Source: an archaeon
GTDB lineage: Archaea; B1Sed10-29; WALL01
Length of the DNA stretch: 64,000 nucleotides
Assembly (NCBI GenBank): GCA_042584585.1
Contig: JBHOSQ010000001.1
Span: 1-64,000 of the forward strand
Reading direction: 5' to 3'
Shown: positions 1 to 64,000 of the stretch, piece by piece
Layout: every line of letters begins with the position of its first letter
How positions within the stretch are numbered: position 1 is the first letter of the stretch
The notes under the pieces: generated by a model
The model's input: only the letters and a program-made list of their open reading frames with translations
Database searches by the model: none
Told to the model about the DNA's origin: nothing
Position numbers and translations under genes: made by a program

Positions 1-3000
1 TTCTTGGCTTCCAGCCCGGGGAAGGAAAGGTTTCCGTGCAGGAACATCGCAAGCGCCTGGGCAATCTCGAGCTTGGCCCGGACGATTGCTTCCTTCTGCG
101 GGACTTTGCTGCCCTCAAGGTCAGTGAGCTCGTCCCACACATCCCCAAACCCATGGTTGATATTGGAAAGCGATAGCGTGGTAACGTCCCGCCCCATAAA
201 CTGCAAATGGCCGGTGCTGTTCTTGTCCAGCAAGCTGTCGATAAACGAGTGTACCTTGGTGTCTATTTCCGTGACGCGGTGGTCGTCGTTGCGCAGCATT
301 TCCGCTTCGACAGCGGTTGTGACCTGCGACAATGCATTCTGGGTGGTAGTGTTTTCCGCGACGTACCTTGTGCCGTAGTCATAGCCCTTCTTGAACATTT
401 CTGCTGCGGGAGTCGGAACCCCGGCAGGCGACAACAGGTGCTGAAGCCCCAACAAAGTCGTGCGGTAGCCCACGGACTTGTCGCCCTGCGACCGTATGTC
501 ACGGAGGTCCGGCTTCAGGTTCACGCCGATGAGCTCGCCATCGACTTCGCTTACAATGTCGTAATTGTTCTTAAGCGCCTTGAACTTCGCCTGCTTTTCA
601 ACCGAGCTCACAAAATCAGCGGACGAAATACTGGACTCCGACGCCGCCAGGGTCGCACGGACCGCCAGGAACGGGTCGTTGAGAATCAGCAAGTCGTTCT
701 CCTGCTTCGTAATCCACTCGCTCCATTTGGTGACACTGCTCTTCGCGAGGAAGAGCTCGCCCTTCTTGTCCGGGTCGCCCTCGTACTCCGCGACTCTTTC
801 TTCCCACCGCCTCTTCTCCTTTAGCCCCCCAGCTAGTTTGGTTTCTTGGAACGTGATGTCCTGTTCCCTGCTGTTTGTGGTGAACGTTGTTTGCGGGACC
901 CTGATTTGCTTTTCGAGCAGGGTCTTGTTCGCAAGGTCAAGCGAAGTGCGCCCGACCGTGAACACTGAGCCGGCTGCCTTTGCCAGCGCAGTCTTGAGTG
1001 CGACGCCTTGGTCGGACATGGTCGTGAACAAAATCGCGTCATCGGTCCGGTCTTTCGGCAAGAGCTTGACGTTGCTGTAGAGCAAGTTTATGTGGTCCTG
1101 CTTCTTCAGCCCGGTCTTGCCCACAAGTTTTTCGATTATGGCGCTGTCCGTCATCGAGTAAAGCGAGCGCGGGATTTGGCTGCGCGCAACAGGAACTCCG
1201 TTGAGGAGGGTCTGGTCCCCCGCCTTGTCGAACACAAAGGAGGATACAACATCTCCGTTTGGTAGCGTGACAGTCTCTATTGCAGGACGGCCCGCCGCAT
1301 TCTCCGTGAAGTACTTAATTCCGTCCGGGTTATGGTAGACCGCGCTTCCCTTGAGCACGCCCTGGTTCGCGAGCTCGTTCGCGTACGGCAGGCGCATAAA
1401 CCTCATCAAGTCGGCGTGATTGGTGACGTCATAAGTGACGTCGGACGGCCACGCCGGCCCGCCTGCCGGGCCCTTGAGCGTCAGGGTATTGCCCTCCAGC
1501 GAATAGGTTACACCGTCGGTCAAAGTTCCGCTTTCACTCACGCTGGGTGGCTTAAGCAATGCATCGGCGGTACGGACACTGCCCTCCGCGCGGTAAAGCA
1601 GGCCTTGTTTCATTTCCTCGTCCAGGATGAACGGGCCGGCGCCTTCGGCGAACAGCGCTGGGTTCCACTTGTACAAAGTAGAGTATAGAGTGGGGTGCAA
1701 ATCCACAATTTTTTGGCGCCCGTCTGCAGTGCCAAGGTCAAAGTCCATGCCTAAGTGGTTGACGCTGAACTTTGTCCCGTCAATCGGGTAATTGACCTTA
1801 CTGTTATCTGCCCCGGGAAATACTATATATCTTCCGTCGGTATCGACAATCGGCTCAATCAAGTCTGCCGCCGAAACGAACAAGCCCGGGTTCTCGCGGT
1901 AAAACCGCATCATGATTGAGCTGCCGTCCCCAGAGTCAATCGCGGCCATGAGCCTCCGGTCGTGGGCGCTGTACAAGTCGTAGTTCTCCCCGAACATGGG
2001 CACGATGGCGTGGAGATTGCTTGATTCGTCAACAGTAACGTTGAGGGTGGTTGGTACCGCGTCGGCTCCGGCTGGGATCCTGATTGGCACGCCGGAAATG
2101 TTGCCCATTGGCTCGAACGCGTCGGGCATGTTAGCCATGACGTTCCTCAAGTGCTGTTCCCTCATGTCTGCGAGGCGCTCGTGCTCTTCGGGACTTGCGA
2201 CTTCTATCACGGCCCCGTTGGGGCCAATCTTCACGAGCACTACCTCGAAGCCCCTGCCCCGCCCCGCCGCTTCTTTGCGGGTGATGAACGGCACCCAGCC
2301 ATCTATTGGGCTGGTCTCGTCACTGAAATAAGTGGAGCCCCTCAGCAATTCAACGCGCCTCGAGAAAATGTCGTTGAGGGTTTCCGCGCCGACCTTGTTC
2401 CGCACCACAGGCATTAGGCGGTTGAACTCTGCGTCGAACGTGCTGCGCATTTGTGACTTGTCGTAAATCTCGACGCCGTTGCGGACGAACCACAGCTTCT
2501 TGAACAAGAACCCTGGCTCGAGCAGGACTTCCCACTCGTTTGACCGCACGTCACCAACAAGCGGGACGGCCGCGCGGCCCCTCAGGAATGGCGTCCGTTG
2601 AACCACTGTTTCGCTCCGGTCGCGGAGCCCGTAGGCCGTGCGATAGTCGGCATCGAACCTCGCGATTGTCTCGGCGAGCTCGTCGCGCGTGAACTTTTCG
2701 CGGCCGAGTGACGTGAGCCTATCCTCGGCGTAGTTGCGCAGCCACGCTCTGGCCAACTTTTCGGTAACCGCCGGTTGGCCGGGGAACAAGCGGACGTTCA
2801 TCAACACCGCGTCAATGTTTTCGATGGTTGTCTTGCCATCGTAGTCAAAGCTTTCCCACTTCAGGGGCTGGTCCATAAGCGTGTAAGTCTCGCGCAGGCT
2901 TTCGATTTCGCGGGCGTCGTTCGTCAGGCCACTCACGTGGTCTTCGCCCTCGCGGGTGCTCGGCACGGGGACCCACGCGTCGCCGTCTTTGTGCATAAGC

Positions 3001-5960
3001 GTGTCGCCGACGAACTTGAGGCCCTTGTGCTCAGTGAAGAACTTGAGGACGTCTTCCGCATCGTAGCTGCTGGTTATGTCTTTGACGCGCTGCCTCGTCG
3101 TGCTGTCGGTCGCGGTCCAGTCAGCGTCCTTCATGAACTTTTCGGCTGCCAACACTGCGTCGCCGTCGGGAATGAATCCTGCGAATGCCTTGCTCGTGAG
3201 TGCCGAGTCAAAGTTCAGCAGGCTTGTTTCCTCTTGCGCTCCCGCAGCGTCAAGTGCGTCCTGGACTTCAGTGGCAGACACCCGAACCCCATACTTCCTC
3301 AGCATTTTCTTGAGGTGGAGGCTCAGTGGCACGCGCTTGCGGGCTTCGTAAATCGACTCAAAGTACTTGTTTGCCTGTGCCTCGATTTCTTCGGGCGTCA
3401 TCTTCGGGCCCTGCACTTCCTTGAGGCCCGGGATTTCTTCCCAGCCGTGGGGCACGGTGTGCAGCCCTTCCATCCAGTGCATTAAGTCGGGCGCGACATT
3501 GTTTTCCCACGCATTTTCCAAAAGGGTTTTTCTTTCTTCGGGCTGGAGCGCGTTGTAGTCCTGGTCGAGCTGGTTTTTCTCCCGGTCGGTGAGCTCAGTG
3601 TATTCCTTGCCGTCGAACGCATCTTTGCTGTACTGCTTTAGTGCGATGCGCTTTACCGCGGCTGCCACGGATTCATCGGCATTGTTCAGCGCCGCATCAA
3701 GGTCAACGCGGTCTCCGGTGCGCTTGTACTGCAGCACCTTGTCCCCCTCGGCATCGTCAACAAAGCGGAATTTGCACATTCTCACGTCGTCGCCGAGTGT
3801 GTCTTCGGAGAACTTTTGGATGAACTCCCCCTTGTCGAACTGCTTTAAGTATTCCTCGAATTGTGTCTTGGCTTCAGGCGTGGCCCTGCTTTGGCGGAGC
3901 TTTAGCCTAAGCAATGAAGCGAGTTCCCTGTGATCAATCTCAACTTCGGGAGCGACTTCGCCTTCGGTCGCGCGCTTGAGCAGAGTGGCCGCGTTCCTGG
4001 CGTCCCGTATAAACCCGGCGTAGACCGTATCCTCTGCGACAGTGGAGTAAGCCGCGTGGTTAGCTAGGTCGCTGTCCAGCTCTTCGCGCTTGTCTTCGTC
4101 GCTTTGCGCCATCAAGCGGCCCTTGCCGACGGCGACGCTCGACTCTTTCTTCAGCGCGTCGGTGAGGTTTTCCCAGTTCCTGCCTCCGGCGGTGCGCCAC
4201 AACAAGTTGTACAATTCTTCGTGCCTGCCGCCCGCGTCAATCATTTCGCGGACTCTTTGGTGCAGCTGCTCCGGAGTGAGCTCTTCTTCGGGTTCGGGCT
4301 CAGCTCTACCTGCCGGCGCTGCTTCCACGAAGCCCCTGATGAGCTGTATGTCCCTCTCGTGGTCTGCGATGCGCCGGTTGATTTCCCATTGGCGGTCCTC
4401 AAGATCTTTCTTACGTTTGGTCAGGTCGGCTGGCACCGGGGTGCCTTCTTCGACTGCGGCAATCTCACGGTTGACGCGCTGGATTTCACTGGCCACTGCT
4501 GCTCTTTGTTGCGGAAGCCCCAGAGGAGCTACAGCTTCACCAAGGTTTACGCCGACGTAGGCCTCATGGGCTCCTGCGTCGACTTCCTTTGCCTTTGCGT
4601 GGGCGCGGTGGTCCTCAAGCGTTTGTTTCTTGAAGTTTTCGACTGCGTTCTTCAGGCGCACACCGCCCAACTTGTTGAGCGTAGCCTCAATTTCGGGCTG
4701 CTTGTCCCTCAGTGTGGCGAACAAGTTCTTGAGCTTGCCCCGCTGGCTGTCGTCCAGGTCTTTCACGTCGTAGCTGCCCGTGCTGTCGATGTGGTCCTTC
4801 AAGTCAAACATAAACGCAAGCTTCTCTTTTTCTTCGTCACCAAGCGAGTCCCATACATCCGTCAGATCGTCACGCGTATCGCTAAGTTTTTGGGTGGCTT
4901 CGTAAAAAGCTTGTACCTGGTCCTTGGACAAGTCATCGACATTAATGCTTGCGAGGCCGGTCATCTTATCTAGCTCAGCCTTGACTTCCGCCTTGAACTG
5001 GTCGGACTGCTCTTGGCCAAACCCACCTTCCTCGGAAAGCGATTTCAAGCTTTCCTCTGGGTTCGTCTCGATGCCCTCGGCCTTTATTGAGTCAGCGAGG
5101 TTCTGGAACTCGCGCGAAGTAATGTGTGACTTGGGGTCACGCTCGTCAAGCGCCTTGTCTACCAGCCCATTAATGAACTCGTTCGTAAACCTCAGGCCAG
5201 TAGCGCTTGAATGCGTCTCTGGTGCGATGCCCCTGTCCTGCAGGAACTTTTTGTGAATATCAGTGACTTTGGCGCGCTCGTCGGGGGTGAGGGAATCAAG
5301 GTTAATCTCTTTTTCAAGGACCGCGTGAATATGCGCCTGGTTTTCTTCTGAGAGGCCAATGGCGGCAGCGGCCTGGTCCCCACTGTTCTGGAGGATTGCG
5401 CTCACACCGCGTTGCCCTGCCGTGTTCACGTTCTGCATGTAGTCCACAAGGTCCGTGAGCACAGTGCCCGTGGCGTTGGGAATCTGTTCCGGAGAAAACG
5501 ATAAGTTATTCCTCTGCCATTTTTCCATCGCGGCCTCGACCGACCCTGAGTTCTTAAGGTCCTTGAACAAGTCGTTCATTACAGCGCCATCGACTTTTTG
5601 ACCAAGGTGATAAGCATCTTCAGGCCTAAGGTTCTGCTTGATGTTCAGCAGGTGTGCCATGTCGCTGCTGAGCTTGTTCTTGCCGGATTTGACATAAACC
5701 GTCCCCAAGTAAGAGTGCGTTTGCTTCGTTTGGAACAGCCTGTCCGGCCGAGCCCAGAACTTATTGCTGTCGTAATCAATTTTGGTGCTCTTGACGCGGT
5801 TCTCCATTATGTGGGCGAGCTTGGTTAGCTGATGAATCTCTGCGTCACTTGCACCCCGCTTTCGCGCGGAACGCAAGTTCTTCTTCGCAATGTGTTTGTA
5901 GTACTTAGCCGCCTTCCAGTTTTTTCTCGCCTTAACCGCTTCTTTTTTGAATAAGGGCAT
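1..5960 (-). CDS. Giant hypothetical protein (>1,980 aa), 3' end outside window
   Basis: ATG at 5960 preceded by SD GAGGTGG. My manual translation (MPLFKKEAVKARKNWKAAKYYKHIAKKNLRSARKRG...QALAMFLHGNLSFPGLEAK) stays open to position 1. It is absent from the ORF track because no stop is reached. Confidence 0.9.
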   Translation of the reverse strand, partial: MPLFKKEAVKARKNWKAAKYYKHIAKKNLRSARKRGASDAEIHQLTKLAHIMENRVKSTKIDYDSNKFWARPDRLFQTKQTHSYLGTVYVKSGKNKLSSDMAHLLNIKQNLRPEDAYHLGQKVDGAVMNDLFKDLKNSGSVEAAMEKWQRNNLSFSPEQIPNATGTVLTDLVDYMQNVNTAGQRGVSAILQNSGDQAAAAIGLSEENQAHIHAVLEKEINLDSLTPDERAKVTDIHKKFLQDRGIAPETHSSATGLRFTNEFINGLVDKALDERDPKSHITSREFQNLADSIKAEGIETNPEESLKSLSEEGGFGQEQSDQFKAEVKAELDKMTGLASINVDDLSKDQVQAFYEATQKLSDTRDDLTDVWDSLGDEEKEKLAFMFDLKDHIDSTGSYDVKDLDDSQRGKLKNLFATLRDKQPEIEATLNKLGGVRLKNAVENFKKQTLEDHRAHAKAKEVDAGAHEAYVGVNLGEAVAPLGLPQQRAAVASEIQRVNREIAAVEEGTPVPADLTKRKKDLEDRQWEINRRIADHERDIQLIRGFVEAAPAGRAEPEPEEELTPEQLHQRVREMIDAGGRHEELYNLLWRTAGGRNWENLTDALKKESSVAVGKGRLMAQSDEDKREELDSDLANHAAYSTVAEDTVYAGFIRDARNAATLLKRATEGEVAPEVEIDHRELASLLRLKLRQSRATPEAKTQFEEYLKQFDKGEFIQKFSEDTLGDDVRMCKFRFVDDAEGDKVLQYKRTGDRVDLDAALNNADESVAAAVKRIALKQYSKDAFDGKEYTELTDREKNQLDQDYNALQPEERKTLLENAWENNVAPDLMHWMEGLHTVPHGWEEIPGLKEVQGPKMTPEEIEAQANKYFESIYEARKRVPLSLHLKKMLRKYGVRVSATEVQDALDAAGAQEETSLLNFDSALTSKAFAGFIPDGDAVLAAEKFMKDADWTATDSTTRQRVKDITSSYDAEDVLKFFTEHKGLKFVGDTLMHKDGDAWVPVPSTREGEDHVSGLTNDAREIESLRETYTLMDQPLKWESFDYDGKTTIENIDAVLMNVRLFPGQPAVTEKLARAWLRNYAEDRLTSLGREKFTRDELAETIARFDADYRTAYGLRDRSETVVQRTPFLRGRAAVPLVGDVRSNEWEVLLEPGFLFKKLWFVRNGVEIYDKSQMRSTFDAEFNRLMPVVRNKVGAETLNDIFSRRVELLRGSTYFSDETSPIDGWVPFITRKEAAGRGRGFEVVLVKIGPNGAVIEVASPEEHERLADMREQHLRNVMANMPDAFEPMGNISGVPIRIPAGADAVPTTLNVTVDESSNLHAIVPMFGENYDLYSAHDRRLMAAIDSGDGSSIMMRFYRENPGLFVSAADLIEPIVDTDGRYIVFPGADNSKVNYPIDGTKFSVNHLGMDFDLGTADGRQKIVDLHPTLYSTLYKWNPALFAEGAGPFILDEEMKQGLLYRAEGSVRTADALLKPPSVSESGTLTDGVTYSLEGNTLTLKGPAGGPAWPSDVTYDVTNHADLMRFMRLPYANELANQGVLKGSAVYHNPDGIKYFTENAAGRPAIETVTLPNGDVVSSFVFDKAGDQTLLNGVPVARSQIPRSLYSMTDSAIIEKLVGKTGLKKQDHINLLYSNVKLLPKDRTDDAILFTTMSDQGVALKTALAKAAGSVFTVGRTSLDLANKTLLEKQIRVPQTTFTTNSREQDITFQETKLAGGLKEKRRWEERVAEYEGDPDKKGELFLAKSSVTKWSEWITKQENDLLILNDPFLAVRATLAASESSISSADFVSSVEKQAKFKALKNNYDIVSEVDGELIGVNLKPDLRDIRSQGDKSVGYRTTLLGLQHLLSPAGVPTPAAEMFKKGYDYGTRYVAENTTTQNALSQVTTAVEAEMLRNDDHRVTEIDTKVHSFIDSLLDKNSTGHLQFMGRDVTTLSLSNINHGFGDVWDELTDLEGSKVPQKEAIVRAKLEIAQALAMFLHGNLSFPGLEAK

Positions 5961-6014
5961 CAAAAACCACCTCAATGCAAAAATCTTTGCACAAATAGTT
6001 AGGGGGGACTGCAC

Positions 6015-6959
6015 TTATATACTTTTTGTTAATAAGGCGGCAAAGAACTCTGGATGCTCGGGCAAGCCACTGATTTCATTGGCTCTCGACCAAGCTTTTT
6101 CGACAAAATCCGTGGAAATCGATTCGTCAACGACAAAAAGAGTGGAATACAGCTCCGTTACCCCATCCGTGTCCCCCAGTCGCTTCTTGGTGGATATCGC
6201 TGCCGATTTATACTCCTTCACAATGTTGCTCCATCCCGAGAAAACAGTGGACACGCGCGTAAGGAATGGCTCCAAAACCTCTTTTTCGCCCTCGGAGAGC
6301 TTGGGCTGTAAATCAAGCCACGGAATAAGCGTTTTCCCGAATCCGTGCTTTTCTAGTATGGTTATAACGGATGCATCGCGGATTACGTGGGGGGACTTCG
6401 AGAGGAAGGGGTTGTGGTTGATTACATGCATTTTCCCGGCACTGGTGCCCGCAAGGAACCGCGAGAACGGCATGTACTGGGACTTCATGAGCGTAAGGTT
6501 TTCGAACACGCCCGTTGGGCCGTAGTCAATGAACAATACTTTGCCTTTGGCCTTCACCGCTTTTTCTGCGTGGCCGAGGAAGTTGTGGAGCTCAAGGGGA
6601 ATGACTGCGGACGCGCCGCGCGGGAGCTTAAGGCCGGAGCGCTTCATGAACGCGTGGGCTTGGCGGGACTGCTCTTTCGACAGGTCGACGAGCCGGCCGT
6701 CGCGGACGGCGTAGAGCTTGTTGTCGATGTTGATTAGCTTTAGCCCGCGGAGCTTTGGGAGGCATTGGATGCAGACCACAAAGTCGTAGTCCGCGCCCTT
6801 GAGGGCCATGGGGTCAGTGAACACGTGTGGCTCCCAGTTAAGGAACTTCATGTTTTTGGCGGAGGGGCCGATGACCGCGGCTTTGCCTTTGCCAAGCGAT
6901 TCTTCGAGCGCGAGCGACAGCATTCCGCCGCAAGTGTCCACAAGGTCAATTTCGAACAT
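6015..6959 (-). CDS. Hypothetical protein, possibly degenerate SAM-methyltransferase fold (MidA/NDUFAF7-like)
   Basis: 314-aa ORF. KGKVLFIDYG resembles the GxxLxIDYG motif of the MidA family, but motif I is poor. Confidence 0.35.
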   Translation of the reverse strand: MFEIDLVDTCGGMLSLALEESLGKGKAAVIGPSAKNMKFLNWEPHVFTDPMALKGADYDFVVCIQCLPKLRGLKLINIDNKLYAVRDGRLVDLSKEQSRQAHAFMKRSGLKLPRGASAVIPLELHNFLGHAEKAVKAKGKVLFIDYGPTGVFENLTLMKSQYMPFSRFLAGTSAGKMHVINHNPFLSKSPHVIRDASVITILEKHGFGKTLIPWLDLQPKLSEGEKEVLEPFLTRVSTVFSGWSNIVKEYKSAAISTKKRLGDTDGVTELYSTLFVVDESISTDFVEKAWSRANEISGLPEHPEFFAALLTKSI

Positions 6960-7024
6960 CGATGCACCACAACGCAGCCACTGAATAAAAGCGTTTTTAT
7001 TGTTTGGCCACGAATAACTAGAGT

Positions 7025-7165
7025 ATGTTGTTTGAGGCGGTGGCCGTCGTGCTGGGAATCACGGTGGTTTACACGTGGGTTTTGAACAAGCGGGTTGCCG
7101 CTTTGCCGGCAAACGCGAGGCGCGGCCACGCGTGGCTGAAGGACGAAGAGCTCAAGCTCCCGTAA
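7025..7165 (+). CDS. Small single-pass membrane protein (46 aa)
   Basis: MLFEAVAVVLGITVVYTWVLNKRVAALPANARRGHAWLKDEELKLP*. A TTTTTATT box lies ~25-30 nt upstream. Below the ORF-track cutoff. Confidence 0.6.
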   Translation: MLFEAVAVVLGITVVYTWVLNKRVAALPANARRGHAWLKDEELKLP

Positions 7166-7197
7166 ACATTAAAAAGCGGCGTGGATTATTCAGTTGC

Positions 7198-9633
7198 ATG
7201 CGCAAAGCGCTGGTCGCAATCATTCTTTTGTGTGCCATAGCCTCGGCCACCAGCGTAAACATCACGCTCAACAAAGACAACGACACTCGGTACGAGCATC
7301 AAGAGGACTACACCATCACGGTCACAATCGTGAACCTCGGGCCCACGAACGACACTTTCGATGTGCGGCTGGACACAGATGGGCAAGACGTCGAGGTCAA
7401 TGACACGGACAGGTATGCCTACAACATCACGAACATGTCGGTCAACGCAAGCTACGCGAGAAGCGTCACGATTTATATCAATAAGTCCATGGCGTTCGAC
7501 GACGAGCAGTGGTTTACTGTCGAGGTGTACAACGAGTCGGACTTAGTCGGCCAAGAGCACCTCGAAATCAATACAGTGCAATTCTCGTCGATAGTAATGG
7601 ACTTTGACTACGACCCGAACAATGCCTCGAACGCGGACGTGACGCTGACCGGAAAGAATTCGCTGGATGAGGACACGTACAGGTGGAACGCGACGTTCCA
7701 CGTTTACAACGCTAGCGGTGATTGCTACAACATCTCGACGAACACGTCGAGCACCGACCTTGACCTCGAAAACTGCACTTCGGGCGTCTACGACATAAAG
7801 GCCATAGCCACGGCAGACGAGGAATTTGTCGAGAACACGAAGATAAATGACTATTTCCTGTTCAGGTACTTGACGCTCACCGCCGACTTTTACTTATTGG
7901 AATTATTCGACTTCCAACGGCCGTTTTCCGAGGTCTCGCGCATCACAGGCGGAGACACCATAGTCATGAAAGGTGTAGCAAGGTACGACGACGGCACGGC
8001 GATTGGGTACTCGCCGGACACGTCATCGAGCCTGCTGAACCTGACGATTGAGGTGCCGAACATCACCGACCCCGTGCACACTATTACGGTGCAAAGCGAC
8101 GGCACTTATGAGTTCCGGTTCGACGCGCCGGCGAACACGAGCAACTACATCTTGTCGCTTGACGCGTACGGCTATTTGGACTACGAGAAGACGGTGGAGT
8201 ACACGCTGAAGGTAAACAACACCCGGGACTACATTCCCGAGCCGGTGAACGAAAGCGAAATAATGACGAGGCTCAATATTTCACTCGGGAACCAAAGCCT
8301 TGACTTGGTCGACGGGGAGCTGGTGCTGGACGTCGCCATATCCAACGACAACCTCATCGGGATTTCGGGCAAGCCAACGCTCGTCGAGGAAGGCACCAAC
8401 AAGCAGTTCGCCGTGACGGAGCCGTCGAGGGACAGCGTCAGCGGGAGGGGCTCAAGGAACTACACGCTGGGCATCAGGCCGAAGAACTATACCCGCCCGG
8501 GCGACTACGCCCTGGATATTCAATTCAGCACTATTTACGGCAGCATCAGCAAGTCAATCCAGCTGACCGTGCCCGAGGAAGAGCTCGTGGCCGGGGAGCT
8601 TAACGTGGTTAGGTACATTGACTACAAGAGCGAGTCGCAGGTCACACTCAAGGTAGTGAACAAGCACGCGGGAGAGGCCCAGGCGCGGATTCGCGAGACA
8701 ATCAGCAAAGACATAATGCCTTACATCGTCGAAATCGATAACTTGATCGCGGGGTGCGGGACGACGGACGCAACGTGCAAGCTCGGGAAAATAGTGGACA
8801 ACGGCACGTGCAGCGACTGTGACACAGTGGACTGGAACCAAACCGACTGCTTCCTCGCGTGCGGCGCCGGGAACGAAACGTGCCGCGCGAACTGCACCAG
8901 CCTGACAACCAACTGCAGCACGGACTGCACGAACCGCACGCGGCTCACGTTTGCGCCTGCCTACGCCCGCTTGATTGAGGCGGACCCGGTGGTCGAGTGG
9001 GACGTTGACTTGGCGGCGGGGGCGACGACGGAACTGGTGTACACCACCACGGTGCTTGTGGACGAGACTTGGTTCACGGAGCCGGTTATTGACGCGGGGC
9101 TTGAGATAATCGCGACCCCGACGCCTGCGGCGACTCCAACGCCGACACCTGAGGCGACACCGGAGGCAAACGCGACACAGGTCACGAATGGCGAGCCCGA
9201 GCCGCCGTCCGGAATCCCCATGTGGCTGCTTGTTTTCGTGGGAATAATGTTTTTGGTGTTCGTCGGGGCTGCTGGCGGAATTGCTTATGTGTTCACCAAC
9301 AAGCGAGACCAAGTCGACGACTTTTTGGACAAGTACTTGCCGGAGAGGGAGTTGACCGAGGAAGACATTCAGCGCCGCAAAATCAGGGGCTTGTTCGTCA
9401 CGGAGGAAATGACGAAGGAAGCGCCTAAACCCAAGCCTGCGCCGGAGCCCGAGGCCAAGGAGTCTATGCTTGGGCGGCTCGACAAAATGTTTTCGCCGAA
9501 GAAGAAGGAAGAGGCGCCGACGAAGTACGAGCCCAAGAAAGGGGAAGAAAAGCCCAAGAAAGAAGAGAAAAAGAAGATGCCCGATTTCAAGGAGCTAAAG
9601 GACATCGGAAAGGGCTTTGGGGACGGCTCCTAA
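7198..9633 (+). CDS. Membrane-anchored cell-surface glycoprotein (Ig-like domains, Cys-rich insert, PT linker, C-terminal TM, charged tail)
   Basis: Signal peptide MRKALVAIILLCAIASA, many N-x-S/T sequons, ATPTPAATPTPTP linker, TM WLLVFVGIMFLVFVGAAGGIAYVF. Start moved from 7075 to the ATG at 7198. Confidence 0.8.
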   Translation: MRKALVAIILLCAIASATSVNITLNKDNDTRYEHQEDYTITVTIVNLGPTNDTFDVRLDTDGQDVEVNDTDRYAYNITNMSVNASYARSVTIYINKSMAFDDEQWFTVEVYNESDLVGQEHLEINTVQFSSIVMDFDYDPNNASNADVTLTGKNSLDEDTYRWNATFHVYNASGDCYNISTNTSSTDLDLENCTSGVYDIKAIATADEEFVENTKINDYFLFRYLTLTADFYLLELFDFQRPFSEVSRITGGDTIVMKGVARYDDGTAIGYSPDTSSSLLNLTIEVPNITDPVHTITVQSDGTYEFRFDAPANTSNYILSLDAYGYLDYEKTVEYTLKVNNTRDYIPEPVNESEIMTRLNISLGNQSLDLVDGELVLDVAISNDNLIGISGKPTLVEEGTNKQFAVTEPSRDSVSGRGSRNYTLGIRPKNYTRPGDYALDIQFSTIYGSISKSIQLTVPEEELVAGELNVVRYIDYKSESQVTLKVVNKHAGEAQARIRETISKDIMPYIVEIDNLIAGCGTTDATCKLGKIVDNGTCSDCDTVDWNQTDCFLACGAGNETCRANCTSLTTNCSTDCTNRTRLTFAPAYARLIEADPVVEWDVDLAAGATTELVYTTTVLVDETWFTEPVIDAGLEIIATPTPAATPTPTPEATPEANATQVTNGEPEPPSGIPMWLLVFVGIMFLVFVGAAGGIAYVFTNKRDQVDDFLDKYLPERELTEEDIQRRKIRGLFVTEEMTKEAPKPKPAPEPEAKESMLGRLDKMFSPKKKEEAPTKYEPKKGEEKPKKEEKKKMPDFKELKDIGKGFGDGS

Positions 9634-9692
9634 CCCAAGGGGATGACGACGTCCCATCGCGTAATGCATGTTCTTGACACGGTTGCAAAGCA

Positions 9693-10532
9693 TCATATTT
9701 CCTGGTGTGGTTGGTATATCACGGCACCACATGACTTGCAGTGTAACGCGTCTTTGTCGTGGTATCGCAGGCTGCATTTCTTGCAGGTGGTATCACTCTT
9801 CTCTCTGGCGAGCGCCCATTCCTTGATTATTTGGCCCGCCTGCCAGGGGATAAGCACGATGCCAGAGATAATCATGAGGACCGTCACTGCCCTGCCCCAT
9901 AGCCCTGAGGGAGTGATGTCTCCGAAGCCGACAGTGGCGAGCGTGACGACGATGTAGTAAAAAGCGTCCCCGAAGTTATTTACAGTTGCATTTATCTCGT
10001 GTTCAGCATAATAGAAGAGCGCCGCACCCACGAAAAAAATCGTTAGTATCGTCACGATGAGCCGGCCGAGTATCAAGAGATGCTTGCTGATTGTCCCGAA
10101 AAAGAAATCCCGTGTCTCCATGAACCGAATGAAACGGAATATCCTAAAGACTCTGAACACGCGGAATATCTTGATGATTTGCATGAACGCGGCTGTGTGC
10201 GGCAGGAACAGCACTATGATTGGGATTATCGATAGCAGATCGATGATTGCGTATACTCCAAAGACATGCTTGATGCGGTTTCTCGCGCCGTAGAGTCTTG
10301 CGATATATTCGACAACGAATAATGCGATGATTGTGATCTCAAGGGGATACAAAAGCTGGATTACGGCAGTGGGCAGTTGGTAGGTCTCTGCCACGAGAAC
10401 CCCACATATCACCAAGTTTAGGAATAATATGAACATGTCGAGCCACTTGCCCAATGAGGTCTTGGAGTCTATCAAATAGAAGCGTATCGCCTCGCGGAAA
10501 GTTTTCTTCTTGGGCATCATGTGCATAGACAC
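9693..10532 (-). CDS. Voltage-gated potassium channel (6TM) with C-terminal Zn ribbon
   Basis: S4-like RVFRVFRIFRFIR, filter TVGFGD, CKKC...CKSC. Start uncertain (10532/10526/10520). Confidence 0.9.
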   Translation of the reverse strand: MSMHMMPKKKTFREAIRFYLIDSKTSLGKWLDMFILFLNLVICGVLVAETYQLPTAVIQLLYPLEITIIALFVVEYIARLYGARNRIKHVFGVYAIIDLLSIIPIIVLFLPHTAAFMQIIKIFRVFRVFRIFRFIRFMETRDFFFGTISKHLLILGRLIVTILTIFFVGAALFYYAEHEINATVNNFGDAFYYIVVTLATVGFGDITPSGLWGRAVTVLMIISGIVLIPWQAGQIIKEWALAREKSDTTCKKCSLRYHDKDALHCKSCGAVIYQPHQEI

Positions 10533-10642
10533 CGAACTAACATAAAAAGATGACTATGTCGATTAAAAGAGAAATCATGGCAAACTATACGTACACTCCT
10601 GAAAAGCCAAAGTCTTAATAAGCCACCAACGAATAATCTAAA

Positions 10643-10716
10643 GGGAGCAATGAAATGCCCTATGAGTATTGAAGCCCTTCGGGACTGATGATATCAGACG
10701 GGCGGGTTGAGCTCCC
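10643..10716 (+). ncRNA. Box C/D guide sRNA (predicted targets 16S C1402 and pre-tRNA-Met C34)
   Basis: Terminal stem GGGAGC/GCTCCC; C-like AUGAAA; D' UUGA; C(UUCG)G spacer hairpin; C' CUGAUGA; D UUGA. Guide GACGGGCGG is complementary to 16S CCGCCCGUC. TATA-like TTAATA at 10615. Confidence 0.88.
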
Positions 10717-10720
10717 ACTC

Positions 10721-11062
10721 CTAACACGTTACGTTAAGCGCGTTTTTGTTGAAGAGCAGCTGGTGCTCTCCCTTCTCGAACGAGCCCCAGCACGTGATTA
10801 TTTGGTTTCTGTTTGCGATTAAGTAGTTGTTGCCGGAGTGGCATGTGACGTTTTCTCCGGCGACGGTGATGTTTCCAATGAATATCCTTTGGCGCTCGAG
10901 GCTGTGGATGGAGACGACCAGGCTGGAGTTTGTGCAGACCGCCTTGTAAGTGGCTTCGACATAGTCGACGTCAGTCTGTGAAGAGAGGGACATGAACAGG
11001 GCTGTGGCCCCGCCCGCCAAAAGGACGATGACTGCAATGGTAAAACCCATGTTGGACGCCAC
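10721..11062 (-). CDS. Small exported/pilin-like membrane protein
   Basis: N-terminal hydrophobic helix followed by a beta-rich Cys-containing domain; GTG start after GAGG. Confidence 0.6.
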   Translation of the reverse strand: MASNMGFTIAVIVLLAGGATALFMSLSSQTDVDYVEATYKAVCTNSSLVVSIHSLERQRIFIGNITVAGENVTCHSGNNYLIANRNQIITCWGSFEKGEHQLLFNKNALNVTC

Positions 11063-11077
11063 AGCGCCTCAACACCA

Positions 11078-11170
11078 TCACGGCTTATAAGCCTTTTTCA
11101 TAATCAGCCAAAACGACAGTAGCACGAGCACGAAAAACGAAATGATGGGAATCGTTTGTATCCAGTCCAT
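11078..11170 (-). CDS. Small membrane peptide (30 aa)
   Basis: MDWIQTIPIISFFVLVLLSFWLIMKKAYKP*; TTTTATTT ~25 nt upstream. Confidence 0.45.
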   Translation of the reverse strand: MDWIQTIPIISFFVLVLLSFWLIMKKAYKP

Positions 11171-11286
11171 GCCAAGGCATACGAACCAAGCAAATAAAAA
11201 CCCTTGCCACGATGAGGGGCCGCGCTCGGCGGCGGGCTGCTCGCGGTGTTCGCGTCGCTGTATTTCATGGGCTGCTTCAAAAAGTG

Positions 11287-11970
11287 CTAGAGGCTGCGCT
11301 TGGCGTCCCACTTCTGGAACGCCTTGTCGTACACGGATTTGTACATTTTTTGGAGTGCGCGGTTCAAGGGGTTCTTGAACTTTTTCTTGAACACGTCATC
11401 GTGCTCGTGAAACTGGTAGGCCGAATGCAGGTCCAAGTCACGGAACCGTATGTAGCTCCGGCCTGAGTCATCTTTCCCGATTTCCCATTGGCCCTCGCGA
11501 GTCATTACCATGTAGTTCGAGGGAAAAAACTCTATTTCCACGTCGTCGTGGGGCAGCATCAAAAGCGCTTTGCCGTGGCCCAAACCCTCAAACCGTGAGG
11601 GAATTTTAATGGCTTTCGCGAACGAAATCAGGAGGCCTGCCTTGTCGTTGCAGTTGCCACCCATCTCGTCAAGGACATCAAGGCCATCCTCGCACCACTT
11701 TTCTCCGGCAGGGCGGTCGCGCCAACCAATGTTCTTGTGCACCCAGTCCACAAGCGTGAGCACTGCCTCATGAGAATTTTTTATTTTGCTGTTAAGCGGT
11801 AAGTATTTTTCGACGACCTTGCCGTCCATGTTCCGCATGTAAAAGCTTTCTGTTGCACCAACGTGTTTTGTGTAGTCCGCGGCAGTGACACGCCGCTTGA
11901 TTGTTTTTATGTCTGCCTTTGGTATTGCGATAGGAATTCTTTTCTTGCCTGTAGTGATTGTCTTCACCAT
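11287..11970 (-). CDS. Transglutaminase-like cysteine protease domain protein
   Basis: LVDWVHKNI...GGNCNDKAGLLISFAKAIKIPSR...GHG matches the TGase-like core. Start set at MVKT using the upstream TATA. Confidence 0.75.
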   Translation of the reverse strand: MVKTITTGKKRIPIAIPKADIKTIKRRVTAADYTKHVGATESFYMRNMDGKVVEKYLPLNSKIKNSHEAVLTLVDWVHKNIGWRDRPAGEKWCEDGLDVLDEMGGNCNDKAGLLISFAKAIKIPSRFEGLGHGKALLMLPHDDVEIEFFPSNYMVMTREGQWEIGKDDSGRSYIRFRDLDLHSAYQFHEHDDVFKKKFKNPLNRALQKMYKSVYDKAFQKWDAKRSL

Positions 11971-12061
11971 ACAGTTGTTGTTATGGCGCCAAAGAATTAA
12001 AAAGCCCTCGTCCCCGAGTAACGCCTTCAACCGGTAACACTAACCTGTAATAAGAATAAAG

Positions 12062-12137
12062 GGCCGCGGCCGTGATTTGAACACGGGTTAGGCGGACCAC
12101 AACCACCCGTACTAGGCCAAGCTATACTACCGCAGCC
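12062..12137 (-). tRNA. tRNA-His(GUG), genome-encoded G-1, CCA not encoded
   Basis: G-GCTGCGG...GGTGG TT GTG GT CCGCC...CCGTG TTCAAAT CACGG CCGCGGC C cloverleaf. Confidence 0.95.
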
Positions 12138-12211
12138 ACACTAGAGATGGAGTTTTGTGGTTTTTAGTTTAAAAAGAAATGCCTCTGGGAGCACGATTGC
12201 CTTAATGGGAT

Positions 12212-12271
12212 GCCTCTGGGGGGTGCCGATTGGCACCCCCCAAGTCTAACGTGCCAGCTTAGTTTAAGCTG
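12212..12271. repeat. REP-like palindromic element, family 1 (two-hairpin form)
   Basis: GCCTCTGG-GGGGTGCCGATTGGCACCCC-CCAAGTCTAACGTGC-CAGCTTAGTTTAAGCTG; shares flanks with 54241-54293 and 35684-35719. Confidence 0.8.
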
Positions 12272-12273
12272 AA

Positions 12274-13035
12274 TTACATCCTCGTCTTTTTCTTGCCGAA
12301 GCTCTGGATCGCGTCCAATATTTCAACCGGAGTCACAAACACAACCGTGTTGCTCTGGTCGCTCGACAAGTCGTTCAGCGTCTGCAGCGTCCGCAAGTGC
12401 AAGCCACCAGGCGACTTCGCAAGAGTTTGCGCGGCCTTCGACATGTTCTCCGAAGCGATTACCTCGCCCTCCGCCTTGATAATCAAAGCACGCTTTTCCC
12501 TTTCGGTCTCGGCCTGTTTCATAATCGTGCGCTTCAGTTCCTGCGCAATCTCGATGTCCTGCAGCTTAATCTCGGTGACGTCAATTCCCCACGGGTCTGT
12601 TCCCTTGTCAACGATGTCCCGCAAGCGCGTCGCGATTTGGTCACGCTTGGACAACAAGTCGTCAAGCTCTACTTCACCAGCAACGTCACGCAAAGAAGTC
12701 TGGCCGTACCGCGAGACAGCGTAGTGATAGTCCTCAATGTTCAGGACCGCTTTCTCCGGGTCAAGCACACGGTAGTAAATCACCGCGTTTATTTTGACGG
12801 GAACGTTGTCCTTCGTCATTACTTCCTGTGAAGGAATGTCCAGCGTGCGAATCCGGGTGTCAAGCCGGCGCCACGACTGCAGCACTGGGATGATAACGTT
12901 AACGCCCGGCTCCATTATCCGGGAAAACTTGCCCAGCGTGAACAACACGCCGCGCTGGTACTGCATCACCACTTTCACGAAAGCGGAAATGAAGATTATG
13001 CCAAAAAACCCTAGAAATATTATTTCAAAAATCAC
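12274..13035 (-). CDS. SPFH/band 7 (stomatin-like) protein
   Basis: QEVMTKDNVPVKINAVIYYRV, QTSLRDV, DPWGIDV, QAETEREKRA. GTG start after GAGGTG. Confidence 0.95.
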   Translation of the reverse strand: MIFEIIFLGFFGIIFISAFVKVVMQYQRGVLFTLGKFSRIMEPGVNVIIPVLQSWRRLDTRIRTLDIPSQEVMTKDNVPVKINAVIYYRVLDPEKAVLNIEDYHYAVSRYGQTSLRDVAGEVELDDLLSKRDQIATRLRDIVDKGTDPWGIDVTEIKLQDIEIAQELKRTIMKQAETEREKRALIIKAEGEVIASENMSKAAQTLAKSPGGLHLRTLQTLNDLSSDQSNTVVFVTPVEILDAIQSFGKKKTRM

Positions 13036-13068
13036 CTTAGAACACCTCGACTGCATAACGCGGCGGAG

Positions 13069-14217
13069 CTATTTATTAGTTACGAAATGCTCGATGCGGT
13101 CCAGGGCAATGGAAAGCGTTTCCACGGGAGCGAGGACGACCATTCGGAAGTGGCCCTTGCCGTATTCCCCGAAACCTGAGCCGTGCACCACCAAAACGTG
13201 CTCCTGGTGCAATAAGTCAAGCACCCATTTCTTGTCGTCAGGGGTGTCGATTTTTGGGAAGGCGTAGAACGCCCCTTTCGGCTCCGTGCACTCCAACCCC
13301 ATTTCAGAGAAGCGCTTCAGCACGAAGTCGCGGCGCTCAACCAATCTTTTCTTGGTTTCCGCGATGTGGCCCTGCGGCCCGTCCAACGCGGCCTTGTAGC
13401 CCCACGCACACGGGGTGTTGACGCACAAGCGGTTGCGGGCGAGTGTGGCACAGGACTCGTAGATGTCGGGGCAGTTTCGGAAGGCCATTGACCCAACGCG
13501 CCAGCCCGGCGCCAAATAGTTCTTGCTGATTCCATTGAGGGTGATTACGGGAGTGTCCTTCACGAGCGAAGAAAGCGAGACCGATTCCTCGAAAGCCAAC
13601 AAGTCATAAATTTCGTCGCTAATGATTGGCAGGGAGTGCTCGCCCGCCAAGTCGATAATTGCCTGCAAAGTTTTTTTGGAATAAACTGCGCCGGTGGGGT
13701 TGTTGGGGTTGATGACAGCGAGGACGCTTGTCTTGCCGGTGATTTTTTTGCGGACGTCGTCGACGTCGGGCTGCCAGCCCTCTTCTTCGACGCAGGCGTA
13801 CTCCACAGGATTGCCGCCGCACAAGTTCGCGCGGGACATGTACTGGGGGTAATTGGGGCCGGGAACAAGGGCTTCGCCGCCCGGGGGCACTAGGCATGTG
13901 AACGAGAAGTGGACGCCTTCGCTCGCGCCCTGGGTAAGCAAATAGGAATCGGCTTCGGTTCCGTTCACGCGCTTGTCCCACGCGCGGAGTGATTCAAGCA
14001 CCGCTGCGTTGCCGTGGGAGTCACAGTAGCCATTTTTGCCGTTGTTGATTGCGTCACACGCGGCCTTGCGGATGTGCTCAGGGGTATCAAAGTCGTAGTG
14101 GTTGGGGTCGCCTATGTTAAGCTTGATTATTTTGTGGCCCTGGGCCTCCAGCTTCTTGGCGGGAAGCACGACATCGCGGATTGCGTATTTGAGGCCTTTG
14201 ACGCGGTCGGTAACCAT
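13069..14217 (-). CDS. PLP-dependent aminotransferase class I/II (alanine aminotransferase-like)
   Basis: KLNIGDP, INPNNPTG, SDEIY, NGISKNYLAPGWRVG. Confidence 0.92.
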   Translation of the reverse strand: MVTDRVKGLKYAIRDVVLPAKKLEAQGHKIIKLNIGDPNHYDFDTPEHIRKAACDAINNGKNGYCDSHGNAAVLESLRAWDKRVNGTEADSYLLTQGASEGVHFSFTCLVPPGGEALVPGPNYPQYMSRANLCGGNPVEYACVEEEGWQPDVDDVRKKITGKTSVLAVINPNNPTGAVYSKKTLQAIIDLAGEHSLPIISDEIYDLLAFEESVSLSSLVKDTPVITLNGISKNYLAPGWRVGSMAFRNCPDIYESCATLARNRLCVNTPCAWGYKAALDGPQGHIAETKKRLVERRDFVLKRFSEMGLECTEPKGAFYAFPKIDTPDDKKWVLDLLHQEHVLVVHGSGFGEYGKGHFRMVVLAPVETLSIALDRIEHFVTNK

Positions 14218-14257
14218 GTGGCTGCCATTACCGCTGCGGGTCATAAAAAGCTAACGG

Positions 14258-14530
14258 CTATACGAGAGTCGCCATGTGCCAAAAAATCCCGCCAATGAAA
14301 ATCATGCATATTGATGCGGCCACGGCGACGAACATGTTGGGGATTGGAATGGACTTTCTTTCCATCACGAGGAACGGGCCCAACAGAATGAACGCGGCGC
14401 CTAGGAACAAAAAGGCCAGTGCCATGTCGAGAATAATCAGCGCGTAGGAAAACGCGAACAAGAACGCGTAAAACACCACGGCCTGTTTCTTCAGCAACGC
14501 GGGAATCATATTTGGCACTACGAGGCGCAT
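14258..14530 (-). CDS. Small membrane protein (3 TM)
   Basis: Hydrophobic 90-aa ORF filling the gap. Confidence 0.6.
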   Translation of the reverse strand: MRLVVPNMIPALLKKQAVVFYAFLFAFSYALIILDMALAFLFLGAAFILLGPFLVMERKSIPIPNMFVAVAASICMIFIGGIFWHMATLV

Positions 14531-14552
14531 ATATTTAAAAACACCCCCTCCC

Positions 14553-15509
14553 TTGCCTAGTTTAGTGTTGTCTCTTGGTAACGGCGTGAGCTACGAAAAC
14601 AACGGAAGCCGCGTTTTGTTTGACCCCAGCCGGAAGGCTCGGGAAGGCCTAGTGTGTATCAGCCACGGCCACTCCGACCACGCCAAGAACCACGACACCA
14701 CAATGCTCATGACCCAAGAGACCATGGAAATCACGGGGCTCGAGGGCGAGGCGATTAAGTACGGAAAAGAAAAGCACGGGATTACCGCACACAACGCGGG
14801 CCACGTGCTCGGCTCCGCGCAGTTCGAGACCAACGGCATAGTGTACACCGGCGACTTGTTGACCGACAACCCGTTGCTCGGCGGAGCAGACCCGGTGCCG
14901 TGCGAAGAGTTGGTTATCGAAGCCACGTTCGGGCTGCCGGAATACGTTTTCCGCCCGAGGGAAGAAGTCATCGCCGAAATACAGTCATGGGTCAAGGCAA
15001 ACCACGACGCCGGGAGGACCGTGGTGCTCGGCGGATACTCGCTCGGTAAGGCCCAGGAGCTCACGAAAATCGCGTGTGGCGCCGGCTTCACGCCCTTGGT
15101 GCACCCCAAGATTGCGAGGGTGAACGAGGTCTACGAAAGCCACGGAGTGCGGCTGGGGGAATGGGTCGAAACCGGCACGGACGAAGGCAACGAGATGGCG
15201 CGGCACAGCTACGTCGCGGTGATGCCGTTCCACCAGGTCAAGCCCCCACTGATTGAGTCGTTGTCACACGACAGGAAAGTCGTTGCCGGGGTCGCGACGG
15301 GGTGGAGTTTCGGGAACAAGGCAGGCAAAGTATTCCAGTTAAGCGACCACGCGGACTTCCCGCATTTGCTGCGGTACGTCGAAGCCGCCGAGCCCAAGCG
15401 GATTTACACGGTGCACGGGTTTGAGAGCGAGTTCGCGAGGCAGCTGCAGCGGAGGGGATGGGCGGCGAGGCCGCTGAAGCACAGGCAAAAAACGCTTGGC
15501 GAGTGGTAA
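14553..15509 (+). CDS. MBL-fold beta-CASP nuclease
   Basis: SHGHSDH, AGHVLGSA, YTGD, EATFG, YSLGKAQEL, LSDHADF, VHG. Confidence 0.9.
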   Translation: MPSLVLSLGNGVSYENNGSRVLFDPSRKAREGLVCISHGHSDHAKNHDTTMLMTQETMEITGLEGEAIKYGKEKHGITAHNAGHVLGSAQFETNGIVYTGDLLTDNPLLGGADPVPCEELVIEATFGLPEYVFRPREEVIAEIQSWVKANHDAGRTVVLGGYSLGKAQELTKIACGAGFTPLVHPKIARVNEVYESHGVRLGEWVETGTDEGNEMARHSYVAVMPFHQVKPPLIESLSHDRKVVAGVATGWSFGNKAGKVFQLSDHADFPHLLRYVEAAEPKRIYTVHGFESEFARQLQRRGWAARPLKHRQKTLGEW

Positions 15510-15541
15510 ATTTATATACCCGTAATTCATAGGTGTTTTTC

Positions 15542-16033
15542 ATGACGCAATACAAGGAACAGGCCCATGTCCGCGACATCTCCAAGGAAGTGATTCTCCA
15601 CGCAATTGAAGCGATTTGCGCGGGAATGATCCAGGACGCGCGGTACAACTTCGGCAGAGAGGCGGGGTATTCTTCGCAGCTCCTGGTCAAGGAGGACGAA
15701 GGCTTAGTGTTCTGCGAAGTCAAGTTCATTCCGTATGACTACCGGTTCAGGTGGCTCGTCGAAAAAGAAAAAGACGGCTACCTCGTGACGTTCGTCGGCT
15801 CCACGCCCAACCCGTGGTTCGAGTTCCTGACGCGCCAAAGCGAAAAGCTCCGTGGCCTCGTGGACACGCAGTGGAGTGCGTTCGTCAACTTCGGCATCGG
15901 GTTCGTCACATGCAACTACTACTACAAAAACGTGCACAGCAAAGCAAAGACCAAGGCCCCGCGCGAGCACATCAAGAAAGCGGCGACTCGCGTCAAGAAA
16001 AGAAGCAGGCACAAAAAGACCAAGATTGACTGA
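15542..16033 (+). CDS. Hypothetical protein with basic C-terminus
   Basis: ORF with upstream TTTATATA; no motif recognised. Confidence 0.65.
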   Translation: MTQYKEQAHVRDISKEVILHAIEAICAGMIQDARYNFGREAGYSSQLLVKEDEGLVFCEVKFIPYDYRFRWLVEKEKDGYLVTFVGSTPNPWFEFLTRQSEKLRGLVDTQWSAFVNFGIGFVTCNYYYKNVHSKAKTKAPREHIKKAATRVKKRSRHKKTKID

Positions 16034-16090
16034 GCCAACATTAATTGGGTAGCCACTGCAACATACCTAGGCATAGCAACAGCAACATAC

Positions 16091-16118
16091 GGGGGAGCCG
16101 CCAGTTGGCGGCTCCCCC
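16091..16118. repeat. REP-like palindrome, family 1
   Basis: GGGGGAGCCGCCA GT TGGCGGCTCCCCC followed by AATC. Confidence 0.75.
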
Positions 16119-16160
16119 AATCAAACAGAGGTCAACCCAAATCAGGTGACTAGCGGCAGC

Positions 16161-16434
16161 AAAAAACAAGGGAGCCGGGAAGAGCGTTGGCCCTTCCCGG
16201 CGTTGCTTCCATGTGGATAATACCAGAGGCAGGAGACGTCTCTTAGGTTCTCCACTTACTTCCCGTTCGTTGCCTACTAGAGGAAGCCTCAGTACACCTC
16301 GCGTGGAAACACCCCGGCGGGAAATTTGAGCTTTGGCGAGGAAAGTATTTCTCGAACCTCTTTAAAGCAAGTTGGGTACAGCCAGTGGCTGGGGACCTAG
16401 CCTGCTGCCAAAGTTGCTCTTTCCCACCGGGGAC
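16161..16434 (-). ncRNA. Unassigned structured ncRNA candidate (~270 nt)
   Basis: TTTATATA promoter (16454-16461); 13-bp stem CCCCGGUGGGAAA/UUUCCCGCCGGGG; CUUUGGC/GCCAAAG; terminal hairpin then UUGUUUUUU. G-U pairs form only on the minus strand. Confidence 0.7.
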
Positions 16435-16521
16435 TGTACTTACGCTAACCAAATATATAAACCTATCGTGTAATAATGTTCAATAGTTTAGGAGTAATTG
16501 CAAGGACTGGACAGTTGTCCA

Positions 16522-17253
16522 CTATCTTTTGTGTGTTGCTTTGTATTTGATTGTTTGGTGTGGGCCCTGCACATACCGGTCTTTCATAATCTTGACCGGC
16601 AGCTTGCGGTATGCCTCTACTTTCTGAGGGCTCATCCCGATGTAGTCCGTAACCTTCGAGCCGTATTCTTTCTTGGCCTTGTTCCGCTCCTCGTCCGCTA
16701 CTTCTTTTGCCTGTATGGTTGCGGGGCCATGGACGGTCACGTCAATTCCGTTTTTGGCCAGAATCTTCGCGAGCTTATCCACACACGAGTCCAGGACCGT
16801 GCCGGCCAGAACAACTGAGCGCACTTTCTTTTTCTTAAGGAACGGCACGACTTCGTTGGCAATGCGGTCCAGGTCCATGAAAGGCTTAAGCGCCGCCTCC
16901 CCCTCGTCCATTCCCTTGACACACCGGTGCATTATGAACACCTGCTCGCCCGGCAGCTTCAAAAGGCTTGGAGGCTCTCCCGAAGCCACTCGCGAAACAT
17001 TGGAGCGCGTGTTGCTCACCAGTAATGGGTCGTCTATTTTTTCGGACTCGTGGTTCCTGTGGTGAATGGTAAGGACGGTGCTGTCCGCGAACTGTTCCTT
17101 CAAGCCGTTTATCTCGTTGGTCACCCGCATGAAGCCCGAGCCATTGCCCTGTTTCTTGAGGATGTTTTGGGCGTGCCTGTCGAAGTGCAGGACAATAAGG
17201 CCGTCCGCATCAATCGGGGTGTGGTGGTCCAAGAGACCGGTCTGTTTCACCAT
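16522..17253 (-). CDS. Cysteine hydrolase/isochorismatase-like protein (divergent)
   Basis: LIVLHFD...FLKKKKVRSVVLAGTVLDSCVDKLA. Confidence 0.6.
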   Translation of the reverse strand: MVKQTGLLDHHTPIDADGLIVLHFDRHAQNILKKQGNGSGFMRVTNEINGLKEQFADSTVLTIHHRNHESEKIDDPLLVSNTRSNVSRVASGEPPSLLKLPGEQVFIMHRCVKGMDEGEAALKPFMDLDRIANEVVPFLKKKKVRSVVLAGTVLDSCVDKLAKILAKNGIDVTVHGPATIQAKEVADEERNKAKKEYGSKVTDYIGMSPQKVEAYRKLPVKIMKDRYVQGPHQTIKYKATHKR

Positions 17254-17290
17254 CAACTAATTTATACCCGAACGGCTTTTAAAAAGCCTT

Positions 17291-17815
17291 ATGCGAAACG
17301 TGTTGATTGTACTTGCTGTACTACTGCTTGCCGGGTGTGCGGGCACGTCTGAAGAAGCGACTCCCACTCCCGCCGCTACCCCAGTGGCGACGCCGGTCGT
17401 GACGCCGGAGCCAACTGCGACCCCAACGCCTGAGCCCACGCCAATGCCGGCCGGGCACGACTGCTACGTTGATTACGATCACGAGCTGTCTGACGCAATC
17501 CGGATACAGGAGTGCTTCATGGAAGCAGGCGACCATGTGGAGTGTGTTTACTTCATGCTCAAGGGCGCCCGCGAAGCGGAAAAGACTGGCGAGACGCTCC
17601 AGGCCGGGTGGGCCATGAGGCTCTACTCAAAGGCGATTATCTGCGCCAAAGAAGCCGAACAGCACGAGAACGCGGCCCTCTTGCCGGAAAACATGGCTAA
17701 CACAATCAACGACTACTTCATGTGCTACCACGCCGACGCCGTGTGCGGCGCTACGACTGACGATGTAGACGAGATTCTTGTTGAGCTGGAAGAAGTAAGG
17801 CAGGACTTCGCGTAG
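17291..17815 (+). CDS. Lipoprotein with PT-rich linker
   Basis: MRNVLIVLAVLLLAGC lipobox; ATPTP repeats; helical Cys-containing domain. Confidence 0.8.
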   Translation: MRNVLIVLAVLLLAGCAGTSEEATPTPAATPVATPVVTPEPTATPTPEPTPMPAGHDCYVDYDHELSDAIRIQECFMEAGDHVECVYFMLKGAREAEKTGETLQAGWAMRLYSKAIICAKEAEQHENAALLPENMANTINDYFMCYHADAVCGATTDDVDEILVELEEVRQDFA

Positions 17816-17845
17816 AAAAAGCAAGTCGGCAGAAAAAGTAGGATT

Positions 17846-17873
17846 GGGGACTCCGCCAATTGGCGGAGTCCCC
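17846..17873. repeat. REP-like palindrome, family 1
   Basis: Perfect GGGGACTCCGCCAATTGGCGGAGTCCCC between convergent genes. Confidence 0.8.
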
Positions 17874-17902
17874 GGATTATCTTCGAAAAGTTTGATTACT
17901 TC

Positions 17903-18583
17903 TTAGCTGACGAAGTCAGCGATTATTTCGGTTGTAATCAGCAGTGCCTTTTCGACTTCATCTTCTGAGCGAGCGCCTGTGCAAATCACTTTGCCGTTCT
18001 TGAACAACAGCAGCGACGCCTTCACGCCATTGCCGTCCTTGGAAAGCTTCAGGATTGCTCCAGGGAATTGTTCTGGCTCGTACTCAATCGTGTCCACTTC
18101 GCGGGCGAGCGCGAACAAGTCGAGCTCTACGTTGAAGTTGGCCGAAGCGACCATGTTCACGATTTTGATGTTGTAAGGGTTATCACCAGTCGCGGGCTCT
18201 GGCGGGCGCGTCGGGACAATACGGTCGAACATGGGCCCGGTGCGCTTGACCTTCTTTTTGGCTGCCTTGCGGGGAGTTGCCTTCTTCACGGCCTTCTTCG
18301 CAGGCTTTTTCTTGACAACCTTTTTCTTGGCCACCTTTTTCTTGGTGACTTTTTTCACGGGCTTCTTCTTGATGACCTTTTTCTTCGTCACCTTCTTTTT
18401 GGTTGCCTTCTTCTTGACGGCCTTCTTTTTGACAACCTTTTTCTTGACAACCTTTCTCTTCGTTGCCTTCTTCTTGACCGTCTTCCTAGAAGTAGCCTTC
18501 TTCTTGACTGTCTTCTTTTTCACTGCCTTGCTCTTGGTCTTTTTAGCAGCAGTTTTCCTCGCGCGTTTAACAGTTTTGGCCAT
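17903..18583 (-). CDS. Single-repeat TBP-domain protein with histone H1/Hc2-like Lys-rich N-terminal tail
   Basis: About 113 aa of XXKKK pentapeptides, then one TBP repeat IVNMVAS...LDL...EYEPEQFPG...LLFKNGKVICTGARS, then stop. Confidence 0.9.
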   Translation of the reverse strand: MAKTVKRARKTAAKKTKSKAVKKKTVKKKATSRKTVKKKATKRKVVKKKVVKKKAVKKKATKKKVTKKKVIKKKPVKKVTKKKVAKKKVVKKKPAKKAVKKATPRKAAKKKVKRTGPMFDRIVPTRPPEPATGDNPYNIKIVNMVASANFNVELDLFALAREVDTIEYEPEQFPGAILKLSKDGNGVKASLLLFKNGKVICTGARSEDEVEKALLITTEIIADFVS

Positions 18584-18600
18584 AAGCCAATCACCTCACC

Positions 18601-18660
18601 CCATTTATAAATGGATTCATTTATAAAGGATTCGTTTTTAAAGGATAATCCTTTTAAAGC
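18601..18660. promoter_or_regulatory. Array of four TATA-like boxes (~16-bp period) in the divergent promoter
   Basis: CCATTTATAAATGG (perfect palindrome), CATTTATAAAGG, TTTTTAAAGG, CTTTTAAAG, with cores at 18604, 18620, ~18636 and 18652. Confidence 0.7.
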
Positions 18661-18690
18661 GCCACGGAAACAATACCCACGGTGTTTCAA

Positions 18691-18903
18691 ATGCCCGAAT
18701 TCGTTACTATTAAGGCGGAAGAAGTCAAATACGGCAACAACTTCATGGAAGTGTCGCGCAAAAAGGTTGACGACAACGAGTTCCTCATGATATCAAAGGG
18801 ATACTTTGCCCAGGACGGCTCAAAACGCTACAAGGGCGGCGTCGGCATCCCAGACCGCGATGAAGTCAAAAAGTTCCTATCGGAAAAGCTCTTACAAATG
18901 TGA
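18691..18903 (+). CDS. PC4/PurA-like small ssDNA-binding protein
   Basis: FMEVSRKKVDDNEFLMISKGYFAQDGSKRYKGGVGI resembles the PC4-fold beta pattern. Confidence 0.6.
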   Translation: MPEFVTIKAEEVKYGNNFMEVSRKKVDDNEFLMISKGYFAQDGSKRYKGGVGIPDRDEVKKFLSEKLLQM

Positions 18904-18909
18904 TGCTTA

Positions 18910-19959
18910 ATGCTTGAAACCGTTTTCTTTGGAAATACTGTAATGCAGTACCTAGAAGTGCTAGGAATCGCCATCGGCTCGCTCGTGGGCGCGAAACTGC
19001 TGTACTTCCTACTGAAAAACGTTATTGGTGCGGCAGTCGCACAAACCGAAACCAAGTTGGACGACGAAGTGGTCTCCAAGGCCGAGGGGCCGCTCGTAGT
19101 GCTCCTCGTCGTCGCGGGACTGTACTTGGGCATAACCCGCCTCACACTGGACGGTGGGCTGGAATGGGTCAACAAAGCCACTTACCTGCTTGTCTCGCTC
19201 GTGCTCACGTGGCTCGCAATGCGCCTCGCGGACGTCGCCGTGAAGTACACGCTGAAGCCACTCGCCAAAAAAAGCAAGAGCCACGTCGACGACCAGTTGC
19301 TCCCGATTGCGGACAAGCTGCTGAAGGTAGTCATCCTCGCGTTCGCAGCGATAATGATATTGTCGCACTTTGGGTACAACGTTGACGCCCTGATTGCAGG
19401 GCTTGGGGTAGGAGGCCTGGCCGTCGCATTGGCGACCAAAGACTATCTCGAAAACATTGTCGGGGGGCTAACGATTTTCACTGACAAGCCGTTCCGCGTC
19501 GGCGACCGGATTAAAGTCGGGGAAGTCGAGGGCACGGTCAAGGAAGTCGGCATCCGGTCGACACGCATCATGACGTTCGATAACACACTCGTCATTATCC
19601 CGAACGTGCAGATGGTCACCAGCAAGATTGTGAACGTGTCCGAGCCGAACCGCACAATTGCGGTCAAGATGGAGCTTGGGCTGGTGTACAGCACAAGCGT
19701 CGACAAAATAGAGAAGGCAAAGACAATCATCAAAAAGGCAATCCTCAAGAACGACGGGATTGACGAAAAATACGAGCCACTCATTTTCTTCAGTGAATTC
19801 GGTGACTCCGCGCTCAAGCTTTGGGTGAAGTACCGCATCAAGGACTACGGCCAGAAGCTTGCCATTACCGACAAAATCAACACAAGCATCAAGCGCGAGT
19901 TCGAAAAGGCAAAGATAGACCTGGCTTATCCGACACAAACCGTGTACCTAAAGAAGTGA
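18910..19959 (+). CDS. mscS: Small-conductance mechanosensitive channel
   Basis: AGLGVGGLAVALATKDYLENIVGG, KPFRVGDRI, GIRST, IPN. Confidence 0.95.
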   Translation: MLETVFFGNTVMQYLEVLGIAIGSLVGAKLLYFLLKNVIGAAVAQTETKLDDEVVSKAEGPLVVLLVVAGLYLGITRLTLDGGLEWVNKATYLLVSLVLTWLAMRLADVAVKYTLKPLAKKSKSHVDDQLLPIADKLLKVVILAFAAIMILSHFGYNVDALIAGLGVGGLAVALATKDYLENIVGGLTIFTDKPFRVGDRIKVGEVEGTVKEVGIRSTRIMTFDNTLVIIPNVQMVTSKIVNVSEPNRTIAVKMELGLVYSTSVDKIEKAKTIIKKAILKNDGIDEKYEPLIFFSEFGDSALKLWVKYRIKDYGQKLAITDKINTSIKREFEKAKIDLAYPTQTVYLKK

Positions 19960-20004
19960 GCTGGTTTTTTATTCTTTTATGGAGATTGGCTAGTGGTGAA
20001 CATA

Positions 20005-21648
20005 ATGAGACGATTATTGTTGTTGCTTCTTATCTTATCCCTTGCAGCGTGCGACGGGTTCAAGCTGCCCACAGAGGTTGCTGGTGACGTGGTCGAAACG
20101 AGTCAGCTCGCAGTAATAACCCCGAGCGGCGACACCGCGGAGTACCAAATGTTTCTCGCGCTGGAGAGGTACTCTGGTGAAGAGCCTGAGCCGCGAGCGT
20201 ACGGAGAAGCAGAAGTTGAAGAGATGGCGTCTGGGGAGCCCATTGCGTGGGTACTGGCGCTGCGGGAAAAAGCCAGTTACATGGAAAGCGACGAGGCAAC
20301 GCTGCCCGACTTCAAGGACGCAACTGGGATAAGCTTGGTTGAGGACGCAATTAAAGCCGACAAAAAGTACATGGAACAGTCCGATGACCATCTCGGAAAC
20401 CTGATGCTTGCCGCGGGCTTAACGTACATGATGCCATTTGGCGCCGCCGCGCCACTGGGGCTGTACTTCTGGGTTGGGGGCCTCGCCACGAGGCAGCCAA
20501 CAGCCAGTGGCCCAATAGAGGAATATGAAGTCGCGAGGGGCCACGTCGAGGTCTACAATGTCACAGAGTCGAACATGGGCGCATTGTTTGATAAGTACGG
20601 TTTAAGCGAAAGCGTGAAGCAACAATTTATGGACTACGGCCAAATGTACCTCTACGTGTTCACGCTCCAGCCCTTCGAGCGCGAGGGGAAGGAAGTGTAC
20701 GACTTGCTCAAGGAAGGGTGTGACGACCCAGACGGCGCGATGGAGCTGCTGCAGAAGGACTTGATAACAGAACGCGAGTGGGACGCGCTTGGGTGTACAA
20801 TACCGCTTAGTAGCCATGACTGGCACCGCCGCTGGGAATACGAAGGCCTATCAGTGGAAAGCCTTAGGGAGCGCCTAGAGAACACGGAAGGCATCTCATT
20901 GAAGTTCGACCAGGCGGCTGGAGAGGACGGGTTCTGGTACCCGCTTGGCACCGGACAGTTCTGGGAAAAGCCAATAGCAATGACGGGCGTGTACGTGTTC
21001 CCGCCCGAAGGCACTGCAGTAGATGGAATGCAAAGAGTGCGGATAGAAGACGGGGACGCGTTCATGGCCGAGTACATTGGCTCGAACCCATCTGAAGACT
21101 TGCTTGTAAAAGTCACGCCGAAAGGAATTGGTGCACAAGCTGCAGACATTGTGCGCCCTGCAACAGCGTTCCTCCTTGACACTGTGCCCTACCTAGTGTG
21201 GGTTGTGCCTCTGGCATCCTGCATCTTTGGGGCATGGGCACTTCTCGTGTTCTGGCAAAAGAAAGAAAAGATGGTGGCGCTGAAAGCAGCCGCAGGAATG
21301 TGGCTTGGCTTGGACGCGTCTGGGCTGGCTATGGGCTTTGTAGTTGCAGTGATCTTGTTCGCTGCAGTATGGACGAGCTATGAAGTTGGTGCAATCGGGA
21401 TGGTGGCAGCACCAGTCATTGCGCTCATTGGGATAGTGGCTTCTGTGGCAGTCAGCATCGCGGCATCAGAACACTTGTTTTACTCCGCGCTTGGCGAAAA
21501 GCAGGGAATCATCGAAATACTGAAAAAGCACGAAATAAAGTGGCTTTACTGGAAGGTGCTGATTGGCTCCCTCATGATTTCGCTGATGCTGTCAACACTG
21601 TTTTACGTGAAGTTAATAGTCCTGATGTCGCTGTACTACGCGCTTTAA
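20005..21648 (+). CDS. Signal-peptide protein with extracellular DUF2330-like region and C-terminal TM bundle
   Basis: Signal/AAC, IAWVL, FWYPL, four to five C-terminal TMs. The domain call is tentative. Confidence 0.55.
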   Translation: MRRLLLLLLILSLAACDGFKLPTEVAGDVVETSQLAVITPSGDTAEYQMFLALERYSGEEPEPRAYGEAEVEEMASGEPIAWVLALREKASYMESDEATLPDFKDATGISLVEDAIKADKKYMEQSDDHLGNLMLAAGLTYMMPFGAAAPLGLYFWVGGLATRQPTASGPIEEYEVARGHVEVYNVTESNMGALFDKYGLSESVKQQFMDYGQMYLYVFTLQPFEREGKEVYDLLKEGCDDPDGAMELLQKDLITEREWDALGCTIPLSSHDWHRRWEYEGLSVESLRERLENTEGISLKFDQAAGEDGFWYPLGTGQFWEKPIAMTGVYVFPPEGTAVDGMQRVRIEDGDAFMAEYIGSNPSEDLLVKVTPKGIGAQAADIVRPATAFLLDTVPYLVWVVPLASCIFGAWALLVFWQKKEKMVALKAAAGMWLGLDASGLAMGFVVAVILFAAVWTSYEVGAIGMVAAPVIALIGIVASVAVSIAASEHLFYSALGEKQGIIEILKKHEIKWLYWKVLIGSLMISLMLSTLFYVKLIVLMSLYYAL

Positions 21649-21794
21649 ACCCCGACCATAACCCCGGGTCCGGTGTACTGCAGCACAAACAGGATTAGCA
21701 CTGCGACGAAAACAATTACCATTAGCGCCGCAAGCGGCTTGTCCCACCACGCGGGACCTTCGTCTTTTTTTGTTTTCAGTGGAACAACTGCCAT
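21645..21794 (-). CDS. Small single-pass membrane protein (49 aa)
   Basis: MAVVPLKTKKDEGPAWWDKPLAALMVIVFVAVLILFVLQYTGPGVMVGV*; follows the Zn-ribbon gene. Confidence 0.6.
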   Translation of the reverse strand: MAVVPLKTKKDEGPAWWDKPLAALMVIVFVAVLILFVLQYTGPGVMVGV

Positions 21795-21799
21795 ACAAA

Positions 21800-21970
21800 T
21801 CACTTCACTAAGCTTTCGTCTACCTCAATAATCATGAACGGCGGAAAACTCTTGCCGCACACGTTACAGTGATAACCCGATACCTCGCTTCCAGTGCGGA
21901 GCGCGGTCGCGCCCTCACTCTCAATATTCTTCGACCTGCAAAACGGGCACACACGAACAAATTCTACCAT
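21800..21970 (-). CDS. Small zinc-ribbon protein (56 aa)
   Basis: MVEFVRVCPFCRSKNI...GYHCNVCGKSFPP...; the start overlaps the pyrF stop. Confidence 0.8.
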   Translation of the reverse strand: MVEFVRVCPFCRSKNIESEGATALRTGSEVSGYHCNVCGKSFPPFMIIEVDESLVK

Positions 21971-22896
21971 GGATAAATCCCCTTCCTCATCAAAGCGTCG
22001 TTCAAGTCCTTCTTCATCGCCAACGCAGCCTCACGCGCCGCAACGTCAAACTCCCCGCCCTTCTTCTGGTAAGCAAAAATAATCCCGCGCGAAGAATTCA
22101 CGATTGCGCCGTAGCCGTCGTCGTTGAAGCACGGCATGGTGTCGTCCGCGCCACCACCCTGCGCGCCGTAGCCCGGCACGAGAATCGGGGCCTTCGGCAT
22201 CAACAGCCTCAAGCGCGCCGCCTCTTGGGGGTAAGTCGCGCCCACGACCGCGCCGATTGAAGAATAGCCTCTGGCCCCCACAACTTCCTCGCCCCACTTG
22301 TCCACCAACTTGGCCATGGCCTCGTAAACAGTCGTGCCTTCCTGGAGGCGCCGGTCCTGCAGCTCACCGCTCGATGGGTTGCTGGTCTTGACGAGAAGGA
22401 AAGCGCCTTTGCCGTTCTTTGCCTCCTCGACGAACGGCTTCACGCCGTCGCTCCCGAGATAGGAATTGACCGTCAGCGCGTCCAGTGTGTGGACGGTTGC
22501 GCTGCCCTTGATTGTCTTGACCTCGCCGAGGAAGGCCTTGGCGTACGCCGTGGCAGTGGAGCCAATGTCGTTGCGCTTCGCGTCGCCGATTACGACGAGG
22601 CCGTTGTCGTGCGCGTACTTGCACGTGATTTGAAACGCCTCGATGCCGTACGGGCCGTAAGCCTCGTAAAACGCCATCTGTGGCTTGACAGCGGGGACAA
22701 CGCCCTTGATCGCGTCAATGATTTTTTTGTTGAACGCCACGAAACTCGCGGCGACTGCCTGCGGGGTGTCGCCGAACTTCGCGACACGGTCCTGCTTTAT
22801 CGAGTCTGGAATCTGGGAAATGCGCGGGTCCAACCCAACGACGCTCGGGTTCTGCTTTTCCTCGACCGCGGCGAACAACCGGTCAGCGAAATTCAT
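21964..22896 (-). CDS. pyrF: Orotidine-5'-phosphate decarboxylase (long subfamily)
   Basis: VGLDP, KPQMAFYE, DAKRNDIGST, KTSNP, PGYGAQG, NSSRG. Confidence 0.95.
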   Translation of the reverse strand: MNFADRLFAAVEEKQNPSVVGLDPRISQIPDSIKQDRVAKFGDTPQAVAASFVAFNKKIIDAIKGVVPAVKPQMAFYEAYGPYGIEAFQITCKYAHDNGLVVIGDAKRNDIGSTATAYAKAFLGEVKTIKGSATVHTLDALTVNSYLGSDGVKPFVEEAKNGKGAFLLVKTSNPSSGELQDRRLQEGTTVYEAMAKLVDKWGEEVVGARGYSSIGAVVGATYPQEAARLRLLMPKAPILVPGYGAQGGGADDTMPCFNDDGYGAIVNSSRGIIFAYQKKGGEFDVAAREAALAMKKDLNDALMRKGIYPW

Positions 22897-23552
22897 TTGC
22901 TCGCCTCCGTATACTCGCGCACCTTGCCCGCGAGCTCCGCGTCCAACAGCCCCTCGGACTCAAGCGCGGCGACGATATCAAGCACGTCAACAATGTAATG
23001 CACGTTAAGGCCCTCGGCCTTCAGCTTTTCGATGCCACCCATCTGGCGGTCCACCAAGAAATAAACGTCCGAAACAGGATGGCCGTTGCGCTCCATCGCG
23101 GCCTTTGCCTTTAGGTTCGAGCCGCCCGTCGACACCAAGTCATCCACAAGGACGGGGGCCATGCCGTCACGGATTACCCCCTCAATATCCTTTCCGGTCC
23201 CGTGCTCGCGTGACTCGCCGTTAAGCGCTTCCTTGCGAATGTACGCCACCGGGAGCTTGGCCTTAAGGCCCACGACGCTCGCGAACGGGACGCCCGCGGT
23301 CGGGACCCCGACGAGAGTGCATTTTGGGCCGCACTCGTTCAGCACCAATTCCTTGTACGCGTCAGTAATCACGTCGAACTGCTCGGGATAGCTCGGCACA
23401 GCGCGCAAGTCAATGTAGTAAGGCGACTTCTTTCCCGAAGTAAGGGTAAAGTCACCGAACTTGATTGCGTTGCTCTCGAACAATGCCTTCGCGACCGTTT
23501 TCGCAAGCTCTTTTTTCTGTTCTTCCCACGACAATTCAAACACCTCTATCAT
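22893..23552 (-). CDS. pyrE: Orotate phosphoribosyltransferase
   Basis: FGDFTLTSGKKSPYYIDLR, LVDDLVSTGGS. Start uncertain (23576/23552). Confidence 0.95.
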   Translation of the reverse strand: MIEVFELSWEEQKKELAKTVAKALFESNAIKFGDFTLTSGKKSPYYIDLRAVPSYPEQFDVITDAYKELVLNECGPKCTLVGVPTAGVPFASVVGLKAKLPVAYIRKEALNGESREHGTGKDIEGVIRDGMAPVLVDDLVSTGGSNLKAKAAMERNGHPVSDVYFLVDRQMGGIEKLKAEGLNVHYIVDVLDIVAALESEGLLDAELAGKVREYTEASK

Positions 23553-24837
23553 AAGCTTCGACGCCGGCCGGGTCACCGAACCCGCCGTCGAACACGACGC
23601 TGCCGTTCACGATTGTGTGCGTCGGCACGCCCTGCAATTGCAGCCCGTCGTACGGCGTCCAGCCGCACTTGGCAACAACGTTCTCATTTGTAATGGTTTG
23701 CTTTGCGTCCATGTCGACAACGACCATGTCCGCGGCAAAGCCCTCGCGGATCTCACCCCTGCCCTTCAGGCGGAAGATTCTCGCGGGATTAGTGCTCATG
23801 CGCGCCACCATTTCCGGCAGCGTCTCGAGGCCCTGGTTCACCGCGTCCAAATGCAAGGGCAACAGCGTCTCGACGCCAGGCACCCCGGACGGCGCGTGCC
23901 AGTAGTCCCGGTCCTTTTCTTCCTTGGTGTGGCCGGCGTGGTCGGTGCACCAGCACGAAATCAGCGCGCGGTTCTCCCAAAGCGCCATGCGGTCCTCGTG
24001 GCTCCGCAGCGGGGGGTTCATCTTCGCGTAGTTCTTCAGGCGGTTCATGTCCGTGTCCTCAAGGAACAAGTGGTGCGTCGTGGCCTCGCACGTGATTCGG
24101 CCGGCCGCCCTTCGGATTATGTCCAGTTCCTGGCGCGTGCTGATGTGGCAAATGTGAATCCTGTTCCCGACCTCCTTGGAAACAATCGCGGCAAGCGAAG
24201 CGCCCTCGGCGGCAACGACGTTCCTCCGGATTTTTGTGTGCACAATCGGGTCGGCCTCGCAGGCCTGTTTCGCCTCCGCAGTGAAAGTGTGGATTAATTC
24301 GTTGTCTTCCGCGTGCACGGTCACCAAGTGCCCGCCGACACGCGCGGCATGGAAAACGTTGTACAGGTCGCCCGCGTCCGGGACCAATAAGTCACCGGTC
24401 GAAGACGCCATGTATACCTTGACCGACGCAACACCGGTTACGTCCGATATTTCGTCCAGGTTGTGCGCGGTCGCGCCAAAGTGAAACCCGTAGTTCACGA
24501 GGCTTTTTCCGGCGACGGCGTCGCGCTTCCTGTCCAGGAGCAGGGGGCTCGTTATGCTGGGCTGGTTGTTTGGCATGTCGAGGACCGTTGTCACGCCGCC
24601 CTTTGCCGCGGCGCGGGACCCGGTCTTCCAGTCCTCTTTGTATTCTTCTCCCGGCACGCGAAAGTGCACGTGCGGGTCAATGACGCCGGGCAGAACGATT
24701 TTGCCGCTGGCGTCAATTGCTTTGTCGCCTTTCAGGCCTTTGCCGACTTTTTTGATTGTTCCCTTGTCGCACAGCACATCGGCCGCAACGAGCTTCCCGC
24801 CCATGAACGCCCTGCCGTTCTTGACGACTAAGCTCAA
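23536..24837 (-). CDS. pyrC: Dihydroorotase
   Basis: PGVIDPHVHFR, DMPN, HAED, KMNPPLR, TDHA. TTG start overlaps the pyrK stop after GAGGTGA. Confidence 0.93.
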   Translation of the reverse strand: MSLVVKNGRAFMGGKLVAADVLCDKGTIKKVGKGLKGDKAIDASGKIVLPGVIDPHVHFRVPGEEYKEDWKTGSRAAAKGGVTTVLDMPNNQPSITSPLLLDRKRDAVAGKSLVNYGFHFGATAHNLDEISDVTGVASVKVYMASSTGDLLVPDAGDLYNVFHAARVGGHLVTVHAEDNELIHTFTAEAKQACEADPIVHTKIRRNVVAAEGASLAAIVSKEVGNRIHICHISTRQELDIIRRAAGRITCEATTHHLFLEDTDMNRLKNYAKMNPPLRSHEDRMALWENRALISCWCTDHAGHTKEEKDRDYWHAPSGVPGVETLLPLHLDAVNQGLETLPEMVARMSTNPARIFRLKGRGEIREGFAADMVVVDMDAKQTITNENVVAKCGWTPYDGLQLQGVPTHTIVNGSVVFDGGFGDPAGVEAYDRGV

Positions 24838-25598
24838 AGCTTCACCTCGCGGCCAGCCTGGTCGCGCTTGTAGTTGAAGAACTCGGAGTCGCGGAGTATT
24901 TTGCTGTCGGCGACGGGGCCTTCCTTGCACACCCTCCAGCCAGTGGGGTCCACGGAACAGTGGCCGCACACGCCGAACCCGCACTTCATCCAGCGCTCCA
25001 TTGAAAAGTACACGGGCACATTTGCCTCTTCGCAAATCTTGAACAGGAACTTAAGCATTATTTCTGGACCGCACGCCGCGACCGCATCGAATTCTTGTTC
25101 TTTGAGCAGCCGCTCGGCCACAACCGTGGTGAAGGCTTTTTCGCCTTCGGACCCGTCGTCGGTGCACACGTGCAGGCCGGGAAAGTATTTCTTGTAAAAC
25201 AATTCGGTTTTGTCCTGCGCGCCGATTATCGAAGTGAAGTCTTTCTCGCCGCTGTGCGCGAGTGCCTTCATGGGCGCGATTCCGACTCCGCCGCCGACGA
25301 GGAGGACGCGGTGGCCCTCGATGGCGAACCCGTTGCCGTACGGGCCGCGCACGCCGATGAAGTCGCCCTTTTTGAGGTTGAGGAGCGCGTTGGTCGCGTC
25401 GCCCACTCTCTTGACCGTGATTTGGTTTGGTGCGGATAGGCTGATTGGGATTTCGTCGACTCCCGGCACCCACACCATGATGAATTGGCCGGGCACGAAG
25501 TCGAATTCCGTGTCGAACTCGATGGCGTTGATTGTTGGGGTGAGCTTTTTCACGCCGGTTATGCGGTAGCTTTGGGGGAACTCAGTGGGCACTGCCAA
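24834..25598 (-). CDS. pyrK: Dihydroorotate dehydrogenase electron transfer subunit
   Basis: PGQFIMVW, RGPYGNGF, GGGVGIAP, MKCGFGVCGHC...CKEGP. Confidence 0.95.
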   Translation of the reverse strand: MAVPTEFPQSYRITGVKKLTPTINAIEFDTEFDFVPGQFIMVWVPGVDEIPISLSAPNQITVKRVGDATNALLNLKKGDFIGVRGPYGNGFAIEGHRVLLVGGGVGIAPMKALAHSGEKDFTSIIGAQDKTELFYKKYFPGLHVCTDDGSEGEKAFTTVVAERLLKEQEFDAVAACGPEIMLKFLFKICEEANVPVYFSMERWMKCGFGVCGHCSVDPTGWRVCKEGPVADSKILRDSEFFNYKRDQAGREVKL

Positions 25599-26487
25599 CC
25601 AGCTCCTTCAGTGACTTTATGCCGTTTTTCTTCATCCAGGCCTCGGTTTCCGCGCAGGCCTTGCTGAAGACGTCGATTCCACGGTAGTGTATTCCGGAGC
25701 CGATTTCGACTGCGGTGGCGCCCGCCATCATTGCCTCGATGATGTCGATGCCGTACATGATTCCGCCGACGGCGACGATTGGCACGTCGATTTTTTCGTA
25801 CAAGTCGTAGATGCCTTTGACCATTAGTGGGCGCACCGCGGGGCCGCTCAGCCCGCCGGTCTTGAACCCCATGACTGGCTTGCGGACGTTGACGTCGATG
25901 ACCATTCCCGGGCCCCATGTGTTGAACCCTGCGATTGCGTCGGCGCCGTTGTCGACGCAGGCCTTTGCGACCTCGAGCATGTTGTCGGTGTTTGGGGTGA
26001 GCTTGGGCATGACCGGGATTTTTCCGGCGACTTCCTTTATTTTGTTGACGAGCTTTCCCGCGACCGCGGGGTCTTTTCCGAAGACGTCGCCGTGCTTTTT
26101 GGAGTTGGGGCAGCCGATGTTCACGTCTAGCATCGCTGGCTTGTGCTCCACGATTGCGGCCGCGACTTCTGCGAACTCGTCGATTGACCCGGCGTAGAAG
26201 GACGCGATTACCGGAACGTCGATTTTTTCCAGCTCTTGCCACTCGCGGTCCATGTTTTTGTAGCCCGGCGTCGGGAGCCCGACTGCGTTGATTATTCCGT
26301 CGCCCCAGCAGAGTACCGTGGGGTTGGCGTTGCCCTCGCGGGGCTCTGGGCCAATGGACTTGATGGTTACTGCTCCGGCGCCTGAATCGGCAACCCTCTT
26401 GAGAATAGAGGCGCTTGTGCCGAGAAAGCCGGCCGCCAAAATGGTTGGGTTTTTGAGCTTCAGGCCAGCAATTTCTGTAGTAAGCAT
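25582..26487 (-). CDS. pyrD: Dihydroorotate dehydrogenase (family 1B)
   Basis: GNANPT, NAVGL, NIGCPN, KLTPN, GGLSGPAVRP. Confidence 0.95.
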   Translation of the reverse strand: MLTTEIAGLKLKNPTILAAGFLGTSASILKRVADSGAGAVTIKSIGPEPREGNANPTVLCWGDGIINAVGLPTPGYKNMDREWQELEKIDVPVIASFYAGSIDEFAEVAAAIVEHKPAMLDVNIGCPNSKKHGDVFGKDPAVAGKLVNKIKEVAGKIPVMPKLTPNTDNMLEVAKACVDNGADAIAGFNTWGPGMVIDVNVRKPVMGFKTGGLSGPAVRPLMVKGIYDLYEKIDVPIVAVGGIMYGIDIIEAMMAGATAVEIGSGIHYRGIDVFSKACAETEAWMKKNGIKSLKELVGSAH

Positions 26488-26586
26488 TAGGAACAGTTTA
26501 AGTCAAACCGAGTTTATAAAAACACTCGTTTCACGGCGTATGCCGGTAGAACCTTTATATATCCCGATTAGAACAACTTTTACTCA

Positions 26587-26988
26587 ATGAAAGCTGTTTT
26601 TGTCGGCAGGTTCCAGCCTTTCCACAAGGGCCACCTGCACGCCATTGAGGCCGCGAGGGAGCAGTTCGGCGACGTGACAGTCGTAGTCGGGAGCGCCCAA
26701 AAGTACGGGACTGCCGTGAACCCGCTGCCCGTGGGCCAGCGAATCGAGGCAATCAAAAGGGAGCTGCCGGACGTCCGCATCGTCACCCAAAACGACGTGT
26801 TCAACGACCGCGAGTGGGTGAGGCAAATCCAGGAAAAAGTAAATTTCGACGTCGCAGTCACCGGCAACGACTGGGTGCGCGACTGCTTCCGCAAGTTCGG
26901 GCACAGCGTCGAAGAGCCTGAGTTCCTGAGCCCCGAAAAATACAACGGCACCGCCATACGAAAGAGGAAACTCGATGAAAATCCTTGA
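26587..26988 (+). CDS. nadM: NMN adenylyltransferase (archaeal type)
   Basis: GRFQPFHKGH, VGSAQ, NP, NGTAIR. Confidence 0.85.
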   Translation: MKAVFVGRFQPFHKGHLHAIEAAREQFGDVTVVVGSAQKYGTAVNPLPVGQRIEAIKRELPDVRIVTQNDVFNDREWVRQIQEKVNFDVAVTGNDWVRDCFRKFGHSVEEPEFLSPEKYNGTAIRKRKLDENP

Positions 26989-27775
26989 CTACGCGCTTGC
27001 CCTGGACATTGGCAACGGCGACATAACAAGCAACGCGCTTTTTTCGAAGAACCACAAGACAAAAGCCGCCATCTTTGCGAAGAGCAGCGGCACGCTCGCC
27101 GGCGCGGAAGAAGCGAAGTACTTGTTCGCGAAATGCGGAGCCAAAGCACGAATCCTCAAGCGCGACGGCACGTGCATCAAGAAAGGCGAAAAAGTAATCA
27201 CAATCACAGGCCCGACCCGCGCCGTGCTCGAGGCAGAGCGCACAGCACTGAACATCTTGTCGCGGATGAGCGGCATCGCGACCGAGACAAGCAAAATGGC
27301 GAAGCACTGTGTGGTCGCGGCGACGCGAAAGACCGGGCCCGGCCTCGCGCTGCTGGACAAGAAAGCCGTGGAAATCGGCGGGGGGGTCTCGCACCGCCTC
27401 GGGTTGTGGGACATGACGCTTATCAAGGACACTCACTTGGATTCAATGAAGATGCCCCGCAGGAAGGCGATTAAGGAGGCACTTGCTAAGGCGAAGCCCC
27501 CCGTAGAAATCGAGGTCGAGAGCAAAGCAGAAGCGTTGCTTGCCGCGACGCTGGGCGCGGACATAGTGATGCTCGACAACTTTTCTCCGGCAAAAGCGAA
27601 AGCCACCGTCAAGGAACTAAACAAAAAGTACCCTGACGTTTGCATTGAATTAAGCGGCGGGATTAACAAGAAAAACATTCGTGCGTACGCAAAAGCGGGC
27701 GCGGACTACGTTTCGCTTGGCGCGCTGACCCACACGGTGAAGCCACTGGACTTTTCGATGAAAATCATAAAGTAG
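26975..27775 (+). CDS. nadC: Quinolinate phosphoribosyltransferase
   Basis: ERTALNILSRMSGIAT, TRKT, HRLGL, LIKDTH, MLDN, SGGI. Confidence 0.93.
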   Translation: MKILDYALALDIGNGDITSNALFSKNHKTKAAIFAKSSGTLAGAEEAKYLFAKCGAKARILKRDGTCIKKGEKVITITGPTRAVLEAERTALNILSRMSGIATETSKMAKHCVVAATRKTGPGLALLDKKAVEIGGGVSHRLGLWDMTLIKDTHLDSMKMPRRKAIKEALAKAKPPVEIEVESKAEALLAATLGADIVMLDNFSPAKAKATVKELNKKYPDVCIELSGGINKKNIRAYAKAGADYVSLGALTHTVKPLDFSMKIIK

Positions 27776-28421
27776 GCGGCATCTTCTTCTTGTGCCGCGC
27801 TTGTTTTTTCCACCGCGTTACTTTCGCGCTCTTTTTCTTTCCCTTGAGAGCGGCATCGATTTTTTCGTACGAAATACCGAGCTCTTTTTCGTCGGTCTGG
27901 CCGCGCCACAATCCCGCGCTTGGCTTCTTGCGGACAATGTTTTCTGGTATGCCCAGCTTGCGCGCGAGAACCGGAAGGTCGGTCTTGTAGATGTGCGCAA
28001 TGGGAAAGAAGTCCGCCGCGCCGTCGCCCCACTTCGTGAAGTAGCCGATTTCCTTTTCGCTCTTGTTGCCGGTTCCTGCGACGCGCCTGTTGAGTAAGTT
28101 AGAATAATAGTAAAGCAACGTCATCCTGGTCCGCGCCCTTATGTTCGCTCTTGCAGTCTTGTCCGCTGGAGTGCAGCGCTTGTCGAACTCGCGGACGATG
28201 GGCTTGATGTCAATGACTTTGTACTCGATACCCAGCGCCTTGGCAAAGGCCACGGCGTCCTTGTAGTGCGAGTCCTTTCGCTCCGGCATGATTAAGGCCA
28301 AGACTTTTTTCTTGCCGAGGGCTTTCGCGCACAATGCTGCGACCACGGCGGAGTCAATGCCCCCAGACAGGCCGAGGACTACGGCTTTTGCGTTGCGCTT
28401 GATGAAGGCGGTTTCCCTCAT
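27765..28421 (-). CDS. nadE: NH3-dependent NAD+ synthetase
   Basis: LSGGIDS, NIRARTRM, GYFTKWGDG, PSAGLW.GQTDE. Confidence 0.95.
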   Translation of the reverse strand: MRETAFIKRNAKAVVLGLSGGIDSAVVAALCAKALGKKKVLALIMPERKDSHYKDAVAFAKALGIEYKVIDIKPIVREFDKRCTPADKTARANIRARTRMTLLYYYSNLLNRRVAGTGNKSEKEIGYFTKWGDGAADFFPIAHIYKTDLPVLARKLGIPENIVRKKPSAGLWRGQTDEKELGISYEKIDAALKGKKKSAKVTRWKKQARHKKKMPPTL

Positions 28422-28428
28422 TGCCCCC

Positions 28429-29250
28429 TCACTCCTTCTTTTTCCGGGACCTGATGATGGCGGCGAACATCGCGCCCACCGCGGAGATGACGCCCATGAT
28501 GACGAAGCTCAGCATCAGTACGAACATGTCGACCTGGCTCGGGTCAAGGAACTTGATGATTCCGGTGAGCGAGACCATCGAGGTCAACGCATAAACGCCG
28601 AAGAACAGCGACGGCATGAACGCGCCGTAAACGATTTCGGGAATGAACCCGATTTCATATTTTTCTTTTACGGCGAGCAGTGTCGTGGCAAACGAAACAA
28701 GGAACACGAAGATATAGAAGCTCCAGAAATGGGTTTGGAGCACGGGCTTTTCGCCGAGGAACACACGGTAGTCGTTCATGTTAACGTCGAATCCCCTGAA
28801 CTCGTTGCGGCCCCACCACCCTGCGGTGCCAAGGACTTCTTCGGTGTCCAAAGCCCCAAAGGCCTCGACGGTTTCGTCGGGCAGCCCGATAATTTTGGGG
28901 TTGAGCGTCAATTCCGTGAACGCAGCACTGGCTATCCAGTAATTGAGATACGTGTAGGCACTTGGCGAGACTGGCGGCGCCTTAATGAGTTTGCTTAATT
29001 CGTCGGCACGGTTGGACGCGTCCCTGAAAGCCATGGCCTCGGTTGCCCTGCCGTCGGAGTACGCGGTGCTGGCCTTTACCTCCATCAAGTCGGAAACGAA
29101 CAGCAAGTCGTTCTGGACCCCTTCGACCTGCGATGCGTACATCGCGTGGAGGAAGACGCCGTAGCCGAACCCGAAAATCAGGAGCAGGGACGACCCAATA
29201 AGCAGCACTCGGACTAAGTCATTGAAGCTGAAAAAGTCCTTTAGCTGCAT
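28429..29250 (-). CDS. Hypothetical membrane protein
   Basis: N-terminal TM plus three C-terminal TMs. Confidence 0.7.
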   Translation of the reverse strand: MQLKDFFSFNDLVRVLLIGSSLLLIFGFGYGVFLHAMYASQVEGVQNDLLFVSDLMEVKASTAYSDGRATEAMAFRDASNRADELSKLIKAPPVSPSAYTYLNYWIASAAFTELTLNPKIIGLPDETVEAFGALDTEEVLGTAGWWGRNEFRGFDVNMNDYRVFLGEKPVLQTHFWSFYIFVFLVSFATTLLAVKEKYEIGFIPEIVYGAFMPSLFFGVYALTSMVSLTGIIKFLDPSQVDMFVLMLSFVIMGVISAVGAMFAAIIRSRKKKE

Positions 29251-29283
29251 AGAAAGGAAGAACACCGGACGGGAATAAAAAGG

Positions 29284-32019
29284 TTATGCCCTCGACACGC
29301 CAATCGCGATTTCCTTGCCCTGGAACTTGATTTTCGCCGCCTCGTCGCCGCCATCGCCGACTGACGCTTTGGCTGCGTTGACCTTCTTCTGCACGAACGG
29401 CAAGGCATTGTCCAGCAAGTCGTGGCCAGAAACAAACAAAGTAATCTTGTCCTCGACGTTCAAGCCCATCTTCTTGCGCACTGACTGCACCTGCCGGGCG
29501 ACGTCCGAAGCGAGAGCTTCGGCGAGAAGCGAGTCGTCCATCTTGGTGTCCAGCGCAAGCTCCTTGCCGCGGACGACTTCCTTCACGTTGCACTGGCTCT
29601 TCAGCACATGCGAAAAGTTCTTGAACTCCCCAGGAACGGTTAGTGTCTTCAATGGCCAGCGCAGCTTGACCTCGGCGTCCTGGCGCATCGTCGCGACCTT
29701 TTCGATTATGTCGCGGGCCACAGCCATCTCCTCGTCGAGAGCAGGGTCAAGGTATTTCTCGTCCACTGCCGGCCAGTCCGCCAAGTGCACACTTTCCCCG
29801 CCGAAAATCTCGAGGTTCGAGCTTTCGGATAAGTAGGGGAGTGCGGGGGCAAGCAAGCGGTTCACACGCTCCAACGTGTAGTACAGCGTCGCGAATGCCT
29901 CTTGCTTGTCCGCGCCGTCGTAGGTGGGCCACGTGCGGCCGCGGATTAATTTAATGTAAAAGCGGGACAAGTCGTTGATGACGAAGTCCGAAACGACGCC
30001 CATCGCCTTGTAGCCCATGAACTTGTCGTTGTATTCCGTTGCCTCTTTGACGACTGCATTGACGCGCGACAAGAGCCAGCGGTCCTCGGCGGACGGGTTT
30101 TTCAGCTCCGCTTTCTTGCAGTACAACGTGAAGAACTTGAACGAGTTCTGCAGAATCGTGAAGAACCGGCGCACGTCATCCACTTTTTCCCACGCCCAGT
30201 CAAAGTCCGCAGACGGGTCGAACTCCAACAAGTAATACCGGAGGGTGTCGCGGGAATGCTTCTCGATTACTTCTTCGGGCGACACGACGTTGCCCTTGCT
30301 CTTGCTCATCTTGATGCCGCCCTGCGAAAGCACAAGGCCGTGCTGCAAAATGTTCTCGAACGGGATGCGGCCGAACGTGATGTAGCCACAGATAGCGAGC
30401 GAATTCCACCAGCCACGGGTTTGGTCCGGGCCTTCAAGCACGAACTTAACGGGCCACAACGACTCGAACGGCTCCTTTTTCCGGGGGTAGCCAAGCGACG
30501 ACCACGGCGCGGTGCCGGAGTCGAACCACACGTCCAAAACGTCCTCGACGCGCGTCATTTCCTTGCCGCATTTGCACGGGAGCTTGATTTTGTCGATGTG
30601 CGGGCGGTGCAGGTCCTCGGGGACTGAAGGGAGCTCGTCCGTGGAGCCAACGACTTTTACTTCGCCGCACTCGCACTCCCAAATCGGGAGCGGGATGCCC
30701 CAGTAGCGCTGGCGGCTGATTGGCCAGTCGCCAAGCGACTGCAGCCAGTTGTCGAACCGCTTGCCGGCCCACGACGGGACCCACGGGATCTTGCTGTTCT
30801 GCTCAATCAAGTCTTTTTTCATGTCGCTTACTTTGAAGAACCACTGCGGCATGTTAAGGAAGAGTAACGGCGAGTTGCAGCGCCAGCACATTGGGTAGTC
30901 GTGGTCGAACTCCTGCTGGAGCAAGAGGTTGCCACTGCCCTTGAGGTCGTTGATTATTACGGGGTCCGCGTCCTTCACGTACTTTCCCGCGTACGCGCCC
31001 ACAGTGTCGTCGTAGTGCCCGTTGGGGAGCACGGGGCAAAGGATTTCGAGGCCTTTTTCCTTTCCGACGCGCCAGTCCTCTTCGCCGTGTCCCGGCGCGG
31101 TGTGAACCAAACCTGTTCCTTCCTCAAGGTGGACGTAGCGCTCGCTCATGACGACGCGGTTCTTGACTTTTTCCTGGAGCGGGAGCTTCAGGGGGTGGTC
31201 GTACTCCCAGTCCTCCATTTCCGCGCCCTTGATTGTCTTGATTAGTGTGTAGCCGGTCTCCATTTTTTCCATGACTTTGGGGAGCAGGTCCTTGGCCATC
31301 CACAATTTTCCGGCCATGGTCTCGACGAGCACGTAGTCAAACTTGGGGTTTGCCATCACGCCAGTGTTCGCGGGAAGCGTCCACGGGGTGGTGGTCCAGA
31401 TTAATAGAAATTCATCTTTGCCTTTTAGCTGGAACTTGACGTAAACAGAAGTGTCGCGCCTTTTCTCGTACTCGATTTCGTTGTACGCCACAACGGTCTC
31501 GCAAGAGGGGCAGACGTGCAATGGATAAGTGCCCTTGTAAAGCAGTCCCTTGTCGAACGCGATTTTGAACGTGTGCCACGCGCCCTCCATGTATTCGTTG
31601 TCGAGGGTGACGTACGGCTTTTCCCAGTCCATCCACACCCCAAGGTTGTCGAACTGCTTGTTCATGACGTCGATGAACTTGGTGGCGTAGTCCTTGCACT
31701 CGGCGTTGAACTTGTCCACGCCCAGTTTTTCGATGTCGTCTTTGCCGCGAATGCCGAGCTGCTTCTCGACCTTTACCTCAATCGGCAGGCCGTGCGTGTC
31801 GTACCCTGGCTGGCACCAGACGTCGAAGCCCTTCATGCGCAGAAAGCGAATGTAATAGTCCTTAAGGATTTTGTTGAACGTGGTCCCCATGTGGATGTAG
31901 CCAGTGGCATACGGCGGCCCGTCCAAAAAGTAGTACTTTTCCTTGCCGCTGTTGCGCTTGAGTGCCTTCTTGCGCAAATCGTTCTTTTGCCAGTACTCAA
32001 TGACTTCGTTCTCGTCCAT
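29284..32019 (-). CDS. ileS: Isoleucine--tRNA ligase
   Basis: LDGPPYATGYIHMGT, WTTTPWT, ISRQRYWG, EGPDQTRGW, KMSKS. Confidence 0.97.
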   Translation of the reverse strand: MDENEVIEYWQKNDLRKKALKRNSGKEKYYFLDGPPYATGYIHMGTTFNKILKDYYIRFLRMKGFDVWCQPGYDTHGLPIEVKVEKQLGIRGKDDIEKLGVDKFNAECKDYATKFIDVMNKQFDNLGVWMDWEKPYVTLDNEYMEGAWHTFKIAFDKGLLYKGTYPLHVCPSCETVVAYNEIEYEKRRDTSVYVKFQLKGKDEFLLIWTTTPWTLPANTGVMANPKFDYVLVETMAGKLWMAKDLLPKVMEKMETGYTLIKTIKGAEMEDWEYDHPLKLPLQEKVKNRVVMSERYVHLEEGTGLVHTAPGHGEEDWRVGKEKGLEILCPVLPNGHYDDTVGAYAGKYVKDADPVIINDLKGSGNLLLQQEFDHDYPMCWRCNSPLLFLNMPQWFFKVSDMKKDLIEQNSKIPWVPSWAGKRFDNWLQSLGDWPISRQRYWGIPLPIWECECGEVKVVGSTDELPSVPEDLHRPHIDKIKLPCKCGKEMTRVEDVLDVWFDSGTAPWSSLGYPRKKEPFESLWPVKFVLEGPDQTRGWWNSLAICGYITFGRIPFENILQHGLVLSQGGIKMSKSKGNVVSPEEVIEKHSRDTLRYYLLEFDPSADFDWAWEKVDDVRRFFTILQNSFKFFTLYCKKAELKNPSAEDRWLLSRVNAVVKEATEYNDKFMGYKAMGVVSDFVINDLSRFYIKLIRGRTWPTYDGADKQEAFATLYYTLERVNRLLAPALPYLSESSNLEIFGGESVHLADWPAVDEKYLDPALDEEMAVARDIIEKVATMRQDAEVKLRWPLKTLTVPGEFKNFSHVLKSQCNVKEVVRGKELALDTKMDDSLLAEALASDVARQVQSVRKKMGLNVEDKITLFVSGHDLLDNALPFVQKKVNAAKASVGDGGDEAAKIKFQGKEIAIGVSRA

Positions 32020-32113
32020 TCTAACCACGCGTAGCGTAAGATTTTGTTGGATTTGTATAAAAAGCAGGTGGGAGCAACAGCCTTTAAAAACACGGCGTGC
32101 ATATATTTTACTA

Positions 32114-34150
32114 ATGGTGAATGTGCGGTTGCCTGGGCACAGTCTCGAAATAATTCACGCTAGCCGGCGCAGGCTCGCACCGAGTGGCAAGAAAATGGAA
32201 AAGCACGTACTTGGCTTTATCGATCCTGAAGGCAACGACACTGGGCGTTTCGTGGTCGGCACTCGGGTGGACAAGATTACTGACCTTAACTTTTTGCCGT
32301 TGCTTGGCTCTCGCCGCGGGAGGAACAGGGACGTTGTTTCTGTGAAAACCCATGATGGGCGGTTCGTTTACAAGTTCACGAAGAATATCCCCACGGAGGA
32401 CTATACTGTTCAATCGGTGGATGAAAAGATTTATCCGCTTCTTGAGGAATCGATTCCTTGCGCAAAGCACGAGAAAACCATTGAATTGCCGTACGTGGAA
32501 TACAAAGACGATGACGGAGCCATCCACACCAAAGGGATGAGGGTGATTGTTGAGGAGGATGTTGGGCACAAAAACTTGTCTGAGGAACGGTTCAACATTC
32601 ACGTCTCGAAAAAAGGGCTTAAGCGTATGAAACGGGCGCTGAGGGACATCACAAACCATTCCATTACAATGATCCAAAAAGGATTATTGCTTGACATAAA
32701 GCCGGAGAACTTCGTGCTTAAACAAGAAGGTTGGGCGGAGAAATTGTTGTTGGTCGACAAGGACCACTTAGTCAGATTAACGGAAGAAAACCGGGCGGAA
32801 AAACTTGCGACGCTCGGTAAAGACATAGGGAGGTCATTTGCTGACCTGTATTTGTTGAACGATCCGTTACTGGATGCCAAGCGCTATGAAGACATCAAGG
32901 ACTATTTAACTAATAAAATTCGCTCTTGGACAATCGCTCCACCGCGGGACCTGGACGGAAACGAAATGAAAGAACTTTCGGACAAGGACGCCAAAAAAAT
33001 AATCAATGGAATGGATGCCTATCTCACGAAAAAGTTCCACACAAGTTATAACGAGCTATATTCCGCAGCTAAGCTAAAGATAAACCGTGAGCCCACACCC
33101 AGTATTGAGTCAAGTCCGTTTAAGTTTACGGGCGGGAAAAAATCAGAGATTATTCGGGGCCTTAAGTCTTCGTACAAACAGAAGACCAAAAATATTGCGA
33201 ATCTGGAACAGCATATAATGCGTTTGGAGATGGAACTCCAAAAAGGCTCCGACATAGGCTTGATTTCGGCTGGAAGAAAAAACCAGATAAACCGGTCTTT
33301 CCACCACCACAAGCTTGCCATGATGGAAGCCAAAATGAATACTTTCAATGAAATATTAGATGACTTGGAAAAAGCGAAGCCGAAGACTGAATCCTCAAAA
33401 AAAGAGGTCGATAAAACCCGTAAAAAACTCAAGAGATTACTGTCAGACTCAATTAGTAAATACACTGATATGAACGAAGCGTTCGAGAAAGAAGAACTGG
33501 CAATTGGGGACCAAGAGGCAGTGAAGTTAAACCAGTACATTATCCCATTCAAACATAACGAGGTAGTGAAGACCTTGGCGTTATACAAGCAGACGATGGC
33601 CGGAACCATCACAAAAGAAGCACAGGGACTGGAAAAAACGCTTAGGAGCGCAGAAGAACAAGGGCAATTAGAAGAGGGAACGGCAGCGAGGCTGGGTGTG
33701 CCAATGGCCATGCAAAACCTTTCGCTTCTCGAAAACGAATACGACTTGTACGAAAACATGTCTACGGGATTGAAAGAAGAGAAAAATGAGTTAATGCAAT
33801 CGCGTTACGACGAGTTCAGGTACCTTGTGGAAACACAAAGCATTGATGGGCTTCTGGAGAGCATCAGAAGAAACAAGAAAAGACCGTCGGTTGAAGACTA
33901 TCTCGAGACGAACTTCATCGGGAAGCAAATCAAAGTAGTTATCCAGAACAAGGACGTTGGAGGGTTCCAGTGGCTGCTTAAGTCCATGAGCGAGGGAGAA
34001 CTGGACGAGCTAAGCAAGGCAGTCAGTAGCCTCCCCAAGCAAAGCGAAGACGCGCTCGACTACAACATCAAGCACTGCAAAAAGCAACTCGATGAACTGG
34101 TGGGCCTAATCGCTCCAGTAAAAGAACTAACTGACAAGTACTATCAATAA
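32114..34150 (+). CDS. Orphan with protein-kinase-like N-domain and coiled-coil C-terminal half
   Basis: LLDIKPENFV catalytic-loop-like motif followed by LLLVDKD; AT-richer than the flanks. Start set at the ATG at 32114. Confidence 0.6.
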   Translation: MVNVRLPGHSLEIIHASRRRLAPSGKKMEKHVLGFIDPEGNDTGRFVVGTRVDKITDLNFLPLLGSRRGRNRDVVSVKTHDGRFVYKFTKNIPTEDYTVQSVDEKIYPLLEESIPCAKHEKTIELPYVEYKDDDGAIHTKGMRVIVEEDVGHKNLSEERFNIHVSKKGLKRMKRALRDITNHSITMIQKGLLLDIKPENFVLKQEGWAEKLLLVDKDHLVRLTEENRAEKLATLGKDIGRSFADLYLLNDPLLDAKRYEDIKDYLTNKIRSWTIAPPRDLDGNEMKELSDKDAKKIINGMDAYLTKKFHTSYNELYSAAKLKINREPTPSIESSPFKFTGGKKSEIIRGLKSSYKQKTKNIANLEQHIMRLEMELQKGSDIGLISAGRKNQINRSFHHHKLAMMEAKMNTFNEILDDLEKAKPKTESSKKEVDKTRKKLKRLLSDSISKYTDMNEAFEKEELAIGDQEAVKLNQYIIPFKHNEVVKTLALYKQTMAGTITKEAQGLEKTLRSAEEQGQLEEGTAARLGVPMAMQNLSLLENEYDLYENMSTGLKEEKNELMQSRYDEFRYLVETQSIDGLLESIRRNKKRPSVEDYLETNFIGKQIKVVIQNKDVGGFQWLLKSMSEGELDELSKAVSSLPKQSEDALDYNIKHCKKQLDELVGLIAPVKELTDKYYQ

Positions 34151-35574
34151 GCGCTGCTCAGCAATCCGATGTTCTCGGCTTTTTTGCCGCAGCCAACGCA
34201 CTTGCCGCTGACCCTTGACGTTGACTTTCGGTCAACGTCATAAACCACGGTGCCGCGGAACTCAAGCTTCTTCATCTTGCCTTCCAATGCCTGCCAGCAG
34301 TCCTTGCTGCCGCACACCGGAACGGTCACGGGCAGCGACGCCTTGTCCGCCTCCTTCAGCGAGTCCATAGACTTCGCGTTGACGATTGCCTGCCCGTGGA
34401 ACTCAAGCGCTTTTTTCTTCATGGCTTTCGTGACGTCCGCCAAAATCTTCGCGACTTCCTTGTTAACATCCTTGAGGGCCACCGCTTTCTTTTGGCGCGT
34501 GTCCCTGCGCACCAAAACCGCTTCGCCTTTCTCGACGTCACGCGGCCCAATCTCTATGCGGACGGGCACGCCCTTTAGCTCCCAGCGGTAATACTTCGCG
34601 CCGGGGTTGTCGTCGCTGGTGTCGATTTCTTTGCGGCACGTAAGTGAATCGAAAATCTTTTTTGCTGCGGACTCTATTTTTTTCTTGTCGCCCTTGAACA
34701 CGACGGGAACGACAACCGCTTGAATCGGCGCGAACTCCGGCGGAAGCACGAGGCCGTGCTCGTCGCCGTGCACCCCAATCAACGCCGCGATTATTCTTGA
34801 CGAAATCCCGTGGCTGTTGAGGTGGCACAGTTGCTGTTCGCCCTTTTCGTTTTCGTACGTTACCTCGAAAGTCTTTGCGAACCCGGTGCCGAGGTCGTGG
34901 CTCGTTGCGGATTGTAATGTCTTGTAGTCGGGCATGACAACGTCCCACGCCACTGTCTTGACTGCGCCGGGGAAACGGTCCCAGTCCGGCCGCTCCACAA
35001 CAAGCGCGGGAACGCCGAGCGCGGCGAAGAATTCGTTGTACGCCTTTTCGATTGTCTTCATTTCTTCGTCCACTGTTTTTTGGTCCGCGTGCGCACAGTG
35101 CGCTTCCTTGAAAGTAGAGATTTCGCGGTCGCGGATAAGCGGGCGGGTGTGCTTTGTCTCGTAGCGGAACGTGTTCACGATTTGATAAATCTTGAGTGGC
35201 AGGTCGGCGTGGCTGCGTATCCATAACTTGAACATCGGGTACATCACGGTCTCGCTGGTTGGGCGCAACGCGAGGGGGACCTCAAGGTCGGTGAGCCCGC
35301 CTTTGGTGACCCAGTACACGCCGTCTTCGAATCCCTTGATGTGCTGTGCTTCCTTCATTAGCTGGGGTTGCGGGATGAGCATTGGGAACAACGTTTCTTC
35401 GTGGCCCGTCTCGTCCATTAGGCGGCCGAGCTCGCCGAACACCAGCTTGCGCAGCTTGAACCCGAACGGGCGCCAGGCATACGTGCCCTTAAGGTTGTAC
35501 CTGGAGTCGATGACTTCGGCGTCCTCCAGCACAGAGTGGTACCAGTCAGAAAAGTTAGCTCTTGACGTTTCCAT
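34144..35574 (-). CDS. proS: Proline--tRNA ligase (archaeal/eukaryotic type)
   Basis: LRPTSET, FRYETKHTRPLIR, GLVLPP, KGVPVRIEIGPRD, terminal Y. Confidence 0.97.
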   Translation of the reverse strand: METSRANFSDWYHSVLEDAEVIDSRYNLKGTYAWRPFGFKLRKLVFGELGRLMDETGHEETLFPMLIPQPQLMKEAQHIKGFEDGVYWVTKGGLTDLEVPLALRPTSETVMYPMFKLWIRSHADLPLKIYQIVNTFRYETKHTRPLIRDREISTFKEAHCAHADQKTVDEEMKTIEKAYNEFFAALGVPALVVERPDWDRFPGAVKTVAWDVVMPDYKTLQSATSHDLGTGFAKTFEVTYENEKGEQQLCHLNSHGISSRIIAALIGVHGDEHGLVLPPEFAPIQAVVVPVVFKGDKKKIESAAKKIFDSLTCRKEIDTSDDNPGAKYYRWELKGVPVRIEIGPRDVEKGEAVLVRRDTRQKKAVALKDVNKEVAKILADVTKAMKKKALEFHGQAIVNAKSMDSLKEADKASLPVTVPVCGSKDCWQALEGKMKKLEFRGTVVYDVDRKSTSRVSGKCVGCGKKAENIGLLSSAY

Positions 35575-35633
35575 TGAAAAACCCCCTTTCCCAAGGATTG
35601 AGGAAATAAAGGTCGTGGGGATATAAAAGTGTG

Positions 35634-35833
35634 CTGGGGAAACAGGTTACCCCACCACAAGGACTTGGGGGGCGCCACAACTGGCCTCTGGGGGGATACC
35701 AATTGGCATCCCCCAAGTCCTTTGGGCTGTCGGAAGCGCCCCCACTGCCACCCGGGGGTTGGGCTTCTGCGCCGGAGGGCGAGCCAGCAGAACAGGAGGG
35801 CAAACGGAGCCGGGTTTTTCCTGCGTTCTGCAG
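35634..35833. other. GC-rich multi-hairpin intergenic element containing family-1 REP-like copies
   Basis: AAGGACTTGGGGG/CCCCCAAGTCCTT inverted repeat; GCCTCTGG..GATACCAATTGGCATC..CCAAGTC; GCAGAAC/GTTCTGC stem. Confidence 0.55.
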
Positions 35834-35894
35834 CGATTCTCCTGCATAGGTTTTTATAGGGAGGATGGTTAAACAGTATTAAGGGGGGCTGTTA

Positions 35895-36281
35895 ATGCCT
35901 GAAGAAGAGAAAAAGACCGAAGAAACCGAGGAAGAGGACGAATCACTGGCTTTCGCCAACGCCCAAGTAGTTAGGGTGATGAGGGCCAACGTGGCGCAGG
36001 ACAAGATGATCAAGTCCGCCGTCAAGAAGGAAATGAACCTGTTCCTCGAACAGGTGTGTGGCGACGTGTCCAAGAGAATGGACAAGTTCCCGTACGCAAT
36101 GATTGACCGCAGAATGTTCGACGAGGCCACCGAGGCCTACAGGACCATGGACAAAGTCGTCGAGGAAAAGAAGCGCATAATCGCGCACCTCGAAGCAATC
36201 AAGGAAGACTGCAACAAGCTCATCCGCGATGTCGACGAAACGTTCAAGTCCGACGACGAAGAAGAAGAAGCCGCGGAATAA
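35895..36281 (+). CDS. Histone-fold protein with C-terminal coiled coil and acidic termini
   Basis: FANAQVVRVMR...KMIKSAVKKEMNLFLEQVCGDVSKRM...AMID histone-fold pattern, followed by a heptad helix. Confidence 0.75.
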   Translation: MPEEEKKTEETEEEDESLAFANAQVVRVMRANVAQDKMIKSAVKKEMNLFLEQVCGDVSKRMDKFPYAMIDRRMFDEATEAYRTMDKVVEEKKRIIAHLEAIKEDCNKLIRDVDETFKSDDEEEEAAE

Positions 36282-36299
36282 AGCTCGTTCTGGTGACTA

Positions 36300-37481
36300 A
36301 TGGACGCCGAGAAGCTCAGCAAGAATATTTCCAAGATTTACGCATTCTCGTTCCTGTGGCACCTGCATTTCATGGCTGGCGTGCTGATTCCGTTCTTCAC
36401 GCTGTGGGGCAAAATCTCGTTTACCGAGATAATGCTCCTCCAATCCTTTTTTGTTGTATCAGTGTTTTTGCTGGAAATTCCGACCGGCGCAGTCGCCGAT
36501 AGGTTCGGCCGCAAAACGTCGCTGATTCTTTCGTCACTAGTCAGCATGGTCGGCGTGATTGTCTATTCGTCTTATCCATCAATAGCGGTGTTCGCGCTCG
36601 GCGAATTCATTTTCGCGATAGGCTCGTCGCTCATAAGCGGTGCGGACGAGGCCTTGATGTACGACACCCTCAAAAAAACGGGGAGGGTCCGGGAATCCAA
36701 AAAGATTCTGCCGCGCATGCACTCGTTCCGCATACTCGGCGTGATGGTTGGCGCGCCAATCGGCGGCATAATCGGGTACTACCTCGGGCTGCAGTACGCC
36801 GTGATGCTAATGGCCATTCCAATGGCACTGTCCGCGCTCGTCGCGTGGACCCTGGAAGAGCCAAAAACAAGGAAGAGCAAGGAGTCCACACGGTACATCG
36901 ACACGCTCATCAGCGGGGTCACGTACTTCCGCAAGCACAAAATACTGAGAAAACTAGCGGCAGACGAAATCACGATAGGCGCGGTCATCTTCTTCATTAT
37001 TTGGCTGTACCAGCCCGCGCTGCAGAGCGCAGGCGTCGCGATTATTTGGTTCGGGTTCGTCCACGCGTTGATAGCCGTCGCCCAAATCGTTTTCCAGAAC
37101 AACTTCGAGCGGCTCGAAAAGTTCTTCGGGAAAAAGGGGTACATCAAGTACAGCGCGATCATTCCGGGGATTTGTTTCATCTTGCTGGCATTGGGAGTTG
37201 GCGCATGGGCCATGGTGGGGCTGATTACGTTGATTGCGGCGTTCGGGCTGTCGCGCAGGGCATTGTACGCCAACTACTACAACAAGCACATTGAAAGCAA
37301 GAACCGGGCCACGGTGCTTTCCACGATTCGGATGGTGGGCAGCTTCGTGCGGGCGCTGCTGTACCCCCTCGTTGGGGTAATGGTCGACTTTTCATTGCCG
37401 CTGGCGCTTGGGGCGATTGGAGTGGTTTTGGTCGCTGCGGCGCTGCTGAGCAGGGTTGAAGATTACATGCTGGTGGACTAG
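36300..37481 (+). CDS. MFS transporter
   Basis: EIPTGAVADRFGRK, SGADEALMYD, RATVLS; about 12 TMs. Confidence 0.93.
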   Translation: MDAEKLSKNISKIYAFSFLWHLHFMAGVLIPFFTLWGKISFTEIMLLQSFFVVSVFLLEIPTGAVADRFGRKTSLILSSLVSMVGVIVYSSYPSIAVFALGEFIFAIGSSLISGADEALMYDTLKKTGRVRESKKILPRMHSFRILGVMVGAPIGGIIGYYLGLQYAVMLMAIPMALSALVAWTLEEPKTRKSKESTRYIDTLISGVTYFRKHKILRKLAADEITIGAVIFFIIWLYQPALQSAGVAIIWFGFVHALIAVAQIVFQNNFERLEKFFGKKGYIKYSAIIPGICFILLALGVGAWAMVGLITLIAAFGLSRRALYANYYNKHIESKNRATVLSTIRMVGSFVRALLYPLVGVMVDFSLPLALGAIGVVLVAAALLSRVEDYMLVD

Positions 37482-37559
37482 CGCGTGCTAGCAAGCGTAA
37501 AGAAAAAAAAATAGATGGTCGGGACGCAGCAAGCCGCGTCCCGGGAGTTTTGACGAAAT

Positions 37560-37733
37560 TTAGAGGTCGGCTGCGCGAACGGTCTTGCGGCCGTTTGCCT
37601 TCGCACGCGAAATCGCGTTGTCAACCATGTCCGCAACATTCTTCGAGAGAGCCTCGCAGAAGTCACCGGCCATGTTAGCCTTCTTCTTCTTCACTTCGTC
37701 CCTAACCTTGCTCTGAACAACTAATACATCCAT
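37560..37733 (-). CDS. Short (alpha3-truncated, face-to-face-type) histone
   Basis: MDVLVVQSKVRD...AISRAKANGRKTVRAADL; SD GAGGT. Confidence 0.85.
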   Translation of the reverse strand: MDVLVVQSKVRDEVKKKKANMAGDFCEALSKNVADMVDNAISRAKANGRKTVRAADL

Positions 37734-37808
37734 TTGAATTACCTCTGGCATATTTGCTAACCACGTCATTTATATAGGTTTCGCTCAAAATGCCCTTTTT
37801 GGAGGGGT

Positions 37809-38273
37809 TTAGGCGGTTTTTAAGAGGCTAGATTTGTCAATATTTTTCACTTCGCCGGTCTTCATGTCCAGGTCCACCCTCAGCATCCGCAGGGTTTTCG
37901 TGACAATAGCGACCTTCCACTCGCCCTCACGAAGCGTGATAATGACTTTGGTCGGCACCTCGCGCTGCTCGACCAGGACTTCGGTGAGGCGCGACAACAA
38001 CTCTTTTACCCCCAACGCGCCGCTGGGGTCCAGCTCCGGATAATGGCCCTCGACCAGTGGGGCGCTGGCCTCCCCTTTCGAGACATTGCCGTCAGTTACG
38101 TCCACGGAAAACACTTTTTGCTCCGCGGGATTGAAGTACACCAGGGTCCACTGCTTGATTTCGGCCAATGTCTCGGGAATAGCCATCAGGCTGCTCAAGT
38201 AATACCCGCTCTTGAGGTGGCTCTGGATGCCTTCGTCGGCTTCTGCTTGTTCAACGGCTTTCGCTATCTCCAT
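37809..38273 (-). CDS. Hypothetical protein
   Basis: 154-aa ORF; possible PepSY-like duplicated fold, unverified. Confidence 0.65.
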   Translation of the reverse strand: MEIAKAVEQAEADEGIQSHLKSGYYLSSLMAIPETLAEIKQWTLVYFNPAEQKVFSVDVTDGNVSKGEASAPLVEGHYPELDPSGALGVKELLSRLTEVLVEQREVPTKVIITLREGEWKVAIVTKTLRMLRVDLDMKTGEVKNIDKSSLLKTA

Positions 38274-38459
38274 TCAAAACAGCCCGAGGAAAACAATCGC
38301 CAGCCCCGCGGTGAACGCAAGGCCGCCGTAAACGCGATACGTCAAGTCGTCGTACTTAAGCCACTTCTTGAGCCGCTTCCGCGCGACCTTCGGCGAAAAC
38401 AAGTACGGGAGCCCCTTCGTAAGGGCCACCAAGCCAATCATTAGCACAATGTAGTCCAT
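38274..38459 (-). CDS. DUF2065 (YjeT)-like small membrane protein
   Basis: MDYIVLMIGLVALTKGLPYLFSP...RVYGGLAFTAGLAIVF. Confidence 0.7.
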   Translation of the reverse strand: MDYIVLMIGLVALTKGLPYLFSPKVARKRLKKWLKYDDLTYRVYGGLAFTAGLAIVFLGLF

Positions 38460-38484
38460 ACCCCAGAATACGGCAAAGCGGTAT

Positions 38485-39600
38485 TTAACGCTTTGCGGCG
38501 GCCTCATAAAGGCCGACGAGCTGCTTCGTGCGCTTTTGGATAGTGTTTTTTTCCGCGGTTTTGCGCGCGTTCTTGGCGAGGCGCCGCCGCCGCTTCTTGT
38601 CGTACAGCAACAGGTTCGCGTCGTGCGCGATTTCCCGCCAGTCGTGCAAGCGGAACAACAAGCCGTTGGAGTTGTTTGCCACGGTCTCAGGAATAGCAAG
38701 CGAGTCCGCGCCCACCACCGGGCACTCACACGCCATGCCCTCCACAATCACAAGACCCTGGGTTTCGGCTTCGGAAGCAATCACGGAAAACGCCGCTTCC
38801 TTGTACAGCTTAACCAAGTCCTTGTCGTCAATGAACCCCGTGAAAATGACGTTGTCTGGAGCCAATTTCTTCAACCGCTCCATGTCCGGCCCGCGGCTCG
38901 TCACTACAAGCGGGGCGTCTACTGTTTCCCACGCCTTCAGGACGTCAGCCACGTTTTTTTCGCGCGAGAGCCTGCCAGAGTGCAGCACGAAGTCGCCGTC
39001 GATGCCGAACTTCTTTCGCACGCTTTTCGTGGACTTTACTTTGTCGAACCTCTTCAGCTCGATGCCCGTGGGGATCACGGGAATGGGCGCCTTGATGCCC
39101 TTGTCCTCGAGCAACAGCTTGATGGTCTTTGAGGGAGTGATTACCGCGTCGTAGCGGTTGTAATGCTTCGTGGAATACGCCCACGACACTTTTTGGCCGA
39201 GCAGGTGCAGGTGCTTGCCCTTGAACAAGTAATGCACGTAGTCGGACAGCGGCGTGTGGAACGTGGTGACCGCGGGGATTTTGTTTCGCTTCGCCGCGTA
39301 CAGCCCCGCCAGGCCGATGGAGAACGGGCCATGGGTGTGGACAACGTCGAAGCCCTTGCCCGCGACTAATTTGTTGATTCGCATTGGGGGGACGGTGGCA
39401 CGGAACTCCGGGTACGGGCGAAAAGTAAAAGACTTGAACCGGTGCACCTTCATTTTGTTGTACCGCTTTTTCCCGGGGGTGGGCGCGAAGATTTCAACTG
39501 TGTGGCCCTGCCTCACCAATTCGTCTGCGAACCACGAAGTGCTGGAGACCACACCGTTTACCTGGGGGTGCCAAGTCTCCGTGAACATCCCTATTTTCAT
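38485..39600 (-). CDS. GT4 family glycosyltransferase
   Basis: MKIGMFTETWHPQVNGV, GRLSREKN, ETQGLVIVEGMA. Confidence 0.93.
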   Translation of the reverse strand: MKIGMFTETWHPQVNGVVSSTSWFADELVRQGHTVEIFAPTPGKKRYNKMKVHRFKSFTFRPYPEFRATVPPMRINKLVAGKGFDVVHTHGPFSIGLAGLYAAKRNKIPAVTTFHTPLSDYVHYLFKGKHLHLLGQKVSWAYSTKHYNRYDAVITPSKTIKLLLEDKGIKAPIPVIPTGIELKRFDKVKSTKSVRKKFGIDGDFVLHSGRLSREKNVADVLKAWETVDAPLVVTSRGPDMERLKKLAPDNVIFTGFIDDKDLVKLYKEAAFSVIASEAETQGLVIVEGMACECPVVGADSLAIPETVANNSNGLLFRLHDWREIAHDANLLLYDKKRRRRLAKNARKTAEKNTIQKRTKQLVGLYEAAAKR

Positions 39601-39635
39601 TTGAGTCACTTTAGCCATATAGAAAATAAAAAGGA

Positions 39636-39653
39636 GGGGGGCGTTAGCCCCCC
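39636..39653. repeat. Short G6/C6 hairpin (family-1-like)
   Basis: GGGGGGC GTTA GCCCCCC at the 3' end of the pilin-like gene. Confidence 0.45.
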
Positions 39654-39661
39654 ACTGGTTT

Positions 39662-41521
39662 CTAAGACGCGTGTCCGGTCTCGTTCAAGCGCAGTACCCA
39701 GATGTTGTCGTTTACGCCTCCGACCCTGGTCTGGCCGCTCATGATGAAACCGCCGGCCGAGACGCTCTGCAGCGAGTAGCCGTAGTCGTTGTCGTTGTCG
39801 TGCGCACGAGTCCACTCGGTCGCGCCGTCTGCCTTCGCGACCTTCCATACGAAGTAGTCGTAGTCCGCGCCGTTGTGCTCGTAGCCGCCCGCAACATAGC
39901 CGTCACTTACCTCGACAATCCCGAAGCCAAAGTCGTGTTCCGTGCCGCCGTCGTACGTCACGTTCCACGTGAGCACGCCACTCGTGTCGGTCTTCATGAT
40001 GAGCACGTCGTTGTCCGGGTTGTTGTTCGTGGTGTACCCGCCAATGGCGAACCCGGCGCCCGCGCCAAGCTCGACAATCGCTGTGCCCTCGTCCTCACGG
40101 TTGTAGCCGACGTCGTACGTCTTGTTCCAAATCTGGGCGCCCGTGGCCTTGTCGACCTTCCAGATGAGCAGGTCGTTGTCCGAAAGCCCGGTCGCGACGT
40201 ATCCGTCACTCACTTCGATTATGTCACTCACCCAGCTGGACGCACCGCTCTGGTTGAACGTCACGTTCCACTGCTCGACGAGGCTGGAGTCATACTTGAC
40301 AATCAACCCACGGTTGATGGCCGTCTTGTTCTTGCCGGCGAACACCAAGTCCGTTCCGTCCTCAATGACCGCGTTGAACTCGTCCTGGTCACCTGTGGAA
40401 TCGAAGGTCGCGTTTCGCACCTCGTTTCCGCTGGAGTCCAGCACCAGTGCCCAGGCCTCCTGGTCACCCGCAGTGCCGCAGGTCCCGGCAATCGCGAAGC
40501 CGCCTGAAGCCAAAACCACGAACTCAAGGCCCTGGTCATGGTTTCCCGGGCCGTCGTAGCAGTCGAACGTCGAATTCCACAGCTCGCTTCCGTCGCTCGC
40601 GTTCAGGCTCGAAACGAAGACATCCCAGTCGAGCACGCCAGCGTCTTCCTGGTAGCCCATAGTGTAAAGGCTGCCTTCACCCCCGCCATAGCCGACTTCG
40701 TTCCTGCCACTGTCGAGTGATGCCGCCCAAGGCGCAACCGCTGCGCCGCCGGCGCAGTCCGCGTCGGCTCCGTCGACGTCGCCGTCACAGTCGTTGTCCA
40801 AAGTGTCCCCGCAGCTGGCTTCGTTGGCGCCTTCGTTGGCGACACAGTCGCACGTACCCGCGCCGTCACACTTAGCGCCCGGCGGGTACGAGGGGTCGTC
40901 AATACAAATTGTTCCCGCGGCTTCGTTCGCGGCGGCTTGGTCGCACACGCCCGCACCGTCACACTGTGATACCAAACAGTCGTCAGCGGTTGTGTCAGTG
41001 CACGCCGTGGTTATCACATCAAACGTACAACTCGAGTCACAGCAGTCACCGTCATCGGTGTTGCCGTCGTCGCACGTTTCACCAACATCGACTACTCCGT
41101 CGCCGCAGCCAGGAGTTCCAGCGGTAATTGCGGCTGTTTGGAGCACGACTTGGCTTACGTCTGGCCCCCACAGCGTCACTATTAATCCTTCGGTTCCGCT
41201 GGTGTTACATGCTTCTTGTCCAACGATTGGATAGTTACATGCAATACTTCCACTTGTTAAGTATAATGGGCCGGCAATGGGTTCCGAGCCGAGGTTTGCC
41301 ACAAGTATTTTTCCGCCGCCAATTGGTGTCGCAGTGATTGCGATTGGCGTGTTTGGGGTGGATTGTTTCGTGGCAAGGCCCGCACCCCAAAAGTAAAGGG
41401 CGACCGCCGCAACAACAGCAATTGCGATTAGCAGAACAACAGCAACAACGGGGGAAATCCCTTTCGGGTTTTCCGGTTGTTTCTTCTGCAACCGCTTGTC
41501 AGTAGAAGTTCCGCGTTTCAT
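39662..41521 (-). CDS. Type IV pilin-like adhesin (class III signal, Cys-rich repeats, beta-propeller)
   Basis: KG/ISPVVAVVLLIAIAVVAA; CGDGVVDVGETCDDGN; DNDCDG; repeated WNxTYD/FD propeller blades. Confidence 0.85.
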   Translation of the reverse strand: MKRGTSTDKRLQKKQPENPKGISPVVAVVLLIAIAVVAAVALYFWGAGLATKQSTPNTPIAITATPIGGGKILVANLGSEPIAGPLYLTSGSIACNYPIVGQEACNTSGTEGLIVTLWGPDVSQVVLQTAAITAGTPGCGDGVVDVGETCDDGNTDDGDCCDSSCTFDVITTACTDTTADDCLVSQCDGAGVCDQAAANEAAGTICIDDPSYPPGAKCDGAGTCDCVANEGANEASCGDTLDNDCDGDVDGADADCAGGAAVAPWAASLDSGRNEVGYGGGEGSLYTMGYQEDAGVLDWDVFVSSLNASDGSELWNSTFDCYDGPGNHDQGLEFVVLASGGFAIAGTCGTAGDQEAWALVLDSSGNEVRNATFDSTGDQDEFNAVIEDGTDLVFAGKNKTAINRGLIVKYDSSLVEQWNVTFNQSGASSWVSDIIEVSDGYVATGLSDNDLLIWKVDKATGAQIWNKTYDVGYNREDEGTAIVELGAGAGFAIGGYTTNNNPDNDVLIMKTDTSGVLTWNVTYDGGTEHDFGFGIVEVSDGYVAGGYEHNGADYDYFVWKVAKADGATEWTRAHDNDNDYGYSLQSVSAGGFIMSGQTRVGGVNDNIWVLRLNETGHAS

Positions 41522-41608
41522 GAGTATCACTGCTCCCTAGAAAGGCTTCCCGGCTATTTAAGCTTTTCGTGGCAAGAATTAAATACGCGCTCTGTGTTTT
41601 TGTTGGCG

Positions 41609-41830
41609 ATGAAGACGTATCTCGTGGTGTGGTTCAGCACCGAGGGCCAGCCCGTGTCGGAAGTTACGGGGCGGCTCATGTCCATGGGGTTCAGGCCCAT
41701 GAACGGAAACTACGACTACGTGTACGACTGGAGCCGCGACGTGCCGATGGACGAAGTGCTTTCCATTGGGGAGCAGGTCCAGGAGACGCTGCGCGGGTGC
41801 GGCGTTACGTTCAAGCTGGAGACGGTATAA
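41609..41830 (+). CDS. Small hypothetical protein
   Basis: MKTYLVVWFSTEG...GNYDYVYDW...FKLETV, 73 aa. Confidence 0.75.
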   Translation: MKTYLVVWFSTEGQPVSEVTGRLMSMGFRPMNGNYDYVYDWSRDVPMDEVLSIGEQVQETLRGCGVTFKLETV

Positions 41831-42679
41831 ATGATTCCCCCCGGAGTAATTGAGTTCGCGCAGTCTTACCTGCAGGCGATTCCCTCGCTTGTGATACAGG
41901 GCGACGTTGGCGCGATAGTGATTGGATTGATTTTGTTTTACGTCGGGTTAATCGTGGTCAACAAACTTAGTTTTTACATGCTTCGTGTGCTGAAGTACGT
42001 GGTCATCGTCGCGATTGTGGTCAGCGCGTTTTATGCCGTCGTGATGACGTTCATCACTAAAATGGCCGGCGCGGAAGTGCTTTACATTCTCCTCGGGCTA
42101 GTGGGAATCGGAATCGGGTTCGCGGGAGTCGTCGCGGCGCTTTACACACTGTACCGCGAGGCCACGAAGAACGTGGACATCGCGAAGATTCGCCAGGAAA
42201 AAATGCTGGCGTACCACAAGGAGCTCTTGCAGGAAGAAAAGGACAAGCTCGAGGCCGCGAAGGAACAGCTTGAGGAGCAGAAGGAAGAGCTCGAGAAAAA
42301 GGGCTCGATACAAAAAATCATTAAGCAGCAAAGCGTGCTGCTGACGATTATTACTTACATTCTTATCGCGGAGTTCGGCGTGTTTTCGTCAATCACTGTG
42401 AGTGCGCCGACCGTGGAAATCGGGATGATTATGTTTGCCTTGTTCACGGTTGGTGTGGTCGTCTACACGCTCAAGAATTATCCGGACCCGCGGCAGGGAC
42501 TGGTTTACTTGGCGGCGGCGTTCGTGTTCGCGTTCGTGATGTCCGTTGTGCTGGGGCACTTTTGGGTGGGGCACGCGCTCGGGGAACTGCTGTCCACTGC
42601 ATACTTCGCGCTGGACTCACTGGTAGCGTTCATCACAGGGATTGCCTTGAGCTTGTTTATGGGAAGCAAAAGCTCATAG
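41831..42679 (+). CDS. Membrane protein with central coiled coil
   Basis: 3 TM, E/K heptads, then 4 TM; abuts the upstream gene. Confidence 0.75.
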   Translation: MIPPGVIEFAQSYLQAIPSLVIQGDVGAIVIGLILFYVGLIVVNKLSFYMLRVLKYVVIVAIVVSAFYAVVMTFITKMAGAEVLYILLGLVGIGIGFAGVVAALYTLYREATKNVDIAKIRQEKMLAYHKELLQEEKDKLEAAKEQLEEQKEELEKKGSIQKIIKQQSVLLTIITYILIAEFGVFSSITVSAPTVEIGMIMFALFTVGVVVYTLKNYPDPRQGLVYLAAAFVFAFVMSVVLGHFWVGHALGELLSTAYFALDSLVAFITGIALSLFMGSKSS

Positions 42680-43480
42680 CATTTTCTTGAGCTTCAGGGA
42701 GTCGGTTTCAAGATTGGGCGACTCGCAAATAGCTGTGCCCTCTAGGTGCCACTTTTTCATTGCGTCGGCAATCGGCTTGAACCCGGGCTCGCCGCACTCG
42801 TCCATTTCGCAGTGCTTGAGCTCGCCTTTTTCGGAGTAAATGATTCCAGAGAAATGCATGTGCAGGTCGTGCAGGAAGCTCGCGCCCAACTCTTTTTTCA
42901 TGCGCTTGAACACGTCGTCGTAATTCACTTTGCCCGCGACGCGCGCGTACACGTGAGAAAAGTCAAGAGTCATTCCCAGCCCAGGCACGTCGCTGCACAA
43001 CAGCATCAATTCTTCCCACGACCCGAACTGCGTGGGCTTGCCCGTCGTCTCGGGGCAGAGGCGCACGTCCCACCCCTTTTTCTCGACTACTTCGGTGAGT
43101 GCCATTAACTCGTCGTACATCGTGGTGAAGACTTGCCCGGGGTCTTGCTTGAGGTAAAACCCGGGGTGGAAGCAAATGTTTCGCGCGCCCATCAAGTGGC
43201 CTTTTTCGCACGAGTCAAGAATTCTTTTTTCAGAGTCCTTGCGCTTCTGTGCCTCGCGCGCGTTGAGGTTGATGAAGTACGGGCCGTGTACGGACAAAGA
43301 GACGTTGTGCTCCTCGGCGTGCTCGCGCAATTGCCGTGCGGTGCCGTTGCCCATGTGCACCCCGTGAGTGAACTCGACTTCCATGGCGTCCAAGCCCAGT
43401 TCGCGGATGCGTGTGACTCCGTCAAAAGAAGTGCGCTTTTTCGCGGACCACGGCGTGCCTGCTGTCCCGAACTTAATCAT
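42674..43480 (-). CDS. nfo: Endonuclease IV-family AP endonuclease
   Basis: HGPYFINL, FHPG, ETTGK, DFSH, HMHFSGI, EKGELKH, ICESP. Confidence 0.85.
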   Translation of the reverse strand: MIKFGTAGTPWSAKKRTSFDGVTRIRELGLDAMEVEFTHGVHMGNGTARQLREHAEEHNVSLSVHGPYFINLNAREAQKRKDSEKRILDSCEKGHLMGARNICFHPGFYLKQDPGQVFTTMYDELMALTEVVEKKGWDVRLCPETTGKPTQFGSWEELMLLCSDVPGLGMTLDFSHVYARVAGKVNYDDVFKRMKKELGASFLHDLHMHFSGIIYSEKGELKHCEMDECGEPGFKPIADAMKKWHLEGTAICESPNLETDSLKLKKML

Positions 43481-43878
43481 TACTTAAGTGCCTCAATCGC
43501 TTTTTCGAACAAGTGCTTGTTGTTGCCGGCGGACTTCATTTCCTTGCGGACCGTGGCAAGAAGCGAAAGCTTTTGCGCGGGCGTAAGCCCGTTTTTGCCG
43601 GCGAGTGTTGACACGAGGCCAAAAGTTTCCGTGAGGACCTCGGCGTCTCGTTTGTGGCGCTGTATGTTTTTCCCCAGTAAAAGAGGCAAATTCGGAATAG
43701 TTTTTCCGTTGACTTTTTCATTTTCTTTCGCGGCAATGTGAATGGTTTTTGTCGCAGTGCACACAATGTTGGCCCGTGGGTTCTTCAAGGCGTCCACGTT
43801 GGTCTTTATGTCAAGCACGGTCTGGCCCTTCCGGGGCACTGCACCCCTTATGTCTCGTTTTTTTCCACCTTTTGCCAT
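43480..43878 (-). CDS. Hypothetical basic protein
   Basis: SD AGGTGA; 132 aa. Confidence 0.65.
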   Translation of the reverse strand: MAKGGKKRDIRGAVPRKGQTVLDIKTNVDALKNPRANIVCTATKTIHIAAKENEKVNGKTIPNLPLLLGKNIQRHKRDAEVLTETFGLVSTLAGKNGLTPAQKLSLLATVRKEMKSAGNNKHLFEKAIEALK

Positions 43879-43898
43879 TTAATTCACCTGTTTAACTG

Positions 43899-44681
43899 TT
43901 AGGAAAGATTCTGAATCAGATCCTCAAGGCTCGCGTGGTGCTGCTCGTGTATTTTCTCGATTTTCCCTAGCGTTCGTTCCAGCCCCCACAACTTGATCCT
44001 CATTGTCTTGCGTTTGGCTTCCTCGGCCTCGATGTCGCGGTCCGCCTCAGCGCCCAGAAGCACATACTGGTTAACCGTTTCAGTGACTTTGGGCTTTTGT
44101 TCCGGCACCGCTTTTCTCCGCACGTTATCAGTCCGCTTCCGCAACTTTTCCGCGGTCCGTTTCTTCCTCGTGTACTTCAGGACGTTTGCATGGATGTCCC
44201 CCACCAGTTTCCCAACGTGGCCCATTTCCTTCTCGGAGTCCTCCTGGATGCCTTCGAGACTCGTTTTGGACAGCTTAAGGCCTGCTTTCGCCTTCTTCTT
44301 CAGTTTTTTGCGGTTCTCGGAAGACAGCTCGTTCGTTGCCATGAACTTGTTCAAAACGTGAATCGCCATCTGCCTGACCTCTACATCAGAATTCGTCAAG
44401 TGCCTTTTCCCGAGGCGCATGACCCGCGTCTCGTTGAGCAAGCCGGCGTCGGCAAGCTCCACCAAAAGCGAGTGGGTTTGCGCGCGGACGCCTTCGTGTG
44501 AGTGCCCCCGTTCGTCCTTGCGCTCCAGGTTGTTCAGCAAAGCAGTGAAAACGCCTCGGACTTCCTTGGACGTGAACTTTCCTTTCCTCACGCGCTCCCG
44601 AAGCTTCCTAGTCCTCTTCTCGACAACAGAGTGCTTCTTGCCCTCAAGGCCCATACTCTTCCGAACTGTAATCATGAGCAT
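43899..44681 (-). CDS. Hypothetical helical/coiled-coil protein
   Basis: Basic N-terminus, HEAT-like DVEVRQMAIHVL, coiled coil. Confidence 0.65.
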   Translation of the reverse strand: MLMITVRKSMGLEGKKHSVVEKRTRKLRERVRKGKFTSKEVRGVFTALLNNLERKDERGHSHEGVRAQTHSLLVELADAGLLNETRVMRLGKRHLTNSDVEVRQMAIHVLNKFMATNELSSENRKKLKKKAKAGLKLSKTSLEGIQEDSEKEMGHVGKLVGDIHANVLKYTRKKRTAEKLRKRTDNVRRKAVPEQKPKVTETVNQYVLLGAEADRDIEAEEAKRKTMRIKLWGLERTLGKIEKIHEQHHASLEDLIQNLS

Positions 44682-44747
44682 AGTAATGCAGTAGGGGAAT
44701 AAAAAAGAGCAAGATTATTTATACCCAATTCCACAGAGTTTAATGCA

Positions 44748-45767
44748 ATGGCCCTTACTCCGGACGAGGAAAAGATTCTCGAATCCATCAAAGTCGCTTC
44801 TGAAAACGACCCCAACAACCCCGAGTACCCGCCATGGCAGCCAAAATGGCCGTCCACGCCCACATACCAAATCGACGTGCCCGGGTTCACCAACGTGTGG
44901 CTGAAGGACGAGAGCCACAACCCCACCGGCACGCACAAAGACCGAATGGCGTGGGAAATGGTGGTCACCTACCGCGACTTTTTATTGGCTAAACAAAACA
45001 GCCAAATAAGCGAACTCCCCCATCTATCGATAATTACTTCAGGCTCAGCGGGAATCGCAATACAAACAATGCTCAAGAAATACGAATTGCCTGCACTGAA
45101 GTGCCTTATCGACGCCGGGCTCGACGAAAAAATCAAGGCGTCGCTCCAAAAAATCGGCTGCGAATTGTACGAAACCGCTTTGGCGAAAAAGCCGTTCACG
45201 TGGCAGGAAATCCTCGCGCTCACACACAACGAAAACGGCTTCGACATTACTTCGTCGGAAGCGCTTGACCCCACCACGCGGTTTTATGATTGGCTTAGCT
45301 ACGACATAATCAACCAGTCGGCCGACTACTGCTTCATCCCGTTCGGCACGGGAAACCTATACGAAAACGTGCTCAATATTAGTAAACGCGAAGTGAGCAC
45401 AGCGGACCACGACCCGCGGTTCAGGGGCGACGTGGAAACGCTCCGCAAATGCAACTTTGTTGGCGCGACTTCGAACAACCCCGGCACAACGGCGGACAAG
45501 CTGTACTCACCGCATTTGCCGTTCGTGCACTACGACGAGCAGTGGATACGGTTTTACAGGCATGCCGCGTTCTGCGGGCCCGAGAGCGACGTGCGGCTGC
45601 TGCAGGAAGAGTACTTACCTAAGGCAAAAGAAATCGCGGGCGCGAACAGCGTTGACTGCGAGCCATCGGGAATCGCGGGGCTCGCGATGATGCTGCAGAT
45701 GCAAGAGTCATTGCCGAAAGACAAGAAGATGCTTGTTGTAAACACGGGAAAAACTAAGTACCCTTGA
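44748..45767 (+). CDS. PLP-dependent fold-type II enzyme (threonine synthase-like)
   Basis: KDESHNPTGTHKDR, TSGSAG, PFGTG, EPSGIAGLA, VNTG. Confidence 0.8.
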   Translation: MALTPDEEKILESIKVASENDPNNPEYPPWQPKWPSTPTYQIDVPGFTNVWLKDESHNPTGTHKDRMAWEMVVTYRDFLLAKQNSQISELPHLSIITSGSAGIAIQTMLKKYELPALKCLIDAGLDEKIKASLQKIGCELYETALAKKPFTWQEILALTHNENGFDITSSEALDPTTRFYDWLSYDIINQSADYCFIPFGTGNLYENVLNISKREVSTADHDPRFRGDVETLRKCNFVGATSNNPGTTADKLYSPHLPFVHYDEQWIRFYRHAAFCGPESDVRLLQEEYLPKAKEIAGANSVDCEPSGIAGLAMMLQMQESLPKDKKMLVVNTGKTKYP

Positions 45768-46293
45768 GAACCAGCCACACCGTGTCGATGTATTCGCCGT
45801 AATGGTCTTCCCATTCCTTCAGGACAACGAATTCCTTGAATCCCAGGTCTTCGTAAAGCTTAAGTGCGGCTTTGTTCTGTGGGTTCGCGCGAAGAAACAG
45901 GTGATGTGGGCTCCACTTTTCTTTGGCCGCTTCAATCATCAAAGACATTAATTCGTGGCCGAGCCCCTGGCCCCGCACTTCCTTCGCCAAAGCGATGCCG
46001 ACTTCGACGTTGCCGCGTTCCTTCCACTTGCCCTGCTGCGCGTTGACGCCGCCGACGTGCCTGCCGTCCAGCAAAACGCGCCACGAAATCAAGCGCCCCG
46101 CCTCGATTTCACTCATTTGGCCGCGCAGCCAATCCGCCTCTTCCTCCGGCGACTGCTTCTCGTCATAAACCAAAAAGGCTTTTTCTTCGATTAAGCCGTT
46201 AAAAAAATTGGTGATGCCGATGACGTCCTCGTTCGGCTGCAAGTCCCGGACCAAAACAGTGCGGCCGTCCTTCAAGCCGATTTCCTTTTCCAT
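45754..46293 (-). CDS. GNAT acetyltransferase
   Basis: VRGQGLG, NKAALKLYEDLGF. Confidence 0.9.
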   Translation of the reverse strand: MEKEIGLKDGRTVLVRDLQPNEDVIGITNFFNGLIEEKAFLVYDEKQSPEEEADWLRGQMSEIEAGRLISWRVLLDGRHVGGVNAQQGKWKERGNVEVGIALAKEVRGQGLGHELMSLMIEAAKEKWSPHHLFLRANPQNKAALKLYEDLGFKEFVVLKEWEDHYGEYIDTVWLVLKGT

Positions 46294-47723
46294 AAGTAGC
46301 CACTTAACTCAGTGATTTTTACGCGCTCCTGCTTCTGCGTGTCGCGCTCACGCACAGTCACGGCGTTGTCCTTCAAGGAATCGAAGTCAAAAGTAATCCC
46401 GAACGGCACGCCCACCTCGTCGGCACGCGCGTACCTGCGCCCGATGGAGCCACCGGCGTCGAAAAACACTTTGATGCCCTCGTCGCGCAATGTTTGGAGA
46501 ACAATGCGCGCCTTCTCGGGCAAGCCCTCCTTGTTGACCAACGGATACACACCGGCGTCAAACGGCGCGAGCCGCGGCGGCAAAGCAAAGTACCAGCCAT
46601 CCTTCCCCTCCTTAAGAGAAGTGTCTAACAAAGCGAACACGAGGCGGTCCACCCCAAAGGAGAGCTCAAGCACGTGGGGGTTGTAGTCCTTCCCCGGCAC
46701 AAGCATTTTTTGGCCGCTTACTTTTTGGTGGCCCTTCAGGTCGTGGTCAGTGCGGTAATGAAAGCCAGCGATTTCGACCCACTTGTCGAACGACGGCAGT
46801 TTTACCTCGAGGTCAATGTGGTACTGGTTGTAAAACGCTTTTTCCTCGTCCGAGAGTTGGGCGAGGCGCAAGTGCTTCCCGAGGCCGATGTATTCCATGA
46901 ACTCCCAGTCCTTCGCCAGGTAATACAGCAAGAACTCGGGCATCTTGGTTGCCTTTTTCACTTCGTCGATGGTCATGGCTTTTTCTTTCTTGCCGGGAAG
47001 CGCGAACAATACTTTCTTTTTCTTTATGGACTTGTAGTCGATGTCCGGCGTGGCCTTGGGGTCGAAAAAGATTTGTAATTCAGCCTGCGTGAACTCGCGG
47101 GCGCGGATCGTTAGTTGGCGGGGCGAGATTTCGTTGCGGAACGCCTTGCCGATTATTGCGAGGCCCAGTGGCAGCTTCTCGCGGTTCGCGCGGAACTCGC
47201 GCTTGTACGCAGTGAACGGGCCTTGCGCGGTCTCGGGCCGGAGGTACGCGGTTGTTTTTGCGTCGCCGGCGCCGACGCTGACGGGGAACATTAGTGTGAA
47301 CGACTCGATGTCCTTGAATTTTGCTTTGCACTTGGGGCAGACTGCCTTGTGCTTTTTGATTACGGCATTTAATTCGTTGGCCGAGAGGCCCTCGAACTTT
47401 TCGCCGAGGAATTCTTCGAGCAGGTGGTCGGCGCGGACCTGTGTCTTGCACTTGCCGCATTCCGCGATTGGGTCGTTGAAGTGCTCGAGGTGGCCGGAGG
47501 CCTTGAACACGCTTTGGGGCATGATGAGGGAGGAGTCGATTTCGTGGAAGTTGTCTGCAAGCGAGAGAAAGAAGCTGCGCCACTCGGTCTCGAGCCGGCG
47601 CTTTATTTCGGAGCCGGTGGAGCCATAGTCGTAAAACCCGGCGACTGGGTTGTGTGGCTCAGCTGTCGGGTAAATGATTGCCCTCTTCAGCAGCAGTTCC
47701 TGCAGCTTTTCGTAGTGGCTCAT
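46272..47723 (-). CDS. glyS: Glycine--tRNA ligase (homodimeric type)
   Basis: GFYDYG, LRPETAQG, FRNEISPR, REFTQAE, ELSFGVDR, SIGRRYAR. Confidence 0.96.
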   Translation of the reverse strand: MSHYEKLQELLLKRAIIYPTAEPHNPVAGFYDYGSTGSEIKRRLETEWRSFFLSLADNFHEIDSSLIMPQSVFKASGHLEHFNDPIAECGKCKTQVRADHLLEEFLGEKFEGLSANELNAVIKKHKAVCPKCKAKFKDIESFTLMFPVSVGAGDAKTTAYLRPETAQGPFTAYKREFRANREKLPLGLAIIGKAFRNEISPRQLTIRAREFTQAELQIFFDPKATPDIDYKSIKKKKVLFALPGKKEKAMTIDEVKKATKMPEFLLYYLAKDWEFMEYIGLGKHLRLAQLSDEEKAFYNQYHIDLEVKLPSFDKWVEIAGFHYRTDHDLKGHQKVSGQKMLVPGKDYNPHVLELSFGVDRLVFALLDTSLKEGKDGWYFALPPRLAPFDAGVYPLVNKEGLPEKARIVLQTLRDEGIKVFFDAGGSIGRRYARADEVGVPFGITFDFDSLKDNAVTVRERDTQKQERVKITELSGYLWKRKSA

Positions 47724-47783
47724 GCAGTGTTGGTTTAATCGCCACGCTTTTATATAACTAAGCGAAGAACATAGGTGATTTCT

Positions 47784-48575
47784 ATGGACATCCGTCAACT
47801 ACGCAGAAAAGCCCTGGTCAAGGCCAAGCAAAAGGTCAGGGAAAAAAAGGCGGGGAGAGACTACGCAGTCATACAGGCAGTCGAAGCCATTGACGAACTG
47901 GACGACATTGCCAACATCATGACCGAGCGAGTCAGGAACTGGTACGCGTTCCACTACCCCGAGCTCTCGAAGCTCGTGCGGAGCGTCGACACTTACCTCG
48001 AAATAATCACTGTGCTGAAGGGGCGGAAGGACATGCGCGTCGCGGCACTCACCAAGTACTTGCCTGAGGCACAAGCCAAAAAAGTTGAGCTGATTGCAGA
48101 GCAGACAATGGGTGCCGACCTCAGCGACACCGACCTCGAGAGCATAGCCAAGTTTGCGTCGCTCGCGGCACACGCGCACAAAGAACGCGAAGAATTGGCG
48201 CAATACGTCGACGACACCACCGAAGACATCTGCCCCAACATGAAGTCACTCGTCGGGGGATTATTGTCAGCAAGGCTGATTGCCAAGGCCGGCTCGTTGG
48301 AGCGGCTCGCGGAAATGCCGGCGTCGACCGTGCAAGTCCTCGGCGCGGAAAAAGCGTTGTTCGCACACATCAAGAAAGGCGTGAAGCCCCCGAAGCACGG
48401 CCTGATTTTCGCTTACCCGGCTATTCACCAGGCGCCCAAGAACAGGAAAGGCAAGATTTCCCGCGTGGTCGCGGGCAAACTGGCCATCGCGGCGCGAATG
48501 GACTTTTTCAAGCACGGCCTGGACAAGACCCTTGCCGTAGAGCTCGAGAAAAAGATTGCGGGCGCGCTTAAATGA
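47784..48575 (+). CDS. nop5: Nop5 (Nop56/58 homolog), N-terminally truncated
   Basis: WYAFHYPEL, PASTVQVLGAEKALF, PKHGLIF, GKISR. Confidence 0.93.
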   Translation: MDIRQLRRKALVKAKQKVREKKAGRDYAVIQAVEAIDELDDIANIMTERVRNWYAFHYPELSKLVRSVDTYLEIITVLKGRKDMRVAALTKYLPEAQAKKVELIAEQTMGADLSDTDLESIAKFASLAAHAHKEREELAQYVDDTTEDICPNMKSLVGGLLSARLIAKAGSLERLAEMPASTVQVLGAEKALFAHIKKGVKPPKHGLIFAYPAIHQAPKNRKGKISRVVAGKLAIAARMDFFKHGLDKTLAVELEKKIAGALK

Positions 48576-49216
48576 ACGAAGCGTTCCACAACGTGTTCCG
48601 CGACGGAAAGCAATTGTATACACTGTCGTTTGACCCCGGGCAGCGAGTCTACGGCGAACGATTACTGAAGCACAACTCTGGCGAGCTGCGGCAGTGGGAC
48701 CCGAACCGGTCCAAGCTGGCGGCCGCGATTCTGAAGGGATTGAAAAAGTTTCCGTTCGAGGCGGGCACCGGTGTGTTGTACCTCGGCGCTGCGCAGGGAA
48801 CCACTCCGTCGCACGTGAGCGACGTGGTAAACAAGGGAGTTGTTGTTTGCGTCGAAATCTCGCAGAAGGCGTTCGAGAAATTACTTCCTTTGTGCGAACG
48901 GCGGGAGAACATGGTTCCCGTGCTGGCGGACGCGAACCAGCCGGGAGAGTACGCGGATTATTTGGACGGCGTGTCCGTTGTTTACCAGGACGTCGCGCAG
49001 CCGAACCAGGCAGCCATTTTTGTGAAGAACATGGCAAAAATCAAGGGGTACGGGATTCTGTGCATCAAGGCGCGGAGCGTGAACGTCGCGGAGCTTCCGA
49101 AGAACGTGTTCAAACGCGAAATCAAAGTATTGGAAGACGCGGGGCTGGACGTGCTGGAAGTTATTCCGTTGGAGCCGTTCGAAAAAGACCATGTGCTAGT
49201 GGTCTGCAAGAATTGA
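48572..49216 (+). CDS. flpA: Fibrillarin 2'-O-methyltransferase
   Basis: WDPNRSKLAAAI, LYLGAAQGTTPSHVSD, QDVAQP. Confidence 0.96.
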   Translation: MNEAFHNVFRDGKQLYTLSFDPGQRVYGERLLKHNSGELRQWDPNRSKLAAAILKGLKKFPFEAGTGVLYLGAAQGTTPSHVSDVVNKGVVVCVEISQKAFEKLLPLCERRENMVPVLADANQPGEYADYLDGVSVVYQDVAQPNQAAIFVKNMAKIKGYGILCIKARSVNVAELPKNVFKREIKVLEDAGLDVLEVIPLEPFEKDHVLVVCKN

Positions 49217-49266
49217 TTCTAGAAAAATAAGTAGAACGGCAGCCGAATGGCTGCCGGGGTTTGTTT

Positions 49267-50403
49267 CTAACAAGAGCCACTTGCACTGCCGGTAGCCGTG
49301 CCAATGGATTCGGCGCATGCCTCTGGCGTGTTGGTGAAGCCAGTGCATATGGAGGTCTTGTAGTCCTCCGGTGCGCGTCCGCCGTTGTGCTTCACGCCGT
49401 TGACGAAAACAGCAGGTGAGCCACTTACGTCTTTCTCGACGTTAAGCGCCCTCTCCGCAGCCATCAATGCAACGCCGTCCTCTTCCTGGCAGGTGCTTAC
49501 TGCGTCGGAGTCAACGTTGGCATCTTCGGCAGCATCGAGCCAGCAAGTGTTGATGTCCGAGAGCTGGCAGTTGTCGTACACATACTTGAGGTACTCCCAC
49601 AGCGTCGAGCTGTCGTAGTCCCTGGCGATGCAGGCCTGCCTGATGTTCTCGTTCAACTCGTCGATGCCGTGCATCGCGCACAAATTGCCGTCGTCGATAC
49701 AGTAGTCCTCGCCGCCACCGCGGTAGTTCTCGTAAATCACGAAATGCGGTGTCCAGTCAACAGAGTCGCCGAGCAGCTGGTAGACCGGCTCAAGCCCTTT
49801 CTCGGCCTGCTGGCCGTACGGGCAAAAGCTCATCACGAAAAACTCGACTTCCGGAACCGCCATGTCAGGCGCGTCAAAGCTCGCCGTCTGCGGGGTTTCG
49901 GGGGCCTGAGGCGCTTGCGCCTCAGGTGATTCCTCGACCTCGGCAACGCCGTAGAAAAACAGCTTGCCGTCCTTTGTCAAGTAGCCAACGACTTCGTCGT
50001 CGCCCGCGTCAGAAGACAGGATGATGTCAAGCTTGTACACGCCAGACTCTTCCTCGACGCTCGTGACTTTGGCAGTCACTCCCGGCGGAACCAGGTTCTG
50101 TGCGATGAACTCTTCCGAAATCTCGATGACTTCGGAGTCGGTCATACTTCCCGTTGCTCCGTCCAAGTAAACTATCTTTGGGACCTCAATGATGGAGGTT
50201 CCCGAGCCGGAAGCAAGCTTCGCCGCAGTCGCCGCCATGCCAATGATGACTATGGCCGCAACGATGACGATTGCCCAGTTCCACATGCTTGGCGTGACCT
50301 TGGTCTTTGCAAAGCTCACAGCTGAGCTTGGCTTCGCCTTGTGTGTGGGGGCGTGTTTAACCGGCTTTTTTGTTGTTTTCTTTTTTGTTGTTTTCTTTGC
50401 CAT
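49267..50403 (-). CDS. Membrane-anchored thioredoxin/DsbA-fold protein (CPYG)
   Basis: N-terminal TM; FVMSFCPYG, MHG..E, GSPAVFVNG. Confidence 0.75.
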   Translation of the reverse strand: MAKKTTKKKTTKKPVKHAPTHKAKPSSAVSFAKTKVTPSMWNWAIVIVAAIVIIGMAATAAKLASGSGTSIIEVPKIVYLDGATGSMTDSEVIEISEEFIAQNLVPPGVTAKVTSVEEESGVYKLDIILSSDAGDDEVVGYLTKDGKLFFYGVAEVEESPEAQAPQAPETPQTASFDAPDMAVPEVEFFVMSFCPYGQQAEKGLEPVYQLLGDSVDWTPHFVIYENYRGGGEDYCIDDGNLCAMHGIDELNENIRQACIARDYDSSTLWEYLKYVYDNCQLSDINTCWLDAAEDANVDSDAVSTCQEEDGVALMAAERALNVEKDVSGSPAVFVNGVKHNGGRAPEDYKTSICTGFTNTPEACAESIGTATGSASGSC

Positions 50404-50434
50404 TCTATATCCCTCGCGAAGGGGTTTTTACGGA

Positions 50435-50548
50435 TGGGCGTGCCGAGATTTGAACTCGGGACCTCCGGTTGTCTCCGGCTCGCGGCCGAATGTCTGGAAC
50501 GCTGCCATATAAGACCGGCGCTCTGAAACCAGGCTAAGCTACACGCCC
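50435..50548 (-). tRNA. tRNA-Ile(UAU) with 37-nt intron at 37/38 (50471-50507)
   Basis: GGGCGTG...CCGGT CT TAT A [intron] A ACCGG...CCGAG TTCAAAT CTCGG CACGCCC A; relaxed bulge-helix-bulge. Confidence 0.9.
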
Positions 50549-50587
50549 CTCCCGCTGGGAGAATTGAGTTGTTTGTTTTTAAAAAGG

Positions 50588-51346
50588 TTAGCCTTTAGTG
50601 ATGAGGTATTCCTTGCAGTGTTCCCTCAGGGCGTTGCGCAGCTTGAGCTGGTAGTCCTTGCCCGACTCGACCACATCCTCCGGATTTTCCGGAAAGAATG
50701 TCTTCTCGACCTTTACGTCTATCGCCGGAAAGTACCTGTTAAGCGAGGAACTCAGTATATCATCGATGAACGAGTCGAGGTCCACGTGCGACCCCCTCCC
50801 CCTATTCTCGTGCTTTCTTACTATCTTTCCCACTTCAGTGACGACGCGTGACCTCTGGGCATTTTCGGGGTTTTCGGTGCTGTCAATAATGACGTTAATC
50901 AAATCAATCGGGTTTTTCTTGAGCTCGCTGATTGGCACGGAACCCGAGGGCGGGGGCGGCAGAGGCCTAGTGCTTTCGTCCTTTTCGTAAACGGGCTGAT
51001 CGTCTTCCGCCTCCCCCTCGTAGGTAGGAGCAGTGGGGTTTTCCAGCTCTTCGGATGTTAGCTCGATTTCGCCCATCTCGGACTTTTCTAGGAGGAGGCC
51101 ATCCATGAAGGGCTTTGTCACCGCGAGATATGACTGCTTGGCGTTCATGCCTTTTTCCGACGCAGTCACAAGGGCCTCGGCCATGTCCTTGCGAAGATCT
51201 CTGACCACGGCAAGCGAATAGTCCCGCACCTTGCCGTTTGGGTCGACCTTGTTCCGGCCGAGATGGTGGTCCCTCACAGTTTTGGGGATAAGGCTGAGAC
51301 TCAAAAACTTCTTCATGCTCATCTCGTGATGCAGTCCTTCCACCAT
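50588..51346 (-). CDS. Hypothetical protein
   Basis: ORF with an acidic/Pro-rich linker; start set using the upstream TATA. Confidence 0.65.
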   Translation of the reverse strand: MVEGLHHEMSMKKFLSLSLIPKTVRDHHLGRNKVDPNGKVRDYSLAVVRDLRKDMAEALVTASEKGMNAKQSYLAVTKPFMDGLLLEKSEMGEIELTSEELENPTAPTYEGEAEDDQPVYEKDESTRPLPPPPSGSVPISELKKNPIDLINVIIDSTENPENAQRSRVVTEVGKIVRKHENRGRGSHVDLDSFIDDILSSSLNRYFPAIDVKVEKTFFPENPEDVVESGKDYQLKLRNALREHCKEYLITKG

Positions 51347-51419
51347 TGTGCATAATTTTGGCAAGCCCCGAATATAAACCATTAGGTATAAAAACCGCGG
51401 CGCGGCTAATCCGAGTCAC

Positions 51420-52043
51420 ATGATTATAGACCTAGAGACACGGCGGCAGGCAGTACACCTGTTTTCCGGATTGTTCTTTGCTTCCGTTGTCCACTTGACG
51501 ACAATGGAGGAAGGTTTCGCTTTCCTTGGAATCGCGGCGCTCCTGACGTTCGCGTTCTCAAAAATGATTAAGGGCGGAAAAAAGGTTCCGTTCTTGTCGT
51601 GGCTGGTCGACAAGACCGAGCGCAAGGGCAAGCCGCCCGCGTCCGGGGTCACTTGGTACTTCCTTGGAGTGCTGTTTATTTTCGTGGCGTCAATGTACTT
51701 GGGCATCGCAAAAGAGTTTGTGGTCGCCGCCATGCTAATCGTCGCGATTGGCGACTCGATTTGCACTGGGCTCGGAAGAAAAATCGGGCGCAAGAAACTG
51801 CCGCGCACTAAAACAAAAAGCTACGAGGGGAGCCTCGTCGGTTTCGGCGCAGCGTTTTTCGGAGCGGCTTTTGTTTTGAAATTGTTGTTGCCGACGACTG
51901 AGGCAATGATAATCGCTGGCGCGGGCGCAATCGTGGGAATGATTGCGGAAGCGTACCTGACAATGATTGACGACAACCTGTCAATCCCAATCCTGGCGTG
52001 GCTAGCAATGGTAATTGCCGCCAGTGTGATTGGCGCGCTATAA
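51420..52043 (+). CDS. Dolichol kinase/phytol kinase (SEC59/VTE5)-like polyprenol kinase
   Basis: RRQAVH, GDSICTGLG, KSYEGS, DDNLSIP. Confidence 0.88.
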   Translation: MIIDLETRRQAVHLFSGLFFASVVHLTTMEEGFAFLGIAALLTFAFSKMIKGGKKVPFLSWLVDKTERKGKPPASGVTWYFLGVLFIFVASMYLGIAKEFVVAAMLIVAIGDSICTGLGRKIGRKKLPRTKTKSYEGSLVGFGAAFFGAAFVLKLLLPTTEAMIIAGAGAIVGMIAEAYLTMIDDNLSIPILAWLAMVIAASVIGAL

Positions 52044-52085
52044 CACGCCTGCTTTTTTAATTGCAAACTTCATAGAGTATCAGTA

Positions 52086-53345
52086 ATGGGCATGCATGAG
52101 TTCAGGCAGCGTTACGGCAGGGGCATAAGTGCATCACCCATCGAATTGCATTCCCGCATCGAGGGATACATTGGGAACTTGTCAAGAAAAGGCACGCAGC
52201 GAGCCACGCGGGACATAGAGCTCATTCGTGACATCCAAGACTATGACAGGCGAGGAACGCCTTTGGATTATATCACGCTTCAGGCCCACCTCGTTGAGGA
52301 AGCTGGGACACGTGACGGCGATGCGTTAAAGCCCTACGCCAACACTTTTTCCAGCCTCTGCAGGAAACAAGATTTTTTCACTGGTCAGGAGAAACAGACC
52401 CCGATTGTCAAGGGCAAGGCGTACATACACTTTAGCGGGGTTTGTAGCAGGAATCTCTTGAAGCGCATTCCGGATTTGCTGAAAAAGAAAAAAACGCCAA
52501 TCACGATTCCTGAGATGATGGAGTCGCTCTCACTGGAGAACAAGAGCTACGACAAGAGCTCACTAATCACAGCACTCAATGTTTTGGACGTGCTGGGCGT
52601 GGTGAACAAGCTACCGTTGCACTCGACCGCGGGAAAGGCAAAGCACTTCAGTTACGTGCACGCGGATTACGCGATGCCGTTGCCCACCGAAAACTGTCCG
52701 TTTTCAATAATGCAGGCGTTGTACGACGGGCCAAAAGGAAAAACTGACATCACGCGCCACGCCTCGATGCAGAAGTTTGAGTTCCTCCAGCAGTACACCC
52801 CCACTACACCTTACAAGGGAGCGGATACGCAGGTCGCGGAAATAAACCACGCTATCAGCGGGCTGGCCGACGAGGGACTTATCACGTTCAAGAAAGCGCC
52901 CCCGTCAAAGAAAGGAATCAAGTTCCTTTACACACTCACGCGCACAGGCAAGCGGCTCATGAAAAAAGCCTTGGAGACCGAAGAACTAAGCGAAGAGTTC
53001 CGCCAAAAGCTGCTTGGGACCAAGCAATACGAAAAGCTAACCAAAATGGAAAAGGGCCGTGTTGCAGAGATCACCAGATGGGCCAACATAATGATGACTG
53101 CCGAGCAAATAGCCGAGCCCAGTGAAGGCGGAACCAGGCGGAAGAGAGGGACGGGCGCACTCGCGGTCGCCAAAAAGCTGAAGATGAGCAGGAGGTACGT
53201 CCAAAACGTGATGGAGATTGGCTCGCGCCCAGCCACCCTAACCCGCTCAGGGCCAGAGCGGCTGGAACGGATACTATTTCACATCCCCTCCCCAGAGATT
53301 AAGCTGTGGCTCACTGACTACTTGAAGAAAAACAAGATGCTATAG
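52086..53345 (+). CDS. Orphan with probable winged-helix domains
   Basis: HAISGLADEGLI...YTLTRTGKRL and ALNVLDVLGVV patterns. Confidence 0.6.
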   Translation: MGMHEFRQRYGRGISASPIELHSRIEGYIGNLSRKGTQRATRDIELIRDIQDYDRRGTPLDYITLQAHLVEEAGTRDGDALKPYANTFSSLCRKQDFFTGQEKQTPIVKGKAYIHFSGVCSRNLLKRIPDLLKKKKTPITIPEMMESLSLENKSYDKSSLITALNVLDVLGVVNKLPLHSTAGKAKHFSYVHADYAMPLPTENCPFSIMQALYDGPKGKTDITRHASMQKFEFLQQYTPTTPYKGADTQVAEINHAISGLADEGLITFKKAPPSKKGIKFLYTLTRTGKRLMKKALETEELSEEFRQKLLGTKQYEKLTKMEKGRVAEITRWANIMMTAEQIAEPSEGGTRRKRGTGALAVAKKLKMSRRYVQNVMEIGSRPATLTRSGPERLERILFHIPSPEIKLWLTDYLKKNKML

Positions 53346-53357
53346 CATGCTCTTTAT

Positions 53358-53415
53358 CAGCCCTTTTTCTGTTACTCGCTAGCGCTCGCTCGATGAAAAA
53401 GCGCTGGCGGAAAAG
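53358..53415. repeat. Palindromic element, family 2
   Basis: CAGCCCTTTTTCTGTTAC...CGATGAAAAAGCGCTGGCGGAAAA; a second copy lies at 59168. Confidence 0.75.
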
Positions 53416-53416
53416 C

Positions 53417-53878
53417 TCAAAGCATGCTTTTTATCAAGTCACTTCGCGTGACGAGGCCCACCAATTTGTCGTCCTCGATTACTGGGACGTGTGTGAGGTT
53501 TGCTTCGGTCATCAAGTCCGCGACTTCCGACACGTGGGTCGACGGAGCGACTGTCACGACTTCTGGGCTCATGACTGTTTCTGCCGTTGCCTTGCGGAGC
53601 TTCTCGAACTCCTTGCGGACCTCGTAGACCTCTTGCTTGGCGTCAAGGACTGCCTCGATGAAGTCGAAGGGCGCGGGGAGCCAAAGCTTGCCGCCGAACT
53701 CGTGGAGTTCCATGAAGTCCAGCAGGTCATATTCCGTGATGATGCCGACCAACTGGTGCTTTTTGACGACGGGCACGCCGCGAATGCGATGCTTCCTGAA
53801 CAATTCCACGACCTCGTGGACCGTAGTGTCCGCATCAACCGTTTTTGGGTTTTTGGTCATAATCTCCTTGACAAGCAT
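53417..53878 (-). CDS. CBS domain protein
   Basis: VKEIMTKNP, GVPVV...LVGIIT, VMSPEV, LVGLVTRSDL. Confidence 0.93.
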   Translation of the reverse strand: MLVKEIMTKNPKTVDADTTVHEVVELFRKHRIRGVPVVKKHQLVGIITEYDLLDFMELHEFGGKLWLPAPFDFIEAVLDAKQEVYEVRKEFEKLRKATAETVMSPEVVTVAPSTHVSEVADLMTEANLTHVPVIEDDKLVGLVTRSDLIKSML

Positions 53879-53944
53879 GAAAAACCGTTACTATCCAAAA
53901 GTATTTAAACCATAACCATTACAATACTCGCCTTGGTGGTTACC

Positions 53945-54232
53945 ATGAAAGTAAACGAACTACAAGTAAGGCAGGCATGCGACAGCATCGAACTGGAAAT
54001 CGTCGACTTGGACGAGCCCAGGGAATGGAGCAACGCCCGCGGAAACGGCAATGTGTGCAGCGCCACAGCAAAGGACGACACCGGCGAAGTCAAGATCACC
54101 CTTTGGAACGACGACATCGGAAAAGTCAAGAAAGGCGACAAGATTATCATTGAAAACGGATGGGTAGGCGAATACCAGGGCGACAAGCAACTGTCAACCG
54201 GGCGATTCGGCAAGCTCACCGTCAAAGAATAA
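53945..54232 (+). CDS. Single OB-fold ssDNA-binding protein (SSB/RPA-like)
   Basis: DDTGEVKITLWN, IENGWVGEYQG..QLSTGRFG. Confidence 0.88.
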   Translation: MKVNELQVRQACDSIELEIVDLDEPREWSNARGNGNVCSATAKDDTGEVKITLWNDDIGKVKKGDKIIIENGWVGEYQGDKQLSTGRFGKLTVKE

Positions 54233-54240
54233 TCGCCTCT

Positions 54241-54293
54241 GCCTCTGGAGGCCTTGTGCCTCCAAGTCTAACGTGCCAGCTGAGTTTCAGCTG
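54241..54293. repeat. REP-like element, family 1 (two-hairpin form)
   Basis: GCCTCTGG-AGGCCTTGTGCCT-CCAAGTCTAACGTGC-CAGCTGAGTTTCAGCTG. Confidence 0.8.
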
Positions 54294-54296
54294 TAA

Positions 54297-54920
54297 TCAG
54301 CCAAGAATCGTGTCCAGAAGCTCGTACGCCTTTAGGGCGTCCTTCTTCTCCAGGACAAACACTGTGTCAGTATAGCACGAATAATATTCCCTAATGTTAA
54401 TGCCGTCACGGGCCAACAATTCGGTCAGGAAGGCAACCCACCCCGGCGTCGACTCAATCCCCTCCGGCGAAGTCAACATCAAAATGTACTGGTTTTTTGC
54501 CGACTCAATCACGTTCTTCGCGCCGATTGCCGTCTTTACCTCACCCAAATTCTTTTGGTTAATTATCAAAGTGATGGCGCTAGCAGAGCTAATCATCGAA
54601 AACTCCGTGCCCAAAATCTTTGAGACCTTCTGCGCCGCAAGCAGCGAGTCAAGCGAAGGCCGCAGAATCAAAACCGCCACATCGCTCTTCAAAACCAACT
54701 GCGTCCCCGAAAACAACTTCTTCAATCCCTTTGAGTAGTCGTGGTACTCCAGCTGCTCCGCGTACCGGCGCACCGCCGCCTTTACAGCCGCTTCGCCGGC
54801 CTTGACGCCCAATTTCTTGGCAATCGCCGAATGGTTCGCGATGCCGTACTTGATTGCCTGCTTCATGTACGGGTTCGCGTCCAACGCAGCGAAAACCTGC
54901 TTAGTCACACTTTGTTTCAT
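54297..54920 (-). CDS. HTH + ACT-domain regulator of amino-acid metabolism
   Basis: GIANHSAIAKKL...AVKAAVRR; TPGWVAFLTELLARDGINI..SCYTD; divergent from argG. Confidence 0.8.
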   Translation of the reverse strand: MKQSVTKQVFAALDANPYMKQAIKYGIANHSAIAKKLGVKAGEAAVKAAVRRYAEQLEYHDYSKGLKKLFSGTQLVLKSDVAVLILRPSLDSLLAAQKVSKILGTEFSMISSASAITLIINQKNLGEVKTAIGAKNVIESAKNQYILMLTSPEGIESTPGWVAFLTELLARDGINIREYYSCYTDTVFVLEKKDALKAYELLDTILG

Positions 54921-54993
54921 TCTATACACCTTTTGTCTATTCTGCGTCATTTATGCCGAAAATGATATATAAAGATTTCGGGACAATATGGGC

Positions 54994-55029
54994 ATGGGCT
55001 CTGGAAGTCCGATTGCAGAGAGGCGCTGA
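54994..55029 (+). promoter_or_regulatory. Candidate leader uORF MGSGSPIAERR in the argG 5' leader
   Basis: ATG at the predicted TSS ~22 nt after ATATATAA (54965-54972). Ends AGG CGC TGA inside the hairpin GGCGC-TGAA-GCGCC. Confidence 0.4.
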
Positions 55030-55068
55030 AGCGCCCCTGGTTCTATGTAGCGTGTGGGGTTGAACAAA

Positions 55069-56298
55069 ATGGATTTAGTTGAAAAAATAAAGTCAAAAGT
55101 TGTTGCGGGCCAGTACGATGGCGTGGAAAAAGTGGTCCTCGCGTACAGTGGTGGGGTCGACACGAGCGTCATGATCCCGCTAATCCAGGACGTGTGCGGC
55201 GCGGAAGTCGTCGCGGTCACGATTGGATTGGGGCAGGAAGAGTACAGCGGCAGCGGCTGGAAAAAAGCGAAGGAAAAGGCAGAAGTCCTTGACGCGAAGT
55301 ACTACTTTTTTGACGCGACCCAGGAGTTTGTGGAGGGCCCGTGCTGGCAGGCCGTGAAGGCGAACTGTTTGTACCAGGGGACGTACCCGAATTCCACTGC
55401 GCTGGGACGGCCGATTATTGTCGAGAAGCTAGTGGAGGTCGCGCAGCAGGAGGGCGCGGACGCAATTGCACACGGCTGCACCGGAAAAGGAAACGACCAG
55501 GTGCGCTTCGACGTTTGCATTCACTCGCTGATGCCGGAAGCGAAAATAATCGCGCCGGTGCGTGACTGGAACTTGGGCCGCGACGAGGAAATCGTGTGGG
55601 CCACGAGCCAGGGAATTCATTTGCCGGTGAAGGCGCACAGCCCTTACTCGGTGGACAGCAACATTTGGGGCAAGTCAAGCGAGTGCGGGCCGCTGGAGAA
55701 CCCGGCGAATGAGCCGCCAGAAGACGTGTTCGACTGGGTGGCGCTGCCCGAAAACACGCCGGACGTTCCCGAGACGGTTACTGTCAAGTTCGAGGGCGGG
55801 CAGCCGGTCGGCGGCGTGGAGACGCTCAAGAAATTGAACGAGTTGGGCGCGAAGCACGGCATCGGAATAATTGACGCCATGGAGGACCGGACAATCGGGC
55901 TGAAGAGCCGTGAGATTTACGAGTGCCCGGGCTCGACGATGCTGCTCAACGCGCACAAGGACCTGGAGAAGTACGTGTTCACGAAGGAAGAGAACCACTT
56001 CAAGCCGTTCGTCGACAAGCAGTGGGCCGAGATGGTCTACTACGGGCTGTGGTTCAACCCATTGATGGACTCGATGAACGCGTTTATCGACGAGTCGCAG
56101 AAAAAGGTGACGGGCGAAGTGACGCTGAAGCTGTTCAAAGGCCAGGCAAAAGTAGTCGGAAGAAAGAGCGGCAACGCGATTTACGACCACGACCTGATCA
56201 AGTACTCGGCGGACAGCTCGTTCGACCAATTGCACTCACACGGGTTTATCAAGCTGTGGGGGTTGAACACCGTAACGGCCAAGAAGGTGATGGTGTGA
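55069..56298 (+). CDS. argG: Argininosuccinate synthase
   Basis: LAYSGGVDTS, HGCTGKGNDQVRF, KSREIYECP. Confidence 0.97.
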   Translation: MDLVEKIKSKVVAGQYDGVEKVVLAYSGGVDTSVMIPLIQDVCGAEVVAVTIGLGQEEYSGSGWKKAKEKAEVLDAKYYFFDATQEFVEGPCWQAVKANCLYQGTYPNSTALGRPIIVEKLVEVAQQEGADAIAHGCTGKGNDQVRFDVCIHSLMPEAKIIAPVRDWNLGRDEEIVWATSQGIHLPVKAHSPYSVDSNIWGKSSECGPLENPANEPPEDVFDWVALPENTPDVPETVTVKFEGGQPVGGVETLKKLNELGAKHGIGIIDAMEDRTIGLKSREIYECPGSTMLLNAHKDLEKYVFTKEENHFKPFVDKQWAEMVYYGLWFNPLMDSMNAFIDESQKKVTGEVTLKLFKGQAKVVGRKSGNAIYDHDLIKYSADSSFDQLHSHGFIKLWGLNTVTAKKVMV

Positions 56299-57521
56299 AG
56301 GTATGGAGCAAGAACGGCGAAGACGTTTCGAAGAGTATTGAAGAGTTCACGGCGGGAAAGGACGTCGAGCTCGACAAGCAGCTCTTGAAGTACGACGTAG
56401 CGGCAAGCATTGCGCACGCCAAGATGCTTCACAAGATTGGCGTGGTCAGCGAAGAGGAGTTAAATGAATTGCTGGCGGCGCTGGAAAAGGCGAAGTCGAT
56501 GGAGTTGGACCCGGCGCTCGAGGACGTGCACGCAAACGTCGAGGCGTTCGTCACGAAAGAAACCCCAGCGGGGAAAAAGCTGCACACCGCGCGCTCGCGG
56601 AACGATTTGGTTGCTACTGACATGCTGTTGTACAGCAAGGAAAAATTAGTGGAAACAGTGAAGGTCTTGAAGGAGTTGGCGGGGGAACTGCAAGCCCTCC
56701 CGCCTCTCCCCGTGCCCGGATTCACGCACATGCAGAAGGCCATGCCGACGACGCTGGAGCACTGGGGGTGCAGCCACGCGGAGTCCTTGGTGAACGACTG
56801 CGAGTACATTGATGCGACGATTAAAGTTATTGACAAGTGCCCGCTCGGCGCGTGCGCGGGTTTTGGGTCCGTGTTTCCTGTGGACCGTGAGATGCTCGCG
56901 GAAGAGCTCGGGTTTTCGGGCGTGCACTGGAACACCCTTAGTGCTGTTAATTCGCGCGGCAAGAATTCCTCCTTTGCTTTGAACGCGCTGGCGGCGGTAG
57001 GCCTTGACTTAAGTAAGTTGGCTCAGGACCTACTGCTGCTTTATTTATTGGACATGGTGTCGTTCGACGACAGCGTGTGCACTGGTAGCAGCGTGATGCC
57101 GCAAAAAAAGAATTGTGACGCGCTTGAATTGGTGAAGGCGAAGGCCAGCGTGGTCATGGGGCTGCAGGCCGCGATGCTCGGGGTTTGCGTTGGGCTGCCG
57201 TCGGGATACAACCGTGACGAGCAAGAAACCAAAAAGCTGTTGATGCAGGCGTTCGGCGAAATCATTCCCGCCGTGAAAGCGGTGTCGGAGGTTGTGGCGG
57301 CCATGGAGCCACACCCCGACAAGATGCTTGCCGGGTGCAGCGAAGAAGTTCTTGCTACTGACAAGGCCGCGCTCGAGGCGTTGAAGGGAACGCCGTGGCG
57401 TGACGCGTACAAAAGCAACGCGGGCAGCATTTCTGTGGAGGACAGCATTGGAATGAAAAAAGTGCAGGGCTTCCCGGGAAACCCCTCGAAACCATTAAAA
57501 AAGACGGAAACGAAGTCTTAG
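56295..57521 (+). CDS. argH: Argininosuccinate lyase
   Basis: EDVH, HTARSRND, PGFTHMQKA, TGSSVMPQKKN, GYNRD. GTG start overlaps the argG stop. Confidence 0.95.
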   Translation: MKVWSKNGEDVSKSIEEFTAGKDVELDKQLLKYDVAASIAHAKMLHKIGVVSEEELNELLAALEKAKSMELDPALEDVHANVEAFVTKETPAGKKLHTARSRNDLVATDMLLYSKEKLVETVKVLKELAGELQALPPLPVPGFTHMQKAMPTTLEHWGCSHAESLVNDCEYIDATIKVIDKCPLGACAGFGSVFPVDREMLAEELGFSGVHWNTLSAVNSRGKNSSFALNALAAVGLDLSKLAQDLLLLYLLDMVSFDDSVCTGSSVMPQKKNCDALELVKAKASVVMGLQAAMLGVCVGLPSGYNRDEQETKKLLMQAFGEIIPAVKAVSEVVAAMEPHPDKMLAGCSEEVLATDKAALEALKGTPWRDAYKSNAGSISVEDSIGMKKVQGFPGNPSKPLKKTETKS

Positions 57522-57524
57522 GGT

Positions 57525-59165
57525 ATGCTTGAGCTCAAGCGCGAGGCGGCAAAGGTTTTGTCGGAAGCGACCGGGAAAACAGTGACTGTGGAGAGCCTCA
57601 GCCCTGCGCCGAAGCCAGAGATGGGCTTTTTCTCCAGCCGCGTGGCTTTTGAGTTGGGTGGAAACCCGGCGGAAAAGGCGAAGGAAGTCGCCGCGAAAAT
57701 CAAGAGCCCGCTGTTCACGGCAAAGGCGATTGGGCCGTACGTCAATTTTTTTCCTTCTGAAGATTACTCAAAGCAATTAGCCGAAAAGATTCTTGCCGAA
57801 CGGGATGCTTACGGCAAGGGCGAAAAGAAAAAAGAAAAAGTAATGGTCGAGTACTCGCAGCCGAACACGCACAAGGCTTTTCACATTGGGCATATCCGCG
57901 GGACGAGTTTGGGGTATTCGCTTGCGGAGATTATGGAGCACGCCGGGTATGAGGTAGTAAAAGCAAACTACCAGGGAGACGTGGGCGCGCACATCGCGAA
58001 GTGCTTGTGGGCGATGCAAAAGTTCCACGCCGGCGAAGAGCCGCCGGCCGCGAAGGGCAAGTGGCTCGCCGAGATTTACCGCGAGGCGAACCAGAAACTA
58101 AAGGACAATCCGGATTACGAGGAAGAGGTCAAGGCCGTCTTCCACAAAATGTTTTTCGACAAGGACCCGGAATTGACGAAATTGTGGCAGGAGACGCGGC
58201 AGTGGAGCCTGGACGAGTTTGAAGGGATTTACAAGGAAATGGGCGTTTCGTTTGACGTGAACTTCTTTGAGTCGCAGGTGGAGAACGAAGGCGTCAAAAT
58301 CGTGAACAAGATGCTTGCGGACGGCCTCGCCAAGAAAGACGATGGCGCGATTATCATTGACTTGGACAAGCTTGGGGTATTTTTGCTGTTGCGGAGCGAC
58401 GGCACGCCGCTTTACTCGACGAAGGACATCGAGCTTGCGGCAAAGAAGTTCAAGGAGTACAAGGTCGACAAAAGCATTTACGTCACCGGCTCCGAGCAGA
58501 AGCATTACTTCCAGCAGTTGTTCAAGGCGCTTGAGGTGATGGGGTTCGAGCAGGCAAAGAAGTGCGTGCACATCCCGTTCGAATTGGTCATGCTTCCCGA
58601 GGGAAAAATGCAGACGCGGGAAGGAACAGTTATTTTTTACGAAGACTTCGCGAAGGAAGCGAAGGACCGGGCCTTGAAGGAAGTGCAGGCAAAGAACCCC
58701 GACTTGGAGGACAAGGAAGGCGTCGCGCGTGCGGTGGGGATTGGCGCCATTAAATATTCAATGTTAAAAGTATCGAACACGAAGACGATTGTGTTCGACT
58801 GGGAAAAGGCTTTGTCGTTCGAGGGAGAGACCGCGCCGTACATTCAGTACGCGAACGTGCGTTGCCACAGCATTTTGGAAAAGGCGGGGAAGAAAGGAAA
58901 AGCCGGCACAGTAAATGCACCTGAGTTGATTTACGAATTGTCGCGGTTTGATGACGTTGTTGCGGAGGCCGCGAAGGAGTATTCCCCTCACGTTCTCGCG
59001 CTGTACGCTTATTCGTTGGCGGACGCGTTCAGCGGGTTTTACACGAAGCAGCAGGTAATCGGCAGCGACGACGAGGACGCATTATTGGCCCTCGTGGAAG
59101 CGGCGAGCGTTGTTTTGGAGAACACGCTGCGGCTTCTTGGCATCGAGGCGCCGAGAAGAATGTAA
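57525..59165 (+). CDS. argS: Arginine--tRNA ligase
   Basis: EYSQPNTHKAFHIGHIR, RSDGT, KMQTREG, PYIQY, terminal RM. Confidence 0.97.
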   Translation: MLELKREAAKVLSEATGKTVTVESLSPAPKPEMGFFSSRVAFELGGNPAEKAKEVAAKIKSPLFTAKAIGPYVNFFPSEDYSKQLAEKILAERDAYGKGEKKKEKVMVEYSQPNTHKAFHIGHIRGTSLGYSLAEIMEHAGYEVVKANYQGDVGAHIAKCLWAMQKFHAGEEPPAAKGKWLAEIYREANQKLKDNPDYEEEVKAVFHKMFFDKDPELTKLWQETRQWSLDEFEGIYKEMGVSFDVNFFESQVENEGVKIVNKMLADGLAKKDDGAIIIDLDKLGVFLLLRSDGTPLYSTKDIELAAKKFKEYKVDKSIYVTGSEQKHYFQQLFKALEVMGFEQAKKCVHIPFELVMLPEGKMQTREGTVIFYEDFAKEAKDRALKEVQAKNPDLEDKEGVARAVGIGAIKYSMLKVSNTKTIVFDWEKALSFEGETAPYIQYANVRCHSILEKAGKKGKAGTVNAPELIYELSRFDDVVAEAAKEYSPHVLALYAYSLADAFSGFYTKQQVIGSDDEDALLALVEAASVVLENTLRLLGIEAPRRM

Positions 59166-59167
59166 AG

Positions 59168-59230
59168 CAGCCCTTTTCCTGTTACAGGGGCACAAGGCCC
59201 CTGAACGGTGGAAAAGCGCTGGCGGAAAAA
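59168..59230. repeat. Palindromic element, family 2
   Basis: CAGCCCTTTTCCTGTTAC-AGGGGCACAAGGCCCCT-GAACGGTGGAAAAGCGCTGGCGGAAAA. Confidence 0.75.
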
Positions 59231-59264
59231 CCTTTTAAAGCGTGCAGTCAAAATAAGTGGTTAC

Positions 59265-59339
59265 GGGCTCGTAGCCTAGTCTGGATAAGGCACCGGCCTT
59301 CTAAGCCGGCGATCGAGGGTTCAAATCCCTCCGGGCCCG
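59265..59339 (+). tRNA. tRNA-Arg(UCU)
   Basis: GGGCTCG...CCGGC CT TCT AA GCCGG...GAGGG TTCAAAT CCCTC CGGGCCC G. Confidence 0.96.
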
Positions 59340-59355
59340 CTGAGTTTCTCCCTAT

Positions 59356-59386
59356 TCTGGGGGGGCGTCGGTTGACGCCCCCCAAA
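59356..59386. repeat. REP-like palindrome, family 1
   Basis: TCTG-GGGGGGCGTCG GT TGACGCCCCCC-AAA. Confidence 0.7.
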
Positions 59387-59478
59387 TAGAATTTTTGTTT
59401 TTAAGGGGCTAGTTTTGCAAAAATGGCGTAACCTTTATAAATGAAAACCCCTTTTTAAAGCTCGGGTATGGTGGGATT

Positions 59479-59766
59479 ATGTCTCTTGGAAGTTTTGAGA
59501 CACGCCTAGTGGCGTCAGCGAAGCTAACATCCATGGAAAAATATGGGTGGGCTTACAACGAAGACTTATTAGTCGTAAAGGGAATGCTGGGTGACGAAGT
59601 CGAAATAATCGACGACGGAACCGGCATAATCAAAATACGCGATAGCCTCGCAGAGTATACAGTGCACATACGTGACTACCAAAAAAAGATTGAGTCCACC
59701 TCCATACCCACTGCGCCGGAGCGCGAGGGCAAGTACATTTCGGTGTGGGACGTCGCGAACCACTAA
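59479..59766 (+). CDS. Hypothetical protein
   Basis: 95-aa ORF with upstream TATA boxes. Confidence 0.6.
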   Translation: MSLGSFETRLVASAKLTSMEKYGWAYNEDLLVVKGMLGDEVEIIDDGTGIIKIRDSLAEYTVHIRDYQKKIESTSIPTAPEREGKYISVWDVANH

Positions 59767-59777
59767 CCCTTGAGTGC

Positions 59778-61430
59778 CTAGTCCATGTCGTCTATTCTCT
59801 TTAGCTTGAGAGCGGGACGCAACTTCTTCCCAGCCAACAACTTTTCCAATTCTTTTTCAGTGGGTGGGCGAATCTCTTCCCGCAACTTACGCCCCAATCT
59901 CGAGGAAGTGTACAACCCCTTCTTTGCTTTCTTGAAGTAGCCCTTATTCGTGTGGTGTTCGACAAGAATACGCAGAGCCTTAAGAGGGGACATACCTGCT
60001 TTGTTTGCCACGTGCATGTACGGAAGCGGCTTCTCGTCCATGAAAGATAATAACAGCTCTGCCTCGTCCTGTGGCAGCCGGCGCGTCTGTAGTTCTTTCA
60101 GCTCTTCCGCAGCCTTGAGGTCTGCCTCCAACTTCTGGGCCAGTTCTTCCGCCAGTTTTTTCTCTGCCGCGAGCTTCTCCCTCGCAGCCGCTTTCTCTGT
60201 TTTAAGCTTCTCCACCTCAGCCTTCTTCGCAGCCCTAATTTGTTCCTTCTTCAACTTCTCTGCCGCTTTAAGCTTCTGCTTTTCAGCTTTCTCCGCAACC
60301 TTAAGCGCTTGCTTCGCCAACCTATCCCCCATCCTGATGGCCTTGGCCTTCCCTTTCACAGCCTTCGCCTCTGCCTTGAGGAGCAACTCTTCCAGCCTCG
60401 CTTCAGACTTGGTTTTTTCCTTGACTCGGTTCTTGTTGTAGTCCACAGCAGCCTTGAATCGCTTTGCATACCTCTCGTCCATGCCCTCAATCACTCGCGT
60501 GACTACCTGGAGTGACTCACCAACCCGCCTACCCAAAAACGTGACGGGGATGCCATCTTTGCGAGTAACCAACTTCGAATCCCACCCCCCAACAGAAAGT
60601 TCGTTCGCCAAGACGCGCAAATAATCCTCGAGCCGATCTGCTTTGATTTGCCTCAGCTTCTTCTCGTGCAGTGCGTTGTTTTTCGCGATGACTTTTGCAA
60701 ACTCTTTTTTGTAATCGTCGTCCGCCAAGTCAAACACGTCAGAAATGTTTCCCTTAGCCATGTCAAACTCTTCGGAAAGAGGTTGGAGTGGGAAACCATC
60801 CTCGCGCGGAGTCGTGCCCGGATTCCAACCCCCCTTACTGACTTCTTTCTTCAAGTGAACAAGGAACTTGTCCAGCTTCTCGCGAGTCTTGGGCGTAAGC
60901 TCCCGAGCAAGACCCTTTATCTTCTTTAGTTCCCCAGGAGTCGGCAAAACCGCTTGGCGCTTAAGGCCGTGCGCAGTCACGTAATACAGCTTCCCCGTTT
61001 TCCTGACGACCGACTTCTTGGAAATCTTTATGTGGCGAATAACCGTAGAGCTGGCAGTGGCGTACCCCCGCTTGGAAAAATAGTTGCCCGCTTCCGTGAG
61101 GAGGTCCTGCAAATTGTAGCCCTTGCCTTTTTCCATGAACGGCAGGATTTCTTCCGCAGGGCCGCGGGGATACTCCTTGTCACCAAGCTGAGTGTGAATA
61201 TCGAGATTGCGCTTGCCTTTTGGCGTAAACGTGTGCACGCCTTTCTCGACGACCAAGTCACCGTTCACCTTCATGTTGTCAATGGCGATATCAATCTTTT
61301 TGGCGGCCTCGGCGTCACGCTCAGCCACCCACGCCTTAATCTCTTTTCGCTTGAAAGCCGGAGAAATCTTTCCGTACTCGTACACCAGCCGCCGTGGACT
61401 GTGCTTGCCAACCGTTTTTTCGCCTTTCAT
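59778..61430 (-). CDS. Multi-winged-helix/coiled-coil orphan, paralog of the upstream gene
   Basis: TFTPKGKR, YYVTAHG and YTSSRLG wing motifs; two GGW..R.DG.P repeats; K/E/A coiled coil. Confidence 0.75.
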   Translation of the reverse strand: MKGEKTVGKHSPRRLVYEYGKISPAFKRKEIKAWVAERDAEAAKKIDIAIDNMKVNGDLVVEKGVHTFTPKGKRNLDIHTQLGDKEYPRGPAEEILPFMEKGKGYNLQDLLTEAGNYFSKRGYATASSTVIRHIKISKKSVVRKTGKLYYVTAHGLKRQAVLPTPGELKKIKGLARELTPKTREKLDKFLVHLKKEVSKGGWNPGTTPREDGFPLQPLSEEFDMAKGNISDVFDLADDDYKKEFAKVIAKNNALHEKKLRQIKADRLEDYLRVLANELSVGGWDSKLVTRKDGIPVTFLGRRVGESLQVVTRVIEGMDERYAKRFKAAVDYNKNRVKEKTKSEARLEELLLKAEAKAVKGKAKAIRMGDRLAKQALKVAEKAEKQKLKAAEKLKKEQIRAAKKAEVEKLKTEKAAAREKLAAEKKLAEELAQKLEADLKAAEELKELQTRRLPQDEAELLLSFMDEKPLPYMHVANKAGMSPLKALRILVEHHTNKGYFKKAKKGLYTSSRLGRKLREEIRPPTEKELEKLLAGKKLRPALKLKRIDDMD

Positions 61431-64000
61431 TTCTTCGCCTTCTTTTTTGTTTCTTTCTTAATGGCTTCTTTTGCTAGTCTTACTGCGTCAGCTTCCCCAC
61501 AGTGAGCCGTGGCTTTTATGAAGCCAGTCAGTGAGAGTACGGCTTTACTGGGGCTTTGCTTGAGGAAGTAACGGGCCTGAACGTCGATGTTGTACTGGAC
61601 TCCGGGCGACAAGTCCTTCAGCGAAAGGAGTGGGAGGGCCTTCCCGAATTCCGCCCTGTCCGGCTTGTCCTCATCCGCAAAGTCGTCGCGAGGGGGTCTC
61701 TTCTTGTCTTCCTCTTCTTTCTGCCTCGCCTTCATCTCCGCCCAGAGGTCTTCTTCTGTAGGCCCTCCTTCTTCAACCGTGGCCTCGACCAACGGCTTTT
61801 CTATCACAACCCCTCTTTCGGCAAGTTGGGCTTGCGCGTTAGCCACAACTTTGTCGGCGGCCGCTTTGTTGGAGCTAGTGTAAAACGTGTACAATTTGCG
61901 CCGCAGCTTGTTCAGCCCGGCAACAGTGGGATTCCCCCCAAGGAACTTCAAAGCCAATTCCTCAACTTCGGGCATCAGCAAAGCCCGGTTGTGCAGGATC
62001 AGCCGTTCATCAACGACAAACCGCATGTTTCCCTTCTTGAATCCAGCTCGGAGCCGCTCAAGGAGTTCTTCCTCGGAAGTGCTGATGAATTCCTTCCTCG
62101 ATGCGGCGGGGCGCTCAACCGGCTCGCCCAAAATCTCTTTTATCTCCCACGGCGAGGCAACAGACTTCTGGCACTCAATGCCCCGCTCATTCAAGTAATA
62201 AAAACGCCCTTTCTTCTTGAACAAAGACGTGCGGCCCCCCGCATAGCCGCCAATCAAATTCAGGAATTTCGGGAAACCCTCCTCCTCGTTTTTGAATTTC
62301 TTGGCCTCTTCTGTATAGTGCTTGAGCAAGTTCTCCAAAAGCCATCGGTTTGAATAGCCCTTCCCCTCCGCCATCAACAACGCGACTTTTTCGGAGAAGG
62401 TCTCGGGAACCCGCTTCTTGCCGAGGCGCTCGTGAAGCAGTATCCTGCGCTTGCCTTTTTCAGTGAAGGTATACACGGAACCAACCTTGGACTTGGACAG
62501 CTCTCCTGTTTTTCCAACCATTGTCTGGAGGTTATGAGTGACCGTGCCGTCGCCGAAAGTCGCGTCACGCTGTTTTATCCACCGTATTAACTCAAACGGC
62601 CGGAAAGGCAGTTTGTGGGTGCGGCCGAACTCGTAAATCTTTTGCGGGGTAGGCCACAAGTTGAAATGGAGTGGCGCGCTGACGTCGGTGAGCCCCTTCA
62701 TTAGTTTCGCTTCTTTATTGGCTTTTTTCGCTGCCGCGGCCTTCACCTTCTCCACCCGTTGTTTCTCCCGCTCTTCGTCACTCATCTGTTTTTCCAAGCG
62801 CTCCTGTTCCAGGGCCTTCTGTCTCTCCGCCCGGTCCTTCTGCCTCGCCAGCTCCTGTTCCGCCTTCTCCACTTCCTTCTCCGCTTTTTTCCTTGCCTGT
62901 ATTTTTTCGTTCGCGTCCGCCGCCAGGTTAAAGCGGTCCCATTGCTCCGGCGACATAGTAGACAAGTAGTCCGTGAGCGTTTTGGTAGCCCTGCCCTTTT
63001 TCCTCGACAAAAACGAAAGCGGAAGACGGTCGGCACGCGGCTTCGAGGCAATCTCCCATCCATCGCCACTCGCCGAGTCCTCTATGTAACCAAGCACATC
63101 CTCCACAAACTCTGCGATTTCCTTTTGCTTCGCCAGAAGCTTCTGCCGCTTCGCCTCTTGCTTGCGGAGGGCGGCTTGCTGCTTCTCAAACTCCCTCTGC
63201 GCCTCGATCTCCTGGCGCTTCTTTTCTTTCTCGGCGAGCTTCCTCGCTTCTTCTGCCAGCTTATACTCCCGTTTTTGCCTGGCGCGCTCCTCCCTTTCTT
63301 TCCTGAGCCGCTCCGTTCTCTCCTGCTTTCTTTGCTGTTTACGCTTCTCCGCCATTAAGCGCCTGGTCTCGGCCCCCCTCCGCTTCTCTTCTTCGGCCGT
63401 CTTCTTGGCCAATTGGCGCTTAACATCGTCCGCTGCCTTTTTCCGCAGCTCTTCTTCCAGCAGCTCTTTCTCCCATTGCTTAATCCTTTTCTGGTTCTCC
63501 AGCCTATGGCGCTCCCGCTGCTTGTCCCAATTGTCTTCTCCCGCCATCCACTCCTCCTCGCCAAACGGGGCTTCATCAAAAATTTCCAGGAGCTTAGATG
63601 ACACGTACGGACGCAACTGGTCCCTCTCCCTCATGGTCAGCCCGGAAACCCCTTTCTTGAACGACACGTTGTAATCCGCTTCGGTTGGGTCGAGGCGCGA
63701 AATAAGCTTAATCCGCACATAAGGGTTGAGCAGCGGCAGCACAGCAAGGCCACGCCGCAAACCCCCCAATGCTGCCATTTTTACAAAAGCCCCTGCGTCA
63801 AGATTGAATTTATCGGCAATCGTCCTGTCGTCGCTGCTTACTTTCTCCCGCTTTTGGAGCAGCGGCCGGTCAAGCGGAAAATACCGGTAACGCTTGACAA
63901 CCCCGGACTCCGAGTCTTCCTCCAAGCCCCACTGCCTGCGGATTGTCTTGATGTCTTCCTGGAGGCCTTTGTCAAAGTCCTCGAAGCGGGAGTACTTCGG
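61427..64000 (-). CDS. Large multi-winged-helix/coiled-coil orphan, 5' end outside window
   Basis: The frame stays open beyond 63925 to 64000 (PKYSRFEDFDKGLQEDIKTIRRQWGL...); YTFTEKGKR, YYLNERG, DGW..PRADRLP. Confidence 0.8.
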   Translation of the reverse strand, partial: PKYSRFEDFDKGLQEDIKTIRRQWGLEEDSESGVVKRYRYFPLDRPLLQKREKVSSDDRTIADKFNLDAGAFVKMAALGGLRRGLAVLPLLNPYVRIKLISRLDPTEADYNVSFKKGVSGLTMRERDQLRPYVSSKLLEIFDEAPFGEEEWMAGEDNWDKQRERHRLENQKRIKQWEKELLEEELRKKAADDVKRQLAKKTAEEEKRRGAETRRLMAEKRKQQRKQERTERLRKEREERARQKREYKLAEEARKLAEKEKKRQEIEAQREFEKQQAALRKQEAKRQKLLAKQKEIAEFVEDVLGYIEDSASGDGWEIASKPRADRLPLSFLSRKKGRATKTLTDYLSTMSPEQWDRFNLAADANEKIQARKKAEKEVEKAEQELARQKDRAERQKALEQERLEKQMSDEEREKQRVEKVKAAAAKKANKEAKLMKGLTDVSAPLHFNLWPTPQKIYEFGRTHKLPFRPFELIRWIKQRDATFGDGTVTHNLQTMVGKTGELSKSKVGSVYTFTEKGKRRILLHERLGKKRVPETFSEKVALLMAEGKGYSNRWLLENLLKHYTEEAKKFKNEEEGFPKFLNLIGGYAGGRTSLFKKKGRFYYLNERGIECQKSVASPWEIKEILGEPVERPAASRKEFISTSEEELLERLRAGFKKGNMRFVVDERLILHNRALLMPEVEELALKFLGGNPTVAGLNKLRRKLYTFYTSSNKAAADKVVANAQAQLAERGVVIEKPLVEATVEEGGPTEEDLWAEMKARQKEEEDKKRPPRDDFADEDKPDRAEFGKALPLLSLKDLSPGVQYNIDVQARYFLKQSPSKAVLSLTGFIKATAHCGEADAVRLAKEAIKKETKKKAKK

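Follow-up and report, generated by a model that had tools for sequence, protein, structure and literature searches.

The question raised by positions 10643–10716 of the window, the 64,000-nt stretch of DNA analyzed here, is whether one small RNA of a DPANN archaeon could direct 2'-O-methylation of both the wobble base C34 of elongator tRNA-Met and the decoding-site base C1402 of 16S rRNA. An earlier note on this DNA had described the element as a dual-target box C/D sRNA with co-varied boxes, and all coordinates and strings that it gave for the element are correct. Considering the host genome together with related archaeal genomes, we regard a dual-guide sRNA for pre-tRNA-Met C34 and 16S C1402 as the best explanation of the locus as a whole, with a probability of about 80%. 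The genome under study is denoted G000, and the codes G001 onwards denote compared genomes; positions refer to the window unless a contig is named.

Anatomy of the sRNA and its genomic setting

As read from its sequence, the element has all the parts expected of an archaeal box C/D sRNA, in the 5' to 3' layout GGGAGC-A-AUGAAAU-GCCCUAUGAGUA-UUGA-AGCCCUUCGGGACU-G-AUGAUAU-CAGACGGGCGGG-UUGA-GCUCCC (Table 1). It sits in a 188-nt gap between two minus-strand open reading frames (ORFs). The N terminus of the 113-residue product encoded on its 3' side is a hydrophobic stretch (MASNMGFTIAVIVLLAGGATALF...) that resembles a signal or pilin-type leader. A TATA-like box precedes the terminal stem, and A/T boxes of sequence TTTAATA and TTTAAAC lie at equal distance upstream of homologues; the sRNA would be transcribed from a promoter of its own within the gap.

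Table 1. Features of the sRNA locus and the Nop5 and fibrillarin genes, in window positions
Feature	Position	Strand	Remarks
ORF, membrane protein with channel-like sequence	9693-10532	-	
TATA-like box TTAATAA, putative archaeal promoter	10615-10621	+	about 25 nt 5' of the stem
Box C/D sRNA	10643-10716	+	74 nt
Terminal stem, 5' half, GGGAGC	10643-10648	+	pairs with 10711-10716, 6 bp
Box C, AUGAAAU	10650-10656	+	off consensus at positions 5-7; UGA kept for sheared G.A pairs
D' guide, GCCCUAUGAGUA	10657-10668	+	12 nt; N+5 is G10664
Box D', UUGA	10669-10672	+	
Internal hairpin, AGCCC-UUCG-GGACU	10673-10686	+	canonical stem of the C'/D' K-turn
Box C', AUGAUAU (preferred register)	10688-10694	+	makes the D spacer 12 nt
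D guide, CAGACGGGCGGG	10695-10706	+	12 nt; N+5 is G10702
Box D, UUGA	10707-10710	+	
Terminal stem, 3' half, GCUCCC	10711-10716	+	
ORF, 113 aa	10721-11062	-	adjoins the 3' side of the sRNA
Nop5 gene	47889-48557	+	PF01798, 217.6 bits
Fibrillarin (methyltransferase) gene	48581-49210	+	PF01269, 249.3 bits

In K-turns of this type, the UGA of box C or C' lies opposite the GA of box D or D', a scheme to which the box covariation described below lends independent support. All four boxes of the sRNA depart from the consensus (C AUGAAAU, D UUGA, C' AUGAUAU, D' UUGA); both K-turn cores, AUGAAAU/UUGA and AUGAUAU/UUGA, retain the UGA and the GA, and in both the 6:1 position is an A-U pair, formed in the terminal motif by the A at box C position 6 and the U at box D position 1. 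Boxes C and D would fold into a terminal K-turn, which the GGGAGC/GCUCCC stem closes, and boxes D' and C' into an internal K-turn closed by the UUCG hairpin, the counterparts of which are a perfect GCCC-UUCG-GGGC in G002 and GC-UCCG-GC in G001. The C-D' and C'-D spacers are each exactly 12 nt. A canonical-looking UGAUGA at 10686-91 is less likely to be box C', since it gives a 15-nt D spacer and breaks the C'6:D'1 pattern. The minimum free energy fold (-26.1 kcal/mol, z -2.24) contains the terminal stem; the pairing between the two guides that it also predicts was disregarded as an artefact of G/C-rich guides.

The G000 assembly spans 1.02 Mb in 32 contigs (55% G+C, 84% complete) and encodes L7Ae, Nop5 and fibrillarin. 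The genes for Nop5 and fibrillarin are adjacent and lie inside the window, where the earlier note had placed them, and L7Ae-family genes lie on other contigs. We infer that the three proteins would assemble on both K-turn motifs, non-consensus boxes included. A search with TIGR00096 for an RsmI homologue gave no match in the 84% of the genome that is represented. Within the window, Rfam at gathering score reports two tRNAs only and does not match the sRNA. The anatomy, together with the conservation described below, makes 10643–10716 almost certainly a real box C/D guide RNA.

ARAGORN, run with introns allowed, reports 45 tRNA genes in G000. A tRNA with the isoleucine anticodon UAU and a 37-nt intron lies at window positions 50435-50548 (-), ~1.2 kb downstream of the fibrillarin gene; it is seen by Rfam and by ARAGORN with introns and missed by default ARAGORN. 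This tRNA bears on the discrimination between AUA and AUG codons in the organism. A loose regular-expression scan of G000 for further C/D sRNAs returned the present sRNA and two doubtful matches; intron-borne modules escaped the scan, so it carries little information on the total number of sRNAs. The 82-nt intron of tRNA-Arg(CCU) (G000:C4:12013-12170, -) resembles a complete box C/D module, ordered as GCGAUGA, 13 nt, CUGA, a GCCACUUCGGUGGC hairpin, AAUGAGG, a guide and CCGA. The 59-nt intron of tRNA-Trp (G000:C4:11768-11901, -) contains CUGA-GGCCUUCGGGCC-AAUGA, the hairpin-type C'/D' core also present in the guide known from tRNA-Trp introns of Euryarchaeota.

Complementarity of the D' guide to pre-tRNA-Met

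ARAGORN with introns finds a single tRNA-Met(CAU) gene in G000 (G000:C8:4075-4184), interrupted by a 33-nt intron at 37/38. It reads ...GACUCAUA/GGGAAUU..., the slash marking the start of the intron, and we take this lone CAU tRNA to be the elongator, as it has a G1-C72 end and resembles the tRNA-Met of other archaea. The D' guide forms 10 contiguous Watson-Crick pairs with ACUCAUA/GGG of this pre-tRNA, from A31 to A37 and on through the intron GGG, and G10664, the fifth base upstream of box D', faces C34. The earlier note had made the second target hinge on such a tRNA-CAU context and had expected an intron beginning GGGC; the only tRNA-Met(CAU) gene does carry ACUCAUA followed by GGG, and N+5 does fall on C34, while the fourth intron base is A rather than C and the duplex measures 10 bp instead of 12.

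When the D' guide was shuffled and compared with the 48 stable RNAs of G000 (8346 nt, from this genome alone), 55 of 3000 shuffles reached at least 10 bp covering N+5; the strength of the tRNA match within a single genome is moderate. The D' guide would pair with the anticodon loop and the first three intron bases of the unspliced elongator pre-tRNA-Met and so lead to 2'-O-methylation of C34, and we judge that the sRNA very probably guides Cm34 of pre-tRNA-Met. Action before splicing, which the earlier note had proposed, is the natural reading and is supported: only 7 pairs (A31-A37) would be left to the spliced tRNA, and compensatory changes between guide and intron in relatives, described below, back it. 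A fit of the D guide to the tRNA-Met intron was also considered and discarded; by eye, none of the introns of G000, G006, G009, G442 and G446 contains the complement.

Complementarity of the D guide to 16S rRNA

The G000 16S rRNA gene (G000:C6, Rfam 1464 bits) reads ...CACACCGCCCGUCAAACC..., and GACGGGCGG at 10697-10705 forms 9 contiguous Watson-Crick pairs with its CCGCCCGUC, which bears out the earlier reading that position 10702 faces C1402. G10702 is the fifth nucleotide upstream of box D. The numbering was anchored by the faced C lying five nucleotides before the C-A step C1407/A1408 named in the available part of PMC5389701.

Shuffled D guides reached at least 9 bp in 309 of 3000 cases against the same 48 stable RNAs (8346 nt), and, taken alone, the match to 16S rRNA is weak and not significant. 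The single-genome evidence is hence modest, above all for the 16S site, and the significance of both matches derives from conservation and covariation. The D guide would pair with 16S rRNA nucleotides 1399-1407 and place C1402 for 2'-O-methylation; with the comparative evidence, it is probable that the sRNA guides Cm1402 of 16S rRNA.

Conservation and compensatory change within the order

A covariance model (R1) built from three homologues found by BLAST matches G000 and nine others among the 13 genomes of the order, with E values of 1e-9 to 1e-20 for the homologues. No match was obtained in G007, G008 and G012 (96, 66 and 61% complete), and elsewhere in the class R1 retrieved nothing but sRNAs of G016 and G026 that are unrelated and have guides of the tRNA-Leu type. 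Fourteen sRNAs were parsed, 13 from the order and one from a Thermoplasmata metagenome-assembled genome (MAG; G041), and the architecture C(7)+12+D'(4)+linker+C'(7)+12+D(4) fits all 14.

The parsed sRNAs fall into groups by their two arms. Guides for tRNA-Met C34 and 16S C1402 are combined in G000, G001, G002, G004, G009, G006b and G041; G003a, G010b and G011 combine the Met guide with a guide for 23S rRNA; and G005, G003b and G010a carry a tRNA-Leu(CAA) C34 guide beside the 16S guide. The 23S-type D guide, CAAGAGGGUCA(R), is complementary to CUGACCCUCUU in 23S rRNA (loci L042 in G003, L045 in G011 and L049 in G010), and its N+5 presumably corresponds approximately to E. coli C1920 in helix 69. 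Cm1920 of Nanoarchaeum equitans is reported as sRNA-guided in the available part of PMC5389701. The Leu-type D' guide, of the AGAUCUUGAGU type (L044 in G005, L048 in G003, L046 in G010), fits C34 of tRNA-Leu(CAA), pairing over 10 bp with the tRNA of G005 (L061) and over 8 bp with an additional G.U in the case of G003 (L059); the intron of the G003 tRNA-Leu(CAA) lies elsewhere in the anticodon arm. On this parsing, arms have been exchanged between sRNAs, and in G003 and G010 two RNAs would do the two jobs of the G000 RNA. The 16S guide with N+5 on C1402 occurs in 9 of the 13 genomes of the order, the sRNAs with tRNA-Leu arms included, if the 16S site is assumed to be universal. In G006b and G041, this guide is mismatched (A.C) at C1400.

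Genome G006 encodes two Met-guide sRNAs (L040, L047), one of which carries the 16S guide and has consensus boxes. Its companion, G006a, lacks a terminal stem and has a poor box C, and its D guide (UAGAUUGGUAGG) has diverged and shows no evident fit to 16S rRNA; this copy looks like a duplicate that is decaying or being retargeted.

Both the guide/intron duplex and the boxes show compensatory change. A31-A37 and three intron bases pair perfectly with the guide in all eight genomes of the order in which both sRNA and tRNA-Met gene were found: a guide CCC meets an intron GGG in six of them, and a guide CCU meets an intron AGG in G010 and G011. In another class, tRNA G31 is matched by a guide C, where the lineage of G000 has A31 and U. 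The tRNA-Met of G004 (L036) has an additional intron in the D-arm region besides that at 37/38, and the tRNA-Met of G006 (L035) apparently contains one or more long T-arm insertions besides its 37/38 intron.

The co-variation of boxes that the earlier note had claimed is borne out. The C6:D1 pair is Watson-Crick in 13 of the 14 sRNAs, G-C in eleven and A-U in G000 and G001, and is U.U in the decayed G006a only; C5:D2 takes the states U.U, A-U, G-C and A.G. With the G000 box C' read as AUGAUAU, C'6:D'1 is Watson-Crick in 14 of 14 (G-C, A-U, U-A). The AUGAAAU/UUGA boxes of G000 stand, by this comparison, at the far end of a gradual series whose starting point is the consensus boxes of sister families. 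Among 13 homologues, all six pairs of the terminal stem change on both sides, and 91.4% of cells are paired. Alignment A3, which was fitted to the model and so favors pairing, has 85.4% of stem and box cells paired vs 55.1% in shuffles and 33-47% in slid controls, and its covariation score is 0.72 vs 0.215 in shuffles; none of 500 shuffles reached either observed value.

Distribution of the dual guide across archaea

One genome per species was scanned with a pattern, which returned 29 matches, 6 in archaeal and 23 in bacterial records. The archaeal records are five Iainarchaeum/DPANN MAGs and one Thermoplasmata MAG; the bacterial matches were taken as chance, with three inspected and none of these sRNA-like. 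In the phylum to which G000 belongs, only two families, both within its own order, carry the dual form: 5 of 31 genomes match the strict pattern, and G002, with box D CGGA, adds to these five. The Thermoplasmata sRNA (G041) is compact, has consensus boxes and both guides, and the tRNA-Met intron of the same genome starts with GGGA. It is the sole match among 401 sampled Thermoplasmata genomes to a strict pattern that demanded ...UAUGAGU and GAYGGGC, which variants would escape.

An Rfam RF01126 search of five genomes of the same domain uncovered dual-guide sRNAs in G032 and G031. In the G032 sRNA, the D' guide is the Met guide, and the D guide, AUGAUGGGCGAU, forms 9 pairs, one of them G.U, with 16S 1400-1408 and has N+5 on C1402; the G031 sRNA has the same two guides with the order of the arms swapped. 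A looser pattern matched each of 81 sampled genomes from the class of G032 exactly once (L116-L127) and the reversed control in none; the swapped pattern matched 26 of 38 genomes from the class of G031 (L132-L135), with 0 control matches. The 16S guide in these two classes is AUGAUGGGCGAN, which forms the D' guide at four inspected loci of the G031 class and at the G031 locus itself. These patterns place the two predicted guides in one RNA in no fewer than three archaeal classes besides that of G000. The earlier proposal that one RNA covers both modifications stands as a matter of guide complementarity but describes no peculiarity of this genome, and the linkage is widespread rather than a feature of genome reduction here.

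Relationship to known guide RNAs

By guide and target, the G000 RNA is a lineage and box variant of the tRNA-Met Cm34 guide kind (sR-tMet/sR49). The haloarchaeal sR-tMet is said, by Joardar and colleagues in 2011, to have unusual box motifs. Guidance of Cm34 in intron-containing tRNA-Met by a stand-alone sRNA that pairs with intron bases is described in the available part of PMC2584109, which names Pyrococcus sR49 and points to 18 tRNA-Met guide candidates (Additional file 5), and the haloarchaeal sR-tMet appears in a table from the accessible part of PMC4033218. The haloarchaeal RNA is, like that of G000, a stand-alone ('exonic') box C/D sRNA of ~75 nt, the guide of which pairs with anticodon loop and intron such that C34 is methylated before splicing. 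It differs in that it belongs to Halobacteria and G000 to DPANN, and in that the second arm of the G000 RNA fits 16S C1402. On window positions 10600-10760, Rfam RF02163 (sR-tMet) gave no match at E<=10.

The Pyrococcus guide (sR49 in PMC2584109, available in part; 'sR41' in RF01126) has the guide core GCCCUAUGAG in common with the G000 RNA, in each case with a D-type box behind it, and has the same predicted target, C34 of intron-containing tRNA-Met. RF01126 has the Met guide before box D and an A/U-rich, poorly conserved D' consensus, whereas the Met guide of G000 is the D' guide. The RF01126 score on the G000 RNA is 16.8 bits, vs a gathering score of 54, and so below membership; the alignment covers model positions 23-53 only, setting C', D guide and D of the model against C, D' guide and D' of G000. 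The sRNAs in the classes of G032 and G031 and that of G041 are compact, with both guides and 12-nt spacers as in G000; they differ in that their boxes follow the consensus (RUGAUGA/CUGA) and that the linker is mostly a short K-loop. The 16S guide in those other classes is GAUGGGCG, with a G.U at 1405, vs GACGGGCG in G000.

Cm1402 is made in bacteria by RsmI, which modifies the same nucleotide in the same way but as a stand-alone, protein-only enzyme. The eukaryotic guides of the site include snR70 and SNORD43. Target nucleotide and chemistry are also shared with SNORD97/SCARNA97, which acts on tRNA-Met C34 (PMC6601510), and with the U43-type snoRNA for 18S Cm1645 of Arabidopsis, the equivalent of E. 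coli Cm1402 (PMC11542601); the eukaryotic guides for the two sites are, however, separate RNAs, and the tRNA is targeted without intron pairing. The latter study also aligns an archaeal Cm1369 with Cm1402 and describes snoRNA guidance of the site in plants. For archaea, the available part of PMC5389701 reports Cm1402 in N. equitans 16S rRNA with no sRNA candidate and a possible Cm1402 guide, sR11, in Ignicoccus hospitalis; by these descriptions, to which the comparison is confined, 16S Cm1402 is sRNA-guided or suspected to be so, as is predicted for G000. Helix-44 predictions in PMC4644070 are sparse and name no C1402 guide. The full texts searched yielded no description of a tRNA-Met C34 and 16S C1402 linkage, which supplementary candidate lists could hold.

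Discussion

Two of the alternatives to a dual-guide sRNA concern which arm acts, and on what. Were only the D' arm to methylate, the 16S fit of the D arm would be vestigial or would serve in holding or chaperoning 16S rRNA. This would agree with the ease with which shuffled guides reach a 9-bp 16S match, with the replacement of the D arm in G003a, G010b, G011 and G006a and with the mismatch two nucleotides from the target in G041 and G006b; tRNA-targeting sRNAs of Pyrobaculum do have a target-less second guide (review PMC7994747), and H. volcanii 16S rRNA is listed without Cm1402 in Table 4 of PMC2584109, as far as that source is available. We nevertheless consider a purely tRNA-directed function distinctly unlikely, as the 16S guide, with N+5 always on C1402, is kept in most genomes of the order, even beside tRNA-Leu arms, and throughout one and in much of the other of two further classes; Cm1402 does exist in an archaeon (PMC5389701, available part), and no RsmI was found in the 84% complete G000. 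That the D' arm acts on the spliced tRNA, or on another CAU tRNA such as the initiator or tRNA-Ile2, appears very improbable. Seven pairs would survive splicing, and the incomplete assembly may lack further CAU tRNAs; yet the three intron bases pair in every genome of the order that could be compared and co-change with the guide, 7 pairs fall short of the 9 consecutive pairs used as a prediction criterion in PMC4644070, and initiator tRNAs of the relatives read GGGCUCAUAACCC, which leaves only ~6 matches.

A gene copy in decay, or a stretch that resembles the boxes by chance, could likewise present four off-consensus boxes and go unmatched by Rfam at gathering score, and one G006 paralogue does look decayed. 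Against such a reading stand the E values of the homologues, the spacers of exactly 12 nt, the compensation in stem, boxes and guide/intron pairing, and the promoter-like box at the right distance upstream, which together reduce its likelihood almost to nothing.

The linkage of the two guides could be ancient and selected, retained with the arms in one order or the other in at least four archaeal classes on account of a joint action of both methyl groups at the ribosomal P site in AUG decoding. We hold this to be rather unlikely. If true, a single ribonucleoprotein would make the maturation of the 30S decoding center and of elongator tRNA-Met a coupled process, the separate eukaryotic guides (SNORD97-type and U43-type) could descend from the split of such an RNA, and the 'missing' Nanoarchaeum Cm1402 guide may hide in a tRNA-Met-associated sRNA.

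Taken together, these comparisons supply a clear methylation guide, validated by comparison, for a ~1-Mb genome of the DPANN (Iainarchaeum-like) archaea, a group with hardly any annotated RNAs of this type. The homologues form a natural series of compensatory K-turn variants, with C6:D1 passing from G-C to A-U and C5:D2 from U.U to A-U or G-C, which could inform how L7Ae recognizes its sites. The dual-guide sRNA offers a candidate guide for archaeal Cm1402, and the travel of the tRNA-Met C34 and 16S C1402 guides across classes in one sRNA may matter more than the case of G000.

Follow-up and report, generated by a model that had tools for sequence, protein, structure and literature searches.

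In archaea, EndA cuts RNA at motifs of the bulge-helix-bulge (BHB) type, and RtcB circularises the products, as described in the accessible parts of two studies (PMC12918454, PMC12558985). The substrates that can be gathered from the available text of these and two further papers are the precursors of 16S and 23S rRNA, tRNA introns, including those that hold C/D RNAs, and the transcripts of rearranged genes (PMC12918454, PMC12558985, PMC4731332, PMC3978253). In the full-text literature that we surveyed, outside subscription journals, we met with no account of BHB-bounded RNAs of no known family that are encoded together in a free-standing, promoter-driven array.

Here we describe a locus in an archaeal genome (G000) that, in our reading, encodes such an RNA. 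It lies on the minus strand of the window, by which we mean the whole 64,000-nt stretch of DNA that was analysed, and its relatives in other genomes often carry two to four related units in tandem. We put the probability that the unit is excised at its BHB motif and circularised in an EndA- and RtcB-dependent manner at roughly 0.7. The coordinates of all features are collected in Table 1.

Table 1. Features of the RNA gene in G000 (all on the minus strand of the window) and of the arrays in related genomes.
Feature	Position	Sequence or size	Remarks
Promoter	16454..16470	CACGATAGGTTTATATA	BRE-like flank CACGATAGG and TATA box TTTATATA at 16461-16454
Outer stem, 5' strand	16420..16432	CCCCGGUGGGAAA	Pairs with 16324-16312; 13 bp, one G-U
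Central helix, 5' strand	16416..16419	GAGC, 4 bp	Pairs with GCUC at 16331-16328
5' bulge	16413..16415	AAC, 3 nt	Predicted EndA cut between 16414 and 16413
3' bulge	16325..16327	AAA, 3 nt	Predicted EndA cut between 16326 and 16325
Outer stem, 3' strand	16312..16324	UUUCCCGCCGGGG	From BHB scan and covariation
Predicted excised product	16326..16413	88 nt, probably circularised	From linear and circular MFE, covariation and model R2
P1	16412-16407 with 16337-16332		Inner stem of the 88-nt unit
P2 arm	16406-16366		Internal loop CUA/CAA, GGU/ACC, CCC bulge, hairpin CAGCC-ACU-GGCUG
Junction	Between P2 arm and P3	UUAAA	Three-way junction of the 88-nt unit
P3 hairpin	16360-16338		Conserved loop GAGAAAUAC at 16353-16345
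Decayed second unit	16212..16311	AGUAGG, GAACGGG and GUAAGUGGAGA blocks	Homologous to the inside of the second unit in G002 and G001
Terminator	16161..16201	GCCGGGAAGGG/CUCUUCCCGGC	G+C-rich hairpin 16201-16174, then T6 at 16166-16161
G001 array		Excised 89, 83, 76, 162 nt	Four abutting BHB units
G004 array		Excised 105, 90, 165 nt	Three BHB units
G009 array		Excised 82, 157, 84 nt	Three BHB units
G002 array		Excised 88, 79 nt	Two BHB units
G006 array		Excised 84, 163 nt	Two BHB units
G003 array		Long unit 155 nt	Three units: type-1 and long by BHB scan, one by covariance model
G005, G016			One unit each

An RNA gene with its own promoter and terminator

The gene occupies 16470-16161 and runs from an archaeal TATA promoter through a strongly folded RNA to a terminator hairpin and a T-tract. 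A distance of 22 nt separates the TATA-containing end of the promoter from the rod with which the RNA opens, and we infer a transcription start at about 16434 (+/- 3). The promoter block ATTATTACACGATAnnnTTATA is unchanged in an alignment of the three congeners, and the 5S, SRP and tRNA genes of G000 show the same TATA spacing. Each of the nine arrays has a TATA-like box 20-25 nt ahead of its first unit, recognised by regular expression in seven and by eye in G001 and G009. Archaeal RNA polymerase terminates at oligo-T, and a run of at least five T stands no more than 20 nt past the last unit in five of the nine arrays. On its 5' side the terminator hairpin is flanked by GGAAGC-AAC, which resembles what would be left of a further BHB's 5' half.

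The 286-nt region folds with an MFE of -119.8 kcal/mol (z -5.5), a stability equalled by none of 200 shuffles. Since the complementary strand folds well too (z -4.4), the strand is not readable from folding energy alone; it is given by the covariance model, whose score is 143.9 bits for the minus strand as against 25.7 bits for the plus strand. A single ORF spans the region (16243-16452, 69 aa, with a TTG start) and is broken by single-base indels in relatives, and we regard the RNA gene as one without a credible ORF. The first-pass annotation had arrived at this strand, with a TATA box and BRE-like flank about 20 nt before a long rod, inner pairings around a multibranch loop, a closing hairpin with a U-tract and no credible reading frame; each of these is present, and MFE folds return the same three-way junction. 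What the sequence supports is a stand-alone, independently transcribed and structured ncRNA gene that was previously undescribed.

Long inverted repeats are also found in mobile DNA, and the rod could in principle belong to a MITE-like DNA palindrome or a cis-regulatory leader and not to an RNA gene. There is, however, no gene on the same strand downstream that a leader might control, the next gene being convergent; the model's score depends on the strand, and G-U pairs occur; and the internal helices covary in a locus that exists in a single copy per genome. We consider this reading scarcely credible. A dispersed repeat was likewise rejected on the ground of one copy per genome.

A canonical BHB motif in the 5' rod

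The 5' rod (16432-16312) is a canonical BHB motif, a feature that the first-pass annotation had overlooked. At this position an exact scan places an outer stem of 13 bp, then a 4-bp central helix bordered by two bulges of 3 nt, and a 6-bp inner stem (UUUGGC/GCCAAA); the bulges are on opposite strands, exactly 4 bp apart, and each lies 3' of its own strand of the central helix. The unconstrained MFE structure of the 121-nt precursor reproduces this geometry exactly. The handedness of the bulges is that of pre-tRNA: the scan in which it is encoded recovers the stem of the 23S rRNA, and the tRNA intron of the window fits it when inspected by eye.

Under a strict criterion (outer stem of at least 13 bp, inner stem of at least 6 bp, at most one G-U, spacing 37-266) the motif occurs once in the real genome and in none of 50 shuffled genomes. 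When the criterion is loosened (outer at least 9, inner at least 6, at most two G-U) the real genome again yields one occurrence, and six shuffles yield 0, 1, 0, 1, 0 and 0; because two of the six shuffles are hit at this loose threshold, the motif in a single genome is weaker evidence than its conservation. A second BHB-like shape on the plus strand at 58195-58393 (outer 12, inner 8) is G-U-rich, lies within an ORF of 546 aa and is probably due to chance.

Across the units that we collected from related genomes (see below), the sequence of the central helix hardly changes (G[A/G]GC / GC[U/C][C/U]), and variation is seen at each of the outer stem's 13 pairs. To our knowledge, conservation of the central-helix sequence is not required for recognition by EndA, and that of GAGC/GCUC may reflect another role.

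Both enzymes are encoded in G000, EndA by an open frame of 123 aa, possibly incomplete, that touches the edge of a contig (PF01974, 107 bits) and RtcB by a gene matching PF01139 with 546 bits. As a positive control we used the processing stem around the 23S rRNA that G000 itself encodes, which is not in the window but on contig C6 (35656-41036); the same scan describes this stem as an outer stem of 16 bp, a central helix GAGG/CCUC, bulges AAA and AUU and an inner stem of 8 bp. The BHB scan showed no clear BHB around the 16S rRNA of the same operon, so that the use of EndA is not universal in G000. Recent reports tell of archaea in which 23S but not 16S rRNA is circularised, and the pattern in G000 fits them.

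The window also holds an intron-containing tRNA gene (50435-50548, minus strand), which is called by Rfam with 56.6 bits and missed by ARAGORN. Its 37-nt intron sits at the canonical 37/38 position, and the central helix of its BHB has one A-G mismatch.

Proposed maturation and structure of the excised RNA

EndA cuts after the second nucleotide of the bulge, a rule that the intron-containing tRNA fits. Cuts at these places would therefore leave an excised RNA of 88 nt (16413-16326), the predicted junctions being defined to the exact nucleotide. In the pathway that we propose, transcription would start some 22-25 nt downstream of the conserved TATA box, at the foot of the 13-bp stem, and the primary transcript would serve as a processing precursor, its stem running into the helix-bulge-helix-bulge-helix motif. 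EndA would cut within both bulges and release a three-way-junction RNA, the ends of which, a 2',3'-cyclic phosphate and a 5'-OH, would most likely be joined into a circle by RtcB, as they are for pre-rRNA and tRNA introns. The functional and conserved product would be the excised unit and not its flanks. An 88-nt three-way-junction RNA, excised and probably circularised, is the likely product because the BHB is canonical, the 23S stem has the same architecture and genes for both EndA and RtcB are present.

The MFE structures of the linear and the circular 88-nt RNA contain an identical three-way junction; the circular form has a z of -3.5, and none of 300 shuffles is equally stable. In the circle a 5-nt junction loop, CUCAA, caps P1, and as read from the structure P1 and P3 are stacked without a linker. 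Model R2, a covariance model described below, scores 119.7 bits on the G000 unit. The most conserved unpaired sequence sits inside the excised part, namely the GAGAAAUAC loop, GGUCCC and UAA, and the outer stems vary freely. The unpaired features conserved among units are GGUCCC...UACC in P2, a junction of the UAAG type and the P3 loop G-AGAAAYA-C. About half of the units, judged by eye, also contain a loop-E-like AGUA...GAA element, among them the decayed second unit of G000; the consensus used for the loop-E or bulged-G (sarcin-ricin-like) motif was AGUA opposite GAA with Watson-Crick flanks, and the first unit of G000 has the variant CUA/CAA. In either form this internal loop precedes GGU-CCC...U-ACC. 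Because these unpaired conserved features resemble docking sites for protein or RNA, we infer that the 88-nt RNA has a structural or scaffold role in an RNP and is not an antisense guide.

An rRNA-directed guide was rejected, complementarity to the 16S and 23S rRNA of G000 itself being at the level of chance with five matching 8-mers (5.5 expected) and two 9-mers (1.4 expected). A C/D-box sRNA was rejected as well, with no C box (RUGAUGA) in the nine arrays and no CUGA (D box) in the G000 unit.

Comparison with Rfam gave no family at its gathering score in the window, none at E<=10 in 16000-16600 and none at E<=1 in the arrays of six relatives, in keeping with the earlier suggestion of an undescribed ncRNA; a lone sub-threshold match, to RAGATH-35, falls in a relative's locus (L016) outside the array. 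That suggestion had also set aside SRP RNA and RNase P RNA, and canonical genes for both are indeed found elsewhere in G000 (RNase P RNA on contig 17, SRP RNA at C1:110840-111107), as is one for 5S rRNA (contig 24).

A known RNA might nonetheless be present in disguise, either a permuted or split tRNA or else an SRP, RNase P or 5S RNA encoded in permuted form, its order in each case being restored by circularisation at the BHB. Such a route is taken by permuted genes for tRNAs and by one for SRP RNA, according to the parts of the reports available (PMC3978253, PMC4731332), and stacking of P1 on P3 without a linker is as in the acceptor and T arms of tRNA. Yet ARAGORN found no tRNA in any of 18 circularised units, run as doubled excised sequences of the units printed by the scan (17 of them within arrays), and the second position of the 7-nt loop is G, not U. 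The canonical SRP, RNase P and 5S genes elsewhere in G000 also speak against it, as does the lack of an Rfam match, which refers to unpermuted sequences and to the limits of E<=1 for the six relatives and E<=10 for G000. We hold a disguised known RNA to be very improbable.

Distribution and covariation of the RNA family

A BLAST search with the locus finds only two congeners, and in these only the promoter and the first 140 nt or so; conservation beyond the genus is limited to the first 121 nt (16432-16312). Covariance models reach further. Model R1, built on the 121-nt unit, identifies full-length units in eight of the 31 genomes of the phylum, and an unfiltered search adds G004. Model R2, built from 14 units and run with Infernal's stricter filters over 151 genomes, identifies the family in ten, all among the 31 of the phylum, and in none of the 120 genomes sampled from other archaeal lineages; G014 is a weak member. 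By family, the RNA is present in all six genomes of f1, to which G000 belongs, in the two of f2, in the only one of f6 and in one of the five of f8. The unit in the window is the sole one that R2 finds in G000, with no scattered copies.

A strict IUPAC pattern was also run against other collections. In public genome contigs it matched three loci, these being the records of G009 and G003 and an Acidobacteriaceae MAG that has no model match; in metagenome contigs it matched two, neither of them matching the model at E<=0.01 and both taken as chance; and in viral contigs it matched none. As far as sampled, the RNA family is rare and lineage-restricted.

In a MAFFT alignment of the three congeners, which is not fitted to the model, compensatory changes occur at 13 of the 41 pairs and 94% of cells are paired. 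With 14 units from nine genomes, compensatory changes are seen at 35 of the 41 pairs and 92.4% of cells are paired, in an alignment fitted to the covariance model, which favours structure. Shuffles of these 14 units are 66% paired, with none of 500 reaching 92.4%, and slid partners give 27-55%. All 13 pairs of the outer stem covary across the 14 units, and the inner stem covaries too. The structured RNA that had first been read from a single genome is borne out by these changes among its homologs.

Tandem arrays in relatives

The strict scan returns 17 BHB-flanked units with the central helix G[A/G]G[C/U] in eight genomes, and one further row outside the arrays; G003, G016 and G014 have further units beyond the strict 17. 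The units stand head to tail with their outer stems abutting, each having an outer stem of its own. They are paralogous, sharing the BHB sequence G[A/G]GC-AAC ... GC[U/C][C/U]-[A/U]GA, the P3 loop and an AGUAGG...GAA element. Because relatives encode two to four such units head to tail, we read the locus type as a polycistronic cassette for small, stable and probably circular RNAs, and because the residue after removal of the units is little more than stem halves, the units and not the flanks would be the products.

The arrays bear directly on two other readings. In the first, the gene makes a linear ncRNA of about 270 nt that is never cleaved and acts as a whole, its rod being merely a closing stem that resembles a BHB. 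The good folding of the whole region (z -5.5), the gene's own promoter and terminator, and the chance appearance of BHB-like shapes at the loose threshold all agree with it. It is harder to reconcile with conservation outside the genus of the first 121 nt only, with the loss of conserved features in the 3' part, and with the exact 3-4-3 geometry, which is kept in at least 17 units of eight genomes while the stems covary; moreover, abutting head-to-tail units in relatives make no sense for a single linear RNA. We think this reading unlikely, though the most serious of those considered.

In the second, the units are taken for archaeal introns, selfish or relic, and the product is made of the ligated flanks, which in G000 would be an RNA of about 190 nt composed of the 5' leader and the 3' region. 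BHB motifs do define archaeal introns, and what excision would leave in G000 includes a sizeable 3' region, which folds. In G001, G004 and G009, however, the flanks that remain once the units are removed amount to little beyond the halves of the outer stems, and the conserved sequence is inside the units and not in the flanks. Selfish elements would also sit poorly with a locus that occurs once in each genome and whose surroundings are partly conserved, with the lack of scattered copies (R2 has one match in G000) and with the absence of any on viral contigs. We judge the intron reading improbable, and prefer excision of the units as products.

Decay of the array in G000

In G000, unit 1 is followed by about 150 nt that we interpret as a decayed second unit plus the terminator and not as a conserved second domain. 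The stretch 16311-16212 aligns with the interior of the second unit of G002 and G001 (Table 1) and contains a hairpin, AGUA-G-GCAA-C-GAA, at 16278-16266. BHB scans found no BHB around 16311-16212 in G000, and an nhmmer profile of the long unit of 155-165 nt, taken from five relatives, found nothing else in that genome. On our reading, the array has decayed from its 3' end in the lineage of G000 and G002, with unit 1 left intact.

The first-pass annotation had pictured a large RNA of about 270 nt in two domains, which as a single molecule finds no support here. A structured ncRNA with a promoter of its own stands, and only its first 121 nt (16432-16312) are conserved beyond the genus; a folded stretch does exist where the second domain was drawn, at 16311-16212; it is the counterpart of what lies inside a second BHB unit in the congeners, and in G000 its BHB is lost. 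A pseudoknot proposed between GAACCU and AGGUUC falls away, as it is not kept in the closest relative: G002 has GAGGUUUGAG in a hairpin, and its unit 2 is without AAACCU.

Beyond the T-tract, at 16091-16118 on the minus strand, lies a very strong hairpin, GGGGGAGCCGCC-AACU-GGCGGCUCCCCC, which is conserved in G002 with compensatory changes and has as its counterpart in G001 the hairpin inside the third unit. Probably it is either what remains of a unit since lost or a terminator that works in both directions and serves the convergent gene.

Neighbouring genes

No evident partner of the RNA was found among the neighbouring genes. The convergent gene (15533-16033, plus strand) encodes a protein of 166 aa; in G000, G001 and G009 it is next to the RNA array. 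The protein has no match in Pfam or NCBIfam; its structural model (pLDDT 92) gives weak START/Bet v 1-like matches with a TM of at most 0.5, and its C-terminal tail is rich in lysine and arginine. The gene occurs in 14 of the 31 genomes of the phylum, six of them without the RNA by R2, and was not found in the RNA-bearing G016 and G014.

A second gene, of 195 aa (L014:1668-2255, minus strand; homologs L039-L045, 190-200 aa), stands directly upstream of the array in G001, G004, G006, G009 and G016 and 1.4 kb upstream of it in G003, and was not found in G000, G002 and G005. Its product has no family match and carries a D...ExK motif; fold comparison gives weak matches (E of at least 0.09) to PD-(D/E)XK nucleases (restriction endonucleases, Hjc) and to the TBP-interacting protein TIP26. 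A half-TBP gene is near the RNA locus in G000 and G009, and in G009 the 195-aa gene lies between it and the array. The presence of the 166-aa and 195-aa proteins does not track that of the RNA; we rejected both as obligatory partners and treat them as conserved synteny.

Upstream of the RNA promoter, a gene of 244 aa (16522-17256, minus strand) has a sub-threshold match to an isochorismatase domain (24.4 bits, cut-off 27). It is missing at the matching position in G002, where a lipoprotein gene directly precedes the RNA promoter.

Comparison with known BHB systems

The RNA family is new; the mechanism by which we propose that it is processed is a known one, and the kind of substrate is new. 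Going further, we offer with some hesitation the picture of a lineage-specific, polycistronic "ring factory" with a promoter of its own, in which EndA and RtcB would make abundant, exonuclease-proof rings that serve, through their loop-E/sarcin-ricin-like hairpins and the AGAAAYA loop, as protein-docking modules of an RNP in small-genome DPANN archaea; we would give it slightly less than even odds. Were it true, it would be the first natural case in which the splicing machinery is a dedicated maturation route for a free-standing, multi-unit ncRNA family. A dedicated gene transcribed on its own, in relatives an array of such genes, with no other evident design than to supply EndA and RtcB with small structured RNAs of no known family would widen the known roles of the two enzymes. 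A new conserved RNA family would moreover be added to those of archaea whose genomes are very small and in which each gene that is kept is likely to matter, and a natural template for circular-RNA expression cassettes would be provided.

The archaeal pre-rRNA stems, which EndA cuts at their BHB and which give rise to circular pre-16S/23S intermediates or circular 23S, by the EndA/RtcB pathway described in the accessible part of the report (PMC12918454), are alike in that an extended outer stem leads through a 4-bp helix with its two 3-nt bulges into an inner stem, and in enclosing a stable RNA. Here, in contrast, the enclosed RNA is of 76-165 nt and belongs to no known family, the gene has its own promoter, and the units are tandem paralogs. 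Archaeal tRNA introns, such as that of tRNA-Trp with its C/D-box sRNA, resemble our units in that a small functional RNA is freed from a BHB and circularised, going by the portion of the paper available (PMC12558985); in our case there is no tRNA host, the flanks consist of stem only and the nine arrays have no C box. The permuted SRP RNA gene of Thermoproteus offers an example of a transcript, neither tRNA nor rRNA, whose termini form a BHB and are joined, as the available text relates (PMC4731332), but there a known RNA is encoded in permuted order, whereas here no known family is recognised and the canonical SRP RNA is encoded elsewhere. Finally, in metazoan tricRNAs and in engineered BHB cassettes for circular RNA, so far as the partial accounts available describe them, a BHB-bounded cassette gives rise to a circular, structured RNA, as we propose for this locus; those cassettes are placed within pre-tRNA scaffolds, whereas the arrays described here are natural, free-standing and, in our interpretation, polycistronic.
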